Assembly (NCBI GenBank): GCA_040377305.1
Contig: JBEIPA010000011.1
Location: 117,495 to 181,494 of the forward strand
Source of the DNA: Flavobacteriales bacterium
Lineage (GTDB): Bacteria > Bacteroidota > Bacteroidia > Palsa-965
Length of the DNA stretch: 64,000 nucleotides
Direction of reading: 5' to 3'
In this document: positions 1-64,000 of the stretch, in pieces
Layout of the letters: every line of letters starts with the position of its first letter
How positions within the stretch are numbered: the stretch's first letter is position 1
Program-made: the position numbers and the translations under genes
The notes under the pieces: model-generated
Database searches by the model: none
What the model was told of the DNA's origin: nothing
What the model saw: only the letters and a program-made list of their open reading frames with translations

Positions 1-2
1 TA

Positions 3-2561
3 AACGGTAACGATACACTCACGACAACTTATTCGAACACGGCGTGCGGACTGAACTACAGTCTCACTTCAGTTCGTTTGGGACAACGTTTTGTTCCGGT
101 TGGAGTTCCGCAACCAGCGGCAATGAACGTGAATGCAATGCCAACCTGCGGACAAGTTCTTCAGGCGTATCTCTACACCGAATGTCTCGGAGCTGCGGGT
201 TCAATCACTGCAACACTTACTGATCCTTCGAATACTACTACTGCAGTTCCCATGACATTGATCGGAAGCTCGCTTGATGTATGCTGGGGAATGGGTGGAA
301 CGCACATGTGGCGTGCAGATGTAACGAGCCTCATCACTGGCGCTGGTACATACATGCTCAGTGGACTTCCGGTTTCCGCATCTCCTGCAACAGTAGACGT
401 TGAAGGTGCAACACTTCTTATTATCTACGCAGATCCAACTGCATCGTACACAGGTTCAATTCAGATCGATGATGGTTGTCATACCGTACAAGGCGGAAAC
501 CTCTCGCACACGATGACAGGATTCAACGCGTGTTCAAACTCAACCGCAGGTTCAGCGTTTATGCTGGTTGGAGATATGCAATTGACCGGCTACAACATTA
601 ACATGAATGGTAACGCAGTGGCACAACCACAATGGAATTGGTGGAATGAAGTTTCTGCACCAACGTCTGTTGTTTCCGGACAAAATTTCTGCGCTTTCAC
701 AATGTATAATGCAGGCGACTGCTACACATTGGGTGTTGCCGGATTGTATTACCAATCTAACTGCAACTCATGTACACCACAACAAGTGGGACTCGCAGTT
801 TCAGCAACCGGAACTTCCGCGAGCTGCGGAAACAACGGAACTGCAACAGCAACAGCAACTGGCGGAAATGGTAACTACACGTACGTGTGGGCGCCAGGTG
901 GACAAACTACAGCTACGGCTACAGGTCTTGCTGCAGGTACATACACCGTGAACGTAACGGATGGAACTACATGCGGTACTGCAACTGTTACTATTGCGAA
1001 TACGTCAATGTCAGTAACAACGTATGTTGTTGGTTCAAGTTGTATGTCAGCAACCGGAACTGCATCAGTATCAGTAACGGGCGGAACTGGTCCTTATACC
1101 TATGCATGGTCACCGTCTGGTGGAAATACTTCAACTGCAACCGGACTTGCTCCAGGAAATTATACCTGTACAATTACAGACGCTGCATCGTGTACAACAA
1201 CGGTTACTGTAAATATTGCGAATGCCAGTCAACTGACAGCGTACGTGTATGCATGGCCAGACAGTTGTCCTTCACCAACAGGCAGTGCGTATATATGGCA
1301 TTCAGGTGGTAATGGTCCATTCACTTATTTATGGTCGAACGGAAACACAACCAACAATCCTACAAACTTAGCGGCAGGTATTTACTGCTGTACAGTTACG
1401 GATGCTGCAGGATGTACTGCGACTGCGTGTGATACGGTTACTGCTGTTCCGAGCAACTTCTCACACGGCACAAATATGTTCGCTTATGTTTCCTGCGGCG
1501 ATTCCGCAATGTTGACCGCGTGGAGTTCTGATCCGACATCAACGTTCAGCTGGTCACCTGCAAACCAATGCAACACGCCAACAAACGATTCCACGTACGC
1601 ACATCCAACACAACCATTCACTGTGTTCTACGTTACAATCACAGGTTCTTGCGGAACAGCAGTTGACAGTGTGTGGGTTTTCACCGACAGCTTGAACTGG
1701 TACAACGAGCAAATTTGTTTCGTGACTGTTGACACGGCGAATAACCACAACCTCATTACGTGGGAGCGCGCAAATTCACCGTCATCAGGAACGTACAACA
1801 TTTATCGTGAGACTGCAGTTTCTGGTGTGTATGCTTTGATTGCAACGCAACCGGTTTCTCAGTTCACCACGTACCTCGATGTAACGTCAAATCCTTACGT
1901 GCAGCCGTACCGTTATCAGATCACTACAACTGATGTTTGCGGAAATGAATCCGATACGAGCTGGCATCACCGCAGCATTCACTTGCAGGCGAGTGCGTCT
2001 CCGTTCGGTGGGTGGAATTTGTTCTGGACAGCTTACGAAGGTTTGCCGATTGCGACTTACAACATTTATCGCGGCACAAACATTTCGAACATGACGTTGC
2101 TTACACAGGTTTCCGGAAGCACATTTACGTACACAGATCTTACAGCGCCAATGGGTCCAATCTGGTACATGATTGAAGCTGTTCACCCGAATGGCGGATG
2201 TTCTCCTTCACGTTGGGCAGAACCAGGAAACACGTTCGATTACAGTTCAATGTTGTCAAACCTACATCTCGCAGATCCTCTTGGAATCAACAATGCCAAC
2301 GCAATTCAGAATTCACTCACGGTATCTCCGAATCCAGGTAACGGGAATTTTGTATTGTCTTGCAACCTCGCGACCAGCGGACCGGCAACAGTTACAATCA
2401 CGGATGCACTCGGACGAGTTGTGTTTACTGAAACCGGCGCTTCGAATGCTCCAACAATGACGATGTACCTTGATCTTTCTTCACTTGCAGCAGGAGTGTA
2501 CAATGTGAAAGTGACGAATGGTGCGAGCGAAGGAGTTACGAAGCTGGTGATTACACAATAG
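3..2561 (+). CDS. T9SS type A sorting-domain protein with SprB-like repeats and FN3-like domain (5' end lies outside the window)
   Basis: The frame is open back to position 3. It has repeated GG.GPYTY.W..G......TGL.AG.Y..TVTD units and a C-terminal VSPNP...G.Y.V...KLVI sorting domain. Confidence 0.85.
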   Translation, partial: NGNDTLTTTYSNTACGLNYSLTSVRLGQRFVPVGVPQPAAMNVNAMPTCGQVLQAYLYTECLGAAGSITATLTDPSNTTTAVPMTLIGSSLDVCWGMGGTHMWRADVTSLITGAGTYMLSGLPVSASPATVDVEGATLLIIYADPTASYTGSIQIDDGCHTVQGGNLSHTMTGFNACSNSTAGSAFMLVGDMQLTGYNINMNGNAVAQPQWNWWNEVSAPTSVVSGQNFCAFTMYNAGDCYTLGVAGLYYQSNCNSCTPQQVGLAVSATGTSASCGNNGTATATATGGNGNYTYVWAPGGQTTATATGLAAGTYTVNVTDGTTCGTATVTIANTSMSVTTYVVGSSCMSATGTASVSVTGGTGPYTYAWSPSGGNTSTATGLAPGNYTCTITDAASCTTTVTVNIANASQLTAYVYAWPDSCPSPTGSAYIWHSGGNGPFTYLWSNGNTTNNPTNLAAGIYCCTVTDAAGCTATACDTVTAVPSNFSHGTNMFAYVSCGDSAMLTAWSSDPTSTFSWSPANQCNTPTNDSTYAHPTQPFTVFYVTITGSCGTAVDSVWVFTDSLNWYNEQICFVTVDTANNHNLITWERANSPSSGTYNIYRETAVSGVYALIATQPVSQFTTYLDVTSNPYVQPYRYQITTTDVCGNESDTSWHHRSIHLQASASPFGGWNLFWTAYEGLPIATYNIYRGTNISNMTLLTQVSGSTFTYTDLTAPMGPIWYMIEAVHPNGGCSPSRWAEPGNTFDYSSMLSNLHLADPLGINNANAIQNSLTVSPNPGNGNFVLSCNLATSGPATVTITDALGRVVFTETGASNAPTMTMYLDLSSLAAGVYNVKVTNGASEGVTKLVITQ

Positions 2562-2632
2562 CAATACGCAATTGTCAATGCGCAATACGCAGTCTATAGG
2601 GCTTGCGTATTGCGCATTGTACATTGCGCATT
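2561..2632. repeat. Inverted repeat built from 7-nt tandem units between convergent genes
   Basis: CAATGCGCAATACGCA (2576-2591) and TGCGTATTGCGCATTG (2604-2619) are a perfect 16-bp IR, with further GCAAT-type units outside. Confidence 0.85.
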
Positions 2633-3206
2633 ATTTTTCGTAGAAATGCATCTCCTCACAATACTTCCAAGCTCCTTCAGGCATAAAGTATTGCATGTTC
2701 TTTTTCGCTTTGATCGCTTCGCGAATCATGGTTGAGGAAATACTCATTTGTGGTGCATCGGTCATCACCACACTTTTGTGCTTAGCAAACTCTCCGCCGG
2801 GAAACCCAGGTCGCGGGTACACGTAAATCTTGTAGCGCTCAAGAATCACTTCAAAGTTTTTCCACTTATTGAGCGATTCAATATTATCAGAACCCATGAT
2901 GAGCGCGAATTCATCGTTCGGGTATTTTTCTTCGAGATGCGCCAGTGTGTTTACCGTGTACGAAGGTTGCGGCAGACTGAATTCAATATTGCTCGCCTTG
3001 TATTTCGGGTTTTCCCCAATAGCGGCGCGAACGAGTGCCAGGCGTTGAACATCGGAAAGCAGTGTAGCTTTTTTCTTCAGCGGATTGTGTGGCGTAACCA
3101 CGAACCAGATTCTTTCAAGATCGGTGAACTCCAGCATGTAATTCGCCAGCACCATGTGACCGATGTGAATGGGATTAAACGATCCGAAGAAAAGTCCGAT
3201 TTTCAT
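2631..3206 (-). CDS. nadD: Nicotinate-nucleotide adenylyltransferase
   Basis: GLFFGSFNPIHIGH, MGSDN, WK and ISSTMIR motifs. Confidence 0.96.
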   Translation of the reverse strand: MKIGLFFGSFNPIHIGHMVLANYMLEFTDLERIWFVVTPHNPLKKKATLLSDVQRLALVRAAIGENPKYKASNIEFSLPQPSYTVNTLAHLEEKYPNDEFALIMGSDNIESLNKWKNFEVILERYKIYVYPRPGFPGGEFAKHKSVVMTDAPQMSISSTMIREAIKAKKNMQYFMPEGAWKYCEEMHFYEK

Positions 3207-3778
3207 TGGGGTTGATTCAGAAAGCCTCGCACTATTTCTTCTGCACGTTTCAATGCTTCTTCGAGATTGTCGTTGAGCAAAACCGTATCGAAATGCACCG
3301 CATCGTCGAGTTCACTTTTGGCTTTCGCAATGCGCATCTGAATTTTCGATTCAGGCTCCGTTGCCCGCGAACGCAAACGTTTTTCCAAAGCAGCGACACT
3401 TGGCGGCATCACAAACACCGACAGCGCACGCTCACCGAATTTCTTCGCGAGATTAATTCCGCCTTTCACATCCACATCAAAAATTACGTGGTGACCTTTT
3501 CTCCAGATGCGATCAACTTCAGCCTGCAACGTTCCGTACATCTGCCCGGGATAAACTTCTTCCCATTCTACAAACTCGCCGGCATCGATACGCTTTTTGA
3601 ATTCTTCAACCGAGAAAAAATAGTAATCGCTGCCGTGATTTTCATCACCACGCAATGGGCGCGATGTGGCAGAAACCGAAAACTCAAGCTCAGGAAATAC
3701 TTTCAGAAGGTGGTGGACAATCGTGGTCTTACCGGCACCCGAGGGAGCAGAGAAGATGACGAGCTTGCCGTTTTCCAT
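3203..3778 (-). CDS. gmk: Guanylate kinase
   Basis: APSGAGKT P-loop, SVSATSR, DYYF and YGT motifs. Start moved to ATG 3778 (MENGKLV), which follows a TATCTTTG box. Confidence 0.96.
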   Translation of the reverse strand: MENGKLVIFSAPSGAGKTTIVHHLLKVFPELEFSVSATSRPLRGDENHGSDYYFFSVEEFKKRIDAGEFVEWEEVYPGQMYGTLQAEVDRIWRKGHHVIFDVDVKGGINLAKKFGERALSVFVMPPSVAALEKRLRSRATEPESKIQMRIAKAKSELDDAVHFDTVLLNDNLEEALKRAEEIVRGFLNQPQ

Positions 3779-3809
3779 ACGCCAAAGATAGTGATAGGCA
3801 TGAGACGGG

Positions 3810-4012
3810 AAATTGGAACGCGGATTTTGTTGTTCGTTGTTTTCTATCGCTTTTCCCGGATGAGTCGGGGAGACTTCAACTGTTTTCCATCGGATTTTAT
3901 GAGATAAACTCAAACTTATCTCATAAAATCAAATAGCCAGATTTTCTATTTACCGGAGTGATCCAATGGAACGACTAACACCAGACGGGCTTAGAAATCC
4001 GCGTTCCAATTT
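3810..4012. mobile_element. MITE-like element with nested inverted repeats inside the yicC-gmk operon
   Basis: Outer perfect 18-bp IR AAATTGGAACGCGGATTT (3810-3827 / 3995-4012) and inner perfect 15-bp IR GATTTTATGAGATAA (3893-3907 / 3916-3930). The repeats are seen directly; mobility is inferred. Confidence 0.6.
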
Positions 4013-4018
4013 ACAACC

Positions 4019-4885
4019 CTAGAGTACGTTCAGAAGTTGCTCCTTTATCTTCTCCAACTCATCCTTCATCTCCACCACATATTTCTGGATTTCAGCGTCA
4101 TTGGCTTTAGAACCAATCGTGTTAATCTCCCGCCCGATTTCCTGAGCAATGAATCCGAGCTTTCGGCCGCTCGATGCTTCTTTCATGGTGTCGAGAAAGT
4201 AATTGCAATGTGTGGTGAGACGTAATTTCTCCTCCGTGATGTCAAGCTTCTCCACGTAGTAAATCAGTTCCTGCTCGAAACGATTTTTATCGGTATGTTC
4301 AGCGGGAACATTCTCCGACATGTATTTGTTGAGTCGTTCGCGTACGGCTGCAATTCGTTGCGGATCGCGATCAGTCACTTCTTTCAGTTTGGTCTGAATC
4401 ATTCCGATACGCTGCGTGAATTCATTCGCAAGAACTTTTCCTTCGTCGTCGCGGAATTTCTGAAACGCATCAACGGCTTCATTCACGGCTTTCATCACGG
4501 CAACCCATTCGTTTTCATCGGGAACAACTTTATCCTGCTTGAGAACATCGGGCATGCGCATGACAATTGCGAGAAGATCTTTTGTGTTATCGCCGTTTGC
4601 CTCAGCTACTTTTTTAAGCTCCTTATAGTATTCACTGGCAAGCGACTGGTTGACGATGTTGCTGCTTCCATCGCCGGTTGATTCTGCAAAAACAGTGAAA
4701 TCAATTTTTCCTCGCTCTAGCGTGCGTGAAATCAGTCCGCGCATCTCAGATTCTTTATCGCGATACTGCGATGCCACACGAAAATTCAGATCGAGCTGTC
4801 TGCTGTTCAGTGAACGGATTTCAATCGTCACTTTTTTATTGGGCAACTCACATACTGCCTTGCCAAAACCGGTCATTGATTTCAT
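4019..4885 (-). CDS. yicC: YicC/YloC family endoribonuclease
   Basis: SMTGFG N-terminus, GRKLGF..QE..REINTIGSK and EKIKEQ..N C-terminus; lies upstream of gmk. Confidence 0.95.
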   Translation of the reverse strand: MKSMTGFGKAVCELPNKKVTIEIRSLNSRQLDLNFRVASQYRDKESEMRGLISRTLERGKIDFTVFAESTGDGSSNIVNQSLASEYYKELKKVAEANGDNTKDLLAIVMRMPDVLKQDKVVPDENEWVAVMKAVNEAVDAFQKFRDDEGKVLANEFTQRIGMIQTKLKEVTDRDPQRIAAVRERLNKYMSENVPAEHTDKNRFEQELIYYVEKLDITEEKLRLTTHCNYFLDTMKEASSGRKLGFIAQEIGREINTIGSKANDAEIQKYVVEMKDELEKIKEQLLNVL

Positions 4886-4919
4886 AGGGTCAAATATAGC
4901 AACATAAAAAGGCTAAGGA

Positions 4920-4947
4920 GTCATTGCGAGCCTGCGAAGCAATCTCC
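4920..4947. repeat. Short palindromic element GTCATTGCGAG...GAAGCAATCTC
   Basis: Imperfect hairpin that resembles a widespread intergenic palindrome type; single copy in this window. Confidence 0.45.
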
Positions 4948-5006
4948 TGTGACGAAACTCAGTGATAACGGTGCTGCGGCATGCACTTCATAAGCCTTTT
5001 TATGGT

Positions 5007-5900
5007 TCATGGAATACTCTTCCGTACAGTATTCTGGCTTGCCAAAAACACCCCAAGAAAAATGCAAAGACCCAGTACAACTTTTACCCACGTCAACTCA
5101 TCTTTTCCAAGGTATAGAGCAATTGCCGCTGCGAACAGTGGTTGTGTATAGATGTAAGCGCTCACAACTGTCGGACTCAATACTTTCAACGAGAAAACAT
5201 TCAGTAGGTATGCGATAAATGTAACACCAAGCACAACGAATGAAATATCAAACCAGGTTGCGCCTGTGAACGTAGACCACTGCGCATCCATCATTCCCGT
5301 CCAGCCAAGCGGCACAAGTATCGGCAGCCCGAAAAGGAATACCCATTTCAATACCGTTACCGTATTGTACTTCATCATTAATGGTTTTACAAACACCAGG
5401 AATGTTCCCCACGAAAGCGCATTGATGAAAATGAACAAATCGCCAAGTGCATTGTCTTCTTTTCCATTGCTGAGTGAACTGGAAAGAATCAGAAGTCCTG
5501 CGCCGGTGAGGCCTAACAATACTCCTGTGACACGCGTAGCCGTCAATTTCTCTTTCAGTACAATTGCCCCGATGATCAGTACGATGAGCGGAGATGTGAT
5601 CATGATTATCGCACCACTGATCGGCGATGTGAGCGACATTCCCTTGATGAAGAGCGACTGATTGATCGAAACACCGAACAAAGACAGAACGGCAATTCTT
5701 TTCAGGTCGGCTTTCTCCACTTTTTCCTTGATGAAAATTCCGGTGAGCCACAACAGCGGTGTAGCGCCGAGTACACGCACTGCAACAAATCCTGCCGGTG
5801 AAATGAATTCCGGCGTAACCTGTTTGATGATCGTAAATCCCGCCGCGTAGATAATCATTGATGTGAGCAACGTAAGATGGGCGAGGAGGGTGCGATTCAC
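5007..5900 (-). CDS. DMT/EamA family transporter
   Basis: About 10 TM helices in two EamA repeats; LKEK and SPT.VS.YIY.QP motifs. Confidence 0.93.
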   Translation of the reverse strand: MNRTLLAHLTLLTSMIIYAAGFTIIKQVTPEFISPAGFVAVRVLGATPLLWLTGIFIKEKVEKADLKRIAVLSLFGVSINQSLFIKGMSLTSPISGAIIMITSPLIVLIIGAIVLKEKLTATRVTGVLLGLTGAGLLILSSSLSNGKEDNALGDLFIFINALSWGTFLVFVKPLMMKYNTVTVLKWVFLFGLPILVPLGWTGMMDAQWSTFTGATWFDISFVVLGVTFIAYLLNVFSLKVLSPTVVSAYIYTQPLFAAAIALYLGKDELTWVKVVLGLCIFLGVFLASQNTVRKSIP

Positions 5901-5918
5901 GGCGCAAAGGTAAGTATT

Positions 5919-5985
5919 CAGCGGCAGTGGCAGTTGCAGTCAGTATGCAGTTACTGCCACCTGACTGCAACTGCTACTGCCACTG
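5919..5985. repeat. Inverted repeat of 6-nt GCAGT(G/T) units between divergent genes
   Basis: CAGCGGCAGTGGCAGTTGCAGTCAG (5919-5943) pairs with CTGACTGCAACTGCTACTGCCACTG (5961-5985) at 23/25 positions. Confidence 0.85.
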
Positions 5986-5992
5986 TTTTCAC

Positions 5993-6000
5993 TACATTTG
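5993..6000 (+). promoter_or_regulatory. Bacteroidota -7 promoter box TACATTTG; a divergent TACCTTTG box lies on the minus strand at 5905-5912
   Basis: Matches TAnnTTTG and sits 3 nt before ATG 6004. Confidence 0.65.
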
Positions 6001-6003
6001 ATC

Positions 6004-7122
6004 ATGGCTAAGAACGTAGTATTTACCCTTGTGCTTGTGTTGGGACTTCATGTATGCAACGCCCAAACCTTCACCGGCAAACCACAATACGACATCAACG
6101 TTTACCGCGATACAACGTATATCGGAACAACCAGGGTCGAATTGTTTCCGGCAATTGCTCCGCTGCACACGCACATGTTCGATAGCCTGGTGAGCACACA
6201 GTTCTATGATAGCACGGCGTTTCATCGTGTAATTCCGGGATTCATGATTCAGGGTGGAGATCCGAATTCACGCAGCGGACCAATCAGCACCTGGGGACAA
6301 GGCCAACCCTGGCAGCCAACCGTGAATGCAGAATTCACCGCAGCAAGACATTTGCGCGGAAGAATGTCGGCAGCACGTGACGCAAATCCGAACAGTGCAA
6401 CTTCACAATTCTTCATTTGTGTTGCAACAGCAAACTGGCTTGATGGACAATATTCAGTTTACGGACGCGTAGTTGGCGGAATGAATTTCGTAGACACCAT
6501 TGTAAACGAGCCTCGTGATGCGAACGACAATCCATTCATCAAGATGTCGATGTTCGTTGATTACGTAGGAGAAGTTGATACACTCGCAGTTCCGCCTACG
6601 CATAACGCACCTGCGAATTTCTCATCGAGTAATTCAACATCACGTGTAGTTAGTTGGCTAGCGGTACCCGATGCAGCACTGTACAATCTTCAGGTGTCAA
6701 CAGATTCAACTTTTGCAACTACTCATCTTGATGTGGATGTTGGAAACACAACGCGTCTTGTAAGCGGACTCACACTCGGACAAACTTATTACTGGCGATT
6801 ACGCAGCAACAACGGCGGCGACACAAGCGCATTTACGCAGTGGTGGTGTTTCAACACTTCTCCAACTGGAATTGCAGAAGGAAGCGTTCAAAGTGAAGTA
6901 GTTGTTTATCCTAATCCAAGTGCAGGACAGTTCACCTTCGCCGACATGGAAGTTGGAAACACCATCGAAGTTTTCGATCTCTCCGGTCGCGTGATTTATA
7001 CATCGACTGCAAACAACGCCATCTGCATGGTTGATCTTTCAATGTTCACTAGTGGAGTTTACTTCTACGGCATTCGAAAGGACAACGAGAAAGTACAGCA
7101 AGGAAAACTCGTCATCGAATAA
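6004..7122 (+). CDS. Cyclophilin-type peptidyl-prolyl isomerase with FN3-like domain and T9SS type A sorting domain
   Basis: Signal peptide, then FHRVIPGFMIQGGDP, NSATSQFFI and LDGQYSVYGRV, then YYWRLRS and VYPNP...GVYFY...KLVIE. Confidence 0.9.
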   Translation: MAKNVVFTLVLVLGLHVCNAQTFTGKPQYDINVYRDTTYIGTTRVELFPAIAPLHTHMFDSLVSTQFYDSTAFHRVIPGFMIQGGDPNSRSGPISTWGQGQPWQPTVNAEFTAARHLRGRMSAARDANPNSATSQFFICVATANWLDGQYSVYGRVVGGMNFVDTIVNEPRDANDNPFIKMSMFVDYVGEVDTLAVPPTHNAPANFSSSNSTSRVVSWLAVPDAALYNLQVSTDSTFATTHLDVDVGNTTRLVSGLTLGQTYYWRLRSNNGGDTSAFTQWWCFNTSPTGIAEGSVQSEVVVYPNPSAGQFTFADMEVGNTIEVFDLSGRVIYTSTANNAICMVDLSMFTSGVYFYGIRKDNEKVQQGKLVIE

Positions 7123-7131
7123 CATCGTGAA

Positions 7132-7226
7132 TGCCTGCGGCGCTTACCACGGCGGCGCGGCGTTACGGAGAAAATCCTTTGGAATTATACCCAATACTAT
7201 CGGGACCGTGGTAAGCGCCGCAGGCA
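7132..7226. repeat. Gene-less element with GCTTACCACGG-type terminal inverted repeats
   Basis: Perfect 21-bp IR: TGCCTGCGGCGCTTACCACGG (7132-7152) and CCGTGGTAAGCGCCGCAGGCA (7206-7226). Confidence 0.85.
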
Positions 7227-7233
7227 ACCGCAG

Positions 7234-7581
7234 TTATTTGGCAGCCTCTTTAAGGTTAGCAACATTCGTCTTTGAATTGCCGATGAAAATCTGACCGTTA
7301 ATAATAGCGACCGGTCTTTTCAGAAAAGTATATTCTTCAAGAATCAATTTGCGATATTCTTTCTCCGTCGTCGGTTTCGGATCAAGCGATTTGTACTTCA
7401 ATGCTACACGCGAGAAAAGTGCTTCGTAGCTACCCGCCATCTTTTTCATTTCATCCAGTTGCGCCGCAGTAATTGGTTGTGTCTTGATATCCTGCAACTC
7501 AAAACCTTTCGGTGTGATCTTGCAATCTTTCATGATGCGCGCACAAGTGGAGCAGGTGGAGAGGTAGTACATTTTTTTCAT
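7234..7581 (-). CDS. ArsC/Spx family protein
   Basis: YYLSTCSTC, DIKTQP and YTFLKRPV motifs. Confidence 0.88.
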   Translation of the reverse strand: MKKMYYLSTCSTCARIMKDCKITPKGFELQDIKTQPITAAQLDEMKKMAGSYEALFSRVALKYKSLDPKPTTEKEYRKLILEEYTFLKRPVAIINGQIFIGNSKTNVANLKEAAK

Positions 7582-7596
7582 GTCGTAAAGATAAAA

Positions 7597-7684
7597 GTTC
7601 CCCGTTTCCAGTTCCGGGTTTCCCGTTAAGTTGGACTAAGTAACGATATTCAACAGGGAACTGGAAACAGGGAACGGGGAACAG
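7597..7684. repeat. Inverted repeat of 7-nt units between divergent genes
   Basis: GTTCCCCGTTTCCAGTTCCGGGTT (7597-7620) pairs imperfectly with AACAGGGAACTGGAAACAGGGAAC (7652-7675), followed by a further GGGGAAC unit. Confidence 0.8.
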
Positions 7685-7699
7685 TAGTACATTTGCATC

Positions 7700-8857
7700 A
7701 TGAAAGACGCATCCGCATACGGCTTCGGCACAAAAGCAATTCACGCCGGACAAGAACCTGATCCTACTACCGGTGCAATCATGACACCGATTTACCAAAC
7801 GTCTACGTATGTGCAGGAATCTCCCGGCACAAACAAAGGGTATGGTTATGCACGTGGAAAAAATCCTACGCGTGTTGCACTGGAAAATTGTTTGGCTGCG
7901 TTAGAAGGCGCGCAATACGGATTGTGTTTCTCCAGCGGCATGGGCTCCATGGATGCTGTGTGTAAATTGCTTCGTCCCGGAGATGAAGTAATTACTGGTG
8001 ACGATTTATACGGTGGCGCGTATCGCATGTTCACGAAAGTATTTGCGAACTACGGAATCAAGTTTCATTTCATCAACATGACGAACGCGGAGAACATCCG
8101 TAAGTATGTCAATGCAAATACAAAATTGATTTGGGTGGAAACACCTTCGAATCCAACGATGCAGATTATTGATCTCGCCGCGGTTTCGAAAATCGCGAAG
8201 GAAGCAAAAGCAATTTTCGCAGTCGACAATACATTCGCAACGCCGTACCTGCAGAATCCCATTGCACTGGGTGCTGATATTGTGATGCACTCTGTAACAA
8301 AATATCTTGGTGGTCACTCGGATGTCGTGATGGGCGCGCTGATGATGAATTCAAAAGATCTGTATGATCAATTGTATTTCATTCTCAACAGCTGCGGTGC
8401 TAATCCGGGACCTATGGATTCTTTCCTCGTGCTGCGTGGTGTGAAAACATTGCACGTGCGAATGGATCGTCATTGCGAAAACGGAAAGCAAATTGCTGCA
8501 TACTTGAAAACACATCCGCGCATTGATAAAATCTACTGGCCGGGATTTACTGATCATCCGAATCACGACATCGCGAAGAAGCAAATGAAAGATTTCGGTG
8601 GCATGATTTCATTCTCACTGAAAGGTGCAGATCTGAAAGAAACATTCCGCGTAGCATCTTCATTCAAAGTGTTCTCACTGGCAGAATCATTGGGCGGAGT
8701 AGAATCGTTGATCAATCACCCGGCAACCATGACGCACGCTTCCATTCCGAAAGAAGAGCGCGAGAAATCAGGAGTGGTTGACAACCTTCTTCGTCTCAGC
8801 GTGGGAATAGAAAATGCAGAAGATTTGCTTGCGGATTTGAAACAAGCTCTCGGCTAA
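7700..8857 (+). CDS. metB: Cystathionine gamma-synthase/gamma-lyase (PLP-dependent trans-sulfuration enzyme)
   Basis: PIYQTSTY, Y.R..NPTR, ETPSNP, DNTFATP, HSVTKYLGGHSD (PLP lysine) and SLGGVESL motifs. Synthase versus lyase cannot be resolved. Confidence 0.88.
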   Translation: MKDASAYGFGTKAIHAGQEPDPTTGAIMTPIYQTSTYVQESPGTNKGYGYARGKNPTRVALENCLAALEGAQYGLCFSSGMGSMDAVCKLLRPGDEVITGDDLYGGAYRMFTKVFANYGIKFHFINMTNAENIRKYVNANTKLIWVETPSNPTMQIIDLAAVSKIAKEAKAIFAVDNTFATPYLQNPIALGADIVMHSVTKYLGGHSDVVMGALMMNSKDLYDQLYFILNSCGANPGPMDSFLVLRGVKTLHVRMDRHCENGKQIAAYLKTHPRIDKIYWPGFTDHPNHDIAKKQMKDFGGMISFSLKGADLKETFRVASSFKVFSLAESLGGVESLINHPATMTHASIPKEEREKSGVVDNLLRLSVGIENAEDLLADLKQALG

Positions 8858-8965
8858 TGATTGGATGATCTGATGATAGAATGATAAGATTCAGGCGTTG
8901 TAAGAACGAATGATCTTTTCAGTATGCTTCAATTCTATCATCCAATAATTTTATCATCCTATCAT
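8857..8965. repeat. Inverted repeat of 8-nt ATGATnnn units between convergent genes
   Basis: ATGATTGG-ATGATCTG-ATGATAGA-ATGATAAG (8857-8888) faces TCTATCAT-CCAATAAT-TTTATCAT-CCTATCAT (8934-8965). Confidence 0.8.
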
Positions 8966-8967
8966 CA

Positions 8968-9450
8968 TTACCGTGTTTTCACAATCCTGAACGGTGGCAC
9001 TTTCATCGCTATCGGTCTTCCGGCAAGATCCACTAGCTCGACTTTTGTGACCGTAACGTACGCACCGATTTTGTGTTTTTCAATTGCACGAACCGCTTGA
9101 CCGAAGTCTCGACGTTCGCTGCACCCACCCCGAATGAGATTGCCATTGAAGTATTCGAAATTGTAACTCTTCACGGCATAGTTCTGCACATTTCCGGCAG
9201 CGTCTGTGAAGACCAGAATTCCTTTGCATTCAGCCGGATAATAGGAACATTCATATTTGTCGTCAGTCACAATTTTAAACGTATGCCGATTGTAGTGCAG
9301 ACTGTCACTTGTCTTTCCTGTGAGCGTATCGAGACGCATGCTGAGATCAGTTCCCCACATGTTCACGAATACAATCTGTGTCGTCGCTTGTGAATTCAGA
9401 TAACCGGTAAAGAACAGGAGAAATAAAGCAAGTATTATTTTCGATTTCAT
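8968..9450 (-). CDS. Hypothetical exported protein
   Basis: 160-aa ORF with a clear signal peptide. Confidence 0.7.
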   Translation of the reverse strand: MKSKIILALFLLFFTGYLNSQATTQIVFVNMWGTDLSMRLDTLTGKTSDSLHYNRHTFKIVTDDKYECSYYPAECKGILVFTDAAGNVQNYAVKSYNFEYFNGNLIRGGCSERRDFGQAVRAIEKHKIGAYVTVTKVELVDLAGRPIAMKVPPFRIVKTR

Positions 9451-9597
9451 ACCTGTTTATACCGGAGTGAAGCAATAGGTAACCGTAAACTCGTGGTTTT
9501 ATTCTCCGCCGTCCCCAATAGAGATATGCTCGTCGGGACAGATTTCGCTGACTGCTATTTGTTACATAGTAACACCTAACGACCTCAGCTAATTCAT

Positions 9598-9632
9598 TTA
9601 GCACATTACCTCATTAGCATGTTAGCACATTA
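9598..9632. repeat. Single arm of 8-nt tandem repeat (TTAGCACA-like, 4 units)
   Basis: TTAGCACA TTACCTCA TTAGCATG TTAGCACA abuts the stop codon of the 9630..10010 gene. Confidence 0.65.
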
Positions 9633-10010
9633 CTGATCATTCCACTGTTCTTTCACCCGAATCTTATATCCACCCGCATCTTCACACTTTTGTCTCGCTG
9701 CTTCATCCGCTTCATCTTGTGTGGCGTAACCGAATGCAACGCCTATGACTTTCGAATCAACGTAGTCTGTTCCGATACAGATGGCCCCGTACCCCTTTTT
9801 CGCTGAGAAGTCCTGCACAACAGGTTGGGTGCCTCCGCTCTTGATGCAATTGGAGTATGCGCATTCACGCGCCGCCATTTCCGAAGAAGCTCCATAACAA
9901 AAGCCATAATTGCCGGTTTCAGCGCAGAAATACACAGCACTTTGCGCTTTAGAAATCACCGGGAAAAACACGAGTGACAATACGCAGACAATTAACAAGC
10001 GATTCAGCAT
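9630..10010 (-). CDS. Exported DUF4189-like cysteine-containing protein
   Basis: Signal peptide; G..YG...A...A...C..SGG and GYGAI...A...A...C...GG patterns. Confidence 0.7.
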   Translation of the reverse strand: MLNRLLIVCVLSLVFFPVISKAQSAVYFCAETGNYGFCYGASSEMAARECAYSNCIKSGGTQPVVQDFSAKKGYGAICIGTDYVDSKVIGVAFGYATQDEADEAARQKCEDAGGYKIRVKEQWNDQ

Positions 10011-10108
10011 GGGGTGGATGATTTTATAAGTTAAAAATAGGAAAATCCCCCATTGCGGAATGTGGAAAAAGAGGTTTGTTTTACCCTATAATGCAAACAA
10101 AACTGCAC

Positions 10109-10855
10109 GTGAATTACTATTTCATCACTGGAACATCGAAAGGAATCGGCAAAGCTATTGTTGATGAAATTTTGCTGCGTGAGCACGTGAAAGTCACTGG
10201 CATTGGCAGAAAGAATTCGCATTCATCGCCCAGGTTTGTGTTTGTTCCACTTGATTTATCCAATACAAAATCTGCTGGCGAATTTGAATTTCCTTCCTGT
10301 AGTGATGCGAAGAACATTTATCTCATCAACAACGCAGGAGCATTGGGAGAAGTGAAGCATGTTGGCGATTTCTCCAATCAAAACTTCGAAGAAATCATCA
10401 ACCTGAATTTAACCGCGGTTATGATTATCACGAATAAGTTTCTGGCTGCGTTTTCGAAGAAAAATGTTCCTCTTGTGATACTGAATATCAGTTCAGGTGC
10501 TGGGAAAAATGCGATTGATGGATGGAGTGCATACTGTGCATCGAAAGCGGGCCTGGATATGTTTTCTAAGGTTCTCGCTGAGGAACTTGCGATTTCAGGC
10601 AAAAAACACATTCGCGTTTTCGCTGTTGCACCAGGAGTTGTAGATACTGCAATGCAAGATCAAATCCGGACAAATTCTGTTGAGGATTTTAGTCGCATTC
10701 AACAGTTCAAAGACTACAAATCCACTGGGCAGTTGGCTGATCCCCGCTTGACCGCGCAGAAATTAATAAGTATCTTAGACCTCCCTGAAAAATTCGCTGA
10801 TACCATATTCTCGGTGAAGGATTTTAGCATGGAAAACGAGCACACCAATCAATAA
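10109..10855 (+). CDS. SDR family oxidoreductase (benzil/sepiapterin reductase-like)
   Basis: ITGTSKGIG, LINNAG, NISSGA, YCASK and PGVVDT.MQ motifs; probable GTG start at 10109. Confidence 0.9.
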   Translation: MNYYFITGTSKGIGKAIVDEILLREHVKVTGIGRKNSHSSPRFVFVPLDLSNTKSAGEFEFPSCSDAKNIYLINNAGALGEVKHVGDFSNQNFEEIINLNLTAVMIITNKFLAAFSKKNVPLVILNISSGAGKNAIDGWSAYCASKAGLDMFSKVLAEELAISGKKHIRVFAVAPGVVDTAMQDQIRTNSVEDFSRIQQFKDYKSTGQLADPRLTAQKLISILDLPEKFADTIFSVKDFSMENEHTNQ

Positions 10856-10869
10856 CAACATCCGCAAAA

Positions 10870-12999
10870 ATGAAACGGACATTCACAATTCTTGCCAGCG
10901 TAGCATTCCTTTTAGGAACTGCGCAAATGACCATGGCACAATCAACAGCACCTGCAGGATATCTTCCTTGCGGCACCGATCAGGCAATGGAAGCAGCTTA
11001 CAATCGCTATCCTGGCATGCGCGAAGAAATGGAAGAGAATCGCCGCAGAGCTGAAGAACAAGATCGCGCTGCATACCTTATGGGTTACCCGCACACAAAC
11101 AGCACGGAGCGTAGCGGAAATCAAAGCACGCAGTCGCCTCCAACGTACACACTCGCGGTGGTATTCCACATTGTACATGATTACGGCTCAGAAAATATTT
11201 CTGATGCACAGATTTATGACGCAATGCGCATTCTCAACGAGGATTACCGCAAGCTCAACGCGGATACAAGCATCATCGTTTCTCCGTTTCAGACCATAGC
11301 TGATGATACAGAAATCGAATTCCGTCTTGCACAAAAAGATCCGCAAGGAAATTGCACGAATGGAATTGATCGTGTATCGTCAACTGAAACTTACATCGGC
11401 GACGACGGATCGAAACTGAATCCCTGGGATCGTTCCAAATACGTGAACATTTGGGTTGTGAAACAAATTTCAAGCGGCGCTGCGGGTTATTCACTCGGCG
11501 TTAGCAATTTCAATCCTGCTGCAATTGATGGTGTCATTATCCTTTCTCAGTACGTTGGAAGTATTGGAACTGGAAGTCCACAATTGTCGCGTGCTTTGAC
11601 TCACGAAATTGGTCACCACCTGAACCTTGATCACACTTGGGGAAACACCAATAACCCTGGTGTTGCTTGCGGTAATGACGGTGTAACTGACACTCCTGTT
11701 ACAAAAGGATGGACGACTTGTAACCTCACAACCAATGATGTTTGCACAGCTGGTATCGATGAGAACGTTCAGAACTTCATGGACTATTCGTACTGCTCAC
11801 GTATGTACACATCAGGACAAGGCTCGCGTATGCGTACTTGTCTTACAAGCAGCACTGCGGCTCGAAGCACACTTGTGACTGCTGCAACAGCAATAGCAAC
11901 TGGTATTAATGCTCCACAGACTTGCGCACCAATTGCTGACTTCGGTCCTCCTGATGTGCAATATGTCTGTCAGGGTAGTTCTATCACATTCACAGATAAC
12001 TCATTCAATGCACAACCAACTGGTTACAACTGGACTTTCCAGGGAGGAACCCCAAGCACTGCAACGAACGATACAACTCCTACAGTTCAATACAACACGC
12101 CGGGAACATACAGCGTGAGTCTTACCGCTTCCAACACGCAGGGTAGCGATGCGTTCTCACGTACGAACTATGTTGTGGTTGTTCCGACAACAGCTGCATA
12201 CCAATCAAGTTGGTTTGAAGGTGTTGAGAACACGGCTACTTTCAATGCCGATTGGGATATTATTAATCCGCAAGGAAATGGTTGGGTAAGCTCAACTACT
12301 GCTGCTGCAACAGGATCACGTAGCGTACGCTATGACAACACAGGTGCTGCTGCTGGCACAACAGATGAACTGATCGGGCCGACTGTAAATCTTTCTGCGA
12401 TGACGGTACCAGGAATCACGTTCAAGGTTGCATTCGCGCAGCGTCAAACTTCGGATGTTGACCGCCTTCGCGTTTATGTTTCTACTGATTGCGGAAGAAC
12501 ATGGGTTCAGCGTTATTCCAAAGCAGGCACTCTTCTTTCGACTCATGCACCAGTAGGTTCAGGAAATTATGTTCCAGCTGCGGGTGACTGGAGAACAGAA
12601 ACAGTAACGTTCACAGCTGCACAAATGTCTTCAACCAACGCACGCCTGAAATTTGTATTTGAAAGCGATGGCGGTAACGACATTTTCCTTGACGACATCA
12701 ACATTCTTGGTGGAGTAGGAGTGAATGAATTCAACACTACGGTGAATACATTCGATGTGTATCCGAATCCGGCACAAGACAACACCATGATTGAATTCAA
12801 TCTCGAAGACAATTCAAACGTGAACATCGAGATGATGGACATGAGCGGAAAAGTGGTGCAGAATATCTATACGGGTTCACTTGCAACAGGTAACCACCGC
12901 ATTCCGGTTAGCACAGGAGAACTCAGCGCAGGAATTTACCTCGTGCGCCTGATGACTGGAGAAGGAAACTATCTGACTCGCAAGCTGATTGTGGAGTAG
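10870..12999 (+). CDS. M43 (pappalysin/ulilysin-like) zinc metalloprotease with PKD domain and T9SS sorting domain
   Basis: HEIGHHLNLDH zinc motif, NFMDYS Met-turn, PKD-like W.F.GG.P and VYPNP...KLIVE. Confidence 0.92.
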   Translation: MKRTFTILASVAFLLGTAQMTMAQSTAPAGYLPCGTDQAMEAAYNRYPGMREEMEENRRRAEEQDRAAYLMGYPHTNSTERSGNQSTQSPPTYTLAVVFHIVHDYGSENISDAQIYDAMRILNEDYRKLNADTSIIVSPFQTIADDTEIEFRLAQKDPQGNCTNGIDRVSSTETYIGDDGSKLNPWDRSKYVNIWVVKQISSGAAGYSLGVSNFNPAAIDGVIILSQYVGSIGTGSPQLSRALTHEIGHHLNLDHTWGNTNNPGVACGNDGVTDTPVTKGWTTCNLTTNDVCTAGIDENVQNFMDYSYCSRMYTSGQGSRMRTCLTSSTAARSTLVTAATAIATGINAPQTCAPIADFGPPDVQYVCQGSSITFTDNSFNAQPTGYNWTFQGGTPSTATNDTTPTVQYNTPGTYSVSLTASNTQGSDAFSRTNYVVVVPTTAAYQSSWFEGVENTATFNADWDIINPQGNGWVSSTTAAATGSRSVRYDNTGAAAGTTDELIGPTVNLSAMTVPGITFKVAFAQRQTSDVDRLRVYVSTDCGRTWVQRYSKAGTLLSTHAPVGSGNYVPAAGDWRTETVTFTAAQMSSTNARLKFVFESDGGNDIFLDDINILGGVGVNEFNTTVNTFDVYPNPAQDNTMIEFNLEDNSNVNIEMMDMSGKVVQNIYTGSLATGNHRIPVSTGELSAGIYLVRLMTGEGNYLTRKLIVE

Positions 13000-13053
13000 A
13001 TTGGATTAGGAGATTGGAGACGGGTATATAAAGTCGTCTCGAAAAGCAAATAG

Positions 13054-13085
13054 AAAAAGGCGATTCAGTTTTGAATCGCCTTTTT
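13054..13085. terminator. Bidirectional intrinsic terminator
   Basis: AAAAAGGCGATTCA-loop-TGAATCGCCTTTTT between convergent genes. Confidence 0.85.
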
Positions 13086-13153
13086 CGTTGAGTTATTTTT
13101 CGTCAGATGAATTGCTGGATACTGTTCAACAACTCCCGTCTGCGATCTCCGAT

Positions 13154-13597
13154 CTATTTGCTCTTAAAGCCAACAAGCACAGAAACACAACCACTCATCT
13201 CACCATCATCACTGTCATTCGTTCCTGCGAAAACTTCAACACGCATTTCAGTAGTTGTCTTCACTTTGAAATCCCAGAAGTCAGTGTTGTCGTTGTTCTT
13301 GCTGTCGAAGAGAACTTTGCCGGTCATGTCGCTTACAACAAACGTAACGTTCTCTAATGTTTCTTCCGAACAAATTAGAATGCGATAATCTTGTCCGGAA
13401 TAGAACGTCATTACCGATTCAGTTTTCTGTCCTTCTTTCAGCAACGACATATTGGTTTGACCGTTGTGAATGAATGGACTTACTTTCGGCACACACTTTT
13501 TGCGCACCCAGGTTTTGCTGCATTGCGATACTACATCTGTAGAGACAGCGATGCAGAAAATAGCTGATAGGATTACAGCCTTAGTAGAAAGTTTCAT
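13154..13597 (-). CDS. Conserved hypothetical exported protein
   Basis: Signal peptide; FYSGQDYR and terminal GCV..LVGFK motifs. Confidence 0.8.
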   Translation of the reverse strand: MKLSTKAVILSAIFCIAVSTDVVSQCSKTWVRKKCVPKVSPFIHNGQTNMSLLKEGQKTESVMTFYSGQDYRILICSEETLENVTFVVSDMTGKVLFDSKNNDNTDFWDFKVKTTTEMRVEVFAGTNDSDDGEMSGCVSVLVGFKSK

Positions 13598-13687
13598 AAG
13601 AGTTAGGTTCCGTGAGCCAGTAGTTTCCTTAGGGGGATAAAGACGAATACTGTGCCAGATTTTGTACGAAAACAGTTAGGAATTGTT

Positions 13688-14581
13688 TCAGCTACCTGAC
13701 GTGATGCTGTTGCGGATTTCCGTAATTTTATCGAGTATCTGCTTGAATTCCAAAGAGTTGAGGCTACGCGGCTCTACTGGATTTTCTGCTTCAATAACAC
13801 TTATGCCCGAATTTGGATCTTTCGTCTCCTTCAGCGCTCCGTCTTGTGATTTCGGGAGTTTGTCGAAGATAACTTTGAGTTCCTTGAGTTGAATTGAAAC
13901 TGCTGTAACGTCATTATGTTCTTGTTTGTCGAGAAGAACAATAAGTTTGTCCAACGAAGGACGCTGTTCGACAATACGCACCCGGATTTCATTGCTGTTC
14001 GTGCTTTCCGCAACGCGACAGGCGAGGTATAAACCTTCAATCCAGCCACCCGCAATCATTAAAGCCGACGCGTGTGTCTGCTCATTATCCTGCAACATGG
14101 CATCGCAATCCCAATACGAATCGGTAATGATGCTCAAAACAGAATCGCGGTTGTTGATGTTGTTTTCCAAACGTGTTTTGCGTTCGTCGCTGAATGAAGC
14201 AGACACGTGTAATCCGTCTGCAAGCTTGCGCGTGCAATCCATGTACGTAACCGTCTCTGCGTGCTGATTGAAAATTCCAGCGAATGCAAGATCACTTCCA
14301 TAAACACCCATGTTCAATGCCATGGCTGCAGTAGTTGTGTATAGCGATGTGTTTTTCGGATCGTTTAGCAATCCCGCATCGTATTGTGCCCCGGCTTGTT
14401 TCAGCAATTCCGCAGTTTGAATAGGCGAAGGAATGTAGATGAAAACGTTCTCAGCAGAAACGACTTCGTTATTGATATCAATTACCGCAGAGTCATCACC
14501 AGTTGTTTCAGCGTTGTTCTGTCCGCAGGAAGCTGCAAAACAAATAACACCGGAGATCAAAACGAAATGCTGAATTTTCAT
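13688..14581 (-). CDS. Conserved hypothetical lipoprotein
   Basis: Lipobox (AASC); PSPI.., LNMGVYGSDL and GGWIEGLY motifs. Confidence 0.82.
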   Translation of the reverse strand: MKIQHFVLISGVICFAASCGQNNAETTGDDSAVIDINNEVVSAENVFIYIPSPIQTAELLKQAGAQYDAGLLNDPKNTSLYTTTAAMALNMGVYGSDLAFAGIFNQHAETVTYMDCTRKLADGLHVSASFSDERKTRLENNINNRDSVLSIITDSYWDCDAMLQDNEQTHASALMIAGGWIEGLYLACRVAESTNSNEIRVRIVEQRPSLDKLIVLLDKQEHNDVTAVSIQLKELKVIFDKLPKSQDGALKETKDPNSGISVIEAENPVEPRSLNSLEFKQILDKITEIRNSITSGS

Positions 14582-14670
14582 ATGAGCAAAGATATTAATT
14601 CAACGAAGCGTTCACCTACAGAGTTTCGTTGTGTAAATGGAAATTGCGAACAATATGAGCAATATAAGCT

Positions 14671-16374
14671 CTATTCCACAATTAGCTTTCCTGTTTGCGT
14701 TATTTCATTGGAAGTGGAAATCTTATAGAAATAAATGCCGGACGAAGTTCCGGGCAAATCGATTCTGAAAGACGAACTTGTTATACCTGATCTAAAAATC
14801 ACATGACCTAACATGTCATTGATTTCGATCGTTAGTCCTGTAGGATCAATATTATTTAACTCCACATAAAACATTCCCGATGAAGGATTTGGAAATAGTG
14901 TAATTAGGTTTACATTTTGTTCATGCGGATTTATTCCAGCCACAATTGTACCTGTATTATCCAGTTTGAGAATAAACATATCGTAAGTTGCAGTACTCGC
15001 ATCTGCATTGGTCAATGTATTCGAACAAAATGTGACTGTCGTGCTATTAAAAAGTCCAACCCAGTAGCTGTTTCCGAATGAATCTATCGCGACGCCGTCA
15101 ACAACGTCTCCACTGGATGAACCACCTGATTTGGCCCACAATACATTTCCAGAGCTGTTGTATTTGGTGAAAAACATCTCTAACTGCGAGGTAGTATTCG
15201 TCAGCGTCACAAAACCAAAAGTGATGCTCGTGCCGGTGAAAGTTCCTGCCAGATAAATATTGCCCGATATATCTACAGCCAATGAATTTCCCTGTTGAGT
15301 TGACCATCCACCTGCTCGCTGAGCCCAACTGACATTTCCGCCAGAATCAAATTTGGCTAGGAACAGATTGGTGCCGCCGCTATTGTTGAGCGTGTAACTA
15401 TCAAATGTTATAGTCAGTCCGGAAAAATATCCGGTGATATAACTGTTCCCAGAAATATCTACAGCGACAGAATATGATATAGCGGTGTTTGTTCCAATAG
15501 CGCTCTTTGCCCAAACAGGGTTTCCGTAATCATCAAACTTCATAAGGAAAATGGCCCACAACATTCCAGTCGTGTCAAAACTAGCCAGGAAGTTACCGCC
15601 GAAATTTATGGTGTCCTGAAAAGAGCCGGTTACGCAAACACCACCCGTGGGATCTGCAGCAACATCGTAGGATTCATCATTGCCTGGACCGTTTCCAATC
15701 TTTGCCCAAAGTGCAGTACCGGCGGAATTATACTTGACGAGGAACGGATCAAACGAAGTACCCGAACTATTAACTGTCACAGATCCAAACGTGCAGGTAA
15801 GGCTGCCTGTTTTTCCTGTAACGTAACAACTGCCCGAACTATCGACTGCGAGCGACATGCACTGGTCACTGTAGTTTCCGCCAGCACTTTGTGCCCAGAT
15901 TACAGAGCCTCCTGAATTGAATTTAACAACAAACATATCAGTTCCACCGCTGTTCGTTAAGAGCGTTGCTCCAATCAGAAGATTGTTCGTGAAATAATTT
16001 CCCGTTACATAACAATTACCGGATGCATCTGTGGCAACAGCTACACCATCTTCTGAAGATATCCCTCCAATGCGGGTCGCCCAGAGTACAGTTCCCGCAG
16101 AGTTATATTTTACCAGGTACATGTCTCCGCTTAATCCGGAATTATCGGCATTAGTTAAGGTGACTGCGCCGAAGGTAATGGTTGGACTAAAAAATGTGCC
16201 CGTCACAAATACATTTCCGGAAGCGTCTGTGGTGACACAGTCTCCGCGGTCGTATTCAACACCCCCTGCGCGATGTGACCAGGAGCAGTTAGGCGTTTGT
16301 GCATGCAGATGCGCCACCACCAGCAAAAGAAATGCAAACATGAATCTATGGAATGGAAACGTCATTGGTTTCAT
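14671..16374 (-). CDS. SBBP beta-propeller repeat protein with T9SS type A sorting domain
   Basis: Repeated D.SGN.YVTG.F ... KYNS.G...WA units and LFPNP...KLIVE. Confidence 0.9.
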   Translation of the reverse strand: MKPMTFPFHRFMFAFLLLVVAHLHAQTPNCSWSHRAGGVEYDRGDCVTTDASGNVFVTGTFFSPTITFGAVTLTNADNSGLSGDMYLVKYNSAGTVLWATRIGGISSEDGVAVATDASGNCYVTGNYFTNNLLIGATLLTNSGGTDMFVVKFNSGGSVIWAQSAGGNYSDQCMSLAVDSSGSCYVTGKTGSLTCTFGSVTVNSSGTSFDPFLVKYNSAGTALWAKIGNGPGNDESYDVAADPTGGVCVTGSFQDTINFGGNFLASFDTTGMLWAIFLMKFDDYGNPVWAKSAIGTNTAISYSVAVDISGNSYITGYFSGLTITFDSYTLNNSGGTNLFLAKFDSGGNVSWAQRAGGWSTQQGNSLAVDISGNIYLAGTFTGTSITFGFVTLTNTTSQLEMFFTKYNSSGNVLWAKSGGSSSGDVVDGVAIDSFGNSYWVGLFNSTTVTFCSNTLTNADASTATYDMFILKLDNTGTIVAGINPHEQNVNLITLFPNPSSGMFYVELNNIDPTGLTIEINDMLGHVIFRSGITSSSFRIDLPGTSSGIYFYKISTSNEITQTGKLIVE

Positions 16375-16402
16375 TTTTAAAGCTTTGTTATATGCATTTA
16401 AG

Positions 16403-19240
16403 TTAATGCGCTTCCAGCCAACTCTTACCCGTTCCCATTCCCACTTCCACCGGAACTTTCAGTGGTAAAGCTTCACGCATGCATTTTTCAATTACAGGCT
16501 TAATGATTTCGATTTCATCTTTCGGAACATCGAAAATCAATTCGTCATGCACCTGAAGCAACATACGCGTTTTGTATTTGCCTGTTGAAAGTTCTTTGTG
16601 AATGTTGATCATCGCGAGCTTGATCATATCTGCTGCTGAACCTTGAATCGGAGCGTTGATGGCATTTCGTTCTGCGAATCCACGTACGACTGCATTCGCT
16701 GAATTGATATCGCGCAAATAACGACGACGACCGCATAACGTTTCAACGTAACCTTTGTCGCGCGCCGATTGCTGCATTGAATCCATGTAATCGCGTATGC
16801 TGCTGTATTCACGGAAGTAATTATCGATAAGTGTTTTCGCTTCGCCACGTGAAATCTGCAAATTCTCTGCAAGTCCGAATGCGCCCTGACCGTAAATGAT
16901 TCCGAAGTTTACGCTCTTCGCTTTGTAACGCATCTCTTTCGTTACTTCTGATTCAGCGATTCCGTAAACTTTCGCAGCAGTGGCGGTGTGAATGTCGATT
17001 CCTTTGTTGAACGCATCACACATTCCAGGATCACCGCTCATGCTTGCAACAATGCGCAATTCAATCTGCGAATAATCGGCGCTGAGCAAAACGTGATTTT
17101 CGTCTTTCGCAACAAACGCCGCACGGATTTTTCTTCCACGCTCGGTTCGCACAGGAATGTTTTGAAGATTCGGATTATCAGAACTCAAACGTCCGGTAGC
17201 AGCCACAACCTGATTGAAGGAAGTATGAATGCGTCCCGTGTTCGGATGAACCATTTCAGGAAGTGTATCGACATACGTATTCTTGAGTTTTACCAATTCA
17301 CGATAATCAAGAATCTTATCTACGATCGGATGCTTTCCTGCGAGTTTCTGCAGAACATCTTCACCGGTTGCATACTGACCGGTTTTGGTTTTCTTCGGTT
17401 TGTCGCCGCCTACTTTCAAGACTTCGAAAAGAATATCACCAACCTGCTTTGGTGAAGAAATGTTGAATGGCGTTCCTGCAAGTTTCTGAATTTCTTCGTC
17501 AATGATTGCAATTTCTTTTTCGAGCTCGGCCGAGTAGGTGTGCAATACTTCTTTATCGAGCGAAATTCCTTCACGCTCCATTGCTGCAAGCACTGGCATC
17601 AAAGGCATTTCAATCGTATCGAAAACACCTTGAGCATTGTGTTCACTCAATCCCGGCGCAAATAGTCCTTTCAGTTGAAATGTGATGTCTGCATCTTCGC
17701 CGGCGTACTCTGCAATTTTGTCGAGAGGAGCGTCGCGCATGGTGAGTTGCGCTTTTCCTTTTTTACCAATGAGCGTTTCAATACTCACCGGAGAATAGCT
17801 GAGATAAGTTTCAGCCAATAAATCCATTCCGTGACGCATATCGGGATTCAAAAGATAATGCGCGATCATCGTATCGAACATCGGTTCAGAAACGAGTATG
17901 TTGTAATTCTTCAGCACACTCAGATCGTACTTGATGTTCTGTCCGATCTTCACAATGGATTTACTCTCGAGAACGGGCTTGAATTTATCAGCAATCTTTT
18001 GCGCTGCTTCTTTCTCCGCAGGCACAGGAACATACCACGCTTCCGCAGCTTTCCACGCGAATGAAAATCCGACAAGCTCTGCAGTGAGTGTATCCAGACC
18101 AGTTGTTTCTGTATCGAAGCAAACTTCCTGCAACGTCAGCATTTCTTTGACCAGGGAATCAATCTTCTCCTCTGTATCCGCGATGTGATAGGTGTGCGGA
18201 ACAGTCTCAATCGTTTTTAGTGTAGTCGTTTCCGGCTCTGCTTCAGCAATACTCGCTCCGGTGTTTCCGAAAATATCAATTTGTCCCGGCTTGGTTTTGC
18301 GTCCTGCTGTTGACTCATCGTTTGTAACCGGTCCCTTGTCAGACTGCTCGTTTGTTGGTGCAGGAAGTTCTTCTCCCAACACTGTTTGTGCCAGACGACG
18401 GAATTCCAACTCGCCAAATACAGCTTTCGTTTTTTCTTTGTCTACTTCACGATAAAGCAACTCATCTGCATTGAATTCCATACCGGGAATATCAGTGATG
18501 ATTGTTGCCAGCTTTTTGGAGAACACCGCCTGCTCTTTGTGATTCTCTACTTTCTCTTTCAGTTTGCCCTTCAGCTGATCTGTATTCACAATCAGATTTT
18601 CCACTGAACCGAATTGCTGAATCAAACTCATTGCGGTCTTTTCACCAACACCTGGAATTCCGGGAATGTTGTCGACAGAATCTCCCATGAGTCCGAGAAT
18701 GTCAATCACTTGTTCCGGACGTTGGATGCCATACTTCGCACAAATTTCTGCTACACCAATTTTTTCAGGAGGTCCGCCTTTGTAGCCCGGCTTGTAAATG
18801 AAAATATTTTCCGACACGAGTTGACCGTAGTCTTTGTCGGGCGTCATCATAAATGTGGTGAATCCTTCTTTCTCTGCTTTCTTGGCGAGTGCACCAATAA
18901 TGTCATCCGCTTCCCAGCCGTCGCTCTTAATGACAGTGATGTTGAATGCTTCCAGCAAAGTAAAAATATACGGAAGTGCTTTCTGCAGATCTTCCGGCAT
19001 CTCATCGCGGTTCGCTTTGTACTCGGTGTACTCAATGTGCCGATGCGTTGGCTCAGCAGTATCAAACACTACAGCAATGTGCGTTGGCTTCTCTTTCTTG
19101 AGGAGTTCAAGAAGTGTATTTGTAAATCCAAAAACAGCGGAAGTATTGAGTCCGGCAGAGTTAATGCGCGGTGCGTTAGCGAAGGCAAAATAGGCACGGT
19201 AGATCAGTGCGAATGCATCGAGGAGAAACAGCTTTTTCAT
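16403..19240 (-). CDS. polA: DNA polymerase I
   Basis: 5'-3' exonuclease (LLDA..LIYRAY), 3'-5' exonuclease (FDTETT), ADYSQIELR and LQVHDEL motifs; start moved to ATG 19240. Confidence 0.98.
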   Translation of the reverse strand: MKKLFLLDAFALIYRAYFAFANAPRINSAGLNTSAVFGFTNTLLELLKKEKPTHIAVVFDTAEPTHRHIEYTEYKANRDEMPEDLQKALPYIFTLLEAFNITVIKSDGWEADDIIGALAKKAEKEGFTTFMMTPDKDYGQLVSENIFIYKPGYKGGPPEKIGVAEICAKYGIQRPEQVIDILGLMGDSVDNIPGIPGVGEKTAMSLIQQFGSVENLIVNTDQLKGKLKEKVENHKEQAVFSKKLATIITDIPGMEFNADELLYREVDKEKTKAVFGELEFRRLAQTVLGEELPAPTNEQSDKGPVTNDESTAGRKTKPGQIDIFGNTGASIAEAEPETTTLKTIETVPHTYHIADTEEKIDSLVKEMLTLQEVCFDTETTGLDTLTAELVGFSFAWKAAEAWYVPVPAEKEAAQKIADKFKPVLESKSIVKIGQNIKYDLSVLKNYNILVSEPMFDTMIAHYLLNPDMRHGMDLLAETYLSYSPVSIETLIGKKGKAQLTMRDAPLDKIAEYAGEDADITFQLKGLFAPGLSEHNAQGVFDTIEMPLMPVLAAMEREGISLDKEVLHTYSAELEKEIAIIDEEIQKLAGTPFNISSPKQVGDILFEVLKVGGDKPKKTKTGQYATGEDVLQKLAGKHPIVDKILDYRELVKLKNTYVDTLPEMVHPNTGRIHTSFNQVVAATGRLSSDNPNLQNIPVRTERGRKIRAAFVAKDENHVLLSADYSQIELRIVASMSGDPGMCDAFNKGIDIHTATAAKVYGIAESEVTKEMRYKAKSVNFGIIYGQGAFGLAENLQISRGEAKTLIDNYFREYSSIRDYMDSMQQSARDKGYVETLCGRRRYLRDINSANAVVRGFAERNAINAPIQGSAADMIKLAMINIHKELSTGKYKTRMLLQVHDELIFDVPKDEIEIIKPVIEKCMREALPLKVPVEVGMGTGKSWLEAH

Positions 19241-19263
19241 CACTACAAATGTAGCCACGATGT

Positions 19264-19876
19264 GGCTGCTTAACCACGGCGTCACAGCGAGCACGGCTAA
19301 AAAATTTAGTTTTATCCGTTTTCAAACGTTTGTTACCGACTAATGCGAAAAACACGATTTACGTTTGCAGAATAACCTTTAAACCTTAATAATATGAAAG
19401 TCCAGAAACCAGAATTTATGAGAGAGAATCACGAAATCGGAGCAAACTTTACTGTTGACGAAGATTGGGACCATTTAACTACAAAAATCATGGATGCATG
19501 TTTCGCTGTGCATCGTGAAATGGGACCAGGTTTAAAAGAGGAGATTTACCAAGCCTGCCTTTTGAAAGAGTTTGAGTTGAGAGAAATCAAGTTCGAGTGT
19601 CAGGTAAGAGTTCCAATGCTTTACAAAGGACACGATTTGAAGAAGCATTTGATTCTCGATTTGCTTGTTGAGGATAGGATTATTCTTGAGCTGAAAGCAA
19701 CGGAGGAAATCACAGGATTGTTTCAAGCGCAACTGTTGAGTTACCTGAAGCTCACCAATCGTAAAATTGGTTACATCGTCAACTTCAATGTTTCAATGCT
19801 CAAGACGGGCATCAAGCGAATGAAGAACGGATACTAACAAAAGCCGTGCTCGCCGTGCCGCCGTGGTAAAGCCGCC
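19264..19876. mobile_element. GxxExxY gene bracketed by 35-bp imperfect terminal inverted repeats
   Basis: GGCTGCTTAACCACGGCGTCACAGCGAGCACGGCT (19264-19298) matches the reverse complement of 19842-19876 at 31/35 positions. Mobility is inferred. Confidence 0.65.
19394..19837 (+). CDS. GxxExxY protein (PD-(D/E)XK nuclease superfamily)
   Basis: VHREMGPGLKEEIY, DLLVED.IILELKA, AQLLSYLK and G..VNFN motifs. Confidence 0.93.
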   Translation: MKVQKPEFMRENHEIGANFTVDEDWDHLTTKIMDACFAVHREMGPGLKEEIYQACLLKEFELREIKFECQVRVPMLYKGHDLKKHLILDLLVEDRIILELKATEEITGLFQAQLLSYLKLTNRKIGYIVNFNVSMLKTGIKRMKNGY

Positions 19877-19958
19877 GGCATGGCCGGCACAGGTAACCAG
19901 AAGCCCCTAAACATTGCTGTTTAAGGGCCTCGGCGGAAACTACTACTAAGGGAAACTC

Positions 19959-20549
19959 TTACTTGGTGCCTTTCTGCCCTTCGTGTTCAGAAGCGTACCA
20001 GTCATTATATTCTTCGATCACCGACTGCATGTCTTTGATCTCGTATTTCTTGTCTTCAGACTCGATGCGTGCAACGAGTTCGCTGTTGTCGGCCATCATT
20101 TCAGAAACTGTTTTCTTAAAGTGATTGCCTTTTAACTTCTTCAGGCTCTTCGATTCGCCTTCTGTATTTTCAACATAGAAGTCTTTTTCAACTTCTGTCT
20201 GTTCGCCGTGGTAAACTTCAAATTGCCACTCGAAAAGATTGATCTTCCCTGCGGACACTAATTTAAGAAAAACCAGCTCCTTGTCCATAGAACGACTTAG
20301 AAATCTCACGCCTTCGTATGAGAATTCTTTCACGTCCTCCGGCTTGTAATTTTTCTGGACTCCTTCCGCATTTTTAAGAGTCACTTTCGTGAACAATGGG
20401 AGCTCCTTTTTCGTGTTGTATTTGATTTCGCCTTTCAGCGTATCGCCATTGGTCAGGATCACATAACCCTGTTTCCACACTAATTCAGCCTTTGCTGCTG
20501 TAAACGAACCCAGAACGAGTAGCAGGACGAGAGTAAGGTGTTTCTTCAT
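19959..20549 (-). CDS. Hypothetical exported protein
   Basis: Signal peptide and the GYVILTNGDTLKG motif common in Bacteroidota hypothetical proteins. Confidence 0.8.
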   Translation of the reverse strand: MKKHLTLVLLLVLGSFTAAKAELVWKQGYVILTNGDTLKGEIKYNTKKELPLFTKVTLKNAEGVQKNYKPEDVKEFSYEGVRFLSRSMDKELVFLKLVSAGKINLFEWQFEVYHGEQTEVEKDFYVENTEGESKSLKKLKGNHFKKTVSEMMADNSELVARIESEDKKYEIKDMQSVIEEYNDWYASEHEGQKGTK

Positions 20550-20649
20550 TGCAGCCCAAATTAAGGTCATAAAGGCCTGAATTCAAAGGTGATGTTAGGA
20601 ACTGTGTCGAAATGTTGAAAAGTGGGGGAATTGTGGATAACCCGGGGTT

Positions 20650-20682
20650 TAACCCTGCAAGAGTTTAACCCTTGCAGGGTTA
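20650..20682. repeat. REP-like palindrome AACCCTGCAAG...CTTGCAGGGTT
   Basis: TAACCCTGCAAG-AGTTTAACC-CTTGCAGGGTTA, overlapping the stop codon of the MBL gene. Confidence 0.85.
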
Positions 20683-21768
20683 GCCTTTCCACCATTCCCG
20701 AAACGCCTGTCCCGATTGCTTCAAAAACACCTTTTCACCAATCATCGGTGTCGCCATCTCAATATCACTGTTCTTGTTCGCTTCAGCCACACGATTCAAA
20801 GGCTCATCCCAGGGGTGATTGCCCAGCGCAAATTTTGCCGAATGAACAGGAATAAAGCGTGATGCATTCAATTCTTTCGCAACCTGCACTACTTCTTCTG
20901 GCAAAGTATGGATAAGCTGCCAGCTCATGTCGTACTGACCATTTTCCAGAATGGCAAGATCAAACGGACCAAATTTCTTACCGATATCTGCAAAATGTGT
21001 GTCATAACCACTGTCTCCACCGATGAAAATATTCATGGTTGGTGTTTTAAAAACGAATGACATCCACAAAGCGCGGTTGCGCACAAAACCTCTACCACTG
21101 AAATGTCGTGCTGGAGTCGCGTGCACAACAAATCCGTCGCCGAGATCTTCTGTCTCGTGCCAGTCTTTTTCAACGATGATTTCCGGATCATATCCCCATC
21201 GTTCGAAATGCGCACCTGTTCCAAGGCCGGTGATTATTTTACTAACTCGCGGTTTTATTTCGATCAGAGTTTTGTAATCGATGTGATCCCAATGATCGTG
21301 TGAGATAAAAAGATAGTCGATCTCCGGAATGTCGGATGCGCGGTAAGCACCTGTGCCTTTGAATTCACGCGTGGTAAATGCAAGAGGTGATGCTGCGCCA
21401 CTTAATACAGGATCAACCAATATTTTCTTCCCGTCAATTTGCATGAAGTACGAGGAATGACCGAACCACACGAGTACATCTTCGTTCAGTGGTAACGATT
21501 TCAGATCCGTTTTAACATGTGGAATTTCTTTGGCAGGAACGCGATGTGGTTTTGAAGAAAGGATTTCACGCATCACCGTGTAATAGTTTGCGCCATTCGT
21601 CAGATCAGGAGTTACGCTCAGGTTGTGAAACTTTCCATCGCGGAAGTGTGGCGATTCACGAATACGTTCAAGCCGTTTTCCTTTTGGCGCACTTCCGAAT
21701 TTCGGTTGTTGCATGAAGAGATAAACGATGAGGACGAAAAGTAGTATAACGGAAAGAGTAATGAGCAC
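20680..21768 (-). CDS. MBL-fold metallo-hydrolase (RomA/NAPE-PLD-like)
   Basis: WFGHSS, SHDHWDH, PARHFSGR, GDSGY and ENGQY motifs. Confidence 0.92.
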   Translation of the reverse strand: MLITLSVILLFVLIVYLFMQQPKFGSAPKGKRLERIRESPHFRDGKFHNLSVTPDLTNGANYYTVMREILSSKPHRVPAKEIPHVKTDLKSLPLNEDVLVWFGHSSYFMQIDGKKILVDPVLSGAASPLAFTTREFKGTGAYRASDIPEIDYLFISHDHWDHIDYKTLIEIKPRVSKIITGLGTGAHFERWGYDPEIIVEKDWHETEDLGDGFVVHATPARHFSGRGFVRNRALWMSFVFKTPTMNIFIGGDSGYDTHFADIGKKFGPFDLAILENGQYDMSWQLIHTLPEEVVQVAKELNASRFIPVHSAKFALGNHPWDEPLNRVAEANKNSDIEMATPMIGEKVFLKQSGQAFREWWKG

Positions 21769-21831
21769 GATGGTGTTTTTGGTGGCTTTAGTATAGTCGT
21801 GAATGAGGGTGAAATATTGTAGTCTTGGGCA

Positions 21832-22018
21832 TAACCCTGCAAGGGTTAATCCCTTGCAGGGTTATGCGCGCGCGCGAGTTACAACGATTTTTTCGCAATA
21901 GTCGGGAGTAAACGTTTGAAAACGGATGTGGTTGATGAATTAGGCACCCTCCAAGGGTTTAACCCTTGCAGCGTTAACCCTGCAGGATCCGCCGCGGCGG
22001 AAAACGCTTGCGGGGTTA
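21832..22018. repeat. Cluster of three further copies of the AACCCTGCAAG REP-like palindrome
   Basis: Copies at about 21832-21864, 21946-21975 and 21975-22018; the last carries CCGCCGCGGCGG in its loop. Confidence 0.8.
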
Positions 22019-22582
22019 CCAAACATTCTTTTCAGAATTACTCCCGCCAATATTATAGGTGTAAACAACGCCCATCCCATGACACAGGTACCCGCAAACC
22101 GTCTCGGTCAAGGTAGTATCGTTTTGAATGTACTCCATCTTGATGCTGCAATCGTTCTCAATGTTAATCCAAACAGTTTCACGTCCCCCAGGCTTCAGGT
22201 GTTCAATGATCTGATCTTCACAACCGGTGATATTGACTTGCTCAATCTCTTCTAGCGTTTGATTTACAAAAGTGATGCGCGCAATATCAGACAAACGCGC
22301 TCCTGCCCACAAACAAACAATCGCCAAAGGAATATTGAAAAGCTGAAAGAGAATTGTTGTGATTCCGATTCTTCTGACTGATGAATTTTTTGCCATGACA
22401 ACGCCCAGAATCACTAATGCAATCAGATTCACCAGGCCTAAAAGCAGCATGGAGAAATATCCGATGAACGCGTAGAGGAAATCGCCGCTGAAAAAGTACA
22501 ACGCAAAAATTGTTGCCGCGGTGAGGAATGAAACCACAGCGGTATAGAAGGAGAGACGGACGGCGATGTGGTGTTTTTTCAT
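22016..22582 (-). CDS. Hypothetical membrane protein
   Basis: Three TM helices followed by a soluble C-terminal domain. Confidence 0.75.
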   Translation of the reverse strand: MKKHHIAVRLSFYTAVVSFLTAATIFALYFFSGDFLYAFIGYFSMLLLGLVNLIALVILGVVMAKNSSVRRIGITTILFQLFNIPLAIVCLWAGARLSDIARITFVNQTLEEIEQVNITGCEDQIIEHLKPGGRETVWINIENDCSIKMEYIQNDTTLTETVCGYLCHGMGVVYTYNIGGSNSEKNVW

Positions 22583-22595
22583 AATAGTTTATCGG

Positions 22596-23249
22596 CTAAT
22601 AACCATAAGGCGGAGTCCATTCCTCCCAATTGTTCAAAGCAATCTGTGCCCGATGATTCAGGATCCCGTTTTGAGCGGATGCGGCATCCTGGTCACCATT
22701 GTTTGCCGCGGCAATAACAATGGTCACTGCTTTTTCGCTTGCATCTGTTGCCGCGTCGTATTCACCGCTGCTGTATAGAAACCAACTGTATTTATCCCAA
22801 GCGTAATAATTGAATTCACGTGACTCTGCGTACAATACGGAGTTCAGATTGAAGAGATAATAAATGTGATGCGACGGGAGGAAAGAGAGCCACATGCAAA
22901 AAAGGATGTACGCTGAAAGCACAAATTGCGGCAGCCTGAATCCGGTTCTTTTCATCGCAAGAATAAGGATCCAGCCAATGGAAATTGCGATCGCAACCAA
23001 ACGCACTTTATCAGAATAGGTCCAGTATTGAATACGGAAAAGAAAATAAGTGGTCCAGCTCCAGAACGAAAAATGGAGAAGCACGGTCACGATATCGGTC
23101 TTACTATTTTTAATTGCGAAAGTCGTCGCATGAATCATTAACAGCAGAACCGAAATAATCAGCAGTAATGCCGAGCCCGGCCAATGTGCAAATCGCATGA
23201 TTAGCGCAACGCCGAATAGCGACCAGGAGATGATGAGAAATTTTTTCAT
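22596..23249 (-). CDS. Hypothetical membrane protein (GldL-like N-terminal hairpin, TPR-like tail)
   Basis: HWPGS motif after TM1 and about five TM helices. Confidence 0.72.
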   Translation of the reverse strand: MKKFLIISWSLFGVALIMRFAHWPGSALLLIISVLLLMIHATTFAIKNSKTDIVTVLLHFSFWSWTTYFLFRIQYWTYSDKVRLVAIAISIGWILILAMKRTGFRLPQFVLSAYILFCMWLSFLPSHHIYYLFNLNSVLYAESREFNYYAWDKYSWFLYSSGEYDAATDASEKAVTIVIAAANNGDQDAASAQNGILNHRAQIALNNWEEWTPPYGY

Positions 23250-23252
23250 GTC

Positions 23253-23750
23253 TTAATTCTGTAACGCTTGGCATTCGAACAACTTTGCCATATCCTTCTT
23301 TGCAATCCCGGCCTCGATCAGAAACGGAACCGTAAAGAACAGGTATCCACCGACAAGCATCCCGATTGGAATGACCAATCCTACGGGATTTACCAGTCGG
23401 TAATAAGTAAACGATGAAACAACCGCGAAGAGCAGAACACCGAAAAACACCGCACCAAATACCATCACAAGTGTGTGCAAGCGCATTTTGATTTCGATTT
23501 TCGTTCCGGTTGGCTGAACAGAAATTGTTCCGGAGATCATAGGCAGAAACGAATTCCTGTAAGCGATTGCCCTCGCAAGATCAAATTTGTTTCCCCGCAA
23601 CTCCCCATTGTATCCGCTGATTTTGATGTTCGGATAATACTTCACCTTGAACGCATTTGCAGCACGCGTCAGACAATTCAAGCGATTGCGGATTTCATTC
23701 TCGCTGAGCGGGGAATTGTAGGTGTACTTGCGGTAAGGGAGGAGGTTCAT
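23253..23750 (-). CDS. Hypothetical membrane protein
   Basis: YRNSFLP.I.G motif and two C-terminal TM helices. Confidence 0.75.
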   Translation of the reverse strand: MNLLPYRKYTYNSPLSENEIRNRLNCLTRAANAFKVKYYPNIKISGYNGELRGNKFDLARAIAYRNSFLPMISGTISVQPTGTKIEIKMRLHTLVMVFGAVFFGVLLFAVVSSFTYYRLVNPVGLVIPIGMLVGGYLFFTVPFLIEAGIAKKDMAKLFECQALQN

Positions 23751-23758
23751 TTTTGCAA

Positions 23759-25333
23759 CTAATTCAGCTCTCGTAAAGTAGAATCAATTGACTCTTTGGT
23801 GCTTTTGATCAAAGTCAATTCATAATCACCTTTCTCTGCCAACTCAATTTCTTTCGAAACGAAATATGGAATCCCGTCTTTATACGCCACGGCTATCAAC
23901 GTAGCACGTTCACCAACCGGAAGTCGCACAGTTTTTACAGGCTGAAATCCGAAACGGTATTGTCCATCGTCTGTCGTATACGCGTTCAAGGCTAGTTTCC
24001 TCCAATTGAGAATCAATGTCAACGACACATACTTGAATTCTGTGCTATTACTTATCTTGGTCAGAAGTTCAATGTCTTTTGCTTCTGGCTCATTGAGAAA
24101 TCGATCGCAATTGATCCACCCGAGTTTTGCAACCTCGAAAGAATTCCGAACAAGTTTTTCAGTTCCATCGGAATCTTTTTTCTCTGCAATAAGTCGCTTA
24201 CGTACTCGATATGCGTTGAGAATTTCTGTGATTTCAGAATCCGTTTTCCCCGACTTCTGTAATTGTTCTCGTGCGTTAGAAGCGTCCAAATTTACTCCCG
24301 ATGTAATTGCAATACAGGATGTATTGCGCTGGTCAATGAAGGCTTGAAAAATCTCTAGCAGGGGTTTCCCTACTCCATCTCCATATTTACCCCAATCTCT
24401 GATCGTCGGTTTGTCAGACCACGATTTGATGTAAGCGTATGCAAGGGAATCGCAATACCATAGTTCCTTATCCAAATTATTCAGGTAGATATTTAAGACT
24501 GCGGAGTCGGCTATCATTCTACCCGTCATTGCACTTGAAGTTTCAAAACTTGTATAATGACCAATGGCCCACTGAGCAGATTGAATCATGTTAAAACGAG
24601 ACTCGAACTCACGAGTCGCTATAAATGTATTTTCGAGGACTGCTCTTTTCAAATTCAGACTATCAACTGTTTCGCTTCCGTCTGGAACACTATACGACCA
24701 ACTCTCATGATAGTAATCTTCCTTTTTGAAGTCAAACGACTTCCAATAGGAGTAATCAAACATTTCGAGTGGTAGGCAAATCATTTTATTTTCTGGTTTC
24801 CCACTTACGGTCCAAGTGATATTGCCAGTTGAATCATACGACCCGGAAAAAATCTTAACACCAGGTTTTGATCGTCGAGTCGGCAATTCAATGCTCAATG
24901 TTTTATCCGTTCCTAACGCAACTGACTGATTGTTCGCTTTAGCATCAATGAACAACATGCCCTCTGATTCCAGAATTTGTCCATCACAAACCGTTTGCAT
25001 GTTACTGCGGATGATGTCGTTTGCACTGAGCACTTCTATCATCTTGATTTCTATAGGCCCAGTAACTGGCTTACCGTCTGATCCAATAAAACTGTTTTGC
25101 GCAACGAAAACTGTTGTGCCACCTTTACCGACTAAAAGCGTGTCATCGCTTGCATCCACTGAGAAGTTTTGTGTCTCCGGTCGAAATGATGCGAATGCTG
25201 CTTCACGTGCAGAATCCGGAAACGCGATTCTGTCTTCGATTATAATTGGCTGAGAATTGTCTTCACTAGCGGGATCGCTACCGCATGAGAATAGAATGAT
25301 GGACACTAATACAACAATAGAAATTGTTTTCAT
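23759..25333 (-). CDS. Hypothetical lipoprotein (GWINCD-motif family)
   Basis: Lipobox LFSC; LESEGM and KLGWINCDRF motifs. Confidence 0.8.
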   Translation of the reverse strand: MKTISIVVLVSIILFSCGSDPASEDNSQPIIIEDRIAFPDSAREAAFASFRPETQNFSVDASDDTLLVGKGGTTVFVAQNSFIGSDGKPVTGPIEIKMIEVLSANDIIRSNMQTVCDGQILESEGMLFIDAKANNQSVALGTDKTLSIELPTRRSKPGVKIFSGSYDSTGNITWTVSGKPENKMICLPLEMFDYSYWKSFDFKKEDYYHESWSYSVPDGSETVDSLNLKRAVLENTFIATREFESRFNMIQSAQWAIGHYTSFETSSAMTGRMIADSAVLNIYLNNLDKELWYCDSLAYAYIKSWSDKPTIRDWGKYGDGVGKPLLEIFQAFIDQRNTSCIAITSGVNLDASNAREQLQKSGKTDSEITEILNAYRVRKRLIAEKKDSDGTEKLVRNSFEVAKLGWINCDRFLNEPEAKDIELLTKISNSTEFKYVSLTLILNWRKLALNAYTTDDGQYRFGFQPVKTVRLPVGERATLIAVAYKDGIPYFVSKEIELAEKGDYELTLIKSTKESIDSTLRELN

Positions 25334-25399
25334 AGACGAGATAGTTCTAAATTTAGCACCCGACCGCTGTGACTGCCAACTGCACTACCGCCCGACTGC

Positions 25400-26437
25400 C
25401 TACTGGTTGGGCATCTCATTATACAGCACATCAATCACCACTCTCCCCACCGCATCCAACGAAGCAGGATCAATGTTGTCCATGTTGTCGGTGTGACGAT
25501 GATGTGTAGGACCGTAATCCTGTTCGCTTGGATCGTAGTGAACGATGTCAATGCACGGAATACCTGCGAGCTGAATGATAAAGCGATTGTCGTCGATCGT
25601 TTCGCCGGTTACACTATTCACGAAGTAAGCTCCGTAACCAAGATCTTTTGCGGCGTTCCAGACTTTCTCAACCACGTTTGATGCGTAGCGAACAGAAGTT
25701 CCTTCACGAGGAAAGACCGCACCTTTTGCGCCAACCATGTCGAGGAGAATTCCATAACGAACGGTTTTCGCATACTCCGGCTTCACACTCTGTGCCCAGT
25801 ATTGCGAACCGAGACACCAGGAAGTTTCTGCGCCACCAGAATTGCCTTGATCTTCTGCATCCACAAAAAGAAAGTCAACACCAATGTTCGGATCTTTTTC
25901 GTTGATGGTACGTGCGATTTCCAACAACACGGAAACTCCACTTGCACCATCGTTCGCGCCATCAATAGGTTCACCCTGTCTTTCATCATCGCGATCGGCA
26001 ATGTAACGTGTGTCCCAATGTGCAACGAGAAGAATTCGTTCAGTACGTTCTGGTTTGTACTGTGCGAAAATATTTTTCATCGTCACCATTTTGCCCATGG
26101 TGGTGGTGGGCGCTTCCTGCATGACAACCGTGTCGACGTACGAATTCATCTTCGCGAAAATCCAATCAGCACATTTCGCGTGCTCCGGCGTTCCCGGTAC
26201 GCGTGGACCGAAATCAACTTGTGTCTGTGTAAATGCCATTGCAGAATCAGGATTGAATTCAGGGCCGGCAATGCGAGGAACTTTTGGAACATTCGAATCA
26301 CCGCAAGTATCGCAAGGAGGATCTTTCGGATCAACCGGACTGCACGACAAATACGGAAGCAACATCACGCTAACGAAAAGTGCGAGCAAAGACAGAATAA
26401 TTATCGATCGCTTTCGCGGACTATTCATCATCATCAT
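25400..26437 (-). CDS. M28 family peptidase / glutaminyl cyclase-like lipoprotein
   Basis: AHWDTR, GANDGASGV, DAED, LDMVG and HHRH.D motifs; overlaps the cysS stop codon. Confidence 0.9.
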   Translation of the reverse strand: MMMMNSPRKRSIIILSLLALFVSVMLLPYLSCSPVDPKDPPCDTCGDSNVPKVPRIAGPEFNPDSAMAFTQTQVDFGPRVPGTPEHAKCADWIFAKMNSYVDTVVMQEAPTTTMGKMVTMKNIFAQYKPERTERILLVAHWDTRYIADRDDERQGEPIDGANDGASGVSVLLEIARTINEKDPNIGVDFLFVDAEDQGNSGGAETSWCLGSQYWAQSVKPEYAKTVRYGILLDMVGAKGAVFPREGTSVRYASNVVEKVWNAAKDLGYGAYFVNSVTGETIDDNRFIIQLAGIPCIDIVHYDPSEQDYGPTHHRHTDNMDNIDPASLDAVGRVVIDVLYNEMPNQ

Positions 26438-27960
26438 GATTTCATTTCCCAGGTTGTTCCTTCTTTGCTGTCTTTGAGTACGATGTTCACTTTCGCAAGT
26501 TCATCGCGCACAAGATCACTCACGGCAAAATCTTTTTTCGCGCGTGCTTCCTGACGGATTTTGATAATGAGTTGCATCAAACCATCAGTTGTATCGCCAG
26601 CAGATTCCATGATATCGTCTTTGAGCCCGAGTACATCGAACACAAAATCGTTCATGATGGATTTCATTGCAGCGATGTCTTCTGCAGTCAGCGTTTCTTT
26701 TCCGTCGCGCGATGAATTGATGATACGCGCTGCGTCGAATAGTTCTGCAAGAAGTATCGGTGAATTGATATTGTCGTTCATTGCATCATAACAACGTTGA
26801 CGCAATGCAGCAACATCGTATGATGACTTTGCAGATGCAGGAACTTTATCGAGTGTGCGTAATGCTTCCATCAATTTGCGAAAACCTTTTTCGGATGCAA
26901 GCAATGCTTCATTCGAGAAATCGAGTGTACTCGAGTAATGCGTTTGCAGCATGAAGAAGCGAACCGTCATGGGTGAATACGCTTTATCGAACAGCGGATG
27001 TTTTCCTTCGAGCTTGGCTTGCGATGGAGTTGCGCTTGGAGAATCTGCAGCGAGTTTTTTTCCGGTGAATAATTCTACAGGAAGAAAAACATTGCCGAGT
27101 GAACGCGACATTTTCTGTCCATTCAGCGTAAGCATATTCGTGTGTACCCAATAGCGAACAGGAGCGCTTCCGCAGCAGCCAACGCTTTGTGCAACTTCAT
27201 TCGTGTGGTGTGTTGGAATTAAATCCATTCCTCCACCGTGAATGTCCATTGTTTCGCCAAGATATTTTCTTCCCATTGCAGAGCACTCAATGTGCCAGCC
27301 GGGAAAACCTTCGCCCCAGGGAGAATTCCAACGCATGAGATGTTCTGGTTTTGCTTTCTTCCAGAGCGCGAAATCCAAACGACCTTTCTTTTCTTCCTGC
27401 CCGTCGAGGTCACGCGTATTGCTTAATTGGTCATCCAATGATCTTCCCGAAAGAACGCCATAGTTGTGGTCCTTCGAAAATTTCTCTACGTCGAAGTAAA
27501 CGGTTCCATCAACTACGTAGCCATAACCACGTTTGATGATTTCTTCCGTCATTTCGATCTGTTCCGGAATATGTCCCGAAGCAAGTGGTTCAATACTCGG
27601 CGGAACTGTATTCAGCAACTGCATAACCTCACGAAAACCGAATGCATAACGCTGCACGATTTCCATGGGCTCGAGTTTTTTCAATCGCGCTTGTTTACCA
27701 ATGCGGTCTTCGCCCGTTCCTGCATTTTCATCTTCGAGGTGACCAACGTCCGTAATGTTTCTTACATAACGAACCTTGTACCCGATGTGAACAAGATAAC
27801 GGTACAACAAATCGAATGAAGTGAACGTGCGACAATTTCCGATGTGGGCGTCGCTATACAAAGTTGGTCCGCACACGTACAATCCAACATGTGGTGCGTT
27901 CGGAGCAACGAAAAGTTCTTTCTTGCGGGTTAATGTATTGTAAAGATGTAAGGGCTGCAT
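26434..27960 (-). CDS. cysS: Cysteine--tRNA ligase
   Basis: YVCGPT, HIGN, DFALWK, GWHIECSAM, DIHGGG and KMSRS motifs. Confidence 0.98.
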   Translation of the reverse strand: MQPLHLYNTLTRKKELFVAPNAPHVGLYVCGPTLYSDAHIGNCRTFTSFDLLYRYLVHIGYKVRYVRNITDVGHLEDENAGTGEDRIGKQARLKKLEPMEIVQRYAFGFREVMQLLNTVPPSIEPLASGHIPEQIEMTEEIIKRGYGYVVDGTVYFDVEKFSKDHNYGVLSGRSLDDQLSNTRDLDGQEEKKGRLDFALWKKAKPEHLMRWNSPWGEGFPGWHIECSAMGRKYLGETMDIHGGGMDLIPTHHTNEVAQSVGCCGSAPVRYWVHTNMLTLNGQKMSRSLGNVFLPVELFTGKKLAADSPSATPSQAKLEGKHPLFDKAYSPMTVRFFMLQTHYSSTLDFSNEALLASEKGFRKLMEALRTLDKVPASAKSSYDVAALRQRCYDAMNDNINSPILLAELFDAARIINSSRDGKETLTAEDIAAMKSIMNDFVFDVLGLKDDIMESAGDTTDGLMQLIIKIRQEARAKKDFAVSDLVRDELAKVNIVLKDSKEGTTWEMKS

Positions 27961-27961
27961 A

Positions 27962-28070
27962 GGTTCTCGGTTCTCGGTTCTCAGTTCTCGGTTGAAAAAA
28001 TTACAATACCGGCTAAGAAAGAACGGAAAGCAAAGTTAAGAGAAACGGGGGAGTGGGGAACCGGGAAATC
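27962..28070. repeat. GGTTCTC x4 heptamer arm with a degenerate complementary arm, in the cysS leader
   Basis: GGTTCTCGGTTCTCGGTTCTCAGTTCTC (27962-27989) and GAGAAAC...GGGAACCGGGAAAT (about 28040-28070). Confidence 0.7.
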
Positions 28071-28089
28071 CCCGATAAAAGTCAAGGTA

Positions 28090-28680
28090 TTACTGCGTTA
28101 TCGCCGGCAACACTTCTCTCTTCAGCGTTCCGTTTTCATTGTAGATTTTGTAATCACCAATGAACCATCCGTTCGCCCAGGTGCCGTCTTCGTAAAGCTT
28201 GCCACTCGGATAATACGTTTTCATATTACCAACAATTTCCCCACCAGACCAATGATATTCCATCCAGATTGTTCCGTTGGGATAGTACGTTGTCATCAAC
28301 CCCTCACGTTTGCCGTTGACAAATGTAGATGAGGAAGTAATCGCGCCATCTTCATTGAAGTATTTGCACAGACCATCACGACGACTTTTTTTGTAAGTCA
28401 CCTGGGCCACTGTTTTTCCGTATTGATTGTACGTACTCCAAACGCCTTCCAACTTGCTATCGGTGTAATTACCTTCCTGCACAACCTGCTCAGGTGCCCA
28501 AGGTGCGCCAAGTTTTTTGAAAGCGGCTGTTATTTTCCAATACCCTTGTCGTTTTCCAGCTGCGTCAACAACATTGACCGGATAATCACCAGAATAGGAA
28601 CTGGTTTGGGCGCGCGATGAAATAATCGCCAGCAAAGTAATTGCAACAATAAAAACTGCAGAGAGAAAATGCTTGTTCAT
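28090..28680 (-). CDS. Exported MORN-variant repeat protein (YwqK-like), paralog 3
   Basis: Signal peptide and YY.NG....EG repeats. Confidence 0.85.
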   Translation of the reverse strand: MNKHFLSAVFIVAITLLAIISSRAQTSSYSGDYPVNVVDAAGKRQGYWKITAAFKKLGAPWAPEQVVQEGNYTDSKLEGVWSTYNQYGKTVAQVTYKKSRRDGLCKYFNEDGAITSSSTFVNGKREGLMTTYYPNGTIWMEYHWSGGEIVGNMKTYYPSGKLYEDGTWANGWFIGDYKIYNENGTLKREVLPAITQ

Positions 28681-28731
28681 CGAACATGATTTTGAACCGA
28701 GAAGTTACAAAAACAAAAACGGAAGTGCATG

Positions 28732-28762
28732 AAAAAGTCCCGCTTTTGACGACGGGACTTTT
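28732..28762 (-). terminator. Intrinsic terminator
   Basis: AAAAAGTCCCG-loop-CGGGACTTTT. Confidence 0.75.
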
Positions 28763-28782
28763 GAGTTTTATTCGGAATGACG

Positions 28783-29691
28783 TTATTTCTTTTTCACTTC
28801 TTCTTCTTTCACAACACCGTCACCAATATACTTTCCACCTTCGTAACGCTTAGTTCTTACCCACTTTCCGGAAGCGTCGTAAAGTCGTTCCTCGCCGCTG
28901 ATCATTTTCCAATCTTTGAAAACTCCAACCATTGTGACTTGTCCATTTTTGTAAAGCGTGTGTGGACCATTACCATCGAAAGGTTTCCCTCCGGTTTCGC
29001 CTTTATTGATTTCCTGACCATCGCCTTTCTTTACGACAGGTGCTGTTCCTCCAACCTGATCTTCAGGAGCAACATCAACGGCTTCTTTTGGTTTATGCTT
29101 CACCGTTTTCGCCGGATCAATTGTGCCACCATTGAAGAATGTTTCTTCTACCAATTCACCTTTGTCGTTGTATTCTTTTTTCCAGCCTTCTTCTTTTCCG
29201 GCCTTCAAGTTCACGCTTATGTTTAATTGTCCGTTCGGATGATAGTATAGTTGCTCACCATCTCGCTGTCCAAGTGCATTGTACTTGAACTGCTGACGAA
29301 CTTTTCCGTTCTCGTAATACATTTTGTACGGACCAGTCCAACGTGTTCCAACCCATGTTCCTTCTTCCTGCAGTTGTCCGGATTCGAAATATGTTTTCGC
29401 AGGACCGTTCGCACGATTGTTTACAAACGTAAGTTCAGATTCTTTATTTCCGTTCTGGAAAAATCGCGTCCACATACCAGTCTTCAGAGACTTCTCGTAG
29501 TTACCCTGCTCAACAGTTTGAGATGGAAGCCACGGCGAAGGCATTTTAAGAAGTAGTGCAGAAAGCTCCCAATAGCCTTGACGTTTGCCGTCGACTATCT
29601 GATTTTTTTGGTCTGTTGTATTTGGGGTTTGCCCGAACGCAACCGAAGTTGTGAGTGTCAACGCAAGTAGGGCGAGTACCAATTTCTTCAT
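28783..29691 (-). CDS. Exported MORN-variant repeat protein (YwqK-like), paralog 2
   Basis: Signal peptide and MORN-like repeats; collinear with the 30089..30973 protein. Confidence 0.87.
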   Translation of the reverse strand: MKKLVLALLALTLTTSVAFGQTPNTTDQKNQIVDGKRQGYWELSALLLKMPSPWLPSQTVEQGNYEKSLKTGMWTRFFQNGNKESELTFVNNRANGPAKTYFESGQLQEEGTWVGTRWTGPYKMYYENGKVRQQFKYNALGQRDGEQLYYHPNGQLNISVNLKAGKEEGWKKEYNDKGELVEETFFNGGTIDPAKTVKHKPKEAVDVAPEDQVGGTAPVVKKGDGQEINKGETGGKPFDGNGPHTLYKNGQVTMVGVFKDWKMISGEERLYDASGKWVRTKRYEGGKYIGDGVVKEEEVKKK

Positions 29692-29842
29692 CGGGGAAAT
29701 GTCTTAATGAAACACTCTGAAGTCACAACCCAAAACCGCTCCAAAAATCACCCAACTGCGAAAAAAAGTAGGGGCTGCTGGTATTGTTTTACGAAGAAAC
29801 GGCATTATGTGTTACGACATTGATCTTAAAACACAGACTTTC

Positions 29843-30002
29843 TGTCTACGCTTAACATGGTTTCGTCGCCTGCAGCAATTCCCAGCCGGAGGTACGGCGA
29901 GATGCGTTCGTGGGGTCTGACCTTCTCAGTTACTCCGGCTGGGCTTAGAATCATAAACACTTAACGCCGTAACGCCGAGTCGCCGTGGTAAGCGTCGCAG
30001 AC
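29843..30002. repeat. Gene-less nested-IR element of the GCTTACCACGG family
   Basis: Outer arms TGTCT-ACGCTTAACATGG and CCGTGGTAAGCGTCGCAGACA; inner arms CCCAGCCGGAG (from 29881) and CTCCGGCTGGG (to 29943). Confidence 0.75.
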
Positions 30003-30035
30003 AGGCAAAAGTTGGAGAGTTGAGGAGTAAAAATG

Positions 30036-30066
30036 AAAGAGTCCCGTGTTTGCAGCCGGGACTCTC
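30036..30066 (-). terminator. Intrinsic terminator
   Basis: AAAGAGTCCCG-loop-CGGGACTCT. Confidence 0.65.
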
Positions 30067-30088
30067 TCTGTATTCTCCTAAAGGGAAT

Positions 30089-30973
30089 CTACTTACTATT
30101 GCCTTCGGTTGGCAATGGACCATCGCCCACGTACTTGCCACCTTTGTAAAGTTTGATCTTGATGAGGATGCCGTTGTTATCATACAAACGCTCTTCACCG
30201 TCAACCAGTTTCTTTTTCGCGAACGTGCCTTTCATTGTGATCTGACCGTTCTTGTAAAGGATCCAATAACCTTCACCGTTAAATGTTCCGGTGTTTGGTT
30301 TCACTTCTGTTGATGTAACAGTTGGTGAAGTTCCTTTTTGTTCTTTTTCCTCAGGAGCTTTCACTGCGTCTGCAGATTCAGGCTTCTTCGGCTCGTATGT
30401 TTTTGTTTTCGCAGGATCAATTGTACCTCCGTTGAAATACGTTTCAGCTGTGAGCTCACCATTGGTGTTGTACTCTTTCTTAACGCCTTCTTCTTTTCCT
30501 GATTTCATATTCACCTCGATAGCCACTTTGCCATTTGGGTGATAGTAAGTCTGTGCTCCGTCGCGCTGTCCAAGGTTGTTATAAGCGAACGACTGGCGGA
30601 CTTGCCCGTCTTCGTAATACAGTTTGTATGGACCAGTCCAACGTGTTCCAACCCATGTACCTTCTTCGGAAAGATTTCCGTTTTCGTGGTACATCTTAGC
30701 AGGACCGTTTGGACGGTTGTTCACGTACGTGAGTTCCGATTTTTTCTTGCCGTTCTGGTAGTATTCAATCCAGATTCCAGTCTTCATGGAATTCGTGTAG
30801 GTGCCTTCTTCAACCAGTTGCTCGGGCGTCCATGGTGATCCAAGTTTCTTGAAACCTGCAGTGATCTTCCAGTAACCTTGTCGCTTTCCGGCAGCGTCAA
30901 CAACATTATCCTGCGCAATCGCAAATGACGCTGTAACACACAACACAAGTAGGGATAGTATAAATTTCTTCAT
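30089..30973 (-). CDS. Exported MORN-variant repeat protein (YwqK-like), paralog 1
   Basis: Signal peptide and MORN-like repeats. Confidence 0.87.
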   Translation of the reverse strand: MKKFILSLLVLCVTASFAIAQDNVVDAAGKRQGYWKITAGFKKLGSPWTPEQLVEEGTYTNSMKTGIWIEYYQNGKKKSELTYVNNRPNGPAKMYHENGNLSEEGTWVGTRWTGPYKLYYEDGQVRQSFAYNNLGQRDGAQTYYHPNGKVAIEVNMKSGKEEGVKKEYNTNGELTAETYFNGGTIDPAKTKTYEPKKPESADAVKAPEEKEQKGTSPTVTSTEVKPNTGTFNGEGYWILYKNGQITMKGTFAKKKLVDGEERLYDNNGILIKIKLYKGGKYVGDGPLPTEGNSK

Positions 30974-31158
30974 CGGCCAGCGGCTTTGTGGGGGCGTTTC
31001 CCCAGTCCAACATTACTGAAATTTAACGAAACAAGCCGCTTTTCGTTGCACAAATTCGATCAACCCAGAAATAACTTCGACTAACCTCAACACAAATCGA
31101 TGCAGGGGGAAATGCGATTCGAATGCTGGTGAATTGTACGTGGAACATTGAAAGGCGG

Positions 31159-32112
31159 TTACACCTTTGTGTAAACATTTTTCAGGTTGACCAGCATGTC
31201 GTTAGTCATGGCCTCGAGGTCGTACTTTGGGGCCCATCCCCAGTGTTCTCTAGCAACCTGATCGTCAATGCTTTTTGGCCAGGAATCGGCTATTTGCTGG
31301 CGGAAATCGGGCGCATAATCGATCGTGAATTCCGGTATAAATTTGCGGATTGAAGCGGCAATTTGTTCTGGATTAAAGCTCACTCCTGCCAGGTTATAGC
31401 CCCCACGGAATTTGATCTTTTCAGCCGGGGCTTCCATAATTTCCAGTGTTCCACGAATTGCATCGGGCATGTACATCATGGGCAAAGTGGTGTCTTTTGA
31501 CAAGAACGACGTGTACTTCTTGTGTTTCAGCGCCTCGTGATATATATGTACAGCGTAATCCGTTGTTCCTCCTCCGGGTGCTGACTTCCAGCCAATTAGT
31601 CCGGGATAACGCAGGCTTCTGGTGTCAACGCCGTGTTTGTGGAAATACCATTCAATCCAGCGCTCGCCCGCAAACTTGGAGTTGCCATAAACCGTCGTGG
31701 GTTCAATGATTGTAAACTGCGGAGTATTCTCCCGTGGAGTCGTAAGACCGAAGACAGCAATTGAGCTCGGCCAGTATATTTTTTGTATGTGTTTCTCACG
31801 CGCCAATTCGAGCACATGGAACAAGCTTTCCATATTGAGCTTCCACCCGAACATTGGTTTCTGTTCTGCTGTTGCGGAGAGTAATGCGGCGAGCAAATAA
31901 ACCTGCGTGATACCGTGACGTTTTACGACTTCGAATAATTTGTCTTTGTCAAGCGCATCTAAAACTTCATACGGCCCGAGAGCGAGTTGATCAGCATCAG
32001 CAGGTTTGATATCGGAAGCCACTACGTTGTTCTGTCCGAAAATCGATCGCAGTTCGGCAACTAACTCAGTTCCGATCTGTCCGGAAGAACCGATCACAAG
32101 AATTTTATCCAT
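31159..32112 (-). CDS. NAD-dependent epimerase/dehydratase family, SDR-type L-threonine 3-dehydrogenase-like
   Basis: GSSGQIG, LAALLSATAE, PSSIAVFG, YG.SK and PGGGTTDYAV motifs. Confidence 0.9.
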   Translation of the reverse strand: MDKILVIGSSGQIGTELVAELRSIFGQNNVVASDIKPADADQLALGPYEVLDALDKDKLFEVVKRHGITQVYLLAALLSATAEQKPMFGWKLNMESLFHVLELAREKHIQKIYWPSSIAVFGLTTPRENTPQFTIIEPTTVYGNSKFAGERWIEWYFHKHGVDTRSLRYPGLIGWKSAPGGGTTDYAVHIYHEALKHKKYTSFLSKDTTLPMMYMPDAIRGTLEIMEAPAEKIKFRGGYNLAGVSFNPEQIAASIRKFIPEFTIDYAPDFRQQIADSWPKSIDDQVAREHWGWAPKYDLEAMTNDMLVNLKNVYTKV

Positions 32113-32342
32113 CGCTGTAAATGTAAATACGATTTGCCAATTGTGAGAAGATGCAAACCACTTGTTGCCCGACGCAGGGCTCTGACCATGGTTGCTTCAT
32201 GTTTTCGGAATGCTGGACAAGTAAGAATTGGGCAATCCTTGTTTTAGAAACGGGTATAACAAGGACACCTTTACTGTAACAATTCGTCAAAGAAGTTTTA
32301 CAACAAGTGAGAACCAATCAATAACCCTCAATACTATCTATT

Positions 32343-33299
32343 ATGAAACGCAATTTATTAATCCTGACAGTTGCTTCCCTTGCGGTTGTGATGGTGTCTT
32401 GTAAGAAAGACATTGTTGAAAGAGACAATACTTATCCGGGCAGCTACTCCAGCAACGGGGCACTCAACAGTTATTTTCAACAGGCCGGTCCTCAGTTGCA
32501 AACCTTTACTGTGAATGCTGCTACAGGTGGAGTTTTTTATGGCAACCAAGGAGCGAGGTTAGTAATCGCACCAAACTCTTTTGTCTATCAGAATATGCAA
32601 CCCGTTACGGGCTCAGTTGACCTACAACTCATTGAAGTGTACGGTAAGAAAGCAATCATTTGTTCGGGTGGTTTCACAACATCGAACGGAGTTCCAATTG
32701 AATCGGGTGGCGAAATCTACATCAATGCGTGGCAAGGAAATAACGAGTTGGAATTGAATCCTGCTGGTGGAATTACAGCTTCCATACCTGCAGGTCTAAC
32801 GACGCCTCCTCCGATGGAGAATTTCACCGCATCGGAAATCGGGGAAGGGGCGGATTTTGATCGCGTTGATTCTTCACTAGTGCAGATCACATGGGATACT
32901 TCAAACGTAGTGGCGGCACAGTACTATTATAATTTGCAGGTATATCAGTTTGGCTGGGCGAATTGTGATGTGTACATGAATTCGAATAGTGACTTGACTG
33001 ATTTTACAGTTTCCCTGCCGCAAACGTTCAATCATGAAAACACAATGGTGATCATTTCATTCACTGATTATAATACCGTATCTACAATGTATACGTTCGA
33101 CGAAGAAACCAATGCATACGTTTCGGGTTATTACAAGCTGCCGATCGGATTCGATGTGACATTTATTGCCATCTCTGAAATCAACGGTCAATTTTATTAT
33201 ACAGAACATTCAACAAATATTGTTGAAGATCACCTTATCTCGCTTACTCCGCAGGTGTGCACGGAGGCTTATGTTGATCAGATGCTCACCTCGTTATAA
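32343..33299 (+). CDS. Hypothetical lipoprotein (GWxNCD-motif family)
   Basis: Lipobox MVSC; IESGGE and FGWANCD motifs. Confidence 0.82.
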   Translation: MKRNLLILTVASLAVVMVSCKKDIVERDNTYPGSYSSNGALNSYFQQAGPQLQTFTVNAATGGVFYGNQGARLVIAPNSFVYQNMQPVTGSVDLQLIEVYGKKAIICSGGFTTSNGVPIESGGEIYINAWQGNNELELNPAGGITASIPAGLTTPPPMENFTASEIGEGADFDRVDSSLVQITWDTSNVVAAQYYYNLQVYQFGWANCDVYMNSNSDLTDFTVSLPQTFNHENTMVIISFTDYNTVSTMYTFDEETNAYVSGYYKLPIGFDVTFIAISEINGQFYYTEHSTNIVEDHLISLTPQVCTEAYVDQMLTSL

Positions 33300-33335
33300 T
33301 ATTAAAGAGTGAACTGACCCACGCACGTTGAAATG

Positions 33336-33375
33336 ATCCCGTCTCGTCAAGAAATTGATGAGGCGGGATTTTTTT
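33336..33375 (+). terminator. Intrinsic terminator
   Basis: ATCCCGTCTCGTCAA-GAAA-TTGATGAGGCGGGAT followed by a T-tract. Confidence 0.8.
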
Positions 33376-33666
33376 ATGCGAGTAAAACAACTGGACTGTT
33401 TTGTTTTGCGATCTGCAAACTGCAACACACCACGTGCGCGTTTCAACACACAAGTGGTAACATGGTTCACGACTTGATTGGTTTGAACATTGTAATTTGT
33501 TGTTGTACTTAATACAGATGCTCCCCGCATCTTTGAAGTACAGTTGTAATCTGAGCTGTTCCCCGCAGCAATCGTCCCCTAAAAGATACAGTAGCAACGA
33601 GGCATTAGTACTGCGCGTAATTCCAATACGCACATCAATGTTGCAAACAATTTAAAGTATCTGACC

Positions 33667-36600
33667 ATGAAAAACATTCGCAAAATTTCTCTCCCTGCGA
33701 TTGCAATTCTTGCTCTGCTAGGGACAGCAGATGCAAGGGAGAATGTAAACCCAAACGGAAACCGAAATTCAAACGGCAATCGCTATCAATCCGGTGAAGA
33801 TGTATTAGCAACGTGCACACCGGCTTCTGCCAAAACTGATCTGGATGTCAACAACGTTCGCACGACCATTATGACTGGTGGCGATATGTGGTGGGATCTG
33901 ACTACAGCACGTTATGAAATTCCCAAAGGTAGCGGCAAGCATTCTATTTATGCCGGAGCATTGTGGATCGGTGGATTGGATGCAGGCGGATCACTGCGCG
34001 TGGCGGCGATGACTTACCGTCAGACCGGAAATGATTTCTGGCCGGGCCCACTTGATTTAAATGATGCATCCGTTGATCAAAGTGTGTGCAACGAGTTCGA
34101 CAAGCATTGGAAAATTTCGCGCAAGGAAGTAGAAGACTTTGTAGCGTGGCAACTAGACCCGCCTGCGTATCCGAATTACACTGTTCCGTTGAGCATTCAG
34201 AACTGGCCAGGGAATGGCGCACCAGGACAAGATCAGTACCTCGCCCCCTTTCATGATGAACAAGGCGATGGCATCTATAATTATATGGATGGTGATTATC
34301 CCGGTTTTGATCTTGATGGAACAGGAAGCTGCGATCACAACCAGTTGTTTGGCGATCAGGTTTTGTGGTGGGTGTTCAACGATCGCGGAAATATTCACTC
34401 AGAATCAGGCGCAACTGCAATCGGACTTGAAATTCATGCACAGGCTTTCGGTTTCGAAACGAATGATGAAATCAACAATATGACTTTCTATTCGTACAAG
34501 ATTATTAATCGATCGACCACACAATTAGATCAGACTTATTTCGGTCAGTGGACAGACGCTGATCTTGGTTATGCATTCGATGATTATGTTGGATGCGATG
34601 TTGGTCGCGGATTGGGATACACCTACAACGGCAATGCGAATGATGGAGGATCGGCTCAACCGGGACCGGACTCCTATGGTGCAAATCCACCAGCAATTGG
34701 TATGGACTTTTTCGAAGGACCGATTGCGGATTCTGCAGATGGAGTTGACAATGATCGCGACGGACAACTGGATGAAGCAGGAGAACAGATTATCATGTCG
34801 AAATTTATTTACTATAACAATGACGGCAGCGTAACCGGCAATCCGGACAACGCAACACATTTCTATAACTACCTCTCCGGATTCTGGAAAGATGGTTCTC
34901 CACTTACTTATGGTGATGACGCGTATGGTGGAACAGTTCCTTGCGACTTCATGTTCCCAGGCGATTCAGATCCGCTCGGTATTGGCGCCGGTGGGCCGCA
35001 ACCAGCATGGGATGAAGTAACGGAAGCGAACGGGGTTGGTGATCGGCGTATGTTGCAATCTGCCGGACCGTTTACATTGAAACCCGGTGCCGTGAATTAT
35101 GTTACGGTTGGTGCCGTGTGGGCACGCGCCAACAGTGGTGGACCGACTGCATCTGTCGATCTCATGCGTACAACAGATGACAAGGCGCAACGATTGTTCG
35201 ACAATTGTTTCCGTACGCTTGATGGACCAACTGCACCGGATCTTACGATTCAGGAATTGGACAAAGAAGTAATCGTTTACATCACCAATCCTGCAACTTC
35301 AAATAATTATCTGGAACGCTACGAGGGAGTTGATCCTTCTATCGTGTACAATACGTATCATCCTGCTCTTGCGAATATCGATCTCACATACAACTTCGAA
35401 GGCTACCAGCTGTTCCAGTTGAAGGACATCACTGTAACGACTGCAGATCTGTACAATCCTGATAAAGCACGCATGATTGCACAGTGCGATATTCAGAATG
35501 GTGTAGCACAACTTGTGAATAGCGATTTCGATGTTGAACTCAACGCGGACGTACCGAATGACATGACGCTCGATGCGGCTGATGACGGAATTGTTCACTC
35601 GTTCTCCGTGAAAACAGATGCATTTGCAACCGGAGATAATCGCCTGATCAATCACAAAACATATTACTACACGATTGTGGCTTATGCTTACAATCGCTAC
35701 CTCACGTATGATGATGTTACGTTCGATGCGAATTCACCTCTGACTCCTTCGAACATCGGACAGAAGAAACCTTATCTCGCAGGCAGAAAAAATGTAATTA
35801 CGTACACGGCAATTCCGCACATCACTTCACCGGAAGCGTACGGAACCGACCAAACTTCAAATTATGGGTCAGGTCCGAAACTCACGCGCATCGAAGGTTG
35901 CGGCAACGGAACAAACATCCTTGAACTAACTCAAGCTTCAGAAGATGCAATTGTTGCCGCAACATCGGTGAACAATGGTGGCACCGCGCGACACGATCAC
36001 ATTCAGTACGAAGGCGGATACGGTCCGGTGAACATCAAAGTGATTGATCCGCTTAACGTTCCTGTTGGTGATTTCACAATTCAGATGGTGGATAATCCGT
36101 ATTCATCAATTACCGCATCGGCTACTGCAACCTGGATTCTGAATCAGTTGAGCGGACCTGGTGCACCACGTGCGTGGACATCGGACACAACAATCAATTT
36201 CAAGTCGGTTTATGCGAATGAGCAGATCATTCCTGAAATCGGAATGTCTGTACAGTGGAGTCAAACACAAAATCCCGGGTTAGGAAATAATCCTGATCGC
36301 AACGGATATCTTGCTTCGTCAATGACATTCGATGACCCAACGAAAGATTTCCTCACTGGAATTGTTGATGATGAGAGCAACACCGAGTACAATTGGATAC
36401 GAGGCGGTTCACAAGACGGCACTGGAATTTGCATAGATGAGTTCGACGACAGATTCTACACGGGTAATGCACTTGATCCTGAGGGCGACTTTGAAAAATT
36501 AGTCGACTCGCGTTGGGCTCCGTATCGATTGGCTGCGTACAATCCTTCTCCCGGACAAGCAACAATATGTTATCCCGTAGGACCTGCATGGCAGCCAACT

Positions 36601-37770
36601 GCACCAGCGGCAACTATTCAGAACAAGATTGAAAACATCGCCAATGTAAATGTGGTATTCACAAATGATCGCACAAAATGGACACGTTGTCCGGTGCTTG
36701 AAGTTGGTCCAACGCATATACTCAATCAAGGTCAGCGTGAGCCATGGCATTTGCGCGATCATCCTTCTGTTGATCAATACGGTCGCGCGGGTGATGGTGT
36801 TGTGACCAATGATCCATCTGATGCAGATTACATTGCTGCAAACGGAATGGGATGGTTCCCGGGTTATGCAGTCAATCTCGAAACCGGTGAACGCCTGAAC
36901 ATGGCTTTCGGGGAGAACTCTGCGCTTGCGGCGGACAATGGCCGTGATATGTTGTTCAATCCGAATGGGCGTGAACAAGTCAACGGCAATACGATCTGGG
37001 GTGGAATGCACTTTGTATACATTTTCGGTCACAACGGAAACGTAAAGTACTCCAGCACCGGCACAGTGTTGCCCGGAGAACTCAAGGACATACCTGCGTA
37101 TGATTGCGGTTCAGCTGCGTACAAGATTCTCAACTATGATGCAACAGCTAATCCCGAATTGCGGGAAGTATATGCTGACATCATGTGGACGAGCATTCCT
37201 GTACTGGACAGCGAATTCGAAACCTGGACGTGGGGTAACAACTACCAATCCCCTGATGTGGTTCCGACAACAACGAAAGTTCGCTTGCGTGTTGCGAAAC
37301 CGTACAAGCGTTACTTCAACGGAATCACAACAGCTGCCGGCGTTATGATGACTGATAGCGCGCAGGTTGTACAGAACAGGAATAATCCGATGTATGCCTT
37401 CAACACGGCAGATCTTAAGACAACAACCAGTGATGCTGTGTCGGCACAAGAAGCACTCGAACTGATCAACGTTGTTCCAAATCCGTACTACGCTTATTCC
37501 GGATATGAGAAAAATCAATTCGACAATCGCATCAAGTTCACGAACCTTCCGGTGAAATGTGAGATTAAAATTTACACCGTGAATGGTACGCTCGTGAGAA
37601 AGATGACAAAGGACTCGCCTCAGACGTATCTCGATTGGGACTTAAAAAATCAGGCAGGAATTCCTGTTGCTAGCGGACTTTACATCATTCATGTTGATGT
37701 TCCGGGTGTTGGAGAGAAAATCCTCAAGTGGTTTGGTGTAATGCGTCCGGTTGACCTCGATTCGTACTAG
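33667..37770 (+). CDS. Large conserved T9SS-associated protein (C-terminal VVPNPY...WDLKN..G.PVASG.YI domain)
   Basis: Signal peptide, LDVNNVR/GDMWWD N-terminal motif, DGVDNDRDG calcium-binding-like motif and FlgD/T9SS-like C-terminus. Confidence 0.85.
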   Translation: MKNIRKISLPAIAILALLGTADARENVNPNGNRNSNGNRYQSGEDVLATCTPASAKTDLDVNNVRTTIMTGGDMWWDLTTARYEIPKGSGKHSIYAGALWIGGLDAGGSLRVAAMTYRQTGNDFWPGPLDLNDASVDQSVCNEFDKHWKISRKEVEDFVAWQLDPPAYPNYTVPLSIQNWPGNGAPGQDQYLAPFHDEQGDGIYNYMDGDYPGFDLDGTGSCDHNQLFGDQVLWWVFNDRGNIHSESGATAIGLEIHAQAFGFETNDEINNMTFYSYKIINRSTTQLDQTYFGQWTDADLGYAFDDYVGCDVGRGLGYTYNGNANDGGSAQPGPDSYGANPPAIGMDFFEGPIADSADGVDNDRDGQLDEAGEQIIMSKFIYYNNDGSVTGNPDNATHFYNYLSGFWKDGSPLTYGDDAYGGTVPCDFMFPGDSDPLGIGAGGPQPAWDEVTEANGVGDRRMLQSAGPFTLKPGAVNYVTVGAVWARANSGGPTASVDLMRTTDDKAQRLFDNCFRTLDGPTAPDLTIQELDKEVIVYITNPATSNNYLERYEGVDPSIVYNTYHPALANIDLTYNFEGYQLFQLKDITVTTADLYNPDKARMIAQCDIQNGVAQLVNSDFDVELNADVPNDMTLDAADDGIVHSFSVKTDAFATGDNRLINHKTYYYTIVAYAYNRYLTYDDVTFDANSPLTPSNIGQKKPYLAGRKNVITYTAIPHITSPEAYGTDQTSNYGSGPKLTRIEGCGNGTNILELTQASEDAIVAATSVNNGGTARHDHIQYEGGYGPVNIKVIDPLNVPVGDFTIQMVDNPYSSITASATATWILNQLSGPGAPRAWTSDTTINFKSVYANEQIIPEIGMSVQWSQTQNPGLGNNPDRNGYLASSMTFDDPTKDFLTGIVDDESNTEYNWIRGGSQDGTGICIDEFDDRFYTGNALDPEGDFEKLVDSRWAPYRLAAYNPSPGQATICYPVGPAWQPTAPAATIQNKIENIANVNVVFTNDRTKWTRCPVLEVGPTHILNQGQREPWHLRDHPSVDQYGRAGDGVVTNDPSDADYIAANGMGWFPGYAVNLETGERLNMAFGENSALAADNGRDMLFNPNGREQVNGNTIWGGMHFVYIFGHNGNVKYSSTGTVLPGELKDIPAYDCGSAAYKILNYDATANPELREVYADIMWTSIPVLDSEFETWTWGNNYQSPDVVPTTTKVRLRVAKPYKRYFNGITTAAGVMMTDSAQVVQNRNNPMYAFNTADLKTTTSDAVSAQEALELINVVPNPYYAYSGYEKNQFDNRIKFTNLPVKCEIKIYTVNGTLVRKMTKDSPQTYLDWDLKNQAGIPVASGLYIIHVDVPGVGEKILKWFGVMRPVDLDSY

Positions 37771-37822
37771 TCGTCAACCCTCGGTACAGCTAAAATTGTG
37801 GCTGACCAATACAAGTGGCGCT

Positions 37823-37857
37823 TACTCGGTCTGACAACTAGTTTGTCAGGCCGAGTA
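37823..37857. repeat. Palindrome of the CTCGGTCTGACAA/TTGTCAG family
   Basis: TACTCGGTCTGACAA-CTAGT-TTGTCAGGCCGAGTA; relatives at 40355-40420 and 52494-52528. Confidence 0.75.
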
Positions 37858-37996
37858 GCCATTTAACACTGCGGAGCAGGTTGGCCGACATTTAAGGCGT
37901 ACCGAGGAATGACAGATGACAAATCCCTGTCCGAACTGATCTTTATCAGGGCGGATCATTTTTGGATTCCATCATTGCTGCGTAATTTTGCGCCCG

Positions 37997-39046
37997 ATGG
38001 CTTTGCACAACCGCGTGAACCGTGATGAGATGAGAAAACGTTTGATGGAGGAATCTTTCCATCGGGTAACGCTTTCCTTTTATCGTTACGTGATCATTGA
38101 TAATCCCCACGAGCTGCGAGACACGCTCTGGCGTGAATGGAACGCGCTTCAGGTATTCGGTCGCATTTATATTGCACAGGAAGGAATTAATGCCCAATTG
38201 AGTGTGCCGGAACATTACTTCCAGGAGTTTCGTCACAAGCTTGATACGCATCCGGAATTCAAGGATGTTCCGTTCAAGATTGCAGTAGAAGATGATGGGA
38301 AATCCTTTTTCCGTCTGACGATAAAAGTGCGGGAAAAAATAGTTGCCGACGGATTAGCAGCAGATGCGTTTGATGTAACGAACGTTGGCAATCACCTCAC
38401 CGCAATCGAGTTTAACGATGCGATGGAGAAGGATGGGACGATTGTGGTCGACATGCGTAATCACTACGAAAGCGAAGTCGGACACTTTCAGAATGCACTT
38501 CTTCCACAGAGTGAGTCGTTTCGCGAAGAGTTGCCACTTGTACTCGATCAGCTGAAGGGCAAAGAGGATCAGAAAATATTAATGTATTGCACAGGAGGAA
38601 TCCGTTGTGAGAAAGCGAGTGCTTATCTCAAGCACCACGGTTTCAAAGACGTGAATCAATTGTACGGTGGAATTATCGAGTACGCGCGACAAATCAAACA
38701 ACAGGAACTTCCATCGAAGTTTATCGGAAAGAATTTTGTGTTCGATGAACGTCTCGGCGAAAGAATTACCGATGATGTAATTGCACATTGTCACCAGTGC
38801 GGTAAGAAATGCGATCACCAGATCAACTGCGGAAATACCGATTGTCACGTACTTTTCATACAGTGCGACGGTTGTAAAAGTGTTTACGGAGAATTCTGTT
38901 CACATGAATGTCATGCGTATGCAGATTTACCTGCGGAGACACGTGCGCAGTTGCGTAAAGACGGCAAAGCCATAAGAGGCGGAAGCAGTTACGGTGGCGC
39001 GCATTTTTCGAAATCGATTGCAGCGAAGGCGCCTAAAAAGGGATGA
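37997..39046 (+). CDS. trhO: Rhodanese-domain tRNA uridine(34) hydroxylase (YceA/TrhO)
   Basis: [40 protein letters not shown] and C-terminal Cys cluster. Confidence 0.93.
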
Positions 39047-39125
39047 GGAATGTGGCACGGGGGATGCGGGTTGAGATGACCTGGATTTCCACTGTTACAT
39101 TACCTCATTCCTCATTCCTCATTCC
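39043..39125. repeat. Degenerate inverted repeat of 7-nt units (ATGAGGA / CCTCATT x3)
   Basis: ATGAGGAATGTGG after the stop codon; CCTCATTCCTCATTCCTCATTCC at 39103-39125. Confidence 0.65.
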
Positions 39126-39191
39126 GGATTGACAATTGTCATTTTCCACCTGAACACATTCCGTAACTTTATTCTTCAAATTTCACGAGCT

Positions 39192-40349
39192 ATGCCTCTT
39201 TATCACAAACTTGGAACCTTCCCTCAGAAACGTCACACGATTTTTCAGAGTCCGAAAGGGAACCACTATTATGAACAGCTTTTCGGCACGGAAGGATTCA
39301 ACGGATATTCTTCACTGCTTTATCACACACATCGTCCAACGCAGATCAAAGAAATTCTGAAGTCGGTTGATGTGACTCCGAAAATTGCAATTCCGAAAAA
39401 CATCAAACCACTTTTGCTGAAAGGTTTCCAGGTGAAACCAACAGCAGATTTTCTCGACAGCAGAAAAACCATGTTGCTGAATGGCGATTGTTCGATGGGC
39501 CTCGCTGCTCCGCAAAAGAGCATGACGGATTATTTCTACAAGAACGCAGACGCAGACGAAGTGATTTTCATTCACAAAGGAAAAGGCAAGTTGCGCACGT
39601 TCATGGGGAATATTCCATTTGAGTATGGCGACTATCTCGTAATTCCGCGGGGGATGATTTATCAGATGGAATTCGAAACAACGGAGAACAGAATTTTCTT
39701 CGTAGAAAGCTTTCATCCGATTTACACACCGAAACGATATAAAAATTCCGGCGGACAGCATCTCGAACATTCTCCGTTCTGTGAGCGTGATTTCAAAATG
39801 CCTACTGAGCTTGAAACTTATGATCAGAAAGGCGATTTCCTGGTGAAGGTGAAAAAGGAAAATGTACTTCACGATATTGTGTATGCAACGCACCCATTTG
39901 ATGTTGTGGGTTGGGACGGATATAATTTTCCATGGGCATTTTCTATTCACAACTTCGAGCCGATCACAGGTCGTGTTCACCAACCACCTCCGGTTCACCA
40001 GACATTTGAAACAAGTGCATTCGTAATCTGCAGTTTCTGTCCGCGTTTGTACGATTATCACCCGAAAGCAATTCCCGCACCGTACAATCACAGCAACATC
40101 GATTCAGATGAAGTGTTGTATTACGTTGACGGGGATTTTATGAGCCGCAACAACATCGAACAAGGGCACATCACACTTCACCCGAAAGGAATTCCGCACG
40201 GACCAGCGCCCGGAGCAATGGAACGCTCTATTGGTCAGAAAGAGACTGCCGAATTAGCGGTAATGGTGGATACTTTCCGTCCCTTGCAGGTTACCGAAGA
40301 AGCGATGGGAATTGATGATGGGGTGTACTATAAATCGTGGGTGGAGTAA
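39192..40349 (+). CDS. hmgA: Homogentisate 1,2-dioxygenase
   Basis: P.KRH, NADADE, HSPFCERD, VGWDG, HQPPPVH, HSNIDSDE and HP.GIPHGP motifs; next to hppD. Confidence 0.95.
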   Translation: MPLYHKLGTFPQKRHTIFQSPKGNHYYEQLFGTEGFNGYSSLLYHTHRPTQIKEILKSVDVTPKIAIPKNIKPLLLKGFQVKPTADFLDSRKTMLLNGDCSMGLAAPQKSMTDYFYKNADADEVIFIHKGKGKLRTFMGNIPFEYGDYLVIPRGMIYQMEFETTENRIFFVESFHPIYTPKRYKNSGGQHLEHSPFCERDFKMPTELETYDQKGDFLVKVKKENVLHDIVYATHPFDVVGWDGYNFPWAFSIHNFEPITGRVHQPPPVHQTFETSAFVICSFCPRLYDYHPKAIPAPYNHSNIDSDEVLYYVDGDFMSRNNIEQGHITLHPKGIPHGPAPGAMERSIGQKETAELAVMVDTFRPLQVTEEAMGIDDGVYYKSWVE

Positions 40350-40354
40350 CTCCT

Positions 40355-40420
40355 CTCGGTCTGACAAGCGATCTAGCCACAATATTTGTCAAACTGAGCG
40401 TAGCCGAAGGTTGGCAAATG
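40355..40420. repeat. Palindromic element TTGTCA..CTGAGCG.AGCCGAAGG
   Basis: 40386-40420 matches the reverse complement of 52494-52528 at 30/35 positions. Confidence 0.75.
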
Positions 40421-40549
40421 GCACATTGATTCGTAAATTTGGCTATGATTAAGGCATTGCTTGCTGCGCATTCCCGCGCGATGTGGTCGTAAGTTGTTTC
40501 CATTCTGAAATAGTTCACGACATTTTTTCACACATTAAAATTCATTACA

Positions 40550-41710
40550 ATGGCTAAAGAAGTTAAAAACGTTGAATACGGTCTCGAAAAGATTTTCGAA
40601 GGAGCACAGGATTTTCTTCCCTTGCTCGGAACCGATTATGTAGAATTTTATGTAGGCAATGCGAAGCAAGCCGCTCACTTTTACAAAACAGCTTTCGGAT
40701 TTCAGTCGTACGCGTACGCTGGATTAGAAACCGGATTGAAAGACCGCACATCGTATGTAATTGCGCAGGATAAAATTCGCATTGTGTTAACCACGGCGCT
40801 AACGAGTGACAATCCGATTGGCGAACACGTGAAGAAGCATGGTGATGGTGTGAAGGTAATTGCGTTGTGGGTTGAAGATGCGCGCAGTGCGTTTGAGGAA
40901 ACAACCAAGCGTGGCGCGAAAGTGTACATGGAGCCTGTGATAGAGAAAGACGAACATGGTGAAACAGTTCGGGCAGGAATCTACACGTATGGTGAAACTG
41001 TGCACATGTTTGTAGAGCGTAAAAACTACAAAGGAAAATTTCTACCCGGATTTGTTGAGTGGAAATCAGATTACAATCCGGCTCCGGTTGGATTGAAGTT
41101 CATCGATCACATGGTTGGCAATGTGGGCTGGGGAGAAATGAACACCTGGGTTAAATGGTACGAAGAAGTGATGGGATTTGTGAACTTCCTTTCATTCGAC
41201 GATAAGCAAATCACCACGGAATATTCTGCGTTGATGTCGAAAGTGATGTCGAACGGAAACGGTCGCATTAAGTTTCCGATTAACGAGCCTGCAAAAGGAA
41301 AAAAGAAATCGCAGATTGAAGAGTACATCGATTTCTATGAAGGTCCCGGCGCACAACACATCGCGATTGCGACAGACGACATCATCAAGACGGTTACCGA
41401 GTTGCGCGCACGCGGAGTTGAATTTTTGTCTGCTCCACCTGCAGCGTATTACGAAGACATTCCAAATCGTCTCGGAAAGCACATGGAAATGATGCACGAA
41501 GACATTTCCGTTCTTCAGAAGCTCGCTATTCTTGTTGACGCCGATGAAGAAGGATATCTCCTGCAGATTTTCACCAAACCGGTTGAAGATCGTCCGACAT
41601 TGTTCTATGAAATTATTCAGCGCATGGGAGCAAAAGGCTTTGGAGCGGGAAATTTCAAAGCGTTGTTTGAATCGATAGAACGTGAGCAAGCAAAGCGCGG
41701 AACGCTCTAA
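40550..41710 (+). CDS. hppD: 4-hydroxyphenylpyruvate dioxygenase
   Basis: DHMVGNV, PINEP, SQIEEY, QHIA, LLQIFTKP and EIIQR..GFG.GNF motifs. Confidence 0.97.
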   Translation: MAKEVKNVEYGLEKIFEGAQDFLPLLGTDYVEFYVGNAKQAAHFYKTAFGFQSYAYAGLETGLKDRTSYVIAQDKIRIVLTTALTSDNPIGEHVKKHGDGVKVIALWVEDARSAFEETTKRGAKVYMEPVIEKDEHGETVRAGIYTYGETVHMFVERKNYKGKFLPGFVEWKSDYNPAPVGLKFIDHMVGNVGWGEMNTWVKWYEEVMGFVNFLSFDDKQITTEYSALMSKVMSNGNGRIKFPINEPAKGKKKSQIEEYIDFYEGPGAQHIAIATDDIIKTVTELRARGVEFLSAPPAAYYEDIPNRLGKHMEMMHEDISVLQKLAILVDADEEGYLLQIFTKPVEDRPTLFYEIIQRMGAKGFGAGNFKALFESIEREQAKRGTL

Positions 41711-41849
41711 TAGGAATTGAGGAATTAGGGGATTGGGGAATTTGGGCAAGGCTTGAATTCCCTGATTTTTTTCTATGGGAATTGCAATCCTATTCTGCCC
41801 AAATTCCTTAATCCCCAATACCCTAATCCCTAATCCCTAATTCCTTAAT
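41711..41849. repeat. Inverted repeat of 7-8-nt GGAATT/AATCCCT units
   Basis: TAGGAATTGAGGAATTAGGGGATTGGGGAATTTGGGC faces GCCCAAATTCCTTAATCCCCAATACCCTAATCCCTAATCCCTAATTCCT. Confidence 0.8.
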
Positions 41850-41857
41850 TTCACCCC

Positions 41858-42412
41858 ATGTCCCGCAAACGTATCGGCTTACTCATTGCAATTTTCCTCT
41901 TAGCAGGATTTCTCGTGTGGCTTGTTTTCTTTCGTCAGGATGGAATGAAAAATGTACGCGCTGATTCGGCAAGTGGAGCACACTATTCATTGGAAGTTCC
42001 GCCCGATATGGAACCGACGTACTTCAACAACGACAATGCGGCGTTCCAGTTTACCTCTGAGAAGAGCGGTTATTCGATGATGGTCATCGACGATTCGAAA
42101 GAAAGAATTGCATCGTTCGGACTTGATTATGATCTCGAAACGTACATGAAGATTGCAACGCGTACACTCGACAGCGCAGGACTGTATGTTAACTCCACCA
42201 TTGATGTTAACGGAGGAAAAGCATTACAAGCAACTGTGCAGGGAAAGCGCGACGGTGTTGCCACGACGTTCATTTTAACATGCGTTGAAACTCAAGCGTT
42301 TTACTATCAGCTCGTCTGCTGGTCGCCCAACGACAAATTTGAAGCGAATAAACCGACGCTCGAAGGCTTGATTAACTCCTTCAAGGAAGAAAATCCGCAG
42401 CCGGTCGAGTAA
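41858..42412 (+). CDS. Hypothetical membrane-anchored protein (PsbP/DUF1795-like fold possible)
   Basis: One N-terminal TM helix and an FYYQLVCW...INSFKE ending. Confidence 0.75.
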   Translation: MSRKRIGLLIAIFLLAGFLVWLVFFRQDGMKNVRADSASGAHYSLEVPPDMEPTYFNNDNAAFQFTSEKSGYSMMVIDDSKERIASFGLDYDLETYMKIATRTLDSAGLYVNSTIDVNGGKALQATVQGKRDGVATTFILTCVETQAFYYQLVCWSPNDKFEANKPTLEGLINSFKEENPQPVE

Positions 42413-42528
42413 TTCATACTGAATTTCACTTTTTGAGAGTGAGCACGTAAGAAGTCACTACTTCTTTGTGGATGAATTGGGTGTGCACATCCTGAAATTC
42501 GTAACTTGACTACGGCAAACAATTTCTG

Positions 42529-45500
42529 ATGACAATACTTTTTACTTTACGGAGGAGTTTCGTGCTGTTCGCAGTATTGTTAACGTCTATTCTCCCGGCA
42601 CAAACGTACTGGATGAACAACGCCGGCGGTCCGACGATCGATGAAGGCATGGACATTTCCATTGATGCAGCCGGAAATTCGTACATCACCGGATATTTTA
42701 CCTCGGCGTGTAATTTCGGTTCAACCACATTGCTCTCCAATGGAATCGACGATGTGTTTCTGGCAAAGCTCGATGCAACCGGTCAGTACGTGTGGGCGCA
42801 GAAAGCAGGTGGCACCGGGTCGGAGCGCGGACTTTCCATCAAGACTGATGCAGCAGGTAACAGTTACATCACCGGTTACTTTTACGGGAGCTCAACTTTC
42901 GGAAGTATAACGATCAACTCGGCTGGAGCTCAGGATGCGTTCATTGCGAAGTATGACAATGCAGGAACGTGTTTGTGGGCGAAGAGTGCGGGTGGTGCAG
43001 GACCCGACATCGGAAACGGAATTACTGTCGACAACAGCGGCAACGTTATTGTGACCGGAGAATTTACCGGCACATCTACATTCGGTGCAGCAGTTCTAAC
43101 CAGCATGAACGGAAGCACGGATGTGTTCACCACTAAGCTGGATGGAAACGGAAATTTTCTCTGGACGAAAAAAGGTTCGGCTCATCTGACAGATCGTGGG
43201 ATTGATGTGACTTCCGATAACAGTGGTAACATTTACATCACGGGTCAGTTTTCAGATACAATTACATTCGATGTTGTGCATCTGAATAATATGCAAAACG
43301 CCGTGTTCATTGTGAAGTACGATGCTTCGGGTAATGAAGTATGGTATCGTAAAATCGGTGCGGGTGCAATGAACGTTTCCAATTCCATTGTTTCAGACGG
43401 CACAGGTGTTTATGTCGTTGGTGATTTTCAAGGCACGATCACTTTTTTCGGAACCGTAAATGTGAACCTGACGAGTTCGTGGGTGAACGGAATATTTCTT
43501 GCGAAGTATGATGCCTCCGGAAACGTAATCTGGAATGTTGCGGAAGGTTCAGATTCTCCAGTCACTGCAAGAACAGTTGGTGTGAACGGAACTGATCTAA
43601 CGATTGGCGGACATTTTAAATGCACATTCGATAGTTACAGCGATCGATACATGCCCGCTAACTTTAATAGTTCCGGCTACTGGGATGTTTTCACAGGAAA
43701 GTATAATGCAAGTAGTGGTGCATTCACCATTGCGAGACAAATCGGAGGGAAGGATGATCAAACCTGTAACGGTGTTGTTGCAGACGCCAGTGGCAATCCG
43801 CACATCGCAGGCTCGTACGAAATCGACTGCGTGATTCCTGTCTCCGGAAATTTCTATGGCTTTCCAAATTTTCCGACATATAACATGGTGTCCGCATCGA
43901 ACATTGCAACAACTGGTGGATTGTGCAGTGATCCGTCCTATGCGTCCTATGCGCGTGCATGGTCACAAGGAAGCTCCGATATTTTCGTTGGCAATTTCTT
44001 AGATCCAGCGCGTTCGTTATACGATTATTATTTTCACACAGCATGCAGTGGAGATTTTGTGGGAACATGCATCGATGAATACAACGGTTACGATAACAGT
44101 GATTGTCCGGATACACTTGACGTTTGTTCACAAGCGAACTTGTATGCGATGACGAATACAAGCGTACTCGCATTATCGCCAAATATTCCGCGAATTGGTC
44201 CTGACTTCACCTGGTTGTGGTCGACGGGGCAGACGTCGCAAACGATAACAGTGAGTGCAACCGGGAATTATTCTGTGGTGATGACAACAGCAGACGGTTG
44301 TTACACCAGTGAAGACACCGTTCATCTGATCGTCCATCCGCCACCACCAATTCCATGCATGAGTGATAATGTTATCGTGAATACGAACTCAACAAACCCA
44401 CAAGACCTTATTATTTGTGGAGATTCTCTTTTGCTGGTCGGTGGATGTTTCGCGCCCGGAACAACGGTTGCATGGTATGGCAATCAATTCTCTCCAACCA
44501 ACTGGCCCAATGATTCGGCATGGATTGATACTTCAGGTACGTACTCATTCATAGTCACTGATATTTTCGGGTGCTCGAATGCAGTAACAGTCGACGTCAC
44601 GATCGATCAGCCATTGGCGATGATTGATCCCGCGATGATTTTCCTGAACGATTCAAACTTTGATGATACAATCATTATTTGTGACGGAGATCCGCTTTTC
44701 ATCTATCCATACGATTCGCTGAATAATCCCACCTGGAATTTCGAATGCATAGAAAATGATTCGATTATTTTCTGGAACATTTCTCCCGGTGCGCCAACTG
44801 CAACAATTCTTCCGTATACAGATTGTGTGAATTTCCTTTGGCAACAAACCACAGCGCAGGTTCACGATACTGCATGGTACACGGTGACTGCAACACTTGT
44901 CCGAACGAGTGCATGTGGCAACGACACCATTGTTTTCAGCGACAGCATTTATGTCATAGTTCTACCGGCGCCTCCACCTATACCTTACAATCTCGTCATC
45001 ACAGGCGACACGTTGATGTGTCCGGGTGATTCTATTCCGCTTACAGTTACCGGAGGATCTGATTATGTGTGGAACACAGGTGATACGACTTCAACAATCT
45101 GGATCACGCAAGGAGGAAGTTATTACGTGACTTGCGTCGACACTACCTGTAATGCACTCAACTGTTGTACCGTGAGTAGCGACATCGCGAACATCTACAT
45201 TAATATGTGGCCGCAACCGATTATTACGTTGTTGCCATCCACCGGCGTTATTTGTCCGGGCGATTCAGTGCTCGCAGTTTGCAGTGGAACCGGATCGTTT
45301 GTTTGGCAAGGACCCAATGGACCGATTCCCGGAAACGTAGATTCCATCTGGATTACTTCTCCGGGAATTTACAATTGTATTGTCACGAGCCCTGATAGCT
45401 GTCAATTGCTTTCAAATACTGTAAACATTCAGCAATACAACACGCCATCTATTCAGGCCTCACCCGCAGGAATTATTTGTCCGGGAGATTCTGTTACGCT

Positions 45501-46395
45501 TACACTCGTCGCAAGTAACGGAAGTTTTGTTGCGTGGTTGCCACCATTGAGTGGAAGTGGGTTGACACAGGTTGTGACTTCGGCAGGAACGTATGGAGTT
45601 TCCGTACAAGGTTGCAGCATCATCACCACGGCGTACGTTACCATTGATCCGACCTCAGTAAGTGCAACAATTACTCCGTTGTCGGACCTCACAGTTTGCG
45701 AAGGCGATTCAATTCTGCTTGGGGCCAATTCCGGAATGGATTCTTACAATTGGGCGCCGGGAAATCTCCCGGACAGCATTGTGTACGTTTATCTCGATGG
45801 AAATTACATTCTCACAACGGCAGACAGTGGTGGTTGCGAAGCGCGTGATACCATTTCAATTGCATTTGTGCAGAACAACCTTAGCTCTCCGTTGGTATCA
45901 GATACTTCAGTTTGCCGCGGAATGCCCTTCACGCTTGTTGCAGGTGGTCAACCAACAATTGTTTGGGCAACTGCAAACGGAAACGCATTGTGGACGGGAA
46001 ATGAATTCACGCTTTCATCGGGATTGCAAACAGATTCCACTTTCTGGTTGCTCACAGATGATGGAATTTGCCGCAGTGGAATGACTCCGGTCACAATAAC
46101 GATTGAAGAGTGTCCGCCATTAACACCAAATGTATTCACTCCGAATGGTGATGGATCAAACGACTATTTTCAGTTGTACGAACCCGAAGCAACTTCCATT
46201 CATGTCGAGATCTATGATCGCTGGGGTGTGAAGATTTACGAGTACAATGATTTGTATGGTTACTGGGATGGAACGTATCAGCCAACAGGCAAACTTTGCT
46301 CAGACGGAGTTTACTATTGGATTGCGGATATCGGGTTGTTCAATGGGAACACGAAGAAGAGTGGGTTTGTGCATCTGCTCACGAACGGGTATTAA
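42529..46395 (+). CDS. SBBP-repeat and Ig-like protein with T9SS type B (gliding motility-associated) C-terminal domain
   Basis: SBBP repeats, ICPGDS..L Ig-like repeats and PNVFTPNGDG.ND.F...IYDRWG...WDG...DGVYY. Confidence 0.92.
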   Translation: MTILFTLRRSFVLFAVLLTSILPAQTYWMNNAGGPTIDEGMDISIDAAGNSYITGYFTSACNFGSTTLLSNGIDDVFLAKLDATGQYVWAQKAGGTGSERGLSIKTDAAGNSYITGYFYGSSTFGSITINSAGAQDAFIAKYDNAGTCLWAKSAGGAGPDIGNGITVDNSGNVIVTGEFTGTSTFGAAVLTSMNGSTDVFTTKLDGNGNFLWTKKGSAHLTDRGIDVTSDNSGNIYITGQFSDTITFDVVHLNNMQNAVFIVKYDASGNEVWYRKIGAGAMNVSNSIVSDGTGVYVVGDFQGTITFFGTVNVNLTSSWVNGIFLAKYDASGNVIWNVAEGSDSPVTARTVGVNGTDLTIGGHFKCTFDSYSDRYMPANFNSSGYWDVFTGKYNASSGAFTIARQIGGKDDQTCNGVVADASGNPHIAGSYEIDCVIPVSGNFYGFPNFPTYNMVSASNIATTGGLCSDPSYASYARAWSQGSSDIFVGNFLDPARSLYDYYFHTACSGDFVGTCIDEYNGYDNSDCPDTLDVCSQANLYAMTNTSVLALSPNIPRIGPDFTWLWSTGQTSQTITVSATGNYSVVMTTADGCYTSEDTVHLIVHPPPPIPCMSDNVIVNTNSTNPQDLIICGDSLLLVGGCFAPGTTVAWYGNQFSPTNWPNDSAWIDTSGTYSFIVTDIFGCSNAVTVDVTIDQPLAMIDPAMIFLNDSNFDDTIIICDGDPLFIYPYDSLNNPTWNFECIENDSIIFWNISPGAPTATILPYTDCVNFLWQQTTAQVHDTAWYTVTATLVRTSACGNDTIVFSDSIYVIVLPAPPPIPYNLVITGDTLMCPGDSIPLTVTGGSDYVWNTGDTTSTIWITQGGSYYVTCVDTTCNALNCCTVSSDIANIYINMWPQPIITLLPSTGVICPGDSVLAVCSGTGSFVWQGPNGPIPGNVDSIWITSPGIYNCIVTSPDSCQLLSNTVNIQQYNTPSIQASPAGIICPGDSVTLTLVASNGSFVAWLPPLSGSGLTQVVTSAGTYGVSVQGCSIITTAYVTIDPTSVSATITPLSDLTVCEGDSILLGANSGMDSYNWAPGNLPDSIVYVYLDGNYILTTADSGGCEARDTISIAFVQNNLSSPLVSDTSVCRGMPFTLVAGGQPTIVWATANGNALWTGNEFTLSSGLQTDSTFWLLTDDGICRSGMTPVTITIEECPPLTPNVFTPNGDGSNDYFQLYEPEATSIHVEIYDRWGVKIYEYNDLYGYWDGTYQPTGKLCSDGVYYWIADIGLFNGNTKKSGFVHLLTNGY

Positions 46396-46500
46396 CCACA
46401 TAGGATCATAGCCCGTTGTTTTCTTGTTGGGAGAAAGAATTACATAGTTCACAAGAGAAAATCGCCTTTGGCGATTTTCTCTTGTGAACTATGATCGCGT
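46391..46500. repeat. Palindromic element with 24-bp perfect stem; probable bidirectional terminator
   Basis: CATAGTTCACAAGAGAAAATCGCC (46443-46466)-TTT-GGCGATTTTCTCTTGTGAACTATG (46470-46493), preceded by TTAACCACATAGGATCATAG. Confidence 0.8.
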
Positions 46501-46507
46501 AGCGCCA

Positions 46508-46561
46508 TAGCACCTCCTTGAGTTCCTTATCATCAATCACACTGAGTGAATCAATCATCAC
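46508..46561 (-). pseudogene. Displaced, decaying 3' end of aspS
   Basis: Translates as VMIDSLSVIDDKELKEVL versus [18 protein letters not shown] in aspS (10/18 identical). The first 16 nt are identical to 48284-48299. Confidence 0.8.
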
Positions 46562-48299
46562 CCTGCAATCTGTGCTGAATTAAAACGAGAAAAAAGTTTA
46601 ATCAATCGTTAAGGAAGCTTTTCCGTGAGCGGCTTTCAGAATTTCTTCACCTTGATACACGTATTCAATTGTTATACGTGATTCGTATTGTCCTATAAAA
46701 TCGCGACTCTTAAAATAGGCCACCAATGGGTTAACCTTGTTAAATAAAAATGTTAACGACTCACCTGGCGGAATAACGTTGGGTTGCTCATCATATAAAT
46801 GTTTCTTATAGGTCCCAACCATATTATTTTCGTGATATCCTTCAAATTGATATGTCAATAAGGTCACTTCTTTTGAACCATTGTTCTTAAAGTTGAATTC
46901 TATCTGAGTATTTTCTCCACGTCTTAATCGATTTACAATATAACGAGGTTGAAAGATAAGTTCTGCAGTTTCGAGACTTTCCGTTCCAAAGAATTTGTGG
47001 GCTAATTTCTCCAGAAAGTCAGTTCCATCATGATCTACCACAATTAAACCTCTGTTCTCTAGGACTTTTTTTCTCAGAGGATCGATGTTCTTAATTACCG
47101 CATAACTTTTTCTAGAAGATCTCTGAGTTTTTCTGGTCCAATAGAGAATGTTGTTGGTGTTAATATCATTTAATCCAAAACCTATAAATAAGATACACTT
47201 GGAAGAAAAAACATATTCCAGATACGAATTGATGTTAGGGAACTTATTTAGATAATTGTAGAAATCGGACTCTGTAATAATTACATTGTGAATATCATCT
47301 AAGTCGCTGTGAATTTTTACCACAATCGGTTGACCAGACTTGATCTTCCAGATTTCTTCATTCCTCTTAACTGTAACGTATTCAGAGGATATGCCTTCAG
47401 CAAGCTCATCGTAATTCGTTGTTAGGATTGTGTCAAACGGAATACAACTAATTAAATTGAATGGGTGACGATTCTCCTCTGGGATATCAATTAGGATTTC
47501 TTTTTTCAAAAAGGAAATCAATTCATGTCGACCGAATTCAACTTCAAAGTACTCGGCCCATTCAGGAAGATTAATTCCTTCAGCCTCACATCGGCCCAAT
47601 TGGCGCGCTAGTTTTTTTGCAAGGTCTCGACCTGTTGGAATGCCACAGTTATTTGAAAGCCCAGCACCAATAAAAATGACGCATTCGCCTTTATCGATAA
47701 TTTCTGCAATTTTTTCGATGTGATGCTGCATTCTAGGACAATAGCTCTTTCATTTTGTACGCCAAGTCTTCATACATAGAAGGGTTATCGATAATTGCAC
47801 TTCCTTGCTTGGGATCGAAATGCGACTTGATAGAATCAGTAGATATTTTATACACTCCAAATTCGCTGAAATCGGTAAGATAATGGACGAAAATAACAAA
47901 GTCGTACTGAATCTGTTCAAGTGGCGTATGAATCACAAATGAATTAATGGGCTTATTATTCTTAACGCGATGAATATTAAATTCATATTTAGATCCATTG
48001 TCATCCATAGCGTCATACCCTATTTCACTTGTCATTCTTAGTCCTAGTATTTTAACTATTAGACCCGCAATTAGATCATGATGCAGTTTAGTATCTGTCG
48101 TGTCATGTTTTATAAGCCCTTGACTACTCAACCGTTCTACTTTTCTCCTCTTAGTAGTAATGTATTGCTTCAAATGTTTGAAATATTGATTATAATCTTT
48201 TTGCTTAAGAAAATACTCTAGAATGCCGAGATGGTCTAGTGACACAAAAATTTCATCCAACTGCTTTTCATCAAGACGGCTCGGTGAATCAATCATCAC
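46546..48299 (-). mobile_element. Integrase-free islet inserted in the aspS 3' end, bounded by a 16-bp direct repeat
   Basis: GTGAATCAATCATCAC at 46546-46561 and 48284-48299; the interior is visibly AT-rich relative to the aspS core. Confidence 0.75.
46598..47731 (-). CDS. SIR2-like (SIR2_2) domain protein with beta-rich, possibly Ig-like C-terminal domain
   Basis: FIGAGLS...G.P, ILTTNYD, KIH and LFIGFGL.D motifs; ATG is 1 nt after the aspS stop. Confidence 0.88.
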   Translation of the reverse strand: MQHHIEKIAEIIDKGECVIFIGAGLSNNCGIPTGRDLAKKLARQLGRCEAEGINLPEWAEYFEVEFGRHELISFLKKEILIDIPEENRHPFNLISCIPFDTILTTNYDELAEGISSEYVTVKRNEEIWKIKSGQPIVVKIHSDLDDIHNVIITESDFYNYLNKFPNINSYLEYVFSSKCILFIGFGLNDINTNNILYWTRKTQRSSRKSYAVIKNIDPLRKKVLENRGLIVVDHDGTDFLEKLAHKFFGTESLETAELIFQPRYIVNRLRRGENTQIEFNFKNNGSKEVTLLTYQFEGYHENNMVGTYKKHLYDEQPNVIPPGESLTFLFNKVNPLVAYFKSRDFIGQYESRITIEYVYQGEEILKAAHGKASLTID

Positions 48300-49979
48300 A
48301 TCTCTGCCGGAATTGTTTTTCGGGAATGCAATGACATCGCGGATCGAATCGACACCACCGAAGAGTGAACACAATCGATCGAAGCCGAATGCGATTCCAC
48401 CGTGCGGAGGAGCGCCGTACTCGAATGCGTTCATCAGGAAGCCGAACTGAGCTTGCGCTTCTTCCGCTGTGAAACCAAGTGTTTCGAACATTTTTGCCTG
48501 TAGTCCTCTGTCGAAGATTCGGATTGAACCGCCGCCAACTTCAACACCGTTGATGACCATATCATAAGCGTTCGCGCGAATATCTCCGAACTGCGATTTG
48601 TCGGAAAGTTTCGCAACGTCTTCCGGCCAAGGTGCTGTGAACGGATGGTGCATTGCAAACCAACGATCGTGTTCTTCGTTGTATTCAAGCAATGGGAAAT
48701 CAATCACCCACAGGCAAGAGAATTTATTTCTGTCGCGCAAACCAAGTTGTGTTCCCATTTCGAGACGCAACTCAGAAAGTGCTTTACGCGTTTTGTCTTT
48801 TCCGCCAGCGAGAATAAGCATCAAGTCGCCTGCTTCAGCACCGAATGCAGTTGCCCATTTCTTCAGGTCTTCTTCGTTGTAGAATTTATCGACTGAAGAT
48901 TTGATTGTGCCATCGCCATTATAGCGTGCATACACTAATCCGGTTGCACCAATTTGCGGACGCTTCACGAATTCAGTGAGCTCATCAAGTTGCTTACGTG
49001 TATAACCCGCAGCACCTTTTGCACAAATACCGACTACGAGTTCTGCGTCGTTGAATACTTTGAACTCTTTGCCTTTCACAACGTCGTTGAGTTCAACGAA
49101 CTTCATTTCAAAACGTGTGTCGGGTTTATCATTGCCGTAGTACTTCGCTGCATCAGCATAACTCATGTGCGGCAATGTTCCGATATCGACACCTTTCACT
49201 TTCTGGAAAAGATGACGGATCAATCCTTCGAACATTTCGAGAATATCAGCACGCTCCACAAAGCTCATTTCACAATCGATCTGTGTAAATTCCGGCTGAC
49301 GATCTGCACGCAAATCTTCATCGCGGAAACATTTTACGATCTGGAAATAGCGATCCATTCCGGCAACCATCAATAGTTGCTTGAACGTTTGTGGTGACTG
49401 CGGCAAAGCGTAGAACTGTCCGGCATTCATGCGTGAAGGCACAACGAAATCGCGCGCACCCTCGGGAGTAGATTTGATCAGCACCGGAGTTTCAACTTCA
49501 ATGAAATCCTGGTTGCTTAAGTATTGGCGTGTTTCCTGTGCAAGTTTATGACGAAGCATCAAGGACTCACGAACAGGTGTACGGCGAATATCGAGGTAAC
49601 GATACTTCATGCGTAGATCATCGCCACCATCTGTTTCATCTTCGATTGTGAACGGAGGTGTTTTCGCAACATTCAGAATCTTGATTGCATCGCAAACAAT
49701 CTCCACATCACCCGTTCCGATTTTCGGATTCTTGTTTTCGCGCTCGCGAACAGTTCCGCTTACTTGCACAACAAATTCGCGTGAGAGCTTTCGGGCCTGC
49801 TCGCACAATTCGGCATTCGTACCCATGTTGAATGCAAGCTGCGTGATGCCATAACGATCCCGAAGATCAACGAAGGTAAGTCCACCGAAATCGCGAGAGG
49901 TCTGAACCCATCCGCAGAGGGTAACAGGTTTACCGGCATCAGAAAGTCGTAATTGGCCGCAGTTATGAGTACGAAGCAT
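47733..49979 (-). CDS. aspS: Aspartate--tRNA ligase with an atypical ~168-aa C-terminal extension
   Basis: [53 protein letters not shown] and IAFPK motifs. The canonical end is near residue 580 but the ORF runs to 748. Confidence 0.97.
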
Positions 49980-50060
49980 TTGAATAGTATGAATGAGCCG
50001 CGAAATTACGAAACTGTTCGCTGTTCACCGTGAAAAGGTTTGCAAACCAACTTCAACGAC

Positions 50061-50609
50061 TTAGTTTCCTGCCACAGACGAGTTCAACGAATTTGTCGGA
50101 TCGATATAGAACATTTTCTTCCAACCCTGATGATCTCCATCGATTTGCCAGAAATAGGGAATCAAAGTAGCAATGGAATAATGCAGATGTGGTGATTTTC
50201 CTGCAGCATTGCCGGACGTGCCGACTGTGCCGATAGTTTCACCGGAACTTACGAAATCAAAGGTTTCTGCTATTTGAGTTTGTAGATGAGCGTAATAGTG
50301 AACTCTCCATTTTGGGCCGAGAACTAGAATCACATTTCCGCCAATGCCCATGGTGCCGCTGTAAATTACAATTCCACCGGTGGCGGAAAGAACATTTGTG
50401 CCTTCTTTGGCGAAGATATCAACTCCTTTGTGCGTTCCTGATTTGCCCCAAGGATAGTACCAGAACGACTCTTGATTGTAATCGTTATCAGTTGCACCTT
50501 TAACTGGGAGCTCAAAATTTTCAGGAAGTAGGAAGCCTATGAAGATCACAACAACTGACACCCACAGAAATTTCTTCTTTCGGGATAGCGAACTCCAATA
50601 GTTTTTCAT
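50061..50609 (-). CDS. M23 family metallopeptidase
   Basis: HKGVDIFA, YYAHL and GTSGNA...PHLH motifs. Confidence 0.9.
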   Translation of the reverse strand: MKNYWSSLSRKKKFLWVSVVVIFIGFLLPENFELPVKGATDNDYNQESFWYYPWGKSGTHKGVDIFAKEGTNVLSATGGIVIYSGTMGIGGNVILVLGPKWRVHYYAHLQTQIAETFDFVSSGETIGTVGTSGNAAGKSPHLHYSIATLIPYFWQIDGDHQGWKKMFYIDPTNSLNSSVAGN

Positions 50610-50621
50610 TCTTGCTGAGGA

Positions 50622-51245
50622 CTAGTATGGTTTTATGAAATCTCTGTTCAGCGATTCTAGATATGGTGCGATAGGTCCAAGTCCCACGCTTTTTCTACGG
50701 TCATCAACGTGTTCAGGATCTTCGCATGGCGCCATGATATACTTCGTAGAGTCTGCGTTTAGTCGGGTTTGAGTTCCATAAACCTGCAACTTTCCAGTGT
50801 TGAGGTTTACGCGATCAAGAAGATATGCATACAATGCACCACTCACTTTTCCACTGTCAACGAGAGGTTTCATTGCCTTCAGAACACTGTCCTGAAATGT
50901 TGGATGTTTATCCTGATGCTGAACCAGTAACCAGAAAAGGAATGGTGCGGAACCTCCGCCTTCTTCCACTGTAGGATAACCACATTGCTTAAAAATTCGC
51001 TGTAGCTTAGGGTAATGTAAGCTATCGGTTTCAATCATTAGCAGAATCGCTTCTTTTCGTTTTGTCGAATCGTTTCGATGTTTGTGGAAAGCATTTCGGC
51101 ACGACTGATCTGCTTTCTCCATTTTTCGGAGCATCTTTCCAATTTCTTTCTTGCTCAGATTTTGTGCCGACGCGGCTGTACTCATTAGAACCAACGCGAC
51201 AATAGTAAAAACCATCAAGTGAACTTTCTTTGACACCATTCTCAA
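50622..51245 (-). CDS. DUF6624-like exported protein
   Basis: DQ..R, GYP, WLLVQH, YAYL.DR, QVYGTQ and VD.RR.SVGL motifs. Confidence 0.8.
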   Translation of the reverse strand: MRMVSKKVHLMVFTIVALVLMSTAASAQNLSKKEIGKMLRKMEKADQSCRNAFHKHRNDSTKRKEAILLMIETDSLHYPKLQRIFKQCGYPTVEEGGGSAPFLFWLLVQHQDKHPTFQDSVLKAMKPLVDSGKVSGALYAYLLDRVNLNTGKLQVYGTQTRLNADSTKYIMAPCEDPEHVDDRRKSVGLGPIAPYLESLNRDFIKPY

Positions 51246-51280
51246 ATCTAGTCAAAAACCGTTAGTGACAATTTTCGAAA

Positions 51281-51913
51281 TTATTCCAAACGCTTGAACG
51301 AAGTTCCGGTCCACAAATACTGTTCGGGTGTACACGAAACGCAGTTAGTGTAGTATCCCGAAGGTTCGGGTGGATTAACAACAAGAATTCTGCTGTCTGA
51401 TCTATATTCATATCCTCCTTGCGCGGACGGTCCGGAGTAAACGTTTCCTGTGCGTAGATCTATGATTGAGCACATTTGGCACGGTGAACCGCATCCCCAA
51501 CTTGCGAAAGCATAGTAACCCGCAAACTCGGCCGAGTCTTCTACATCATTTTTTGTACGCGTGATGTAACGCTTTCCCCATTCGCAGGTAGAGAAATTCA
51601 ACGGAGGTACTTTGCCTTTGAATTTGCCAGACACGAGGTAATTTTCGAATGTTTTCTTCGGCGAAAATTTCTTCCAGGTACTAACATAACATGAGGGGTG
51701 GAGCACCACGTATTCAGCGCCATCTGTGTAAATCGTATCGGGTTGATCCGGGATCAAGTTATCTAGTGAGTCAATGCGATCTTGAAGCTCTAAATTGGAG
51801 TCCTCAGAGGGCGCCTGAATGATTAGTCTCTCTTCTTTGTCACCAAGGTAATATCCGTAACAGAAGGCTATAAGGATGACGAAAAGTACTATTGCCCATT
51901 TCCAGGAATTCAT
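51281..51913 (-). CDS. Hypothetical membrane-anchored protein
   Basis: N-terminal TM helix; FAG.Y....WGCG..CQ...ID..TG motif. Confidence 0.78.
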   Translation of the reverse strand: MNSWKWAIVLFVILIAFCYGYYLGDKEERLIIQAPSEDSNLELQDRIDSLDNLIPDQPDTIYTDGAEYVVLHPSCYVSTWKKFSPKKTFENYLVSGKFKGKVPPLNFSTCEWGKRYITRTKNDVEDSAEFAGYYAFASWGCGSPCQMCSIIDLRTGNVYSGPSAQGGYEYRSDSRILVVNPPEPSGYYTNCVSCTPEQYLWTGTSFKRLE

Positions 51914-52033
51914 GCATTGAAGGTAAATTGAAGCGAATTCCCGGCGATTCGTAATGTACAGTTCACAATTCACTGTGAATATCCGTCCGGAAGTGCCGGA
52001 TAAGCGTTGGAATATCCACCCTAATCTTGCACC

Positions 52034-52480
52034 GTGGAATTATCCGTCTTTTCCGATGAGCATTTTATGCGGGAAGCTTTGAAAGAAGCGAAGAGAGCAT
52101 TTGAAGCCGATGAAGTTCCGGTAGGTGCTGTGATTGTGGCCAACAACCGCATCATTGCGCGTGCGCATAACCTTACGGAACGACTAACGGATGTGACTGC
52201 TCATGCAGAGATGCAGGCCATTACTGCAGCTGCAAACGCACTCGGCGGAAAATACCTGACTGATTGCACGATGTATATCACACTCGAACCTTGTGTGATG
52301 TGTGCCGGCGCTTTGCATTGGTCGCAAGTAACACGCATTGTGTTCGGTGCGTTCGATGAGAAACGCGGATATCAGCGCGTGGGAAATTTATTGCATCCGA
52401 AAACAAAAGTGGAAGGTGGATTGCTCGCCGAAGAATGTGCGGAATTGCTGAAGACATTTTTCCAGAGAAAAAGAGATTGA
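52034..52480 (+). CDS. tadA: tRNA-specific adenosine deaminase
   Basis: EVPVGAV, AHAE and TLEPCVMC motifs; FF..KR ending. Confidence 0.93.
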   Translation: MELSVFSDEHFMREALKEAKRAFEADEVPVGAVIVANNRIIARAHNLTERLTDVTAHAEMQAITAAANALGGKYLTDCTMYITLEPCVMCAGALHWSQVTRIVFGAFDEKRGYQRVGNLLHPKTKVEGGLLAEECAELLKTFFQRKRD

Positions 52481-52493
52481 TATAGCGCAAACC

Positions 52494-52528
52494 CATTTGT
52501 CAGCCTTCGGCTCCGCTAAGTCTGACAA
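52494..52528. repeat. Palindromic element, inverted copy of 40386-40420
   Basis: CATTTGTCAGCCTTCGGCTCCGCTAAGTCTGACAA. Confidence 0.75.
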
Positions 52529-52568
52529 CCCTATTACCAGAAACAATTCGGAGAAAACGAACAAACCC

Positions 52569-53741
52569 ATGAAGAAGTATCTTACAGTTTTGGTTCTTAC
52601 GTTGTGCGGAATTCTTCTGCAGGCGAAAACAATCAACATCAGCATTGAAGGCGTGATGGTGCAATCAAAGACGATTGTGATCGGAACATATCTTGGAGAA
52701 TATGTTCAGAGCAAATCGTATCACATTGATGTTGACACCACAATCAAAGGCGCGAAACGAGACGGAATTATTTCAGTCGGCAAAGCGCAAGGCATTCCGC
52801 GTATTACACCGGGAACTAAAGTGATGGTATTCCTCAATCAGTACGATCAGTGGGAATGGGTTGGAAAATCTTCAGACTTCCGTCACGATGTAATTTATCT
52901 GAGCGGTCACAGCGACTACGGGGCGTACAATGTTTACCCGGATGCAATTTCATTGGTGCAGCTCAGCGATTTCATGAAGACAGGAAAGTACTCCGGTGTC
53001 ATCGAAGGCAATCTCCGATTCTGGTCGTTCGAAAAGGAAGCATACGAAGCCACTGCAACGTATTTCGCGATCATGTACACGTACTTCAACAAGGATAGTA
53101 TTGCAACACGTTCACTCGCAGGAGGACTGAATACCGGAACATTCAATTCGAATCCGGAAGTTTATTTCGCCGGATCGCAGGTGATATTGACGTACGACAA
53201 CAATCAACATCGTCCGTTGGAAATTGGAGGATTCATTGATTCTGTGAAATCGAACGGAAGAGATTTTGTCGCCGACTTTCAGGTGTGGATGCCTTCCAAT
53301 TTATCACAGCTACAATTTGCACAATACACCGCGAAGCCTGAACTCGGGCCATTGTGTTATGATCTCAATGTAAGTGTGAACGGCAAAAGCTACTCTTACG
53401 TTTATGGCGAAGAAGAAGAGGATATCGGTTACATCACTATTGATGAGGAACAATTCGAGTGTACGCAAATGTCAATGCCGACAGATGATCAAACCGGTAT
53501 TCTGAAATTCGGAACGTGGACACGAACGGAAGTTGAAATTGTACTTGATGAAGTAACGCCTGCCATAGATTTCGATCTCGTTCGCCGACTCCCCGGAAAC
53601 AGAATGATTAATATTATGCGATTCACTCCGCTACTTGGTGAGATGTTTGTGTATGAAGATGGAGTAAGATTGAGCAGAGGGAGATGCGTGATTGATGTGG
53701 CGAAGACGCGATTTACGAAGAACCAGAGTCTCACAAACTAA
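52569..53741 (+). CDS. Hypothetical exported protein
   Basis: Signal peptide from ATG 52569 (MKKYLTVLVL); no recognisable family. Confidence 0.78.
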   Translation: MKKYLTVLVLTLCGILLQAKTINISIEGVMVQSKTIVIGTYLGEYVQSKSYHIDVDTTIKGAKRDGIISVGKAQGIPRITPGTKVMVFLNQYDQWEWVGKSSDFRHDVIYLSGHSDYGAYNVYPDAISLVQLSDFMKTGKYSGVIEGNLRFWSFEKEAYEATATYFAIMYTYFNKDSIATRSLAGGLNTGTFNSNPEVYFAGSQVILTYDNNQHRPLEIGGFIDSVKSNGRDFVADFQVWMPSNLSQLQFAQYTAKPELGPLCYDLNVSVNGKSYSYVYGEEEEDIGYITIDEEQFECTQMSMPTDDQTGILKFGTWTRTEVEIVLDEVTPAIDFDLVRRLPGNRMINIMRFTPLLGEMFVYEDGVRLSRGRCVIDVAKTRFTKNQSLTN

Positions 53742-53762
53742 AGCAGGATAGGCTTGCAGCCG

Positions 53763-53937
53763 GCTTACCAAAGGCGGCGCGGTGAAACGGCGAAGAATAT
53801 TTGTCGTTAGACGCCCAACCGGAGAAGCGGCGAATAATACTTATAACAGTTCGCCGTTACCGCCGGCTGGGTTTTGGATATTGAACCCTGAGACTTTTCG
53901 CCGAAACGCCGCGCCGCCGTGTTAAGCGTCGCAGACA
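53763..53937. repeat. Gene-less nested-IR element of the GCTTACCACGG family
   Basis: Outer arms GCTTACCAAAGGCGGCGCGGTGAAACGGCGAA and TTCGCCGAAACGCCGCGCCGCCGTGTTAAGCGTCGCAGACA; inner arms CCAACCGG..GGCGAA and TTCGCCG..CCGGCTGG. Confidence 0.78.
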
Positions 53938-53956
53938 TCCTCGATGGCATTAAATG

Positions 53957-53991
53957 AAAAAGGGCTAAGATGTTTGATCATCCTAGCCCTT
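53957..53991 (-). terminator. Intrinsic terminator
   Basis: AAAAAGGGCTAAGATG-loop-CATCCTAGCCCTT. Confidence 0.7.
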
Positions 53992-54008
53992 CTTCGCTTA
54001 AGCGTTTT

Positions 54009-55034
54009 CTATTCAACAACAATTCTCTTCGTAGTAGAACCGTGTTCGGTCTGTAATTGCACAAAGTAAATTCCTGCTGCGAGATCAGAGATGTTCATTT
54101 GAAGTGAACCGTTTCCTTGTTGTGCTGTTCCTTTGTCTTCGCTGCGAACGAGTTGACCGTCCATAGAGAATACGTTCAACAGAAGCTGCGACTGTGAAGG
54201 AAGATTGTAGTTTACATTGATCATGTCATTCGCCGGGTTCGGATAAACTCCCATTGGGAAAGAACCATCCTGCTCAGCGATGCCAACCGTTCCTGTTCCT
54301 TCAAGGAAAAGATCGTCGATGGAAAGAAGGTTATCGTCAACGGTCCAGTGAACGATTGCGATGTAGATATCCTGTCCAACGTAAGATGAAAGATCAACTG
54401 TTTGCGGACGAAGCATTCCAATCCAACGAGTTGAGTCGCCTGCATTGTCTTCAATGTAGGTCCAGTCAGCACCGTGAACGAATCCACCAGCAACCGGAGC
54501 ATACGTGTAAGATGTGAACTGATTCGGAGCAGCAGGAAGATCAAGCGACACAAATTCAGATGCTACAAACAACGTGTCGGTGAACATTGAAAAGTCGTTT
54601 GTTGAAGTTGAAACGACCACGATATAACCGTCGAGGTACCGTGGAGTTTGATACGGAGCCGATCTCCAGAAAAAATCCAGTGTAGTATCCACTACATGAA
54701 TCGTTGGCGTAACGAGCCAGTTAGCCACGTGTGTTGAACCGTCGTTCGTCCAGGAATTGCTGGTGAGGTTACCTGTATTGCCAAGAGTATCACCCTCAGC
54801 AAATGGAGTTCCCCAATACCACTCATCGGGACGCCCCGCACCGCTTGCATCCGCAAGAAGATCGTTGTCGCAGTTATACCAGTTTGTATCGCCCATTGTT
54901 CCTGAAGGGGCTCCGAGCATGAGCCATACAGAAGGATCTGTTTCGAAATTTTCGTAGATCAATGTGTCGGTTCCGGCTTGTGCGAAAATCGCAACCGGAG
55001 AAAGTGCAAGAATAGAGAGTAGAGATTTTTTCAT
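54009..55034 (-). CDS. T9SS type A cargo with cleaved-adhesin / choice-of-anchor J-like domain
   Basis: Signal peptide, NWLVTP, DLSSYVGQDIYIAIVH..IDD and VYPNP...RIVVE. Confidence 0.85.
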   Translation of the reverse strand: MKKSLLSILALSPVAIFAQAGTDTLIYENFETDPSVWLMLGAPSGTMGDTNWYNCDNDLLADASGAGRPDEWYWGTPFAEGDTLGNTGNLTSNSWTNDGSTHVANWLVTPTIHVVDTTLDFFWRSAPYQTPRYLDGYIVVVSTSTNDFSMFTDTLFVASEFVSLDLPAAPNQFTSYTYAPVAGGFVHGADWTYIEDNAGDSTRWIGMLRPQTVDLSSYVGQDIYIAIVHWTVDDNLLSIDDLFLEGTGTVGIAEQDGSFPMGVYPNPANDMINVNYNLPSQSQLLLNVFSMDGQLVRSEDKGTAQQGNGSLQMNISDLAAGIYFVQLQTEHGSTTKRIVVE

Positions 55035-55076
55035 GGGTTTGGGTTTAAATTAATATTCCTTAAAGAAAGTACTATG

Positions 55077-57023
55077 TTAGTGCCAAAGGACTTTGCGTGT
55101 GATTGCGCCCTGCGGTGTTTCGAGTACAACAAGGTACACTCCGCGTTCCGGCAATATGATCACGCCATTGAACTGATCGCCTGCTACCGGTTCTGCAACT
55201 TCTCGTCCGGTAAGATCGAAAACGCGAACAAGATCAACGTTGAAATTCTGGTATCCGTTCACAAAGATTTTTCCGTCACTGGTTGGATTCGGATAGAAAT
55301 GCAATTCCTGCTGTGCGTGTGAAAGTGAACCACCTAAATTGATGTCGTCGATTTCTGCGTCGGCAACCAACGAAGGAGCCTGATCTGCGTTGTTGTAAAA
55401 ATTGCGGAATGAATCAATTTGTGGCGTGTTGTAGGCAAACATTTCATCCAGCCAGGGGCGTGGTACTGCATGATACCAGACTTTCGCGCGAACACGAAGT
55501 GCTCCGGTGTAACCATTCATTGGCACGTGAAAGTGTACAATATCTCCACCTGTTCCTTCCGTCACTCCACTGAAGTTGAAATCAGGATCGTTGCCGATTC
55601 CATAAATCGCCATGGTGTCGATTGAAGCGTGCGCATTCATAAATCCTTTCGGCGCAATACGATTGTCTTTGATCACGGTATCTGCACGTTCGAGAACAGT
55701 AGTCGGGTTGTCGTTTACGTCACCCATTACCATTTCGTAAATCTGCACCTGATCATCAGAAGTAATCACGTTGCGGTGTGGTTCCCAGGTTGCATCGCGG
55801 TTGACAACATTTCCGTCACCATCATATTCGCCCGACCAGAAAATGGTATCGTTCTGATCATCGATTACGATGAACTCAACCCACGCAATGCGCGACGGAT
55901 ATCCCGACGGGAATTTATGCCCTGCTTTATTCGTGAGCTCAACATCGTAATATGCGGTGTCGCTGATGCGGTTGACGTACTGCAGATTCAGATCGAGCGT
56001 GTTGTGACGCAGATAACGTGCCGTGCGTGCAATTGACGTGTCGTAATTGACTGATGTTGCTGTTGCGTGAACACCAATCATATTTTGTTTCATCAGGCGA
56101 ATCATGAATTCATTGCCGCCAACCAGATGGTGTTTTCCGAAAGGTGTGCGACCATCCAGGAATGGATAATTGGTTGCAATATCGATGGTGTCGGTAATGC
56201 GTGGAATGTGACAACCCTGACACGTCGAATCAAGCGCGCTGTAAATCGAATTCTTCCACTCGTGATAAGTAGCTTGTTCGAAGAAGGAATTGCCCGTAGG
56301 ATTACCACTGAAGTCGTGTGAATGCGTAATCAGTGAGTGGCAACCGCCGCACAATTCTGACTTTGTGATGTGTTCTGAATACACAGGTACCCATCCCACG
56401 AAAAATTCCATGATTGCAGAAACAGGATCTTCATAAGGTCCGAATGCAATGCGATCGGTGAAGAACAGATTTCCGTTGAAGTTATTTCCAGCGAGTGTAT
56501 CCTTGATCTGGTGACACACTGTACAGTTTACACCATCCATTGCTATAGAGTCGCTTTCAACATCACTCAGATGATAAGGCAACTGCCCTTGTAGCTCTGC
56601 TTCGAATCGACCAGCAGGCGCGTGACATCGTGTACACGTATTCTCAATATCATCAGCAATGGCAGGATTAACCAATATCTCATGCGTAACCTTTGCTCTC
56701 CAGAATGGATCTTTCGCAGAGTTCGCCATCATGGTGCCAGCCCAATCGTCGGCAATGTTTACGTCTTCGCCGCTCTGTGTCACAAATGCAATTCCTTGCG
56801 GATCGTGTCCGTGACAACCGCCACATTTTCCGGATCCTGCAAAAATGGAATTTGTATCGGTAGGTAATGTTGCTGCGAGCTCATGCAGGCGAAGCAATTC
56901 CTCTTCGCTATGAAAAGAGCGCGCTTCGGCCGATTGCCATGTCAAAGCAGAAAATGACCATGCTACAAACAGAATTGTAACCACAGCAAAAAAAGCCTTG
57001 TGACGACGTAAAAATTGATTCAT
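55077..57023 (-). CDS. Multiheme (5 x CxxCH) cytochrome c with T9SS type A sorting domain
   Basis: CGGCH, CTRCH, CTVCH, CGGCH and CQGCH motifs; NKAGHKFPSG; C-terminal FYPNP...DLTGR...GVYLV...KVL. Confidence 0.88.
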   Translation of the reverse strand: MNQFLRRHKAFFAVVTILFVAWSFSALTWQSAEARSFHSEEELLRLHELAATLPTDTNSIFAGSGKCGGCHGHDPQGIAFVTQSGEDVNIADDWAGTMMANSAKDPFWRAKVTHEILVNPAIADDIENTCTRCHAPAGRFEAELQGQLPYHLSDVESDSIAMDGVNCTVCHQIKDTLAGNNFNGNLFFTDRIAFGPYEDPVSAIMEFFVGWVPVYSEHITKSELCGGCHSLITHSHDFSGNPTGNSFFEQATYHEWKNSIYSALDSTCQGCHIPRITDTIDIATNYPFLDGRTPFGKHHLVGGNEFMIRLMKQNMIGVHATATSVNYDTSIARTARYLRHNTLDLNLQYVNRISDTAYYDVELTNKAGHKFPSGYPSRIAWVEFIVIDDQNDTIFWSGEYDGDGNVVNRDATWEPHRNVITSDDQVQIYEMVMGDVNDNPTTVLERADTVIKDNRIAPKGFMNAHASIDTMAIYGIGNDPDFNFSGVTEGTGGDIVHFHVPMNGYTGALRVRAKVWYHAVPRPWLDEMFAYNTPQIDSFRNFYNNADQAPSLVADAEIDDINLGGSLSHAQQELHFYPNPTSDGKIFVNGYQNFNVDLVRVFDLTGREVAEPVAGDQFNGVIILPERGVYLVVLETPQGAITRKVLWH

Positions 57024-57057
57024 CAAATACGGAGTTAGGGATATAAAGGTAACAAAT

Positions 57058-57108
57058 CAGTAGGCAGTTTGGCAGTAGTTCAGTATGCAGTTTCGCAGTA
57101 GTTCAGTC
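57058..57108. repeat. Single arm of CAGT-based 7-8-nt tandem repeat
   Basis: CAGTAGG CAGTTTGG CAGTAGTT CAGTATG CAGTTTCG CAGTAGTT CAGT. Confidence 0.7.
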
Positions 57109-57378
57109 CTGACGTTTTAAGTCGGAATCCTGATCGCTTATAGTGCATCAGGGTAAGAACTCCGGCATAGAACAGCTTCACAGCAAGAGACGGGTGTAAA
57201 AGGTAGAACAGTTGAGGTCCGAAGATTGACGTCATTCTTGATGTTTCGACGAATCATCGAAAATCAAAGACTAATTTCACCTGAATTTGGACGTGTTGCC
57301 GGTACCCTGAGGAACACCTCTTTTATATTGGTTCTTAGCCTGTTAATGCCTATACTCGTGTTCTCAAAACCACTACAA

Positions 57379-59190
57379 ATGAATAAAAATCTACTTAAGA
57401 AAATTGCAGTTGCCTGCACACTTGCTGCTCCTGGCTTGTTGTCAGCACAAACGATTTCGTTTTCGGATCAGTCCTCATTGATCCAGAGTGCGAATTTTAT
57501 GAGTGGCAACGCGATCGGCGTATGCGATATGAATGGTGACAAGAAAGATGACATCGTTCGTACGAATAACTCCGATATGACCATTTGCTACCAGCAATCA
57601 AACGGAACTTTTCTCGATAGCACGTACACTTACGCTCTGAGCGCGCCTTGGGGGATGTGTGTTGGTGATATCAATAACGATGGATGGAACGACGTGCAGT
57701 GGGGTGAAGGAAATTCATCACGACTCATGGTTCGTCAGGGTTCCGGATATGTAGGCAGCAATATGTCTACCGTAACAGGCTCACCTGGAATCTTCGTTCA
57801 GGGATGCAACATGCACGACATTAACAATGACGGTAACCTCGATATGTTCATTTGCAACGACGTTGGAATGTCGCATATCTACATTGGCGATGGTAACAAT
57901 GGATGGGCTTTTAACAATTCAATTGAAATGCCTCTTGCAACTGTTCCTTCGTCTGATAACAGCGGCAACTACGCATCTGTTTGGTCCGACATCAACAACG
58001 ATGGTTACATGGATCTTATGATCACACACTGTCGCCAGGGCGTAACTAGTCCGTTTAACGACCCACGCCGTGTTGACCAGATTTTCATCAACAACGGTGA
58101 CTACACGTACACGCAAGATGTAACAAACTGGACTAACCTTCTGGACGGAGCTCAAGGCTGGAGTTCAACGTTTGGTGACATTGATAATGATGGAGACAAC
58201 GATTGTTTTGTATTGAACTACGACGTTAACAGCCACCTTTGGTTGAATGACGGTACTGGTGCTTACACAACAGACATCATGGCGACATCAGGTATCGGGA
58301 ACACGACAACAACTTTCGGAGAGAACTGCACATGGCACGATTTCGATAACGACGGATTCGTTGACCTCTTCATTACCGGAGATGATCACTACATCTATCA
58401 CAACAACGGAGACTACACATTCACACTGGTAACTGAGCCGTTTGTTTACACAACAGGTTCTGGTCCTACTCAGCGTTACATGCGCGCAGCAGCTGTTGGT
58501 GACATGAACGGAGATGGTTTCCTGGATGTTTACGGCAGCTATTGCAACACGTACAACACACCGCACTCTTCACGTTTCGATCACCTTTGGATGAACGAAT
58601 CGGTTACGAACGGCAACACAAACCATTATGTTATGTTTGATCTCGTTGGTGGTGGTATCCCGGGATTCTCAAACAAGAGTGCTATCGGAGCCGTTGTAAA
58701 ACTGTATGGTCCCTGGGGTGTTCAGCAGCGTGAAGTTCACGGCGGCGAAGCATACGGAATTCAGAACACTTTCTCGGTTCACTTCGGTCTTGGATCGGCA
58801 ACAGCTTTCGACTCAGTAATCGTTGAGTGGCCTTCTGGAATTGTTGATGCACTTACAACACTTCCTGGCGATCAGCATTACACAATCAACGAAGGTGGTC
58901 ACCCAACTTCAACTGGTAACATCAACAACCATCCTTTCCACATGGCAATGGGTCCTAATCCAATGTCGGAAACGGTAACTATCCAATTGTTCAACGCTGA
59001 GCAAGCAGGTGGACTTGACAATCTTTCAGTTCAGATTGTTGACCTGAATGGTAAAGTGGTTTACAACAACACTTCATTGAACAGCAACACAGTTGTGATC
59101 AATAATTCTGAGTTTGCAGCAGGAATGTACATCGTACAAATCCGCAATGCAGCAGGAATCGTTGAATCACAGAAGCTGATGGTTCGATAA
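57379..59190 (+). CDS. FG-GAP/VCBS repeat (CRTAC1/ASPIC-UnbV-like) protein with T9SS sorting domain
   Basis: Repeated D.NNDG..D, SAIGA.V, HFGLG, V.WPSG and GPNP...KLMVR; start at ATG 57379. Confidence 0.9.
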   Translation: MNKNLLKKIAVACTLAAPGLLSAQTISFSDQSSLIQSANFMSGNAIGVCDMNGDKKDDIVRTNNSDMTICYQQSNGTFLDSTYTYALSAPWGMCVGDINNDGWNDVQWGEGNSSRLMVRQGSGYVGSNMSTVTGSPGIFVQGCNMHDINNDGNLDMFICNDVGMSHIYIGDGNNGWAFNNSIEMPLATVPSSDNSGNYASVWSDINNDGYMDLMITHCRQGVTSPFNDPRRVDQIFINNGDYTYTQDVTNWTNLLDGAQGWSSTFGDIDNDGDNDCFVLNYDVNSHLWLNDGTGAYTTDIMATSGIGNTTTTFGENCTWHDFDNDGFVDLFITGDDHYIYHNNGDYTFTLVTEPFVYTTGSGPTQRYMRAAAVGDMNGDGFLDVYGSYCNTYNTPHSSRFDHLWMNESVTNGNTNHYVMFDLVGGGIPGFSNKSAIGAVVKLYGPWGVQQREVHGGEAYGIQNTFSVHFGLGSATAFDSVIVEWPSGIVDALTTLPGDQHYTINEGGHPTSTGNINNHPFHMAMGPNPMSETVTIQLFNAEQAGGLDNLSVQIVDLNGKVVYNNTSLNSNTVVINNSEFAAGMYIVQIRNAAGIVESQKLMVR

Positions 59191-59211
59191 ACAGAAATAA
59201 GAAATCTGAGT

Positions 59212-59244
59212 AAAGCCCCGATGCGAAAGTGTCGGGGCTTTTTT
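59212..59244 (+). terminator. Intrinsic terminator
   Basis: AAAGCCCCGA-loop-TCGGGGCTTTTTT. Confidence 0.85.
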
Positions 59245-59406
59245 ATGGTTCAAATGCTACGTGTACTCCTTTAATGCTTGCCGTTTCTGTTTTCACTGCC
59301 TGGATTGTAACACTAAGCATTGTGATCACTGTGTGAACTCACATGATTTACTGTTCCGACCAATCCAATCACAGGGTACAATTCAATAATTGTATATATT
59401 AATCAC

Positions 59407-62400
59407 GTGAGAAAATATCTTGCCCCCCTACTTACAGCTGCTCTATTTTCCTGTAACAGTGAAAACATAAACGAGACAGTTGAGAACCATACTCCAAAAA
59501 TTGTTGACGCGATAGGTTACGTAGTGCCACAGGATAGCATGGCAGCGCCACTCGTAATTCCTGTTGATCAAAGCAAACTCATAAGAATTCCTGTTGTTGA
59601 TGCGGGTATGGTGCGTGCGAATATGAATGTGCATGAGGTTAAAGAAGGCAAGATTGTGCCGGTAACTAGTGCCAACCTGCGAATGATTACACCGGGCACT
59701 GATACATTCGCCTTACCGGAAGTTGTATCCGCGATCGACAGTTCTTTCCTTGTCAAGCAGCCCAATCCAGTTTCTGCTTTGCCATTGCGCATGAAGGATG
59801 CTGCGATCTGCAACCTGCAATATCTGGATGTTGATCAAGGCATGAATTGCTCTTACGTCTTGTCGGTAATGGAAGACAAGTCAGGAAATTTATGGTTCGG
59901 GACTGATGGCGGTGGTGTGAGTAAGTACGATGGAAAATCCTTTTCGCATTTTACGGAGAAGGAAGGACTGAGTAATAATTACGTGCGATGCATTTTAGAA
60001 GATAACTCCGGAAATCTCTGGTTCGGAACTGCGCTCGGTGGAGTAACTAAATACGACGGAAAATCATTTACGACTTATGCGGAGAAAGAAGGATTGAGTA
60101 ACCGCGTTGCTTCAATGTTGCTGGATAAAAATGGTAACGTTTGGTTTGGAAGTCCCGGTGGTGGTTTAATCAAATACGATGGAAAGTCATTCACGCATTA
60201 TACGAGGAAGCAGGGTTTAAGCAGCAATACAGTTTTATCCATCGTTGAAGATAAAGCAGGTAATATTTGGGCGGCCACATACGGTGGCGGCGTTAATAAA
60301 TATGACGGAAAATCCTTCACGCATTTTACAGAAGCAGATGGCTTAAGCAGTAATTATGTTTTGTCCGTACTGGAAGATAAAGACGGCAACCTATGGTTTG
60401 GTACTGACGGAGGTGGTGTGAGTAAATACGACGGAAATGCATTTACTCATTATTCGGAGAGCGAAGGATTGAGCAACAGTGTTGTAAAATCTATTGCAGA
60501 AGACAAGGCGGGCAATGTCTGGTTTGGTACTGATGGAGGAGGAGTGAACAAATACGATGGGCACGTCTTCACGCACTTTACAGAGAAAGAAGGACTGAGT
60601 AATAATTATGTACGATCCATGTTCGAGGATAGAACGGGCAACTTCTGGATCTGCACGGCAGGCGGAGGTGTGAGCAGGTATAACGGAAACTCTTTTAGTT
60701 ATTATACAGAAAGAGCGGGCTTAAGTAATTCTTACGTGAGGGCGATTGTAGAAGATAGAAGTGGTAATATTTGGTTCGGTACTGCAGGCGGTGGCGTAAA
60801 CAAGTACGATGGACACTCTATAACACATTACACCGAAAAAGAAGGATTGAGCAACAACACGGTCTTGTGTATGGCGGAAGATCGAACGGGAAACATGTGG
60901 TTCGGCACTTATGGCAGTGGCGTTTGTAAATTCGACGGACAAGCTTTCACGCATTACTCGCAACAAGATGGTTTGTGTGGCAATTCGGTTTTCTGCATTC
61001 AGGAGGATAAAGCAGGCAACCTGTGGTTTGGTACTTACGGAGATGGAGTGAGTAAATTCGATGGTGAATCGTTTACTAATTATACGGAAGAGCAAGGGCT
61101 GAGTAGCAATTCAGTTGTGACTATGCTGGAAGACAGAACAGGCAATCTGTGGTTCGGCACTATAGATGGTGGGGCGTGTAAATTTGACGGACATTCTTTT
61201 GCACGCTACAGGGACGGATTACTCCACACCTCCGTGTTATCGCTGCTGGAAGATGTAAGCGGAAATATGTGGCTGGGTACTGCTGGCGGAGGTGTGAGTA
61301 AATTTGACGGAAAGACCTTTACACATTATACAGAGAATGAAGGACTATGCAGTAATGATGTGTGGTCGTTGGCAGAAGACAAATCCGGAAACCTTTGGAT
61401 AAGCACAGAGAAAGGGCTTAATTATTTTGCGTTTGATTCCGACACGATGTCGAATCAAGAAGGCAAATACATCGCTCCGCAGATTTTTGAATTTCACAGA
61501 GAAGATGGATTGGTCGCTGAAGACTTTTTGCAGAACAGCATCTGTCTGGACAGTAAGAACCGTATTTGGTGGGGCAGTGGTAAAGCAGTAATAATGCTTG
61601 ATCTGAATTTGTTTAGTTTAAACAAAAACGAACCATCGATTCACTTAGACAATATTGATCTACAGGAGAACTTTGTGGATTACAACAGCGTGAAAGCGGG
61701 ACTGCTTGATAGTGCAACTTCAGACTTTGAAAATTTAAGTAACATTGAATTCGGCGAAGTCACACGTTTTCATAATTACCCCGAAGCGATGGAGTTGCCG
61801 TATTATTTGAATCACCTCACGTTTCATTTTTCGTCCATCGACTGGTACGCTCCGCACAAAATAAAATATCAGTACAAACTCGAAGGTCTTGATGCCGACT
61901 GGAGCAATCTAACAGCAGAAACGAAGGCGGATTACAGAAATATTCCGCATGGAGAATACACGTTCAAACTAAAAGCAATTGGCAGTGCAAACGTCTGGAG
62001 CAAAAATTTCGAATACCCATTTGTGATTAATCCGCCCTGGTGGAAAACATGGTGGGCGTATACAGCTTATCCGTTGTTAGCAATAGCATGCGTCATTTTC
62101 ATTGTGCGGTGGAACGGCAAGAGACTTCGTGCAAGAGCCGTGGAATTAAAAGTCAAAGTGGAGGAAGCCACTCAGGAGATCAAAGAGCAAAAACACCTGA
62201 TCGAAGAAAGGCATAAAGAGATTACGGATAGCATTAATTATGCAGAGCGTATTCAGCGTTCTTTATTGGCAAGCAAAAATCTACTGAACCAGAACCTGAA
62301 AGATTATTTTATTTTGTTCAGACCAAAGGATGTAGTAAGCGGTGATTTTTATTGGGCAGCTCCGACAAGTTCATCCGGAAGAAGCAGCTTCTTGTTATGT

Positions 62401-62982
62401 GTTGCCGATAGTACGGGTCACGGAGTTCCTGGCGCCATTATGAGTATTTTGAATATTGCTTGTCTTGAAAAAGCGGTAGAGGTTGAGAATCTGGTTGCCC
62501 CGGATCAAATCTTAAACCACACACGAACAAAAATCATTGAAACATTGAAGAAGGATGGCAGCACGGAAGGTGGCAAAGACGGCATGGACGGAAGTTTGGT
62601 GAGTTTTGATTTTACAACGAACAAACTTCAGTGTGCAACAGCTATGAATCCGGTTTGGATAATACGAGGTCAGGAGTTCATAGAGTTAAAGGGCGACCGT
62701 TATCCGATAGGTAAACATGATCGGGACAAGGAACCGTTTACACTGCACGAACTTCAACTGCAAAAGGGCGATACGGTGTATTTACTCACAGACGGTTTTG
62801 CCGATCAGTTCGGTGGAACCACAGGCAAAAAATTCATGTATAAAAAACTTCAGGAGCTAATGCTGTCGATTGCTCATGAGTCCATGCAAGCGCAACAGGA
62901 AATACTCAACGAAGCTTTTATAGCCTGGAAAGGAAGTTTGGAGCAGGTAGATGATGTGACGATTGTGGGAGTGCGGATATGA
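59407..62982 (+). CDS. Two-component-type beta-propeller sensor (Reg_prop repeats, Y_Y_Y) fused to SpoIIE/PP2C phosphatase
   Basis: About 13 repeats of ED..GN.WFGT.GGGV.KYDG..F.H.TE..GL, Y_Y_Y domain, PPWW.TWW TM, VSGDFY, DSTGHGVPGA, TDGF.DQFGG and DDVT. Confidence 0.93.
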   Translation: MRKYLAPLLTAALFSCNSENINETVENHTPKIVDAIGYVVPQDSMAAPLVIPVDQSKLIRIPVVDAGMVRANMNVHEVKEGKIVPVTSANLRMITPGTDTFALPEVVSAIDSSFLVKQPNPVSALPLRMKDAAICNLQYLDVDQGMNCSYVLSVMEDKSGNLWFGTDGGGVSKYDGKSFSHFTEKEGLSNNYVRCILEDNSGNLWFGTALGGVTKYDGKSFTTYAEKEGLSNRVASMLLDKNGNVWFGSPGGGLIKYDGKSFTHYTRKQGLSSNTVLSIVEDKAGNIWAATYGGGVNKYDGKSFTHFTEADGLSSNYVLSVLEDKDGNLWFGTDGGGVSKYDGNAFTHYSESEGLSNSVVKSIAEDKAGNVWFGTDGGGVNKYDGHVFTHFTEKEGLSNNYVRSMFEDRTGNFWICTAGGGVSRYNGNSFSYYTERAGLSNSYVRAIVEDRSGNIWFGTAGGGVNKYDGHSITHYTEKEGLSNNTVLCMAEDRTGNMWFGTYGSGVCKFDGQAFTHYSQQDGLCGNSVFCIQEDKAGNLWFGTYGDGVSKFDGESFTNYTEEQGLSSNSVVTMLEDRTGNLWFGTIDGGACKFDGHSFARYRDGLLHTSVLSLLEDVSGNMWLGTAGGGVSKFDGKTFTHYTENEGLCSNDVWSLAEDKSGNLWISTEKGLNYFAFDSDTMSNQEGKYIAPQIFEFHREDGLVAEDFLQNSICLDSKNRIWWGSGKAVIMLDLNLFSLNKNEPSIHLDNIDLQENFVDYNSVKAGLLDSATSDFENLSNIEFGEVTRFHNYPEAMELPYYLNHLTFHFSSIDWYAPHKIKYQYKLEGLDADWSNLTAETKADYRNIPHGEYTFKLKAIGSANVWSKNFEYPFVINPPWWKTWWAYTAYPLLAIACVIFIVRWNGKRLRARAVELKVKVEEATQEIKEQKHLIEERHKEITDSINYAERIQRSLLASKNLLNQNLKDYFILFRPKDVVSGDFYWAAPTSSSGRSSFLLCVADSTGHGVPGAIMSILNIACLEKAVEVENLVAPDQILNHTRTKIIETLKKDGSTEGGKDGMDGSLVSFDFTTNKLQCATAMNPVWIIRGQEFIELKGDRYPIGKHDRDKEPFTLHELQLQKGDTVYLLTDGFADQFGGTTGKKFMYKKLQELMLSIAHESMQAQQEILNEAFIAWKGSLEQVDDVTIVGVRI

Positions 62983-63055
62983 GTTGGCGGAATTGCTTAT
63001 TCAGGACGAAACGCCATCTATTGCATAGGAGCTGCTATGCGTAGTGGCTTTCGGT

Positions 63056-63625
63056 TCATAATTGCTCTATAATAGCAATCATGGAAATTTTAATTTCAGA
63101 ATAGGGTTGAACTCTGCGATAGCTGCCGAAGAATTGAATTCCATTTCCGACATATTTTTTATTCTCCGGGGCATCAAACATTTCCATGCTCTCAAACAGA
63201 GTGCCGCCGCAGTTTACATTATCGATTGTCTTAACAATTTTGTCCGAGTAGTCATTAAAGGGATTAAATGCAGTGTCTGAGACTCCTTTGATTACTTCAA
63301 CTTTATAGAACATTTTAGTATTGACCTTTTTCGGATTTCCCCGAATGCATAAATAGGTAAGCTCCTTTGTTGTTGAATTGCTAACGACAAAAAGGTATAA
63401 TGGATTATTGTGAAGATAGCTATCGAGTGTATCCGATTTTTCTTCATCGGATTTTTCTTCGAAGCCCGGCATTTTAGCCAATGCTAAAAGTGGATCGTAA
63501 AAAAACACTTTGACACTGTCATTCTTAATTTTGAATTCGTCAACAACTTTCGCTTGTCCTTGAGCGTAAATTGTAAACAGCAGAAACGTGATAATGCTTA
63601 GGGTTATTTTGATCTTGGTCATCAT
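63056..63625 (-). CDS. Hypothetical exported protein (AT-rich, cassette-like)
   Basis: 189-aa ORF with signal peptide, flanked by attC-like remnants. Confidence 0.75.
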   Translation of the reverse strand: MMTKIKITLSIITFLLFTIYAQGQAKVVDEFKIKNDSVKVFFYDPLLALAKMPGFEEKSDEEKSDTLDSYLHNNPLYLFVVSNSTTKELTYLCIRGNPKKVNTKMFYKVEVIKGVSDTAFNPFNDYSDKIVKTIDNVNCGGTLFESMEMFDAPENKKYVGNGIQFFGSYRRVQPYSEIKISMIAIIEQL

Positions 63626-63641
63626 TCTTTTTGTTTGATTT

Positions 63642-63737
63642 CGCAGTACGGACGGAGTGCAGGCGTCCGTTTTTGCTTGTCCAATGTATGGAGTTGAGCA
63701 TTAACACGCAAAAATGACGCGTGCACGGTGTTATAAG
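63642..63737 (-). other. Degenerate attC-like site
   Basis: On the minus strand: CTTATAAC...GTGCACGCGTCATTTTTGC-loop-GCAAAAACGGACGCCTGCAC...GTACTGCG; a bulged hairpin of about 96 nt. Confidence 0.5.
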
Positions 63738-63960
63738 CTGTGCGCCCTTCCGCATGTCCCTGGTGATGTCGTTATGAAATGCCCCGGTTGGTTTGCAAAA
63801 TGTGCGTGAGCGTACACACAGTTTAATTAGTAAAACTTGAATGGAGCGAATTTAGAATAATTGGCGCCGTTGAAAGAAGATTCGCCGAAGGCGTATTGTT
63901 CTTGTCCCTCGTTAGCGGCAAGACGAGTCTTTTTGTTATGGCGTGGAGTAAGTTGTCGAG

Positions 63961-63987
63961 GGTTTAGTGGGCTTAGTGGGTTTGGAG
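63961..63987. repeat. 9-nt tandem repeat arm near the window edge
   Basis: GGGTTTAGT GGGCTTAGT GGGTTTGGA. Confidence 0.5.
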
Positions 63988-64000
63988 TTAAGGATGGAAC

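What the first reader, a model, noticed from the sequence alone, without database searches (positions are those of the whole stretch)
19252..19890. GxxExxY nuclease gene packaged between structured 35-bp inverted repeats at the polA promoter
Seen: the gene lies between arms matching at 31/35 (19264-19298 and 19842-19876). Each arm is built from tandem CACGGCG-like units and capped on the outside by a small hairpin (GCCAC-GAT-GTGGC on the left, GCCGGC-ATG-GCCGGC on the right). The left end abuts the polA -7 box (19246-19253). Established: GxxExxY proteins are PD-(D/E)XK-fold proteins of unknown function, not recognised transposases. Inference: a minimal selfish element whose nuclease acts on its own arms, analogous to RAYT/REPIN systems.
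Basis: partly seen in the sequence, partly recalled or inferred. Interest (0 to 1): 0.7.

Follow-up and report, generated by a model that had tools for sequence, protein, structure and literature searches.

The report
Nuclease gene inside its own repeat
A small gene predicted to encode a DNA-cutting enzyme sits between two mirror-image copies of a short repeat that also occurs, without the gene, across this bacterium's genome; seven of its eight such genes have a dispersed repeat family of their own, so the enzymes likely recognise and maintain these repeats, a first testable role for a very large protein family of unknown function.

Summary
Confirmed: arms 19264-19298 and 19842-19876 match at 31/35, carry hairpin caps and enclose a GxxExxY (TIGR04256/PF13366) gene next to the polA -7 box. 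The arm belongs to a dispersed family (37 copies, 12 gene-less doublets). All 8 GxxExxY paralogues of this genome are bracketed by their own arm type. The layout holds in 44 of 57 genus loci and 52 of 80 loci from other genomes (10 phyla); arm type tracks the protein, and genomes without the gene lack this arm family. But the unit does not behave as a jumping element: copies are 29-46% identical, 6 of 8 keep their site in the nearest relative, the gene is under purifying selection, and gene-less doublets share no core. Best reading: a vertically kept nuclease-repeat partnership that works like RAYT/REPIN or Ssn/NTS with a PD-(D/E)XK enzyme; binding and cutting are untested. The polA position is a general repeat hot spot. 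The scan found this layout before on other DNA (27 findings). Added here: eight coexisting pairs, site-by-site turnover, and a genus-specific promoter palindrome shared with DNA-repair genes. Not found in the papers searched.

The parts
19246..19253 (-). polA -7 promoter box TACATTTG (host; the left boundary of the element)
   Evidence: sequence; consensus TAnnTTTG recalled; similar boxes at this place in relatives
19253..19267 (.). left outer cap: 6-bp stem, 3-nt loop (GAT)
   Evidence: caps in 20 of 36 arms of this family against 1 of 36 on the inner side
19264..19298 (+). left arm (family core 19273-19296, three CAC(G/A)GC units)
19314..19341 (.). 28-bp imperfect palindrome centred on AAACGTTT; candidate regulator site, 27 nt before the gene's -7 box
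   Evidence: regulator not identified
19360..19367 (+). predicted -7 box TACGTTTG of the GxxExxY gene
   Evidence: consensus recalled
19394..19837 (+). GxxExxY gene, 147 aa, PD-(D/E)XK fold; E49, D89, E99, K101, Q113, Y117 intact
19842..19876 (-). right arm (family core 19844-19867)
19874..19888 (.). right outer cap: 6-bp stem, 3-nt loop (ATG)
19903..19928 (-). host hairpin in the 3' region of the convergent gene 19959-20570 (right boundary; present in relatives with and without the element)

Best explanation
The GxxExxY gene and its two arms form a vertically inherited nuclease-repeat pair, in which the predicted PD-(D/E)XK nuclease likely recognises its own arm sequence and likely nicks it, and so would seed and maintain the gene-less copies of that arm elsewhere in the genome, as RAYT does for REPINs. 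Shown: gene enclosed by arms; a private arm type for each of eight paralogues; gene-less singlets and doublets; arm-protein co-variation; stable sites; purifying selection; intact catalytic motif. Inferred: the 8-11-nt units are protein-binding sites; cutting happens on single-stranded or hairpin DNA (outer triloop caps, likeness to Ssn and TnpA); host repair or recombination then copies arms into intergenic gaps; the gene itself moves or is replaced only rarely. In this genus expression is possibly tied to DNA damage through the shared promoter palindrome (weak inference).
For: 8 of 8 paralogues have inward-facing arms, and each scores best with its own downstream flank. Family sizes 37, 30, 31, 15, 83, 44, 2, 110, with 0 in 5 Mb of simulated sequence. 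Controls: 25 of 1291 ORFs of 100-220 aa reach an IR score of 16. Genus: 25 of 36 own-flank scores reach 30 against 29 of 1260 swapped pairs, plus 19 of 21 further loci. Other genomes: 52 of 80 against 546 of 6320 swapped pairs. Shared arms rise with protein identity, from 1.4% of 435 pairs under 35% to 64% of 99 pairs over 75%; 0 of 500 permutations reach the correlation; tree clades carry matching arm types. The 5 genus genomes with no GxxExxY match hold 0-3 copies of this arm pattern; all 14 with 10 or more copies hold 2 or more genes (rho 0.70). 6 of 8 paralogues keep their site in G015. 20 synonymous against 2 amino-acid changes between G014 and G010; 34 of 40 listed differences in a relative's contig fall on third positions. 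E49, D89, E99, K101, Q113, Y117 are kept in at least 97% of 116 proteins. Precedents: RAYT/REPIN (10.1101/2021.07.10.451892), TIRtrons (PMC3733652), Ssn (PMC11893778).
Against: No binding or cleavage data. 13 of 57 genus loci and 28 of 80 other loci miss the score threshold. The direct-orientation control is also raised (22 of 80). The 80 loci are the best of 597 for one subfamily, and kin are not independent, so the correlations overstate. Eight genomes with GxxExxY matches have only 0-5 copies of this arm pattern (other arm types were not counted there). G015 keeps 39 matches to the arm pattern although its polA-site gene has other arms. The same gaps take repeats of other systems, and Y1 transposases and four-helix-bundle genes in this genome have the same layout, so another enzyme could do the copying. 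A PD-(D/E)XK nuclease has no known strand-joining step (recalled). Caps are common in only 2 of 7 families tested, and only 5 of 18 triloops of this family read C(GNA)G on either strand. Fold matches are weak (no E under 0.001; best Z 7.6) and do not name a substrate.
Confidence: 0.6

Rival explanations
1. Host nuclease with arms as binding sites only: the protein binds its arms (self-regulation, or marking of intergenic DNA) and has a cellular job, perhaps in DNA repair, while another enzyme such as a Y1 transposase or recombination spreads the repeats.
For: 6 of 8 paralogues lie next to polA, recJ, ssb, dinB, radA or a PA0069 radical SAM gene (a repair role for the last is recalled). Three share a promoter palindrome with recJ, xseA, ssb, UvrD- and PIF1-like helicases. 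Purifying selection and stable sites. Y1 transposase genes are present.
Against: The repair neighbourhood is local: 7 of 25 other genus loci, four of them one recJ site, and 4-5 of 80 loci elsewhere. The palindrome is in 15 of 25 genus genomes and 0 of 16 others. The gene is missing from 5 of 27 genus genomes. The Y1 genes have different flanking repeats.
Confidence: 0.16
2. Autonomous selfish element: arm-gene-arm excises or copies itself as a unit, and the gene-less doublets are its non-autonomous derivatives.
For: Patchy presence at the polA site (4 of 23 genus loci). The polA-site proteins of G000 and G015 are 50% identical with different arms, against 65-82% at the other five shared sites, which would fit replacement. 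Different sites in different species.
Against: No near-identical copies (29-46%). Spacers of the 12 gene-less doublets match neither each other nor the element's interior. The AU test does not reject one clade for the four polA-site proteins (p 0.256). 5 of 72,556 plasmids and 0 of 50,697 phage records carry a relative (both collections may be poor in hosts of this family). A relative's contig with 147 differences in 1189 nt keeps the element in place.
Confidence: 0.1
3. RNA-level system: arms pair in transcripts to form long stems that enclose the gene or spacer, and processing of that RNA (by RNase III or by the GxxExxY protein) is the selected function.
For: The two arms pair as RNA around the gene (z -5.8 on 20 shuffles). 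167 of 203 neighbours are on the gene's own strand, so many elements would be read through.
Against: At this locus the gene has its own predicted promoter inside the left arm, so its transcript would hold only the right arm. Arms of one doublet are no more alike than arms of different loci (3.2 against 3.5 mismatches in 27). It does not explain private arm sequences for each paralogue or how arms spread.
Confidence: 0.08
4. No functional link: GxxExxY genes simply sit in intergenic hot spots where repeats accumulate.
For: Hot spots exist: the same gaps hold different repeat families in each relative.
Against: Each paralogue has its own arm type on both sides in inward orientation; arm type follows the protein across genomes and phyla; 1 of 1301 control ORFs against 23 of 116 GxxExxY loci show the unit array on both sides (pattern chosen after seeing the arms).
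Confidence: 0.04

Closest known systems
RAYT/REPIN (REPtron) systems: REP-associated tyrosine transposase TnpA-REP with REP doublets (10.1101/2021.07.10.451892; PMC6006769; passages read)
   Same: One stationary, vertically inherited gene per repeat family, flanked by that repeat; gene-less doublets in intergenic gaps; several gene-repeat pairs in one genome; few repeats where the gene is missing.
   Different: The enzyme is a PD-(D/E)XK nuclease, not an HUH/Y1 transposase; arms are arrays of 8-11-nt units, not GTAG-footed palindromes; doublet spacers are unrelated to each other.
TIRtrons / TIRYT (PMC3733652; passages read)
   Same: Gene bracketed by one pair of terminal inverted repeats whose family occurs elsewhere as singlets, dimers and clusters.
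   Different: TIRYTs are tyrosine transposases; the arms here show no GGGGWSAS motif (by eye).
Ssn (GIY-YIG cd10448) with NTS/SRM repeats (PMC11893778; abstract, part 1 of 4 of Results, section 10 and Discussion read)
   Same: Small single-domain nuclease, not a transposase, flanked by the repeats it is tied to; each homologue has its own repeat variant; repeats dispersed in the genome.
   Different: Different fold (GIY-YIG); SRMs are 20-50-nt single hairpins; ssDNA cleavage is shown for Ssn and untested here.
TIGR04256 GxxExxY / PF13366 PDDEXK_3
   Same: The protein is a full member.
   Different: Listed with function 'Unknown' in PMC3424549 (passage); no repeat association found in the papers searched.
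Insertion sequences and MITEs
   Same: Gene between terminal inverted repeats, with shorter gene-less relatives.
   Different: No near-identical copies, no shared core in gene-less copies, no transposase family match, sites kept between species.

Membership tests
TIGR04256 GxxExxY / PF13366 | score above the curated cut-off | tested here: met
   135.1 bits against 35; 133.1 against 22
PD-(D/E)XK nucleases | fold and D...E-x-K catalytic residues | tested here: met
   model pLDDT 85.8; best matches are PD-(D/E)XK proteins but weak; D89, E99, K101 kept in 99-100% of 116
PD-(D/E)XK nucleases | nuclease activity | not testable with these tools
   needs protein
RAYT/REPIN | HUH/Y1 transposase gene | tested here: not met
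   only TIGR04256 and PF13366 match
RAYT/REPIN | gene flanked by its cognate repeat, one gene per repeat family | tested here: met
RAYT/REPIN | gene-less inverted doublets dispersed between genes | tested here: met
   12 doublets with 36-190-nt spacers
RAYT/REPIN | gene stationary and vertically inherited | tested here: met
   6 of 8 at the same site in G015; patchy deeper in the genus
RAYT/REPIN | repeat population small where the gene is missing | tested here: met
   0-3 copies in 5 genomes without a match; rho 0.70 over 27 kin genomes, one arm pattern only
RAYT/REPIN | GTAG foot next to a palindromic REP | tested here: not met
   GTAG in 2 of 36 outer flanks, counted by eye
RAYT/REPIN | enzyme cleaves and rejoins the repeat | not testable with these tools
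   needs protein
Ssn/SRM | GIY-YIG cd10448 protein | tested here: not met
Ssn/SRM | gene flanked on both sides by a genome-wide repeat | tested here: met
Ssn/SRM | site-specific ssDNA cleavage | not testable with these tools
   needs protein
IS / MITE | several near-identical copies of the full element | tested here: not met
   paralogues 29-46% identical to the window's protein
IS / MITE | gene-less copies share a core derived from the full element | tested here: not met
   spacer scores at background
IS / MITE | target-site duplication | tested here: inconclusive
   none seen by eye; no close empty allele was available
Bacteroidetes LexA regulon (for the promoter palindrome) | GGA-N5-TCC or CTAA-N5-TTAG box | tested here: not met
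   motifs from PMC8565304 (passages) differ from the palindrome at 19314-19341

The most novel reading that the evidence does not exclude
GxxExxY proteins are a family of thousands of tiny sequence-specific nicking nucleases, each matched to a modular array of 8-11-nt units, that propagate their own non-coding repeats without any transposase; one genome runs eight orthogonal pairs at once, and in this genus they are switched on together with DNA-repair genes by an undescribed regulator. This would be a third, mechanistically separate route to REP-like repeats and a large library of small programmable-specificity nucleases.
Probability: 0.3. Interest if true: 0.85.

Novelty: new variant of a known kind. 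Interest (0 to 1): 0.66.

Why it matters
GxxExxY is a very large family (17,103 clusters at 50% identity with E up to 1e-10) listed as of unknown function. A cognate repeat beside most genes gives each protein a predicted substrate, so the function becomes directly testable; this genome alone offers an 8 x 8 specificity matrix. It would also explain a common class of intergenic repeats in Bacteroidota and other phyla, and extend the nuclease-repeat partnerships known from RAYT (HUH) and Ssn (GIY-YIG) to a third fold.

Tried and rejected
Repair-gene neighbourhood as a family-wide rule: rejected; 6 of 8 in this genome but 4-5 of 80 loci elsewhere (150 of 155 neighbours scanned, cut to 300 aa, E up to 1e-20). 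Specific targeting of polA: rejected. MITE-type origin of the doublets: rejected. Independent insertions at the polA site: not shown; AU p 0.256 and 0.271. C(GNA)G DNA mini-hairpin signal in the caps: only 5 of 18 triloops. The WYL regulator as binder of the promoter palindrome: its upstream region holds a different palindrome. No Rfam match; the sigma-70 scan is uninformative for this lineage. Sequencing runs: no RNA holder listed. Joints that skip the gene have sides of only 25-33 nt and fit gene-less doublets elsewhere, so they are no evidence of excision. A search of related loci with the eight-paralogue alignment gave no usable pattern, so a closer subfamily was used. No complex prediction was obtained, so the dimer question is open. 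Literature searches with no description of the association: (GxxExxY: 3 papers hold it, 2 listed; one passage read). Subscription papers and supplements were not searched.

Full report
OBSERVATION. The arms are real: 19264-19298 and 19842-19876 match at 31 of 35, and 0 of 2000 flank shuffles reach that score. The enclosed ORF 19394-19837 is a GxxExxY / PDDEXK_3 protein. Its model (pLDDT 85.8) resembles PD-(D/E)XK nucleases such as lambda exonuclease, Cas4 and BpuSI, though weakly (no E under 0.001; best Z 7.6). E49, D89, E99, K101, Q113 and Y117 are kept in at least 97% of 116 relatives; Q-x3-Y as a RecB-type motif is recalled.

THE ARM IS A DISPERSED REPEAT. A 24-nt pattern finds 37 copies in the 5.18-Mb genome and none in 5 Mb of simulated sequence. 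They form 13 inward-facing doublets: 12 without a gene (spacers 36-190 nt) and this one (547 nt); the rest are singlets or tandem copies. The 12 spacers match neither each other nor the interior of the element, and the two arms of a doublet are no more alike than arms of different loci. So the repeated unit is the arm, and the doublets are not deletion products of the gene-bearing copy. An outer cap hairpin 4-7 nt from the arm occurs in 20 of 36 arms with varying sequence (1 of 36 on the inner side, 6% in shuffles); it is common in one other family (22 of 44) and rare in five. Whether it is part of the arm or a preferred target is open.

EIGHT GENES, EIGHT ARM TYPES. The genome has 8 GxxExxY genes, the other seven 29-46% identical to this one. 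All are bracketed by inverted arms of a different sequence, each scoring best with its own downstream flank. The arm families hold 37, 30, 31, 15, 83, 44, 2 and 110 copies (part of that listing was cut, the totals were seen). Of 1291 control ORFs, 25 reach an IR score of 16. Genome-wide, 32 ORFs are enclosed by IRs: 6 GxxExxY genes and, of 13 others scanned, 7 four-helix-bundle genes, 4 Y1/RAYT-like transposases, 1 ORF6N and 1 MarR-like gene. The layout is thus shared by several small gene families, each with other repeats.

GENERALITY. I examined 57 of the 117 genus matches: 25 of 36 reach an own-flank score of 30 against 29 of 1260 swapped pairs, and 19 of 21 more do. Of 80 loci from other genomes (the best of 597 for one subfamily), 52 do, in 10 named phyla, against 546 of 6320 swapped pairs; the direct-orientation control is 22 of 80. 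A few record labels may be binning errors. Sharing of arms rises with protein identity from 1.4% to 64% of pairs, and tree clades carry matching arms. The five genus genomes with no gene match hold 0-3 copies of the arm pattern, and all 14 genomes with 10 or more copies hold at least two genes. Kin are not independent, so these figures overstate.

HISTORY OF THE SITE. Upstream of polA a GxxExxY gene is present in 4 of 23 genus loci (G000, G015, G014, G010) and 0 of 7 from other families; G013 and G007 have gene-less doublets of other arm types, G004-G006 are empty, and others have different repeats. The element fills the short gap between the -7 box and a conserved host hairpin. The sites of four gene-less doublets behave alike: in relatives they hold other repeat families, nested doublets or nothing. 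So the polA gap is one of many hot spots. Six of the eight paralogues sit at the same site in G015; five pairs are 65-82% identical with cross-flank scores of 30-62, while the polA pair is 50% identical with different arms (score 18). That fits either replacement or fast joint change of protein and arm; an AU test does not reject one clade for the four polA-site proteins (p 0.256). The gene is under purifying selection: 20 synonymous and 2 amino-acid changes between G014 and G010, and 34 of the 40 listed differences (of 67) in a relative's contig are at third positions. Relatives were found in 5 of 72,556 plasmids and 0 of 50,697 phage records.

A LOCAL LINK TO DNA REPAIR. Six of eight paralogues adjoin polA, recJ, ssb, dinB, radA or a PA0069 radical SAM gene. 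In 25 other genus loci 7 have such neighbours, four at one recJ site (the ComM label of one Mg-chelatase-like gene is recalled). Elsewhere only 4-5 of 80 do, so this is no family rule. A palindrome centred on AAACGTTT (19314-19341) lies inside the element, 27 nt before a -7 box. It has 76 matches against 5 simulated; the spacing enrichment is modest (31 sites at 26-28 nt against 10 simulated). At that spacing it precedes three GxxExxY genes, recJ, xseA, ssb, UvrD- and PIF1-like helicases, a YraN-type gene, three Y1 transposases, two four-helix-bundle genes, ORF6N, DUF559 and an integrase. It is found in 15 of 25 genus genomes and 0 of 16 others and is not either Bacteroidetes LexA box of PMC8565304. 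Its binder is unknown, and it may partly be a repeat itself.

MECHANISM. Most likely (0.6) a domesticated nuclease-repeat pair: the protein reads its arm, nicks it, probably when single-stranded or extruded, and host repair spreads or refreshes arms in neutral gaps, while the gene moves rarely. Everything after 'reads' is inferred from likeness to RAYT and Ssn. Natural two-domain forms are common among the best hits; in the six I read, one domain looks intact and the other mostly degenerate (by eye), a hint of a dimer that cuts one strand. Rivals: binding-only host nuclease (0.16), autonomous selfish unit (0.10), RNA-level system (0.08), chance residence (0.04).

COMPARISON AND NOVELTY. It works like RAYT/REPIN, TIRtrons and Ssn/NTS, but is a member of none, since the enzyme is neither HUH nor GIY-YIG. 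PMC3424549 lists PDDEXK_3 as unknown. Searches found no description of the association; subscription papers and supplements were not covered. Papers seen: PMC11893778 (abstract, part 1 of 4 of Results, section 10, Discussion); passages of PMC3424549, PMC6006769, PMC3733652, PMC8565304, 10.1101/2021.07.10.451892 and 10.1101/2021.01.26.428298; PMC12085832 as a listing only. The scan's own notes hold 27 findings on the same layout in other genomes (8 shown); they are unchecked notes, and my reading was set down before I saw them. Verdict: real, a new variant of a known kind, interest 0.66.

Noticed in passing
window 19314-19341; G000 genome-wide: Genus-specific palindrome centred on AAACGTTT, 26-28 nt before -7 boxes of repair genes and of several repeat-associated small genes, and also near mutS, comEC and DUF2851; candidate undescribed DNA-damage or competence regulon.
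   Followed up: partly
L042-L048: Seven four-helix-bundle (TIGR02436) genes are each enclosed by inverted arrays of short tandem units; similar arrays without a gene fill the polA gap and other gaps in relatives.
   Followed up: partly
L038-L041, L049, L169, L170: Y1/RAYT-like transposase genes and ORF6N genes show the same gene-between-inverted-repeats layout or share the promoter palindrome.
   Followed up: partly
window 19895-19960 and L002-L030: A hairpin followed by a nearly invariant stretch (19929-19960) is conserved across the genus in the 3' region of gene 19959-20570; no Rfam match. Possible structured RNA.
   Followed up: no
L213 (G013) and L217 (G015): One doublet nested inside another of a different arm type, and a remnant of this arm family beside a replacing repeat: repeats insert into repeats.
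   Followed up: no
P0001-P0008: Tandem two-domain GxxExxY proteins of 250-295 aa, apparently with one intact and one degenerate active site.
   Followed up: partly
L087, L137, L146: GxxExxY elements lie right after the homocysteine methyltransferase part of a split methionine synthase, in two cases directly before the pterin-binding part.
   Followed up: no
L176:987-1008: The genome's single WYL regulator has its own upstream palindrome of the CGCA-N7-TGCG type.
   Followed up: no
window 19666-20682 region right of the element: 20680-21768 flanked at about 20650 and 21830-21860: An MBL-fold gene is enclosed by another inverted repeat family, of the type that flanks a RAYT-like gene (L041).
   Followed up: no
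window 3812 and 46395: Single arms of two other GxxExxY-associated families lie inside the window.
   Followed up: no

Follow-up and report, generated by a model that had tools for sequence, protein, structure and literature searches.

How did the only aspartyl-tRNA synthetase (AspRS) gene, aspS, of this bacterium come to run in frame into a nuclease-like domain, and from where did the DNA that carries the domain come? In the window, that is, the whole 64,000-nt stretch of DNA analysed here, a continuous minus-strand ORF of 748 aa (47733..49979, stop TAG at 47733-47735) joins AspRS to this domain. The first-pass annotation had proposed that the AspRS tail is replaced and the enzyme fused in frame to the cargo of an insert, and the ORF does read through. 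AspRS proper makes up residues 1-578 (48246..49979, minus strand; Pfam tRNA_anti-codon, tRNA-synt_2 and GAD), and both the NCBIfam aspartate--tRNA ligase model NF001750 (803 bits, cut-off 443) and TIGR00459 (707 bits, cut-off 374) cover residues 1-581 of the fused ORF. A search of the organism's own genome found a single AspRS, the remaining matches being paralogues of 26-29% identity. Because the insert lies within the end of the sole aspS, the enzyme is predicted to carry an extra tail domain; an essential AspRS would thus be made with a nuclease-like domain at its C-terminus. In run X1, a 2,490-nt Logan contig spans 46639-49128 with one mismatch and carries the left junction and the whole cargo, so the fusion junction holds in a second, independent assembly. 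The Logan contigs of X1 break at a MITE, and the right junction (46515-46638) lies outside all listed contigs. That natural AspRS can bear C-terminal fusions is indicated by the name of an NCBIfam model of 723 positions, 'bifunctional aspartyl-tRNA synthetase/...amidotransferase subunit C'. No other AspRS with the present extension domain was found among candidates of 411-1309 aa, and a region-limited protein search returned ordinary AspRS only (499-614 aa).

The insert is bounded by a direct repeat. The 16-mer GTGATGATTGATTCAC has two exact minus-strand copies, at 48299..48284 and 46561..46546, and the 5.18-Mb genome has no further full-length copy; the annotated repeat, in aspS and again 1,738 bp downstream, is therefore exact in sequence and in spacing. 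With up to two mismatches allowed there are two matches in the window against 0.09 expected, and at least two matches were reached in 2/100 shuffles. Copy 1 (48284..48299, codons V561-S565) can be described as an attL-like core and copy 2 (46546..46561, an exact 16-mer match) as an attR-like core, a direct repeat of the putative crossover core thus being present at both ends of the insert (16/16 nt). The 1,722 bp between the repeats were said to be AT-rich, and have a GC content of 0.358, compared with 0.462 and 0.468 in the 2-kb flanks; the drop is sharp and limited to the inter-repeat interval. Within this interval, the islet, there are a 35-nt aspS-like arm, an in-frame extension and a 377-aa SIR2 gene, as had been noted, the extension being 170 aa long and not 168. 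The SIR2 stop is separated from repeat copy 2 by a 36-nt spacer (46562..46597, minus strand). The likeness of this spacer to aspS upstream of the core is no greater than chance, the score being reached by 242/2000 shuffles. The islet had been described as free of a recombinase, and we found no recombinase or integrase in either of its ORFs and no recombinase among the 19 ORFs of at least 120 aa scanned over 30-64 kb. No tRNA was found within 40-56 kb.

Past the repeat the two copies continue into different aspS tails. That of the active gene, the A tail, is the islet-borne 35-nt aspS-like arm (48249..48283, minus strand; 12 residues), which lacks a stop codon and with which the AspRS part now ends. 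It stands in for the last 18 AspRS codons, lacks the last six codons and the stop, and is contiguous with the low-GC cargo. Its likeness to relatives' aspS ends at about 48252-48258, and its nearest natural tails are of the type SPSPIDEKQLDELNIKLK. The downstream copy is followed by the B tail, a stranded 35-nt aspS tail fragment (46511..46545, minus strand; LSVIDDKELKEV), and reads on in frame as VMIDSLSVIDDKELKEV. The two tails share 10/18 residues, which reproduces the annotated figure for a second copy that continues in the AspRS frame, and 18/35 nt past the repeat. Compared with the tail of the closest syntenic relatives, VMIDSPSVIDDKQLKEL, the downstream copy matches at 14/17 positions and the active tail at 12/17, and none of the other ~127,900 six-frame 17-mers of the window exceeds 6/17. 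Genome-wide, at least 9/17 is reached by the A and B tails only. The likeness of the stranded peptide to AspRS tails, on which the earlier claim depended, is above chance (14/17 against a background maximum of 6/17) and, on sequence comparison, the downstream copy is aspS-derived, far beyond chance.

Whether this fragment is the displaced native end, as the first-pass annotation held, is another matter. It is an AspRS tail fragment, but the word 'native' is insecure. The first four nucleotides past the repeat are CGAG in the active copy, in the empty-site contig described below and in relatives, and TCAG in the stranded copy, which therefore differs from the empty allele in two of these four. 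The B tail has an 18-nt stretch identical to the relatives L005 and L008, and its homology stops at ~46511, at the start of the MITE. Its P>L and Q>E changes had been placed at conserved-looking positions, and these are invariant in 20/20 relatives' tails. In both tails the likeness to aspS is lost at the same codon. This common end would make sense if both tails were element arms or if selection set the limit.

None of 40 relatives has the extension, and the AspRS open frame is at most 638 aa in 40/40, compared with 763 aa here (a count that includes one unpublished genome, G012); the possibility that all relatives carry the same extension, raised earlier, does not hold. All 19 parsed aspS tails, from 20 fetched, end ~17 codons past a conserved Pro. 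A 346-nt contig from run X2, which belongs to a different study, corresponds to aspS over 48280-48557 with a single difference, also present in the X1 contig, and departs from the window 4 nt past the repeat. Past 48280 it has 48 other letters and then a 20-nt MITE terminal repeat that is missing in the window copy. By frame arithmetic it runs 17 codons past the Pro to a TAA, the normal length. Because its aspS has a normal-length end before an intact MITE, we interpret this contig as an empty-site allele without the islet. Another X2 contig agrees with the window over 48560-48906 without a mismatch. X2 differs from the window by 0-1 mismatch/625 nt in aspS and by 6/233 nt in the convergent gene, and the islet is outside the coverage of the listed X2 contigs. 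The comparisons support an insert that is foreign and strain-specific.

On the other side of the islet, the stranded tail meets a 5'-truncated copy of a ~150-nt MITE (46392..46515, no strand assigned), which abuts the stop of the convergent gene and is without its aspS-side terminal inverted repeat. The palindrome into which the stranded end had been seen to run is real, with a 20-pair stem at 46445-46491, and belongs to the core of this multicopy MITE. We found 73 matches to the MITE in the genome and aligned 25 copies; 35 paired copies have 17-nt terminal inverted repeats. Rfam gave only sub-threshold microRNA-type matches on the palindrome. At the joint between tail and MITE, ~21 nt of the aspS end, the stop and ~27 nt of the MITE are missing. 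No copy of the MITE turned up in the five closest species, which suggests that this joint formed within the present species. The convergent gene (42529..46395, plus strand) encodes a 1,288-aa type IX secretion protein (Pfam CHU_C) and is the usual aspS neighbour in the closest syntenic relatives. Its 3' end has an aligned counterpart downstream of aspS in L005 and L008, and the flanks retain the synteny of the relatives, with aspS convergent with the CHU_C gene.

The first cargo product is a BisI/PvuII-like PD-(D/E)xK domain of 170 aa (47736..48245, minus strand). It begins at a GTG (V579), the position where its stand-alone relatives start. These relatives are two only among 1.84 billion representatives, are 165 and 178 aa long, and are both stand-alone. 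PADLOC assigns the domain to mREase_II (6.7e-7), and the Pfam PvuII match (0.096) is below the cut-off. A structure model (pLDDT 68.6) gave NhoI as the best Foldseek match (4e-6), followed by the Eco15I N-domain, PvuII and DpnI. The ESM Atlas provided leads only, namely viral hypothetical proteins, Bsp6I and PvuII. The motifs are YD ... EFN, without the catalytic Lys, and in an alignment with the two relatives the EFN lies opposite their QIK. BisI-family motifs include QVK and QIK, and every active-site change tested in Eco15I abolished activity, as stated in PMC11347163. With EFN in place of QIK the fold would be right and an active nuclease improbable. We therefore predict, from the model, a restriction-endonuclease fold of the BisI/PvuII type whose active site has degenerated, and the domain is probably not an active nuclease. 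It is like the BisI family and NhoI in predicted fold and size (Foldseek 4e-6, TM 0.52-0.58), and its two stand-alone relatives have YD ... QIK, comparable with AD ... QIK in Eco15I (PMC11347163). Unlike the BisI family, the islet domain has EFN rather than QIK and is fused to AspRS, and its identity to solved members is 11-22%.

The second cargo gene encodes a SIR2-domain protein of 377 aa (46598..47731, minus strand), the ATG of which is one base past the stop of the fused ORF. It matches PF13289 (SIR2_2; 3.2e-20, 73 bits, cut-off 24.5) and the PADLOC ThsA SIR2 model (2.3e-28). The best solved match is the KomC NADase (8zsf, 4.2e-21), followed by DSR2 and ThsA; TNYD and KIHSD align to KomC, and His141 aligns with the residue altered in the KomC(H146N) entry. 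The C-terminal part (~residues 250-377) is a beta-sandwich, ApaG-like with Z 11, a kind of match that is generic, and the full model (pLDDT 45) is too poor for the catalytic domain. A single close relative is known, at 63% identity. The protein is predicted to be a defence-type NADase. With KomC (Kongming), DSR2 and ThsA (Thoeris) it shares a SIR2_2 domain with the GAG, TNYD and His motifs. It differs from Thoeris in that no SLOG domain was matched in the 377-aa protein and there is no TIR (ThsB) partner, from Kongming in the lack of KomA/KomB, and from DSR2 in the lack of a long C-terminal region. From all three it differs in the ApaG-like beta-sandwich and in having the nuclease-like ORF as its only islet neighbour. 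Judging from these domain assignments, the two islet genes are likely to be anti-phage, and the combination of a BisI-like fold without the catalytic Lys and a SIR2/beta-sandwich protein is a candidate two-gene defence system, one with hardly any relatives in public data.

We suggest, with somewhat better than even confidence, that this 1.7-kb low-GC two-gene islet was put into the sole aspS by site-specific recombination and that the recombinase is now absent, having been lost from the islet or never having been on it. A single event would have used the 16-bp core in the aspS 3' end as the crossover site. The islet's own 35-nt arm would then have taken the place of the AspRS end, with the frame running into the first cargo gene, and the stranded aspS fragment would be the attR side, later scarred by point changes and by a ~48-nt deletion into the adjoining MITE. 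Because the aspS-like arm has no stop codon, the cargo would be expressed through aspS, and, as the cargo genes bring no upstream region, transcription would start from the aspS promoter. The first product may be made as an AspRS fusion and possibly also from the internal GTG, and SIR2 may be translated by coupled re-initiation. The pair would likely act as an abortive-infection module, in which the nuclease-like protein senses (modified) phage DNA and SIR2 depletes NAD+. Some observations count against this reading. The TCAG of the stranded copy, compared with CGAG, is unexpected from a simple recent attB x attP exchange, and the two tails share the codon at which their aspS likeness stops. 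No recombinase is found on or near the islet, the scans described below gave no autonomous relative, second occupied aspS or circle, and 46515-46638 is in no listed Logan contig. The missing Lys of the nuclease motif and the poor SIR2 model weigh against the proposed defence role.

The departure of the stranded tail from the empty allele right past the repeat would be accounted for by tandem accretion, in which the stranded tail is the arm of an earlier, like element and the islet entered the attL of that element; the cargo of that earlier element, the genuine native end and some 27 nt from the start of the MITE would have been lost later in a deletion. Both tails cease to resemble aspS at one codon, which fits two arms of equal length, 5/8 of the tail differences from L005 are synonymous, and accretion is a described route for cis-mobilizable elements (CIMEs; PMC5704250). 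We nevertheless think accretion unlikely, because it requires one more element and also a deletion whose ends fall conveniently, because P>L and Q>E at invariant positions are unlike a tail that ever served, and because our scans found no other element with such arms. A route without any site-specific recombinase is conceivable, if doubtful. A linear fragment from another strain or species could have entered through homologous exchange at one edge, in conserved aspS, and through an illegitimate or microhomology joint at the opposite edge, with duplication of the 16-mer as a by-product. Within the genus, few stretches of aspS DNA are as conserved as the core, and the joint between tail and MITE resembles an illegitimate deletion. 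The X2 mismatches are also uneven, with 0-1/625 nt in aspS and 6/233 nt in the convergent gene, which suggests recombination tracts around the site. A double crossover, however, leaves no second, different tail copy that starts from exactly the same base, and a direct repeat together with a substitute gene end is what a single crossover with a circle characteristically leaves.

The fusion might also have been kept because it is adaptive, either because excision yields a defective AspRS, as the first-pass annotation had supposed, or because tethering to AspRS serves defence. The predicted excision product has 611 aa, with Leu for an invariant Pro and Glu for an invariant Gln, and ends in a 33-aa MITE-encoded stretch, and the sole aspS keeps the fusion. 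We regard such a lock-in as improbable, as it is a single instance and all relatives of the extension are stand-alone; moreover, relatives differ freely in the final residues of AspRS, and a junk C-terminus might therefore do no harm. It is very hard to believe that the islet or the stranded tail was misjoined here in assembly. The X1 Logan contigs do break at the MITE and none listed spans 46515-46638, but the left junction and the entire cargo are on one independent 2,490-nt contig, a 16-bp repeat is below the usual assembly word length, and a chance misjoin is an unlikely source of a stranded tail that is unique sequence between the islet and the relatives' aspS neighbour.

Integration by site-specific recombination raises the question of related elements. 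The first-pass annotation had looked to relatives with other cargo at the same core, and here the searches returned nothing: duplicated tails occur in 0 of the downstream regions of 19 relatives, and a second tail copy in 0/74 genomes with a detectable tail (400 class genomes scanned). Among metagenomes there was no match to the exact 46-mer (core and sequence upstream) or to the A-type tail pattern, and the combined A/B pattern and the B-type pattern gave 0 matches in 185,579 species genomes; the combined pattern, checked on the own genome only, recovered both copies, and such scans detect only duplicated tails of the given types. Both cargo alignments had 0 matches in viral contigs, phage records gave none, and plasmids gave only SIR2 genes of 27.5% identity. 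No autonomous relative with an integrase for the same site was found in the 19 downstream regions, the 400 class genomes or the collection scans, and no second occupied aspS in relatives or collection scans. A repeat-to-repeat joint is absent among the listed Logan contigs, which, being contigs only, carries no weight either way. Among the papers listed for aspS as an integration site, none looked relevant.

The islet is an odd variant of a known insertion scar, and no second example was found in our scans. Taken at face value, the sequence would mean that the sole form of an essential aminoacyl-tRNA synthetase is a fusion to a restriction-enzyme-like domain, with a SIR2 NADase riding on the aspS transcript. 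This would show, for one organism only, how far a tiny mobile insert can rewrite the end of a housekeeping gene. It would also offer a natural test case of whether defence islets without a recombinase rely on host genes for their expression and of whether islets can entrench themselves by spoiling the way back. One may go further and speculate that the islet is a defence cassette without promoter or start, made for insertion at the 3' end of an essential housekeeping gene. The arm would double as the 5' end of the first gene, the host would supply transcription and translation, a modified-DNA sensor would be welded to AspRS, and the ruined old end would make loss costly. We consider this improbable; if true, defence genes would here have a novel means of ensuring both expression and retention.

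The arrangement can be compared with known insertions into gene ends. In the phage 21/e14 insertions into icd of Escherichia coli, the element supplies a gene end with which the enzyme still functions, leaving the old end stranded downstream; these elements carry an integrase and restore a proper stop. The islet is like phage 21/e14 in having a substitute end with a stranded end downstream, and unlike them in having neither an integrase nor a restored stop. Among streptococci, ICESt1/ICESt3-related elements use the fda gene. PMC5704250, which has Pavlovic 2004 among its references, presents CIMEs as decay products able to stack by accretion. By analogy, the best reading of the islet appears to be that of a CIME-like, integrase-less element. 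Like the ICESt1/ICESt3-related CIMEs of Streptococcus thermophilus, it has attL/attR-type direct repeats, lies in the end of a target gene and is without integration or transfer genes of its own (PMC5704250). Unlike CIMEs, it is only 1.7 kb long, has no known related autonomous element or integrase for its site, and brings a substitute gene end without a stop, which leaves the target protein fused to the cargo.

A contig from the probable source sample, an allele from a second study and 40 of 40 relatives together indicate that the islet at the 3' end of aspS is real, foreign and strain-specific, and that it has replaced the AspRS tail and joined the enzyme to its cargo. The 16-bp core GTGATGATTGATTCAC lies within aspS (48299..48284, minus strand, codons V561-S565) and again on the same strand at 46561..46546. 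These are the only two matches in the window with up to two mismatches allowed (chance expectation 0.09; two or more matches in 2 of 100 shuffles), and BLAST of both junctions found no further full copy in the 5.18-Mb assembly. Each copy is followed by an aspS-like tail, A in the active gene (48249..48283) and B stranded past the second copy (46511..46545), where the repeat continues in frame as VMIDSLSVIDDKELKEV. Against VMIDSPSVIDDKQLKEL, the 17-residue tail found in the closest syntenic relatives, B scores 14/17 and A 12/17, while the best other of the ~127,900 six-frame 17-mers in the window scores 6/17. Genome-wide, A and B alone score 9 or more. Both resemble aspS over 35 nt only, the likeness of each ending at one shared codon (past DE / KE). 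GC content is 0.358 between the repeats (1,722 bp), compared with 0.462 and 0.468 in the 2-kb flanks. The repeat, the AT-rich interval and the stranded AspRS-like peptide noticed in the first-pass annotation are thus borne out, the peptide well above chance.

The fusion ORF (47733..49979, minus strand) encodes 748 aa, of which residues 1-581 score far above the cut-offs of the equivalog models for bacterial aspartate--tRNA ligase, in agreement with the Pfam domains; the genome has no other AspRS. The extension of 170 aa begins at a GTG at 48245 and follows in the aspS frame, on the minus strand, without an intervening stop. Only two relatives of it were found among 1.84 billion cluster representatives (165 and 178 aa, 31-32% identity). 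Both stand alone, and their first residues align beside the GTG codon. The extension scores 6.7e-7 against a PADLOC profile of small, methyl-directed type II restriction enzymes and only 0.096 against Pfam PvuII, and a structure model built from three input sequences (pLDDT 68.6, pTM 0.63) matches NhoI (E 4e-6, TM 0.52-0.58), the Eco15I N-terminal domain, PvuII and DpnI. NhoI and Eco15I belong to the modification-dependent, homodimeric BisI family; they have WD/AD and QVK/QIK motifs, and Eco15I lost its activity with every active-site change tested (PMC11347163). In the three-sequence alignment both stand-alone relatives read GYDA ... YQIK, whereas the window's extension reads GYDA ... YEFN. 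The extension thus shares the restriction-endonuclease fold of these enzymes, with the catalytic Lys missing, and is probably inactive as a nuclease.

The second cargo gene, on the minus strand, starts one base past the TAG stop of the fusion ORF and encodes a SIR2_2 protein of 377 aa. Among proteins of solved structure it is closest to the KomC NADase (4.2e-21), with DSR2 and then ThsA next, and the TNYD and KIHSD motifs align with KomC, including the His altered in the KomC(H146N) entry. Pfam and PADLOC profile searches found no SLOG domain, and the last ~130 residues are modelled as a beta-sandwich of a generic, ApaG-like type (Z 11). Among 5.8 billion clusters there is a single close relative, with 63% identity, on a 2-kb contig.

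AspRS is present in 40/40 relatives searched (39/39 leaving out the unpublished genome G012). Of the 40, 36 have a full-length match in stop-to-stop frames of 565-638 aa, against 763 aa in the window, and in the remaining four the gene is split at contig ends. In the 20 aspS tails fetched (19 parsed and one read by eye) the Pro, the Gln and "KEL" are present and the gene ends ~17 codons past the Pro; these residues are what A and B alter. In one relative (G034:C75) the match falls into two parts that overlap (query 1-490 and 463-580) in one 635-aa open frame, perhaps the sign of a small duplication or insertion within the gene.

In sequencing run X1, probably the source sample, a 2,490-nt Logan contig spans 46639-49128 with one mismatch and carries the in-frame fusion, which is therefore not peculiar to this assembly. 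Run X2, from a different study, yields a 347-nt contig identical to 48560-48906 and a 346-nt contig equal to 48280-48557 except for a single difference, which X1's contig shares. At this position, 48335, the window reads C, which gives Val in RDVIAFP, and the contigs of both runs have A (Phe, the relatives' residue, SIRDFIAFPKNN), so the Val is a minor allele or an assembly consensus error. Beyond 48280 the 346-nt contig continues with 48 letters unlike the window and 20 letters placed at 46392-46411 on the opposite strand. This placement is explained by a 25-copy alignment showing a MITE with terminal inverted repeats: the 20 letters are the terminal repeat absent from the window's copy. Counting core, CGAG, 48 nt and T|TAA gives 17 codons past the Pro and then a stop, the relatives' length; a near-identical strain therefore has a normal-length aspS with an intact MITE immediately next to it. 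By this frame count the X2 allele is an empty site. In this allele the TTAA-type flanks of the MITE appear to supply the stops of both aspS and the convergent CHU_C type IX secretion gene (window 46393-46395), and the intergenic space would be the MITE alone. The X2 strain differs from the window at 6/233 nt in the CHU_C gene (45876-46108) and at 0-1/625 nt in aspS (48280-48906), which suggests recombination tracts. The identity of the aspS flank gives no date, because exchange between strains would homogenise it up to the end of homology.

The palindrome into which the stranded tail was said to run is present, but as part of a truncated MITE (46515..46392) that lacks the aspS-side terminal repeat and ~9 nt. 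Copies of the family are ~150 nt long (about 145-163) and end in 17-nt terminal inverted repeats (ACCACATAGGATCATAG); the centre is a long palindrome, and the flanks are mostly TTA...TAA. There are 35 paired copies genome-wide (for example L035-L060). BLAST queries of one type returned 73 matches in its own genome and none in the five closest species. B is joined directly to the truncated copy, which fills all the space to the CHU_C stop codon; ~21 nt of the aspS end, its stop and ~27 nt of the MITE are lacking at the joint. Since the MITE was not found in the five closest species, the joint arose in this one.

The origin of B itself is less certain. The first-pass annotation took it for the displaced native end, and its 14/17 score marks it as aspS-derived. 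It has an 18-nt run in common with two loci of the closest syntenic relatives, L005 and L008; at 8/35 nt it departs from L005, five of these changes being synonymous. However, directly past the repeat B has TCAG, where A, the X2 allele and the relatives have CGAG. Three readings remain: B may be the native end, changed after its displacement; it may be the aspS end of the lineage that first received the insertion; or it may be an arm of an older element.

The proposal that relatives carry other cargo at the same core found no support: within 10 kb past aspS in 19 relatives there was neither a duplicated core (at most one mismatch) nor a tail-like peptide (at least 9/17). The intact-type tail pattern occurs once in 74/400 other class genomes (72/398 leaving out the unpublished G116 and G200) and never twice. 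The A-type and B-type patterns, checked against the genome itself, had no match in species-genome or metagenome collections. No AspRS with this extension was found among proteins of 411-1309 aa, and viral contigs, phage records and plasmids yielded nothing beyond distant SIR2 genes.

Unusually, the aspS-like arm of the islet lacks a stop and is adjoined by the first cargo gene without a spacer, so that AspRS and the first cargo product share one reading frame. Also unusual is that the cargo brings no upstream region, and it may be transcribed from the aspS promoter. Its first product would be the AspRS fusion, possibly made also from the internal GTG or from the ATG in the core, and SIR2 could be translated by coupled re-initiation. 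We speculate that the two proteins cause abortive infection together, the BisI-like domain as a sensor of (modified) DNA and SIR2 as the consumer of NAD+. NCBIfam has a model for a natural AspRS-GatC fusion, which suggests by analogy that C-terminal additions to AspRS may be tolerable.

The islet has the core at both ends, a substitute tail beside the gene, then cargo, and the old tail past the second core. By analogy with integrase-driven islands, which share this anatomy, it is most likely the trace of one crossover of a circle with the gene end. Unlike those islands it has no recombinase, as had been noted from the sequence: there is none among its own or nearby ORFs, and no tRNA or known RNA was found near it. 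The combination fits a cis-mobilizable (CIME) or decayed element (PMC5704250). The first-pass interpretation is supported in part; the lock-in that it proposes is conjectural. As a CIME-like element at a gene 3' end the islet is of a known kind; what is unusual is the fusion of an essential synthetase to a restriction-enzyme-like domain.
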